DNA of 10,611 nt, from positions 1 through 10,611 of the forward strand of contig CBFGJN010000062.1 in NCBI GenBank assembly GCA_965649115.1. The letters run 5' to 3'. The notes beneath the pieces are model-generated. The model made no database searches. It saw only the letters and a program-made list of their open reading frames with translations, and was not told the DNA's origin. Of the stretch, positions 1 to 10,611 are shown piece after piece. Source of the DNA: a candidate division WOR-3 bacterium (GTDB lineage Bacteria; Hydrothermota; Hydrothermia; LBFQ01; DSFT01). Within the stretch, counting starts at the first letter, position 1; every line of letters starts with the position of its first letter. Made by a program: the position numbers and the translations under genes.

Positions 1-102
1 GCGGAGCCCCCCATTAAAACCCCCCTAAAAATCAATAATTTTCTTGAAAATTTTATAAGTAATTGATTATCAGACATTTAGCAATAATTACTAGACAAAC
101 CA
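1..102 (+). mobile_element. MITE-like repeat, copy 1 (right part; truncated by window start)
   Basis: Ends in AATTACTAGACAAACCA (86-102), whose reverse complement TGGTTTGTCTAGTAATT matches the family TIR. CCCATTAAAACCCCC is shared with 10588-10602. ATAAGTAATTGATTATCAG (55-73) matches 2987-3005 at 18/19. Confidence 0.75.
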
Positions 103-111
103 AATTTATAA

Positions 112-240
112 TGCTGTGTCTAATAATTCTAAAAATATCTTATTTTCTTTATTTTTCCCACCCACCCTACGAAATAAGACTATGCCTTTATAATGCTCAT
201 ATTTTCAGCTTTGGGAGCTTCTCCCCCCTTAAAAAACTTA
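112..240 (+). mobile_element. MITE-like repeat, copy 2 (left part, no right TIR)
   Basis: Starts with TGCTGTGTCTAATAATT (112-128), 15/17 identical to the terminus of the 8653-8808 copy. It continues collinearly with that copy: TATTTTTCCCACCCACCCTACGAAATAAG vs TATTTTCCCCACTCACCCTGAAATTAAG, then ATAATGCTCATATTTT vs ATAAATGCCCATTTTT. Right boundary is approximate. Confidence 0.75.
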
Positions 241-247
241 AAACTAT

Positions 248-2917
248 TTATTTAGAAATATAAAGGAATTTAAACTTTTCCTTTTTAAAGTCAGTCTCTA
301 CATCTAACAAATATATACCTTTTGATTTAAAATTAAGAGGAATTCTATTTATTCCTTTTTCAAGTTTATCATTTATTTCAAGCAATTTTCTTCCATCAAC
401 TGAATATGCAATAATTTTAACATTAGTTCTGTTATTTGTTGATATTTCAATAAAGTTAGTTTTTAGTTTAATATAGTTTTTGTAAATTTTGTTTTCTGAA
501 ATATCTGTAAGTAATGTATCATAAACAATTCTCATCATAAGATTGCCATAGAACATAGGGTTAAATCCTGGATTGCTTGGTCCTTGCCAATACCAATAGC
601 TTGAAGAATCAGAAAATGGTGTTTCATCAAAATTATCATCAAAACCAATATAAGGTGTACTTGGGTAGTTTTGAAGGTAGTTTAAAGCTAACCATACTTT
701 TGTTCCACCAGCTACTTTTTGATTTACATTAAATTCAAACCATCCTTGATAATTTCCGATTGTAATTGTTTGAGGTGGAATTATGAAGTTTGATAATGAT
801 GGAAGGGAAGAGCTATCGGAATTTAGAGAAATTTGAAATTGTGTTGTTTGTGGAGAGTAGATATAAAGTTTTAGCTTTCTTATTAAGAAAGTATCTTTAT
901 AAGTTGGAAATTTATAACCTTTAAAAAATTTATTGTTGTAAAAGTCGCTAGATACATAGTAAAAAGCATTTACTTCTCCATCATCTCCAATTAATTCCAT
1001 CAGAGAATTTAAGTTTCTAATTGTTGTATCATTGTTTGTAAAATAGTCATCAATAGTATTAGTAATAACTTTTAATTGATAATTTCCCCTTGGAAGTAGT
1101 GTCATATTCGTATTTGTTATTAGGACTTCTTGATGTTTTGGTATGAAAGCATTATTGCTGTCTTTAAAAACTTGATTATTAAACTGATCAGTTATTATAA
1201 AATAAACCTTTACATTGTCGTCATAAGAGCCGTTATTTTTGATTTTAGCATAAATTTTAAATGGATTGTATTCTGAGAATTCCAAGTAAGGATATATAAT
1301 TTTTTTAGGTGATATATCGTGGTAATTTATAGAGGTTCTTATTGCTCTGTTATTTGTTGTGTCTTGGTCTGATGGGTAGGATATAATATATTCAAAATCG
1401 TAAATTCCATATTGGCTTGGAACAAAATTCTTAAAATTGATTTGTAATTCACTATTTGGAGATATTGTTGAGACGATTGAGGAATCGGTATCTATAAGTG
1501 TTGAGTTGTAATAGATTTTTGTATATACTTTAAAGTTAGAAGCTGTATTTGAACCTACATTTTTTATCTTTATTATATTTTGGTAATTTTGGTTTGTTTG
1601 TAAGTCAGTAGGAGGAGAAACAATTTGACTAATAGCCAAATCTGTGCTATAAGGATCTATTATTTTAAAAGCATATACATATCCACCATTTCCAAAATCT
1701 CTTGCATGAGCAGCTTTACCACCTGCAATAGCATATCTACCATCTTTTGAAATTCTTGCTAAAAAACAAGAACCTTTTTCATTTAAATTTGTCGCATCAT
1801 CTGGGACATTTATTATGACATTTCCTAGTGAGTCATAAATAGTTATTAAATCTCCAAATGTTCCATTATATTTACCCCAAGAACATACTATCATTCTGCT
1901 TCCATCAGAAGATATTGAAACACTACTTACATAATCTCCATAATTATTATTTGACCATTTTAAAACTAACTGATTATTTGAAATTTCAAAGAAATGAACT
2001 GAACCTGCATCTGATGGAGAGTAAATATAAGTTCCTAAAATTATATATTTTCCATTATCTGATATGTCTCCATCTGTTATCCATTTTCCAGAACCAAGGT
2101 TATAACTTGAAAGCAGATTATATGTGCTTCCATTGAATTTATAAACATTTACAATTCCATTAAATCCATATTGTAAAAGGTAATCCCCACTTCCTGAAAG
2201 TTTTGCTGATGTTTGACCGTAATTGCTTATTGTGGAAATAACAGAACCATTTTGGGTATTTAGAACTGTTACTTTATAGTATTGACTTATAGCTATTTTT
2301 GAATTATCTAAACTAAAACTTACGCCATAAAATCCATAATCATTTGGATTAGCATTGTATGTCCAAAGAACTGATTTTGTTTGGTTATTTATATAAATTA
2401 CTTTATAATCATTTGTTAGAAGTACACTATAATTACCATCTGGGCTTACAAATGCATTAAACACATTTGAATTAGAATAGGAATAAATAGGATTTGGTGA
2501 TGAACTTTTCATAAAGTCAAAATCAGAGCCAAGCATTGAAACCGCTATCTTTTTGTTCCATCTTGATGGCCAGGCAAATAAGTCAGCCCACCATAAACCA
2601 CTTTTATAATATACCCAATCAGGATTTGAAGAACCATTAGTAAAATACCTACTAACTCTTTCATTATTTAATGTCCAACCTATAACTATTTCCGAACCAT
2701 CGTTGTAAATTCCTCCACTTTGAGCGATAGCATATAAATGGTTATTGTCAATCCAAAGAATTTGAGCAGAAAGGATAGAAGGATTAGTAGGTGTAGGTTT
2801 TGGAGTGTATGAACTTTCAGTTTTATAAGGTGTTTTATATCTTTGATAAAGAATTCCACTTATTCTGGTTGTTTCTACTTCAACTGATAAAATCCCTTGA
2901 TATAGTATAATAATCAT
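248..2917 (-). CDS. Secreted multidomain protein: WD40-like beta-propeller, two CARDB/Ig-like domains, C-terminal T9SS type A-like sorting domain
   Basis: 889-aa ORF. Propeller-type repeats (VSPDGNY, VSFSLDNSKIA, ISDNGKYI, ISSDGSRM, ISKDGRYA). Two CARDB-like units (DLAISQI..IKNVGS..DQDTTNN; DISPKKI..IKNNGS..DDYFTNND). The C-terminus VKIIAYSVDGRKL..SKGIYLLDVET..KF resembles the Por/T9SS C-terminal domain. Short hydrophobic N-terminus. Confidence 0.8.
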   Translation of the reverse strand: MIIILYQGILSVEVETTRISGILYQRYKTPYKTESSYTPKPTPTNPSILSAQILWIDNNHLYAIAQSGGIYNDGSEIVIGWTLNNERVSRYFTNGSSNPDWVYYKSGLWWADLFAWPSRWNKKIAVSMLGSDFDFMKSSSPNPIYSYSNSNVFNAFVSPDGNYSVLLTNDYKVIYINNQTKSVLWTYNANPNDYGFYGVSFSLDNSKIAISQYYKVTVLNTQNGSVISTISNYGQTSAKLSGSGDYLLQYGFNGIVNVYKFNGSTYNLLSSYNLGSGKWITDGDISDNGKYIILGTYIYSPSDAGSVHFFEISNNQLVLKWSNNNYGDYVSSVSISSDGSRMIVCSWGKYNGTFGDLITIYDSLGNVIINVPDDATNLNEKGSCFLARISKDGRYAIAGGKAAHARDFGNGGYVYAFKIIDPYSTDLAISQIVSPPTDLQTNQNYQNIIKIKNVGSNTASNFKVYTKIYYNSTLIDTDSSIVSTISPNSELQINFKNFVPSQYGIYDFEYIISYPSDQDTTNNRAIRTSINYHDISPKKIIYPYLEFSEYNPFKIYAKIKNNGSYDDNVKVYFIITDQFNNQVFKDSNNAFIPKHQEVLITNTNMTLLPRGNYQLKVITNTIDDYFTNNDTTIRNLNSLMELIGDDGEVNAFYYVSSDFYNNKFFKGYKFPTYKDTFLIRKLKLYIYSPQTTQFQISLNSDSSSLPSLSNFIIPPQTITIGNYQGWFEFNVNQKVAGGTKVWLALNYLQNYPSTPYIGFDDNFDETPFSDSSSYWYWQGPSNPGFNPMFYGNLMMRIVYDTLLTDISENKIYKNYIKLKTNFIEISTNNRTNVKIIAYSVDGRKLLEINDKLEKGINRIPLNFKSKGIYLLDVETDFKKEKFKFLYISK

Positions 2918-2923
2918 TCTGAA

Positions 2924-2929
2924 ATTTTA
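2924..2929 (-). promoter_or_regulatory. Putative -10 element (TAAAAT) 6 nt upstream of the ATG
   Basis: Minus strand reads GCTTTAAAATTTCAGA-ATG; the same motif precedes four other units. Confidence 0.55.
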
Positions 2930-2939
2930 AAGCATTTTA

Positions 2940-3034
2940 TTTATTCGGCTTTGGGGGGCTAAATCTATAATTTAATCAATTTTTTCATAAGTTATTGATT
3001 ATCAGGGACTTAACATCATTTACTAGATAACGAA
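2940..3034 (+). mobile_element. MITE-like repeat, copy 3 (degenerate middle and right part)
   Basis: TTCGGCTTTG is shared with 10575-10584 and is followed by a G-run. 2987-3005 matches copy 1 at 18/19. Ends in TTACTAGATAACGAA, resembling the right TIR TTACTAGACAAACCA. Confidence 0.65.
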
Positions 3035-3080
3035 AATCTCAAAAATGACAACCCCTCTGAAACTTATTAATTTCTTTTAT

Positions 3081-4064
3081 TTATTTCAATGCTTTTAAAA
3101 CACTTTCAATAATGATTTCTTCATTTATGTTTTCTAAACATATTGGAACGGAAAAACGACATTTATTTTTCAAACATGGAGAACAATCTAAATTTATTCT
3201 TATAACTTTCAGAAATTGTTTATTATAAGGAGCTGTATTATTTTCATCACCTGCTCCAAATAAGACAATTGTTTTTATATTTAGTGCATTTGAAAGATGA
3301 GCTGGACCTGAATCAGTTGAGAGCATTAAATCACAGGCTTTTAAAATTTTAGCAAGTTCAATTAAATTAGTTTTTCCTGCTAAGTTTATAATTTTATCCT
3401 TGTTTTTTAGTGTTTCAATTAACCAATAAACTCTTTTAGTGTCTTTTTTTGAACCTGTTAAGATAAAGTAAGCGTCTATTTCTCTTTTTAGGGTTTCTAT
3501 GATTTTAGCCCACTTCGGAATTGACATTCTTCTACTTTCTGCTTCTGAATTTATATTTATAGCAATTTTATATTTTGAATTTAGTTTTATTATTTCTTCA
3601 TCAGGTTCAACATTTAGTTTCAAGTTTATATTTTCAATTGGATTTTTAATAAAATCTTTTAGTAAATAGCAATATTCTTCAACTCTATGTAAATTTTTTG
3701 GTTTTTTGTAGGCTCTTGTAAGTAAAAAATTTCTCAGTTCATTTCTATAACCTATTCTTTCCTTTGCATTTAGAAAATAACCTATTAGTGCACTTGAAAA
3801 CGAATTTGGAAGAGAAAAATAAATATCAAATTTTTCATTTATTTCTTTTGCCCATTTATATATTCCGAAAAATCCTTTGTATTGATGTTTTGAGAAATAA
3901 TAAATCCTCTCAAAATTTCCAAATAAATTTAATAATTCACCAATTTCAGGTTTTACAATAGCATAAATTTTTGCATCTTTAAAAGTTTCTTTAAGTTTGT
4001 TATAAAATCCATTAGACATAACTAAATCGCCTAACCAATTTGGAAATTTTATTGCTATTTTCAA
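3081..4064 (-). CDS. waaF: Lipopolysaccharide heptosyltransferase II (glycosyltransferase family 9)
   Basis: N-terminal PNWLGDLVM, then PNSFSSA, RIGY, NLAGKTNL, TDSGPAHL, LFG and a C-terminal CSPC..C..C cluster, all typical of GT9/WaaF. TTG start. Confidence 0.88.
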   Translation of the reverse strand: MKIAIKFPNWLGDLVMSNGFYNKLKETFKDAKIYAIVKPEIGELLNLFGNFERIYYFSKHQYKGFFGIYKWAKEINEKFDIYFSLPNSFSSALIGYFLNAKERIGYRNELRNFLLTRAYKKPKNLHRVEEYCYLLKDFIKNPIENINLKLNVEPDEEIIKLNSKYKIAININSEAESRRMSIPKWAKIIETLKREIDAYFILTGSKKDTKRVYWLIETLKNKDKIINLAGKTNLIELAKILKACDLMLSTDSGPAHLSNALNIKTIVLFGAGDENNTAPYNKQFLKVIRINLDCSPCLKNKCRFSVPICLENINEEIIIESVLKALK

Positions 4065-4072
4065 GTTTCAAA

Positions 4073-4078
4073 ATTTTA
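4073..4078 (-). promoter_or_regulatory. Putative -10 element (TAAAAT) 8 nt upstream of the waaF TTG start
   Basis: Minus strand reads GCATTAAAATTTTGAAAC-TTG. Confidence 0.45.
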
Positions 4079-4100
4079 ATGCTGTACTTTTGCCTTCGGC

Positions 4101-4190
4101 TGCCTTGTCCAACCACCCAAAAATAAGCTTTTCCGCTTCCTAACGCCCCCATTGACTATCAATGAATTGATACTATTGTTTTAATGGGGG
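4101..4190 (+). mobile_element. MITE-like repeat, copy 4 (internally deleted and rearranged)
   Basis: TGCCTTGTCCAA (TIR-like) is fused directly to CCACCCAAAAATAAG, as expected from a deletion between the two CAA microhomologies seen in the 10485 copy. GTTTTAATGGGGG (4178-4190) is the exact reverse complement of CCCCCATTAAAAC (8-20). Confidence 0.55.
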
Positions 4191-4213
4191 TTTTTAAGGA
4201 TAGAAATATTAAC

Positions 4214-6932
<2,719 letters not shown>

Positions 6933-6946
6933 AACTTCAATTAATT

Positions 6947-7007
6947 CCCCCCGAAAAACTATAATTTCAAAAAAATTTTTATAACTCATTATTTAGTGGA
7001 CAAAAAA
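6947..7007 (+). repeat. Highly degenerate right-end remnant of the MITE-like repeat (copy 5)
   Basis: CCCCCCGAAAAACTATAATTTCAAAAAAATTTTTATAA parallels CCCCCCTAAAAATCAATAATTTTCTTGAAAATTTTATAA of copy 1. TTAGTGGACAAA resembles the TIR (TTACTAGACAAA / TTATTGGATAAA). The sequence is AT-rich, so support is weaker. Confidence 0.45.
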
Positions 7008-7016
7008 TTTTTGCTT

Positions 7017-7022
7017 TAAAAT
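7017..7022 (+). promoter_or_regulatory. Putative -10 element (TAAAAT) 12 nt upstream of the miaB ATG
   Basis: TGCTTTAAAATTTAAAAACTTTT-ATG, with no Shine-Dalgarno. Confidence 0.45.
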
Positions 7023-7034
7023 TTAAAAACTTTT

Positions 7035-8318
7035 ATGAAAACCTTTTATATTAAAACATTTGGTTGTCAAATGAACGAACTTGATAGTGAGCTTATAAGA
7101 CAAAAACTTTTAAGTGAAGGATATATTGAAGTTGAAAATGAAAAAAATGCTGAAATTATTTTAATAAATACTTGTTCTGTTAGAAGAAAAGCTGAGGAAA
7201 AAGCAATCCATTATTCAAGAGAAATGAAAAACAAAAAGAAAACTGTTGTAATGCTTGGTTGCTTAGCACAACATAAAGGAGAAGAATTACTTAAAATTGC
7301 AAAAGCTGATATTGTAATTGGAACAAAAAGTTATGAAAAAATAATTGATATTTTATTAGACTTTGAAAGAAAGCAAACAAAAAGAGCAATATGTGAAGAT
7401 TTAGGTATATTTCAACTTAAAAGTAGAAAAGTTAAAGAGGGAGAATTTTCAGCTTATGTAAATATTCAGCATGGATGTGATAACTTTTGTACATTCTGTG
7501 TTGTCCCTTATACACGAGGAAGAGAAGTTTCAAGAAAAGCAAGTGATATATTAGAAGAAATAAAACAACTTGAAGAGCAAGGAATTGTTGAAATTGTTTT
7601 ACTTGGACAAAATGTAGATTCCTATTTTGATGGAAAATATGATTTTTCGGATTTATTAAAACTAATTGAAGATGAAACAAAATATATAAGAAGAATAAAA
7701 TTTACAAGTCCAAATCCAAGAGATATAACGATGAAAGTAATAAGAACAATTGCTCAATCTGAAAAAATTGTCAGATGGATTCATTTGCCACTTCAAGCAG
7801 GTTCAAATAAAATTTTAAAAAGAATGAATAGAGGATATACAAAAGAAGAGTACATTTACCAAGCTTTAACAATAAGAGATATTATTAAAGATGTTAGTAT
7901 TACAACTGATATTATAGTAGGATTTCCTTCTGAAACAGACGAAGACTTTGAAGAAACTCTAGATGTTGTAAGAACAGTAAAATATGATGGTGCTTATATG
8001 TTCAAATACTCACCAAGAGAAGGAACACCAGCAAGTTTATTTAAAGAACAAATTGATAATGAAACAAAAGGGAGAAGATTAAGAAGACTTATAGATGAAG
8101 TTAATAAAGCAATCTCTGAAAGAAGAAAATTAATGATTAACAAAGAATATGAAGTTTTAGTTGAAAGCTATAATTCTAAGGATTTTGGTTATAGTTTAGG
8201 TAAAACATTTAACAACATATCAGTCTTAATCAAAGGATTTTTCAAACCAGGAACATTTCTAAAAGGAATTGTTAAAGATATAAAAGGACACACCCCTATT
8301 ATTGAAGTTAGAAATTGA
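7035..8318 (+). CDS. miaB: tRNA-2-methylthio-N6-dimethylallyladenosine synthase (radical SAM methylthiotransferase)
   Basis: UPF0004 cysteines TFGCQMNE.DS, NTCSVR, GCLAQ; radical SAM motif GCDNFCTFCVVPYTRGRE.SR; LLGQNV.SY; HLPLQAGS; TDIIVGFP.ET; YSPREGT; C-terminal TRAM-like region. Confidence 0.93.
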   Translation: MKTFYIKTFGCQMNELDSELIRQKLLSEGYIEVENEKNAEIILINTCSVRRKAEEKAIHYSREMKNKKKTVVMLGCLAQHKGEELLKIAKADIVIGTKSYEKIIDILLDFERKQTKRAICEDLGIFQLKSRKVKEGEFSAYVNIQHGCDNFCTFCVVPYTRGREVSRKASDILEEIKQLEEQGIVEIVLLGQNVDSYFDGKYDFSDLLKLIEDETKYIRRIKFTSPNPRDITMKVIRTIAQSEKIVRWIHLPLQAGSNKILKRMNRGYTKEEYIYQALTIRDIIKDVSITTDIIVGFPSETDEDFEETLDVVRTVKYDGAYMFKYSPREGTPASLFKEQIDNETKGRRLRRLIDEVNKAISERRKLMINKEYEVLVESYNSKDFGYSLGKTFNNISVLIKGFFKPGTFLKGIVKDIKGHTPIIEVRN

Positions 8319-8650
8319 AATCCATTGTTGAAGTTTTATTAAAAAGAAAGATGTATTATAAAGTCCTAAAAGCAATTTATGAGCTTAATAATGAGGGAAA
8401 AATGTCAGTAGGTGTTAGAAAATTGGGAGAAAAACTTGGATATAGAAATTTAATTTCAAAAATTTTAAAAAAACTACAAAATGAAGGATTAATTGAAATA
8501 GTCAATGAAAGAGTTAATAACAGAAAGCCAAGAAAAGTTGCTTATTTAACCCCAAAAGGAGAAATTCTTTTAAAAGAAGTAAAAAAAAGAAAAATTCTTA
8601 TATTAAGGCAGAAGTTAAAAAATATAAAAAAAGAAATTGACCATTTATAA
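8315..8650 (+). CDS. Small basic winged helix-turn-helix DNA-binding protein
   Basis: 111 aa and lysine-rich. VRKLGEKLG..LISKILKKLQNEGLIE followed by a wing and YLTPKGE, as in MarR/PadR/ArsR-like folds. The TTG start overlaps the miaB stop (TTGA). Confidence 0.7.
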   Translation: MKSIVEVLLKRKMYYKVLKAIYELNNEGKMSVGVRKLGEKLGYRNLISKILKKLQNEGLIEIVNERVNNRKPRKVAYLTPKGEILLKEVKKRKILILRQKLKNIKKEIDHL

Positions 8651-8652
8651 TT

Positions 8653-8808
8653 TGCTTTATCCAATAATTAAGGAAATTACTGATTTAACAGGGGGATTAT
8701 TAGGAGGGCTCTGTCCCCCATGGCATAAAAATGGGCATTTATAAGCCGAAGGCTTAATTTCAGGGTGAGTGGGGAAAATATAATATAGTTCCATTACTAG
8801 ACACAGCA
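8653..8808 (-). mobile_element. Complete 156-bp MITE-like element (copy 6) with TIRs and target-site duplication
   Basis: Left end TGCTTTATCCAATAATT (8653-8669); reverse complement of right end TGCTGTGTCTAGTAATG (8792-8808), 12/17 match. Flanked on both sides by TTTATAATT (8644-8652 and 8809-8817). No coding capacity. Orientation is opposite to the other copies. Confidence 0.82.
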
Positions 8809-8816
8809 TTTATAAT

Positions 8817-9233
8817 TTATCTTACTACTAAAACTGAGCAATGGGCATTATCTACAACTTTATCAACAGTTGCTCCAAGTATCCTTTTTAAATAGGAGTG
8901 TTTTTTTGTTCCAAGGACAATCAAATCAACATTTAATGTTTCTGCTACTTTCATTATAACATCAGAAGGCTTTCCAAACTCCAATAATATCTCATAATCT
9001 AAATTCCTGGATTTTAGCATTTCTTCTACTTTTTGAAGAATTTTTGAATAGAATTTTTTAGCTTGTCTTTTTGATTCCTCAATTTCGTCAATAGTTTGAA
9101 CATATTCTGGTATTCTACCAACAGTTAGAATATATACTTTACTTTTGAAAATCTCTGCTAATTCCAAAGCCTTTTTAAAGGCAAGCTCTGAACTTTCAGA
9201 ACCATCATATCCTAATAAAATTTTCTTAAACAT
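8817..9233 (-). CDS. Universal stress protein (UspA family)
   Basis: MFKKILLGYDGSE.S..A, GKPSDVI, DLIVLG, LGATVDKVV..AHCSVLVVR. A strong SD, AGGAGGTG, lies just upstream of the ATG. Confidence 0.95.
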   Translation of the reverse strand: MFKKILLGYDGSESSELAFKKALELAEIFKSKVYILTVGRIPEYVQTIDEIEESKRQAKKFYSKILQKVEEMLKSRNLDYEILLEFGKPSDVIMKVAETLNVDLIVLGTKKHSYLKRILGATVDKVVDNAHCSVLVVR

Positions 9234-9236
9234 TTT

Positions 9237-10391
9237 TCACCTCCTTATCTTAAATCTTCTTAAAGCTCTTTCATGCTTATAAATTGGTTTAAAGAAACTA
9301 TTGGCAATAATAGTTGGAATTAAAGCTGTCAAAATTACACAAACAACCAATACTGAATATTGCTCTCTATTTATAATTCCATTTTGAAGTCCAAAAAGTG
9401 CAGAAATTGTTCCAAATGTTAATCCTGTACTCATCATTAGTGTAGTATAAGCATTTACTCTTAGATTGAATTTAAATAAATAACCAAGTGGAAAAATACC
9501 CAAAAACTTAGCAACAATTTTTGAAAAGAAAAATATAACTACAAGTATAACAGAAGAAATAACAACTTTTAAATCAACCAAACTACCAGCTTTTAAGAAA
9601 TAAAATGGTGTTAAAATTGAAACTGCCGTTGCTCTCATTCTCCTTACTAATTCTTTATTTTTCATAAATTGATTTGCTAAAACAGCACCTATTATATAAG
9701 CAGGTAAAACTGCTTCAAGATAACCTTTTACCGCAAAAAATCCAAATAAAGCAATAATAACAAATGTAAATTTTACTTCTGGTTCAGATGGATGATTTTT
9801 TACCCATTTAAAAAAATAATTTGAAATAAATGGAATAATAGGCGTTAATACAATCATAAGAATTGAAAACAAATAAAACCAGAAATCAAATTTTGTAAAA
9901 ATAAGCCCTAATGCTATAACCGTTCCCAAATCATTTACAAAACAAGCAGCAAGTATAACCTTTCCAAGATTTGTTTCGTTCAAACCACTTTCAACCATTA
10001 CCGCATAAACAACAGCAACTGATGTAGTAGATAAAGCAATACCAGAGATTAAAGCTTGACTTAAATTCCAATTTAAAAAGAAGTAAGTTATAATTGAAAC
10101 AAAAATAAATGGAGCGAAAAAGCCAGCAAGACCTAAAAAAACTGACTCTTTCCAATATTTTTTTACAACTTCACTTTCAAGCTCAGCACCTGCCAAAAAT
10201 GTTAGAATTACAGCTCCAAAAGTCGCTAAGAAGCTTATCCATTCTGTAATTTCGGGCTTTATAGTATTTCCAGCAACAATACCAACTAAAAGTTCAATAA
10301 GTGAGGATGAGATATTTGTAATAAAAGCGGTTATGCTTGAAACAAAAACAAGGAAAAACCAAATGAAAATTTCCCACCAGAGTTTTTCCAT
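9237..10391 (-). CDS. Cation:proton antiporter (CPA/Na_H_Exchanger superfamily), about 12 TM, no KTN domain
   Basis: Highly hydrophobic 384-aa protein. ELLVGIVAG, LTFLAGAELE, ALSTTSVAVV, ILAACFVNDL, AYIIGAVL and PFYFLKAG match CPA2-type helices. Confidence 0.9.
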   Translation of the reverse strand: MEKLWWEIFIWFFLVFVSSITAFITNISSSLIELLVGIVAGNTIKPEITEWISFLATFGAVILTFLAGAELESEVVKKYWKESVFLGLAGFFAPFIFVSIITYFFLNWNLSQALISGIALSTTSVAVVYAVMVESGLNETNLGKVILAACFVNDLGTVIALGLIFTKFDFWFYLFSILMIVLTPIIPFISNYFFKWVKNHPSEPEVKFTFVIIALFGFFAVKGYLEAVLPAYIIGAVLANQFMKNKELVRRMRATAVSILTPFYFLKAGSLVDLKVVISSVILVVIFFFSKIVAKFLGIFPLGYLFKFNLRVNAYTTLMMSTGLTFGTISALFGLQNGIINREQYSVLVVCVILTALIPTIIANSFFKPIYKHERALRRFKIRR

Positions 10392-10394
10392 AAT

Positions 10395-10447
10395 TAGGCG
10401 TCATCATCCCACCTCTGGTGGGCGGTTAAGGGGAGACGCCATTCCCC
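10395..10447 (-). ncRNA. Fluoride riboswitch (crcB motif)
   Basis: Minus strand GGGGAATGGCGTCTCCCCTTAACCGCCCACCAGAGGTGGGATGATGACGCCTA. P1 GGGGA/TCCCC, pseudoknot GGCGTC/GACGCC, P2 CCCACC-AGA-GGTGGG. The conserved AUGG, AACCGC and GAUGAC..CUA segments match the crcB consensus. Confidence 0.93.
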
Positions 10448-10456
10448 AGTTTGAAA

Positions 10457-10486
10457 ATTTTAAAGCCTAAGGCCATATTTTGTCTG
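10457..10486 (-). promoter_or_regulatory. Putative promoter for the riboswitch operon: TAAAAT (10457-10462) with a weak -35 CAGACA (10481-10486), 18-nt spacer
   Basis: The -10 lies 9 nt upstream of the first base of aptamer P1, which would place the start site just before the aptamer. Confidence 0.5.
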
Positions 10487-10611
10487 CTTTGTCCAATAAT
10501 TCGGAAAGTATAGTTATTTCTATATTTTGCTCAACCACACTAAAATTAAGGCAGAGCCTTTAAAATACCCATATTTCGGCTTTGCCTCCCATTAAAACCC
10601 CCTATAAAATC
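10485..10611 (+). mobile_element. MITE-like repeat, copy 7 (left part; truncated by window end)
   Basis: Starts with TGCTTTGTCCAATAATT (10485-10501), 16/17 identical to 8653-8669. Then CAACCACACTAAAATTAAG, hairpin AAGGCAGAGCCTT, TTCGGCTTTG and CCCATTAAAACCCCCTATAAAATC, all collinear with the other copies. Confidence 0.78.

Follow-up and report, generated by a model that had tools for sequence, protein, structure and literature searches.

The stretch of DNA analyzed here (10,611 nt, referred to as the window; contig C62 of the source genome G000, 1.85 Mb and 27.6% GC) contains eight genes and six sizeable spacers, and every one of these spacers holds a copy or fragment of a repeat. What this repeat is and what places it in the spacers are the questions raised by the locus. 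A first-pass annotation had proposed a single family with seven copies, approximately 200 bp long when complete. All seven copies are members of one MITE family of approximately 205 bp. Copies 1, 2, 3, 6, and 7 match a profile built from 122 full-length genomic copies, with E values from 4e-31 to 2e-10. Scores for copies 4 and 5 are low, at 8.9 and 14.1 bits, respectively, yet they exceed those of all 150 control windows taken from intergenic DNA of a MITE-free relative (maximum 3.7 bits). Copy 5 (6947-7007, minus; strands follow the IS, from its left end to its right end) is an eroded left-end fragment between the divergent ligA and MiaB-like genes. Copy 4 (4101-4199) consists of two eroded fragments in opposite orientation, so the collinear layout described for the repeat holds for the family but fails for this copy. 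The window MITE copies contain no ORF of at least 80 aa, no Rfam family matches the repeat, and, as had been stated, no transposase was found within the window.

A profile search of the whole source genome found 734 matches (96,234 bp, 5.2% of its DNA) on 93 of the 99 contigs, and none on the reversed genome. Full-length copies are mostly 203-207 bp and end in terminal inverted repeats (TIRs) of approximately 17 bp. Among 114 full copies with both flanks, a 9-bp target duplication is exact in 53 and has one mismatch in 9; no comparable signal was seen for other lengths. A matching duplication is present in 84 of 170 two-ended copies, and the half or so without one count against the explanation proposed below. 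The source genome is also empty at a site that is occupied in locus L102. MITE copies occupy 319 of 445 internal gaps of at least 100 bp and make up 44% of intergenic DNA. The repeat is short, non-coding, and TIR-bounded, and it is confirmed as a real mobile element of the MITE type. These features, together with a cognate IS, bear out the proposal of a non-autonomous MITE at very high density. Copy 6 (8653-8808, plus; 108 bits) has an internal deletion, keeps both TIRs, and is flanked by identical 9-mers (8644-8652 and 8809-8817). This insertion is off-promoter and lies between the stop codons of two convergent genes; in a second species (G002) the same two genes are adjacent and copy 6 is absent.

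The earlier call to look for a transposase with the same TIRs led to a cognate IS. IS ends that share the MITE ends sit at contig breaks of the source genome (16 right and 10 left); for six of these left ends, there is a right end with the identical 9-mer. The termini of protein P0004 match these IS ends at 90-100%. A complete 1,040-bp relative in locus L125 encodes a 295-aa protein; the two flanks of this copy do not match each other. This protein (P0001) scores 227.6 bits on NF033579 (cut-off 140), both P0001 and P0004 match PF13737 and PF01609, and D/D/E motifs are visible in P0004. IS903 makes 9-bp duplications and has GGCTTTG ends. The partner is likewise approximately 1 kb with GGCTTTG-like ends (compared with the tabulated ends in PMC6382973) and a 9-bp duplication, and on these features it is a predicted IS5-family element of the IS903 type. 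Nearest plasmid IS5 elements are approximately 31% identical to it, and Aquificota homologs of the transposase approximately 46%. Collapse of the IS at contig ends explains why searches of the source genome with PF12762, PF13737, and PF01609 gave no matches; with NF033579, two fragments were recovered. That no complete transposase gene is assembled there counts against the explanation proposed below. Clustering of ORFs adjoining element ends yielded no transposase, and no relatives were found on viral contigs. PF01609 matches in G005 and G006 were rejected as partners; they do not match the source genome and lack MITE ends. A first guess of IS1595/IS1 was dropped given the lack of a PF12762 match in the source genome and the 9-bp duplication; the IS1595 family makes 8-bp target duplications.

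We propose, with a probability of roughly 0.8, that the DDE transposase of a ~1.04-kb IS5-family (IS903-type) element in the same genome moves the ~205-bp MITE in trans, and that the MITE is placed at promoters and stacks there. The sequences show that the MITE shares its ends with the IS, that insertion is staggered by 9 bp, that the right end is set 21-22 nt (approximately 14 nt in a second register) upstream of a host -10-type box, and that re-insertion at the same site gives head-to-tail stacks in which the intact copy lies closest to the promoter. The transposase would be guided to promoters, displaced copies would decay, and copies would recombine into mosaics. Host promoters have no conserved -35 element, and no -35 consensus was found in 433 promoters of the MITE-free relative G004; therefore insertion upstream of such promoters should cost little, and a low cost may explain how the family could reach 5% of a compact genome.

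Placement of the MITE is not random; copies lie at a fixed distance and in one orientation upstream of promoters. In present-day positions, which have already been filtered by selection, 168 of 264 outward right ends have a -10-type box (CTTTAAAATTTT) 21-23 nt downstream. By individual spacer, one count of these gives 123 at 22 nt, 38 at 21 nt, two at 20 nt, and three at 23 nt. In a count of 260 outward right ends, the box is at spacer 22 in 126 and at 21 in 37; left ends have it at spacer 22 in 3/101 and at 21 in 2/101. The same offset occurs at 11 of 16 IS right ends and, in G002, at 22 of 29 ends. Another 45 of the 264 outward ends lie 13-17 nt upstream of the box, and 51, including window copy 6, have no box, which counts against targeting. 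The existence of two registers (22 and 14) needs explaining and also counts against it; a second downstream motif, considered as the cause of the 14-nt register, is only weakly enriched (16/48 vs. 28/164). The box is a host promoter element of the -10 type. In the MITE-free genomes G004 and G001 it lies 5-14 nt before start codons, and in MITE-free relatives it is upstream of 32/39 and 29/35 first tRNAs (downstream controls 1 and 5). Because it precedes genes and tRNAs in such genomes, the box predates the element.

Host promoter boxes in the window, of the motif validated in MITE-free relatives, belong to the 889-aa gene (2921-2932, minus), the glycosyltransferase-9 gene (4070-4081, minus), ligA (6924-6935, minus), and the MiaB-like gene (7014-7025, plus). 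Copy 3 (2940-3034, minus; profile positions 91-202, 40.5 bits) has lost its right end, and its remnant faces the first of these. Copy 7 (10485-10611, minus; profile positions 1-135, 80 bits) is a canonical promoter-anchored insertion that continues past the contig end. Its right TIR is intact and lies exactly 22 nt from TAAAAT at 10462-10457, within the box at 10454-10465 (minus). The partner of the adjacent 9-bp target (10476-10484) is outside the contig end. A fluoride riboswitch (10388-10455, minus; Rfam RF01734, 47.3 bits, cut-off 34) is the only strong Rfam match in the window. It leads the cation/proton antiporter and Usp genes and is an independent marker of the transcription start position.

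Neighboring copies are co-oriented in 223 of 273 cases, and genome-wide the stack junction is 9 bp in 78/91. The junction 9-mer is identical to the outer 9-mer in 28/60 (approximately one by shuffle). Stack neighbors are 82% identical vs. 80% for random pairs, which rules out tandem duplication as the origin of stacks. The promoter-proximal copy scores better in 88/98 stacks, and the closer genomic twin belongs to the proximal copy in 77 and to the distal copy in 20. These patterns indicate that repeated insertion at one site builds head-to-tail stacks with the most intact copy nearest the promoter, and that copies probably erode after displacement from it. Copies 1 and 2 form such a stack. 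Copy 1 (1-102, minus; profile positions 105-204, 70 bits; left TIR 86-102), the promoter-proximal member, is a left-end half that includes a candidate paired IHF-like box and continues past the contig end. Copy 2 (112-240, minus; profile positions 1-121, 71 bits), the distal member, has an intact right TIR at 112 and an eroded left part. The 9-bp spacer between them (103-111) is the expected target duplication, with its partner outside the contig end.

Two routes to the promoter were weighed. We prefer docking of the transposase on promoter-bound sigma70 RNA polymerase, at about even odds. Alternatively, with element and targeting unchanged, the transposase itself may recognize the sequence or shape of promoter DNA without help from a host protein, which is plausible at less than even odds. 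The box hexamer is nearly invariant (TAAAAT in 152/168), as direct reading would have it. In a distant genome of the same phylum, G255, a related IS/MITE inserts against TTGACA: this motif starts at a distance of 7-10 nt for 20 of 45 ends, whereas shuffles gave a mean of 1.1 and a maximum of 6 (the 45 are ends from the available loci, one of them probably no true end). The G255 element lies approximately 31 nt from the -10 hexamer and at either end, compared to 22 nt and one end in the source genome, and this difference fits a single fixed docking geometry poorly. Direct reading is also favored by a single G255 insertion at an intragenic TTGACA that has no -10, and by an additional N-terminal helix-turn-helix, absent from P0004, in the G255 transposase. 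On the other hand, P0004 is only 37% identical to P0148, which among full-length homologs is closest to the G255 protein, and the two transposases each follow the promoter motif of their own host. Furthermore, 0/334 antisense motif copies inside genes are occupied, though selection could equally explain this. By eye, no fixed motif was seen at 12 ends of the related IS in G013, which counts against the targeting explanation. The preferred docking reading may be extended to propose that a branch of IS903-type transposases docks on promoter-bound housekeeping RNA polymerase and tracks host promoter design (a -10-only box in the source genome, TTGACA in G255), that the stack at each promoter is polarized in a CRISPR-like manner and keeps a record of successive insertions, and that recombination between promoter-anchored copies moves promoter-plus-operon modules around the genome while leaving them intact; this extension is tentative and, taken whole, unlikely.

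Near-random insertion into AT-rich DNA, with selection sparing copies in spacers or copies whose TIR supplies a -35-like hexamer, is largely refuted and has a low probability. MITEAba12, which has similar ends and 9-bp duplications, is reported to prefer AT-rich DNA (PMC6382973), and IS903 and ISAba13, which share a transposase family with the partner IS, are reported to be captured by H-NS-bound DNA and not at a fixed promoter distance (10.1101/2024.02.16.580519). By arithmetic, the 13-15 register would put TAGACA/TGGACA of the right TIR 18-20 nt from the -10, but in the main register this hexamer is 27 nt away, and host promoters have no -35 consensus. The peak is 1-2 nt wide and strand-specific, stacks with the same 9-mer need one site to be chosen repeatedly, and recent, identical IS copies sit at the same offset. 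The possibility raised earlier that the MITE was domesticated as regulatory DNA is not supported by the sequence comparisons: the box is host DNA in MITE-free relatives, promoters that carry a copy in one species have empty orthologs in the other (5/22 assessable sites are empty in the source genome), and displaced copies erode. Very improbable is an assembly artefact, in which repeats mis-joined in a short-read metagenome bin yield stacks, mosaics, and broken duplications. Copies are present at 99 of 198 contig ends and several orphan 9-mer matches involve contig ends, but median pairwise copy identity is only 78.5%, the offset recurs in the second species, and contigs from another assembler, from runs that are possibly the source sample, bridge copies 3 and 5 (X2, no differences) and copies 3 and 4 (X1). 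None of the metagenome loci was an independent assembly with an identity of at least 97%. Such an artefact could touch the mosaic and shuffling claims, not the targeting.

Among known systems, the MITEAba12/ISAba12 group of Acinetobacter is similar in that a non-coding MITE and a single-ORF IS of ~1.04 kb have nothing but their ends in common, with a 9-bp duplication on insertion (PMC6382973). The MITEAba12 TIR (GGCTTTGTTGCATAAA) matches the left end of our MITE at 12 of 16 positions when compared here. It is reported as 113 bp with 90 copies over 31 genomes (PMC6382973), whereas the present element is 205 bp with more than 700 copies in one genome and has a fixed promoter offset and orientation. 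Insertion of TnGBS, ISLre2, and ISKra4-group elements (Mutator-like p-MULT) is likewise oriented, and their right end keeps a constant distance from the housekeeping promoter downstream of it, 15-17 bp for sigmaA promoters (PMC3942029), while the present offset is measured to a -10-only box. Their orientation was attributed to unequal IRs, and contact with RNA polymerase was offered only as a proposal (PMC3942029). The p-MULT transposase is Mutator-like and the partner here is IS5 (NF033579/PF13737); no Mutator/IS256 family is among the transposase matches, and the word MITE is absent from the p-MULT paper. ERIC reaches a comparable copy number (711 in Photorhabdus), and Correia elements, which have an IHF site, also lie upstream of genes but supply their own promoter, whereas here the promoter is the host's (PMC10969869); both are likened by description, with no sequence relation claimed. 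Double insertion at one target (P-element, R1, bacterial dimers) also leaves tandem copies split by the target duplication (10.1101/158386); the present stacks differ in occurring at more than 100 promoters with consistent age polarity.

In searches of the open-access literature, Mutator-like elements were the only ones with fixed-distance homing to bacterial promoters (PMC3942029). Here an IS5 transposase, a single protein of 300 aa, would be homing likewise, at hundreds of natural sites; with these and a relative on a different promoter element, the homing route is testable. Promoter-offset insertion would explain how a MITE fills so much of the intergenic DNA of a compact genome. For an uncultured lineage, the insertions serve as a map of promoters, and a gene-sparing insertion rule could serve as a tool.

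Genome shuffling by the MITE is weakly supported and suggestive only. Compared to G004, MITE junctions are broken in 127/129 and box junctions without MITE in 62/106. With free space controlled, this contrast vanishes: breakage also affects 28/29 roomy junctions lacking a MITE, and 40/50 such junctions differ even between two MITE-free genomes. Compared to G002, the counts are 37/64 vs. 4/16 (P = 0.025), with paired losses of 16 vs. 0. Orphan 9-mers match other clusters in 19/84 vs. 2.6 by shuffle, some of them at contig ends.

The bin under study (G000), to which contig C62 belongs, is 1.85 Mb in size with 27.6% GC, and the runs that cover it best are hot-spring metagenomes. The window contains eight genes and six sizeable spacers; an 889-aa protein with beta-propeller-like and CARDB matches and a very short hydrophobic N-terminus is encoded at 248-2917 (minus strand). 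The first-pass annotation had proposed that seven copies of one MITE, about 200 bp at full length, occupy the window. When terminal inverted repeat (TIR) motifs were paired, the commonest element length was 203-207 bp, in agreement with that estimate. A profile built on 122 full copies had 734 matches in G000 (96,234 bp, 5.2% of the genome, 93 of 99 contigs) and none in the reversed genome. Five window copies were recovered at E<1e-3, and the eroded copies 4 and 5 scored 8.9 and 14.1 bits, above every one of 150 control windows (peak 3.7), so the proposed family of seven stands. By crude gene calls, the MITE makes up 44% of intergenic DNA, and 29 of 762 merged copies lie inside called ORFs. 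Coding density is 0.89 in G000 compared with 0.96 in two MITE-free relatives. A single window copy used as query matched 5 of 31 genomes: G000, a second species (G002) at many places, G003 at one clear place, and two marginally. The TIR pattern was also seen in a Candidatus Hydrothermia bin.

The MITE and its cognate IS5 element insert by a 9-bp cut at a fixed, oriented offset from a pre-existing promoter box, and MITE stacking is polarised. Outward of intact right ends, the TAAAAT of the -10-type motif CTTTAAAATTTT lies at a spacer of 22 nt in 126 of 260 cases and 21 nt in 37; for left ends, the counts are 3 and 2 of 101. When gene context was included, 168 of 264 right ends had spacers of 21-23 nt, 45 had 13-17 nt, and 51 had no box. 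Target duplications are kept about equally in both registers (40/76 and 14/27). A MITE copy faces 213 of the 461 boxes in G000, and 22 of 29 ends in G002 (683 kb examined) have the box at the offset. Right ends of the partner IS are at a box in 11 of 16 cases, and three others abut a MITE. Copy 7 is the clean window case: its right end lies 22 nt upstream of TAAAAT, followed by a fluoride riboswitch (10388-10455, minus strand) that precedes the genes for a cation/proton antiporter (PF00999) and a Usp protein. Copies 3, 4, and 5 are remnants next to boxes. Copy 6 is the exception: it has a perfect duplication, lies between two stop codons that converge on it, and is missing from G002.

The box belongs to the host and predates the MITE. 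In the relatives G004 (1.44 Mb) and G001 (0.4 Mb), where the examined sequence gave no MITE match, the box is located mostly 5-14 nt ahead of start codons. It is also upstream of first tRNAs (32/39 and 29/35), and no -35 consensus was found upstream of it. Promoters in the genus mostly consist of a -10 element alone, and the start codon follows the box by 7-12 nt, which suggests from sequence that mRNAs are largely leaderless. At locus L371 (G002:C56, 2760-2800), ligA and a divergent ORF flank a single palindromic box, TTTAAAATTTTAAA, that may be a bidirectional promoter; this ORF looks sigma-factor-like by eye, and the G000 neighbour there differs.

Merged copies form 489 clusters, 184 of which hold two to five members, and 223 of 273 neighbouring copies are co-oriented. 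Stack junctions measured 9 bp in 78 of 91 cases. In 28 of 60, the junction 9-mer was identical to the one on the outer side, whereas shuffles averaged 1.0 and reached at most 5. Stack neighbours are 82% identical, compared with 80% for random copies. Where a stack terminates at a box (98 cases), the copy nearest the promoter had the higher score in 88 and also the higher bit score per base in 85; its genomic twin was the closer one in 77 (against 20). Median scores by rank from the promoter were 155, 70, and 39. This polarity and the 9-bp junctions are as predicted if insertion recurs at a site set by the promoter. In the window, copies 1 and 2 form one such pair.

Exact 9-bp duplications surround 53 of 114 full MITE copies, with one mismatch in 9 more. 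The first-pass annotation had suggested seeking the TIR beside a transposase ORF. In G000 the assembly has collapsed the partner IS, leaving 16 right and 10 left ends at contig breaks; six left/right end pairs have a common 9-mer, and both IS termini are matched by the protein P0004. A complete relative of 1,040 bp at metagenome locus L125 encodes an IS5-family transposase (227.6 bits on NF033579). Sequence common to MITE and IS is limited to about 18-26 terminal bases. At position 18, the MITE right end has C and the left end mostly A, a candidate determinant of orientation by analogy with PMC3942029. At L200, a MITE interrupts the cognate transposase gene, and an antisense TATACT lies 21 nt from the right end of this MITE. 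The element is of an ordinary kind; its targeting rule is unusual and well supported.

Within the phylum, 5 of 272 genomes match the 295-aa transposase of the complete relative (P0001). In G013, no fixed motif was seen by eye across 12 IS ends. G255 has a related IS and a different, 159-bp IS903-type MITE, with 52 TIR matches (L425, L433, L405, and other loci). TTGACA (up to one mismatch) begins 7-10 nt from 20 of 45 G255 ends examined, 13 at position 9 (shuffles 1.1; windows farther out 0-4), and the element uses either end. Among ends with TTGACA in a wider range, 16 of 21 have TAnnnT 15-19 nt on, and the element-to--10 distance of about 31 nt is nine more than in G000. In G255, the transposase carries an extra N-terminal helix-turn-helix; at least 30 similar longer transposases were found. 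P0004 shares 37% identity with the nearest full-length homolog of the G255 protein.

The elements track each host's own promoter motif, which favours guidance of insertion by a transposase that would dock on promoter-bound RNA polymerase, a reading with a probability of roughly one half. Direct reading of the box by the transposase is a tentative alternative, to which the different offsets in G000 and G255 and an intragenic TTGACA insertion point. Selection alone does not explain the positional peak, since it would not yield one that is strand-specific and 1-2 nt wide. MITEs with these ends (PMC6382973), copy numbers of about 700 (PMC10969869), and double insertion (10.1101/158386) are known, the literature compared also including PMC9208149 and 10.1101/2024.02.16.580519, and Mutator-like elements share oriented, fixed-distance promoter targeting (PMC3942029), whereas the present element is of the IS5 family. 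No such targeting by IS5 elements was found in searches of an open-access library, and within that scope it appears new.

Gene blocks between window copies correspond to five different G004 contigs, and copies 3, 4, and 5 are bridged by another assembler's contigs. Operon-boundary shuffling is unusually high even between MITE-free G001 and G004 (40 of 50 co-directional promoter junctions differ). The contrast between MITE and MITE-free junctions against G004 vanishes once free space is controlled; against the closer relative G002, a modest excess remains (37/64 vs 4/16). MITE-driven shuffling of gene blocks is suggestive only.

MITE columns are at least 95% conserved in 92 of 205 cases and below 80% in 60. 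A hairpin 1 pair switches between C-G (78 copies) and G-C (40), its loops are mainly GAA/GTA, and those of hairpin 2 are found in either orientation, a pattern that fits DNA mini-hairpins. Linkage between variable sites, with hairpins and near-twins removed, decays with distance (r2 0.21 to 0.015), indicating that copies are recombinant mosaics. The previously noted ATAAGTWATTGATTATCAG box consists of two matches, inverted relative to each other, to the IHF consensus WATCAANNNNTTR (PMC5896051). Of the 122 copies, 73 keep both; across the genome, 535 of 905 IHF-like matches lie within MITE copies; G000 has three HU/IHF-family matches, and the sites are putative. CRISPR-like arrays of two repeat types are present at the ends of G000 contigs C1, C32, C66, C74, and C4, and one CRISPR-like leader has G-run/T-run motifs similar to the MITE interior.

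What the first reader, a model, noticed from the sequence alone, without database searches (positions are those of the whole stretch)
176..10586. Internal GC hairpins of the repeat change sequence but keep pairing and mostly 3-nt loops
Seen, hairpin 1 at the same position in four copies: AAGAC-TAT-GCCTT (176-188, one mismatch), AAGC-TTTTCC-GCTT (4125-4138), TAAGCC-GAA-GGCTTA (8742-8756) and AAGGC-AGA-GCCTT (10548-10560). The stem switches between GCC/GGC and GGC/GCC. Hairpin 2: GC-GGA-GCCCCCC (1-12, truncated), GGGAG-CTT-CTCCC (213-225), GGAGGGC-TCT-GTCCCCC (8703-8719, imperfect) and GGC-TTT-GCC (10578-10586). Similar GCC-NNN-GGC mini-hairpins sit just outside two copies (4092-4100, 10465-10473). 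Established: GNA triloop mini-hairpins such as GCGAAGC are unusually stable in single-stranded DNA. Inference: compensatory change in a very AT-rich background implies selection on structure, for example an ssDNA/cruciform signal, a protein-binding site or a structured RNA, beyond what a neutral decaying MITE would show.
Basis: partly seen in the sequence, partly recalled or inferred. Interest (0 to 1): 0.72.

Follow-up and report, generated by a model that had tools for sequence, protein, structure and literature searches.

The report
Paired hairpins inside an abundant MITE
The small GC-rich hairpins seen in this window are two internal modules of a ~205-base mobile repeat that fills about 6% of a hot-spring bacterium's genome, and one of them really does keep its base pairing while its letters change.

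Summary
The repeat is a MITE of about 205 bp with 16-bp terminal inverted repeats and 9-bp target duplications. It gives 776 HMM hits, about 5.7% of a 1.85-Mb, 27.6% GC hot-spring genome (class Hydrothermia, phylum WOR-3).

Hairpin 1 (AAGSS-NNN-SSCTT) keeps its pairing genome-wide. Its fourth pair is C:G in 376 copies, G:C in 151 and other in 66 of 593. That pair has r2 0.85, the highest of all polymorphic column pairs at least 4 nt apart, while each side is unlinked to its neighbours (r2 at most 0.013). Three other pairs have compensated variants in 7-16 copies. A sister species shows the same dimorphism.

Hairpin 2 (GGGGGGC-NNN-GCCCCCC) does not covary. Its stem is nearly invariant, its triloop occurs in both orientations (TTC 49, GAA 33), and it is the element's deletion hotspot.

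Resident copies decay, so any constraint acts on the lineages that spread. One-step template switching is a real non-selective rival. No RNA evidence was found: no Rfam match and no G·U strand asymmetry.

Also noticed: 90% orientation bias between co-directional genes, and head-to-tail arrays with exact 9-nt spacers.

The parts
1..102 (+). Right part of a MITE copy cut by the contig start. It holds the 3' part of hairpin 2 at 1-12, a CCCCCC run, the AT-rich inverted repeat, and the right terminal inverted repeat at 87-102.
   Evidence: nhmmer hit 1-114, HMM 122-234, E 3.5e-21; sequence read
103..111 (.). 9-nt spacer between two head-to-tail copies.
   Evidence: Genome-wide, 158 of 175 junctions from a right to a left terminal repeat have 9-nt spacers.
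112..233 (+). Left part of a second MITE copy: left terminal inverted repeat 112-127, CCCACCCACCCT motif, hairpin 1 at 176-188 (one mismatch), hairpin 2 variant at 213-225.
   Evidence: nhmmer hit 110-233, HMM 16-138, E 2.4e-23; terminal repeat found at 112; folds
2944..3032 (+). Partial MITE copy (HMM 108-220) with a degenerate hairpin 2 region and the right half of the element.
   Evidence: nhmmer E 1.9e-14
6941..7004 (+). Weak MITE remnant (HMM 135-219) just upstream of the gene at 7035-8318.
   Evidence: nhmmer E 1.8e-4 genome-wide. The sister species has independent insertions at this spot.
8644..8652 (.). Left 9-bp target duplication, TTTATAATT, of the copy at 8653-8808.
   Evidence: Read; identical to 8809-8817
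8653..8808 (-). Complete but internally shortened MITE copy (156 bp) between two convergent genes. Hairpin 1 at 8742-8756, imperfect hairpin 2 at 8703-8719.
   Evidence: nhmmer hit 8812-8656, E 3.5e-35; terminal repeat end at 8808; no MITE at the matching site of the sister genome
8809..8817 (.). Right 9-bp target duplication, TTTATAATT.
10485..10611 (+). MITE copy cut by the contig end: left terminal repeat 10485-10500, hairpin 1 at 10548-10560 (AAGGC-AGA-GCCTT). The 5' arm and loop of hairpin 2 are deleted, so 10578-10586 is not the homologous stem.
   Evidence: nhmmer hit 10476-10611, E 2.4e-28; alignment A1
4105..4199 (.). Not confirmed as a copy.
   Evidence: Window-only nhmmer: 4105-4138 (+) E 0.26; 4199-4150 (-) E 6.6e-4. 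No hit in the genome-wide search.

Best explanation
The hairpins are two internal DNA palindromes of a very abundant, lineage-specific MITE with terminal inverted repeats. It is about 205 bp long, with ends TGCTKTGTCYARTAAT...ATTAYTRGACAAAGCA and 9-bp target duplications.

Shown:
- Hairpin 1 is a 5-bp stem with a triloop whose pairing, not its sequence, is kept in the variants that have multiplied.
- Hairpin 2 is a 7-bp all-G:C palindrome with an invariant stem. Its triloop occurs in both orientations, and the region is often deleted.

Inferred:
- Both extrude as hairpins when the element is single-stranded, in replication or transposition. This explains the loop inversions and deletions at hairpin 2.
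- Hairpin 1 is a cis-acting structure that an element needs in order to spread or to be tolerated on arrival. Variants with an intact stem, including compensated ones, reach many copies, while each inserted copy then decays neutrally.
For: It is a MITE:
- 96 of 223 copies with both ends and both flanks have perfect 9-bp target duplications. The same test gives 11 at 8 bp and 0 at 10 bp.
- 776 hits lie on 93 of 99 contigs, covering 104,845 merged bases or 5.67% of the genome.

Hairpin 1 pairing:
- Pair 79:85 is CG in 376 copies, GC in 151 and other in 66 of 593. It is the top corrected mutual information among non-adjacent pairs (0.604).
- r2 is 0.847, the highest of all polymorphic pairs at least 4 nt apart. 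r2 of either column with its other polymorphic neighbours within 12 columns (eight of them, columns 70-95) is at most 0.013.
- Five fully paired stem haplotypes have 5 or more copies: AAGCC/GGCTT 266, AAGGC/GCCTT 103, AAAGC/GCTTT 16, AAGCT/AGCTT 10, GAGCC/GGCTC 7. These represent compensated changes at four different pairs.
- The tool count on 79 copies gives hairpin 1 97.7% paired, with 4 of 5 pairs changed on both sides and 0 of 500 shuffles reaching that. RNAalifold finds hairpin 1 on its own.
- Internal control: polymorphic positions of the left and right terminal repeats barely covary (17:213 -0.014, 28:202 -0.006, 22:208 0.051, 24:206 0.096).
- Replicate in the sister genome G002: CG 35, GC 12, other 4 of 51.

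The constraint acts at spread, not in place:
- Hairpin 1 is fully paired in 90% of 90 copies with perfect target duplications, against 67% (n 21) and 79% (n 103) in the rest.
- The A/T columns of hairpin 1 vary as little as the terminal repeats (0.021 against 0.023; other columns 0.059).
- Hairpin 1 is the internal segment least often deleted, with a gap fraction of 0.00-0.02. Only 9 of 233 copies carry a deletion touching it.

Hairpin 2 behaves as a DNA palindrome:
- Loops come with their reverse complements: TTC 49 / GAA 33, TTT 30 / AAA 17, GGA 13 / TCC 12, AGA 41 / TCT 9.
- 85 of 233 copies carry a deletion of 8 nt or more touching it, and 32 of those have intact target duplications. One deletion (columns 102-142) recurs at 10 loci.
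Against: - No transposase with matching ends was found, so no mobilisation mechanism can be tied to hairpin 1.
- MITEs of this type are generally thought to need only their terminal repeats (my knowledge).
- Mismatched hairpin 1 haplotypes have also multiplied: nine with 5 or more copies, up to 17. Pairing is therefore not an absolute requirement.
- Fixed G/C columns of hairpin 1 vary as much as other fixed G/C columns (0.090 against 0.079).
- Hairpin 1 is weak by nearest-neighbour energies: as RNA, -6.2 kcal/mol at 37 C, -2.4 at 60 C and -0.2 at 75 C. The habitat is hot springs.
- Template switching can produce compensated pairs without selection (PMC8794818).
- About 50 biallelic columns are nearly unlinked on a tree: state changes run at 0.56-0.92 of the shuffled expectation, and 0.81 for 79:85. 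The number of independent switches therefore cannot be counted.
Confidence: 0.5

Rival explanations
1. The palindromes are neutral. Hairpins 1 and 2 have no role and were simply inherited from the ancestral element. Pairing persists because intra-hairpin template switching in replication corrects or compensates mismatches in one step, and because most copies are young. The G:C form of pair 79:85 is one such event that drifted to 25%.
For: - Hairpin 2 loops occur in both orientations, a footprint of template switching (mechanism in PMC8794818, passages read).
- Resident copies decay.
- Stem G/C columns vary as much as other fixed G/C columns.
- Mismatched haplotypes also reach 5-17 copies.
- No strand asymmetry of wobble-type changes.
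Against: - Hairpin 1 loops almost never invert (TTC 282, GAA 5), so switching across hairpin 1 looks rare.
- The AT positions that would extend the hairpin 1 stem are not made complementary: 74:90 is 56% paired and 75:89 is 62%.
- Hairpin 1 is the least deleted internal segment, and its A/T columns are as conserved as the terminal repeats.
- Paired derived haplotypes total 136 copies in 4 lineages, against 74 copies in 9 mismatched lineages.
Confidence: 0.27
2. The hairpins act in RNA. When the element is transcribed, they work as a terminator, an mRNA 3'-end stabiliser, a processing site or a small RNA. This would explain why the element has a preferred direction relative to genes.
For: - Between co-directional genes, the G-rich strand runs with the genes in 187 of 207 core-containing copies. 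By region the count is 121 all one way, 12 all the other, 4 mixed.
- The bias holds within contigs and for minority-strand genes, 72 against 11, and in the sister genome, 16 against 1.
- Copies start a median of 19 nt after the upstream stop codon.
- On that strand hairpin 1 carries GAA/GTA loops and is followed by a T-rich stretch.
- MITE transcripts acting as terminators or stabilisers have precedent (PMC3049150 and PMC10969869, passages read).
Against: - No orientation preference toward the nearest gene in convergent regions (18 against 19 and 11 against 20), and only a weak one in divergent regions. A selected terminator or stabiliser should show one.
- The terminator and promoter scan on three tandem copies found 0 terminator-like sites, and 3 promoter-like sites against 3.2 expected.
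- No Rfam match.
- Wobble-type single changes are equal on the two strands, 45 against 48.
- The orientation rule is explained as well by the strand asymmetry of C and G runs. One candidate is a C-rich transcript acting as a Rho loading site; rho is present. That explanation needs no hairpin.
Confidence: 0.15
3. Hairpin 1 is a double-stranded palindromic binding site for a dimeric protein, and the symmetry of its half-sites rather than base pairing is what is kept.
For: - Hairpin 1 is a perfect interrupted palindrome with invariant outer AAG...CTT.
- The two halves always change together.
Against: A protein that accepts either C or G at that position has no need for the two halves to match. 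Yet mixed sites (CC 11, GG 7 of 593) are rare. Four different positions show symmetric changes, which fits pairing better than base-specific contacts.
Confidence: 0.06

Closest known systems
Prokaryotic MITEs with terminal inverted repeats (Correia elements, RUP, BOX, SPRITE, Coxiella QMITEs)
   Same: Small, non-coding and AT-rich, with terminal inverted repeats and target duplications. They sit in intergenic DNA, occur in many copies and in clusters, and are predicted to form stable stem-loops (review PMC10969869 and PMC3049150, passages read).
   Different: - Density is far higher here: about 5.7% of the genome, with hits in 344 intergenic regions.
- The orientation rule is 90% between co-directional genes, whereas pneumococcal repeats mirror coding bias at about 61-63% (PMC3049150).
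- It forms head-to-tail arrays with exact 9-nt spacers.
- It has an internal hairpin with compensated variants.
- No cognate insertion sequence was found.
REP / REPIN elements mobilised by RAYT transposases
   Same: Short GC-rich extragenic palindromes in high copy number that form hairpins in single strands (PMC3337134 and PMC3733652, abstracts seen in search listings).
   Different: This element has 16-bp terminal inverted repeats and 9-bp target duplications. No Y1/RAYT transposase was found in the three genomes that carry it. The hairpins are internal, not the mobile unit.
Extraordinarily stable DNA mini-hairpins with GNA triloops, d(GCGAAGC)
   Same: On the G-rich strand, hairpin 1 reads S-C-GAA-G-S: a GAA or GTA triloop closed by C:G in 319 of 409 copies. 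The motif is described in PMC13037366 and PMC3201870 (abstracts seen in a search listing).
   Different: The excess is largely one inherited loop. Variants that spread include AAA (44 copies), which is not GNA. Hairpin 2 has GNA on one strand or the other in only 112 of 221 triloops. No melting data exist, and the folding parameters used carry no special term for this loop.
Hairpins created and maintained by template-switch mutation
   Same: One-step compensatory changes and inverted loops at perfect stems (PMC8794818, passages read). Hairpin 2 shows loops together with their reverse complements.
   Different: That work concerns RNA genes across species. Here the pattern is among hundreds of copies of a mobile element in one genome. 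Hairpin 1 shows compensation without loop inversion.
IS5-family insertion sequences of the IS903 group
   Same: This is a lead only.
   Different: Not tested. The terminal repeat of IS903 is recalled from memory and was not compared. DDE_Tnp_1 and two related Pfam families gave no match in the MITE-bearing genomes.

Membership tests
MITE (non-autonomous DNA transposon with terminal inverted repeats) | Terminal inverted repeats | tested here: met
   16-bp ends TGCTKTGTCYARTAAT / ATTAYTRGACAAAGCA. The invariant columns pair 94-100% between the two ends.
MITE (non-autonomous DNA transposon with terminal inverted repeats) | Target site duplication of fixed length | tested here: met
   Perfect 9-bp duplication in 96 of 223 copies; 11 at 8 bp and 0 at 10 bp. 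The window copy at 8653-8808 has TTTATAATT on both sides.
MITE (non-autonomous DNA transposon with terminal inverted repeats) | Small, non-coding, many dispersed copies | tested here: met
   Modal length 204-206 bp; 776 hits on 93 of 99 contigs. 650 of 776 hits overlap called ORFs by less than 10%.
MITE (non-autonomous DNA transposon with terminal inverted repeats) | Evidence of movement (sites filled in one genome, empty or differently filled in a relative) | tested here: met
   No MITE at the G002 site matching window 8653-8808. There are independent insertions in opposite orientation upstream of the gene at 7035. The family was found in 3 of 5 genomes of the genus and in none of 26 from other genera, and in 2 of 151 genomes across the phylum with the covariance model.
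MITE (non-autonomous DNA transposon with terminal inverted repeats) | Cognate autonomous element with the same ends | tested here: not met
   No long element flanked by the repeats and a duplication in G000. PF01609, PF13737, PF13586, PF00665 and PF01797 gave no match in the carrier genomes (PF01609; the rest). PF00872 gave one broken fragment in G003 with no matching ends. These are draft MAGs at 87-94.5% completeness, so absence is not shown.
REP / REPIN | Palindrome is the mobile unit; no target duplication; RAYT (Y1) transposase present | tested here: not met
   9-bp duplications are present. No Y1_Tnp in G000, G002 or G003.
Structured non-coding RNA gene | Match to a described RNA family | tested here: not met
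   No Rfam match at E up to 1 in the repeat copies of the window or in loci L014 and L003.
Structured non-coding RNA gene | Covariation supporting a multi-helix fold, with wobble intermediates favoured on the transcribed strand | tested here: inconclusive
   Only hairpin 1 covaries. Hairpin 2 is invariant, and the terminal repeats do not covary with each other. G.T-type against A.C-type single changes are 45 against 48.
Structured non-coding RNA gene | Expression as a discrete RNA | not testable with these tools
   No RNA run is listed among 13 runs.
Intrinsic (Rho-independent) terminator | GC-rich stem directly followed by a run of T | tested here: not met
   0 terminator-like sites on either strand of L014:1-700, which holds three tandem copies. 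Hairpin 2 is followed by TTAAT/ATTAAA or AAAGCC, and hairpin 1 by about 4 T in 8 bases.

The most novel reading that the evidence does not exclude
Hairpin 1 is a structure-specific cis signal: a small triloop hairpin, stable at high temperature, that must form in single-stranded DNA for this element to be mobilised. On this reading, a MITE with terminal inverted repeats and 9-bp duplications depends on an internal hairpin as well as on its ends. The same machinery would place new copies head-to-tail exactly 9 nt from a resident copy, building arrays.
Probability: 0.2. Interest if true: 0.65.

Novelty: new member of a known kind. Interest (0 to 1): 0.45.

Why it matters
- It documents a previously undescribed mobile repeat of very high density in an uncultured thermophilic lineage (WOR-3, class Hydrothermia). 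The one WOR-3 genomics paper I text-searched (PMC12542636) contains none of the words transpos-, MITE, repeat or insertion sequence.
- It gives a clean natural data set, with hundreds of copies in one genome and a second species as replicate. In it, selection on structure can be separated from template-switch mutation, and constraint on spreading can be separated from constraint in place.
- It warns that compensated pairs in a repeat family are not by themselves evidence of a functional RNA.
- The orientation rule and the 9-nt arrays are testable leads on how a compact genome tolerates being about 6% MITE.

Tried and rejected
- **RNA evidence:** no RNA holder is listed among 13 runs. Twelve DNA holders come from 7 studies, mostly hot-spring metagenomes.
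- **Laying contigs of 4 runs on the window:** contigs break at the repeat and pile up on it. No clean empty site or bridging contig could be read, so this adds nothing on presence or absence.
- **Autonomous partner:** none found. There is no long pair of terminal repeats with a duplication in G000.
  - PF01609 gave 0 in G000 and in the four other genomes of the genus. Hits in other genera carry no matching ends.
  - PF13737, PF00665, PF13586 and PF01797 gave 0 in G000, G002 and G003.
  - PF00872 gave one broken fragment in G003 without matching ends.
  - Twenty-six viral contigs match a 19-letter end pattern, but none holds the repeat core.
- **IS903 lead:** the likeness of the ends to the IS903 group is recalled, not tested. 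The paper I opened (PMC11708052, passages) does not print the repeat.
- **Promoter and terminator scan on three tandem copies:** nothing above shuffles.
- **Counting independent CG/GC switches on a tree:** 34 changes against 41.8 ± 2.5 in shuffles. About 50 other biallelic columns behave alike, so the tree has too little signal to count events.
- **Are the rare copies in the disfavoured orientation more decayed?** No clear difference: median score 83.8 against 94.2, and 8 of 30 are full length.
- **Query and offset errors:** the DNA query straddled two adjacent copies; it was repeated with correct limits. Searches used a wrong column offset, corrected.
- **Supplements:** no supplementary files were consulted.

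Full report
**What the window is.** The window is one whole contig (C62) of a 1,848,020-base draft genome of 99 contigs with 27.6% G+C. Both contig ends lie inside the repeat.
- The closest named relative by DNA ligase (94% amino-acid identity) is a MAG titled Candidatus Hydrothermia bacterium. That places the organism in phylum WOR-3.
- Twelve public DNA runs from 7 studies hold parts of the window, and most are labelled hot-spring metagenomes.
- The genes are ordinary. A fluoride riboswitch lies at 10388-10455 on the minus strand (47.3 bits).

**What the repeat is.** I started from one genomic copy and ran two rounds of nhmmer.
- The second round gave 776 hits at E up to 0.001, on 93 of 99 contigs. 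Merged, they cover 104,845 bases, or 5.67% of the genome. Twenty-four hit pairs overlap, mostly palindromic parts hit on both strands.
- Most hits start and end at fixed profile positions that form 16-bp terminal inverted repeats.
- Of 233 copies with both ends, 223 have both flanks on the contig. Of those, 96 have a perfect 9-bp direct repeat of the flank, against 11 at 8 bp and 0 at 10 bp.
- The modal length is 204-206 bp.
- The duplicated 9-mers are 81% A+T.

This is a MITE. From the left end, the element holds:
- a CCCACCCACCCT motif;
- hairpin 1 (columns 76-80 and 84-88, consensus AAGCC-TTC-GGCTT);
- CCCAT;
- hairpin 2 (columns 112-118 and 122-128, GGGGGGC-NNN-GCCCCCC);
- a CCCCCC run;
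- an AT-rich inverted repeat;
- the right end.

Six of the eight lie at the homologous positions.
- 4125-4138 is not supported as a copy: E 0.26 in a window-only search.
- 10578-10586 is not the hairpin 2 stem. That copy has lost the 5' arm and loop of hairpin 2.
- In the window itself the hairpins are weak. As DNA they fold at 0 to -4.2 kcal/mol, and 8703-8719 is no better than shuffled sequence.
- A well-kept genomic copy folds into both hairpins at -16/-15.4 kcal/mol, z -2.8/-3.5.

**Hairpin 1 covaries.** I used the HMM alignment, which knows nothing of structure.
- Pair 79:85 has the highest corrected mutual information of all non-adjacent column pairs, 0.604. It is CG in 376 copies, GC in 151 and other in 66 of 593.
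- Among 65 polymorphic columns its r2 is 0.847, the top of all pairs at least 4 nt apart. The median r2 at 6-8 nt is 0.02. The r2 of column 79 or 85 with any other polymorphic neighbour in columns 70-95 is at most 0.013. Simple closeness on the DNA therefore does not explain the link.
- Other pairs show doubles about as often as each kind of transition single:
  - 78:86 has AT 18, against GT 9 and AC 8;
  - 76:88 has GC 11, against AC 8 and GT 4;
  - 80:84 has TA 15, against TG 19 and CA 20.
- Five fully paired stem haplotypes have 5 or more copies (266, 103, 16, 10, 7). They differ by compensated changes at four different pairs. Nine mismatched haplotypes also have 5 or more copies, up to 17.
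- Overall, 404 of 573 copies with a complete hairpin 1 are fully paired.
- I also aligned 79 copies with MAFFT. These are all the core-containing copies in 20 fetched regions plus the window, out of 511 genome-wide. The tool count gives 94.7% of cells paired and 8 of 12 pairs changed on both sides. No shuffle of 500 reaches the observed value for four of five measures, and slid controls give 44-72% paired.
- RNAalifold predicts hairpin 1 only.
- The polymorphic positions of the two terminal repeats, which could also pair, barely covary (-0.014 to 0.096).
- In 56 copies from 33 loci of the sister genome G002, the pair is CG 35, GC 12 and other 4 of 51.

**How many events?** This cannot be counted. 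On a tree of 149 full copies built without the hairpin 1 columns, the CG/GC state needs 34 changes, against 41.8 ± 2.5 for shuffled labels. About 50 other biallelic columns behave the same way, with ratios of 0.56-0.92. The family is a mosaic of nearly unlinked variants, so the tree carries little signal.

**Hairpin 2 is different.**
- Its stem pairs are G:C in 86-96% of copies for the five cleanly aligned pairs, with few doubles.
- Its loop is hypervariable. In 242 copies with a perfect core, 221 loops have 3 nt and 21 have 4 nt.
- Loops come with their reverse complements in comparable numbers: TTC 49 / GAA 33, TTT 30 / AAA 17, GGA 13 / TCC 12, AGA 41 / TCT 9. Hairpin 1 does not do this (TTC 282, GAA 5).
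- Hairpin 2 is also the deletion hotspot. The gap fraction is about 0.25 over columns 103-122, against 0.00-0.02 at hairpin 1.
- 85 of 233 two-ended copies have a deletion of 8 nt or more touching hairpin 2, and 32 of them keep perfect duplications. Only 9 have one touching hairpin 1. One deletion (columns 102-142) is found at 10 loci. Hairpin 2 is therefore dispensable for spread.
- Loop inversion and compensatory change in one step are described footprints of template switching in replication (PMC8794818, passages read).

**Where the constraint acts.**
- Fixed G/C columns in the stems vary as much as other fixed G/C columns: 0.090 and 0.086, against 0.079.
- The A/T columns of hairpin 1 vary as little as the terminal repeats: 0.021 and 0.023, against 0.059 elsewhere.
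- In copies with perfect duplications, hairpin 1 is fully paired in 90% of 90 copies, with 0.020 unpaired per pair, while other fixed columns differ at 0.032 per site.
- In copies with 1-2 duplication mismatches it is 67% (n 21). With 3 or more mismatches it is 79% (n 103).
- Hairpin 1 therefore arrives paired and then decays. The filter acts on what spreads, not on resident copies. The middle class is small, and the last class includes array members, so this is a trend and not a rate.

**DNA or RNA?**
- Rfam has no match.
- No RNA run is listed.
- Single changes that would be G.U on one strand or the other are equal, 45 and 48.
- Hairpin 1 has GNA loops on the G-rich strand in 319 of 409 copies. 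Most are the one consensus loop, and AAA, which is not GNA, has spread to 44 copies.
- By nearest-neighbour energies, hairpin 1 as RNA is -6.2, -2.4 and -0.2 kcal/mol at 37, 60 and 75 C. Hairpin 2 is -16.6, -11.1 and -7.5.

**Orientation.** I used simple longest-ORF gene calls (1,757 genes).
- Between co-directional genes, the G-rich strand of the element runs with the genes in 268 of 298 hits.
- For copies that hold the asymmetric core, the count is 187 of 207. By region it is 121 all one way, 12 all the other and 4 mixed.
- The rule holds inside contigs that have genes on both strands (174 against 16) and for minority-strand genes (72 against 11). It therefore follows transcription and not replication.
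- It recurs in G002, 16 against 1.
- Convergent regions show no preference toward the nearest gene, and divergent regions show only a weak one. This fits avoidance of a polar effect when the C-rich strand is transcribed between a promoter and a gene better than it fits a selected terminator. One candidate is Rho loading on the C-rich RNA; rho is present. This step is inference and needs no hairpin.

**Arrays.**
- Of 41 adjacent two-ended copies within 60 nt, 34 are head-to-tail with exactly 9 nt between them, and 3 are in opposite orientation.
- Genome-wide, 158 of 175 junctions from a right end to a left end have 9-nt spacers.
- The spacer equals an outer flank (at most 1 mismatch) in 34 of 68 comparisons.
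- Neighbours are no more alike than random pairs: identity 0.775 against 0.780.
- Arrays are thus built by separate insertions into the same 9-bp target beside a resident copy, not by tandem duplication.

**Spread and mobility.**
- A DNA search found the element in G000, G002 and G003, and in none of 28 other relatives (that query straddled two copies, and the repeat confirmed G002 and G003).
- A covariance model of the core found it in 2 of 151 genomes sampled across the phylum, from 76 genera.
- At the site matching window 8653-8808, G002 has no MITE.
- Upstream of the gene at 7035 the two species carry different insertions in opposite orientation.

**Verdict.** The best reading (about 0.5) is that these are DNA palindromes of a MITE, with hairpin 1 pairing filtered at the level of spread. 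The main rival (about 0.27) is neutral palindromes kept by template switching. An RNA role has about 0.15. The element is a new member of a known kind.

Noticed in passing
window 10388-10455 (-): Fluoride riboswitch (RF01734, 47.3 bits, E 9e-11) upstream of the 384-aa membrane protein gene at 9237-10391. A MITE copy begins 30 nt further upstream.
   Followed up: partly
genome-wide; window 1-233, 2944-3032, 10485-10611: Between co-directional genes the G-rich strand of the MITE runs with the genes in about 90% of copies: 187 of 207, and 121 of 137 regions. The bias follows gene strand rather than contig, and recurs in the sister genome (16 against 1).
   Followed up: yes
window 87-127; genome-wide: Head-to-tail arrays with exact 9-nt spacers (158 of 175 junctions). 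Neighbouring units are no more alike than random pairs, so new copies insert beside resident ones into the same 9-bp target.
   Followed up: yes
window 8644-8652 and 8809-8817: The duplicated target TTTATAATT carries the stop codons of both convergent genes (8315-8650 on the plus strand, 8817-9233 on the minus strand). The insertion split two abutting gene ends, and the duplication left each with its stop.
   Followed up: partly
window 6941-7034; G002:C39:3650-4100 (L031, L107): The same spot upstream of the gene at 7035 carries different MITE insertions in opposite orientation in the two species. It looks like an insertion hotspot next to a TGCTTT motif.
   Followed up: partly
MITE alignment, 65 polymorphic columns: About a quarter to a third of the element's columns (roughly 50-65 of 205, depending on threshold) are biallelic at intermediate frequency and nearly unlinked, even at 1-3 nt (median r2 0.06-0.09). 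The family is a mosaic rather than a set of subfamilies. The cause is unknown; recurrent mutation or exchange between copies are candidates.
   Followed up: partly
window 4146-4196: CCCCCATT...AATGGGGG inverted repeat followed by TTTTT on the plus strand. It looks like a terminator but faces no plus-strand gene end, and it overlaps a weak reverse-strand MITE remnant hit.
   Followed up: no
G000:C51:12029-12247 (L109): A rho gene is present (Rho_RNA_bind, 89.6 bits, 437-aa frame). This is relevant to the idea that the C-rich strand is avoided as a transcript.
   Followed up: no
window 1 and 10611: Both contig ends fall inside MITE copies. The repeat is what fragments this assembly, and depth piles up on it in metagenome contigs.
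   Followed up: partly
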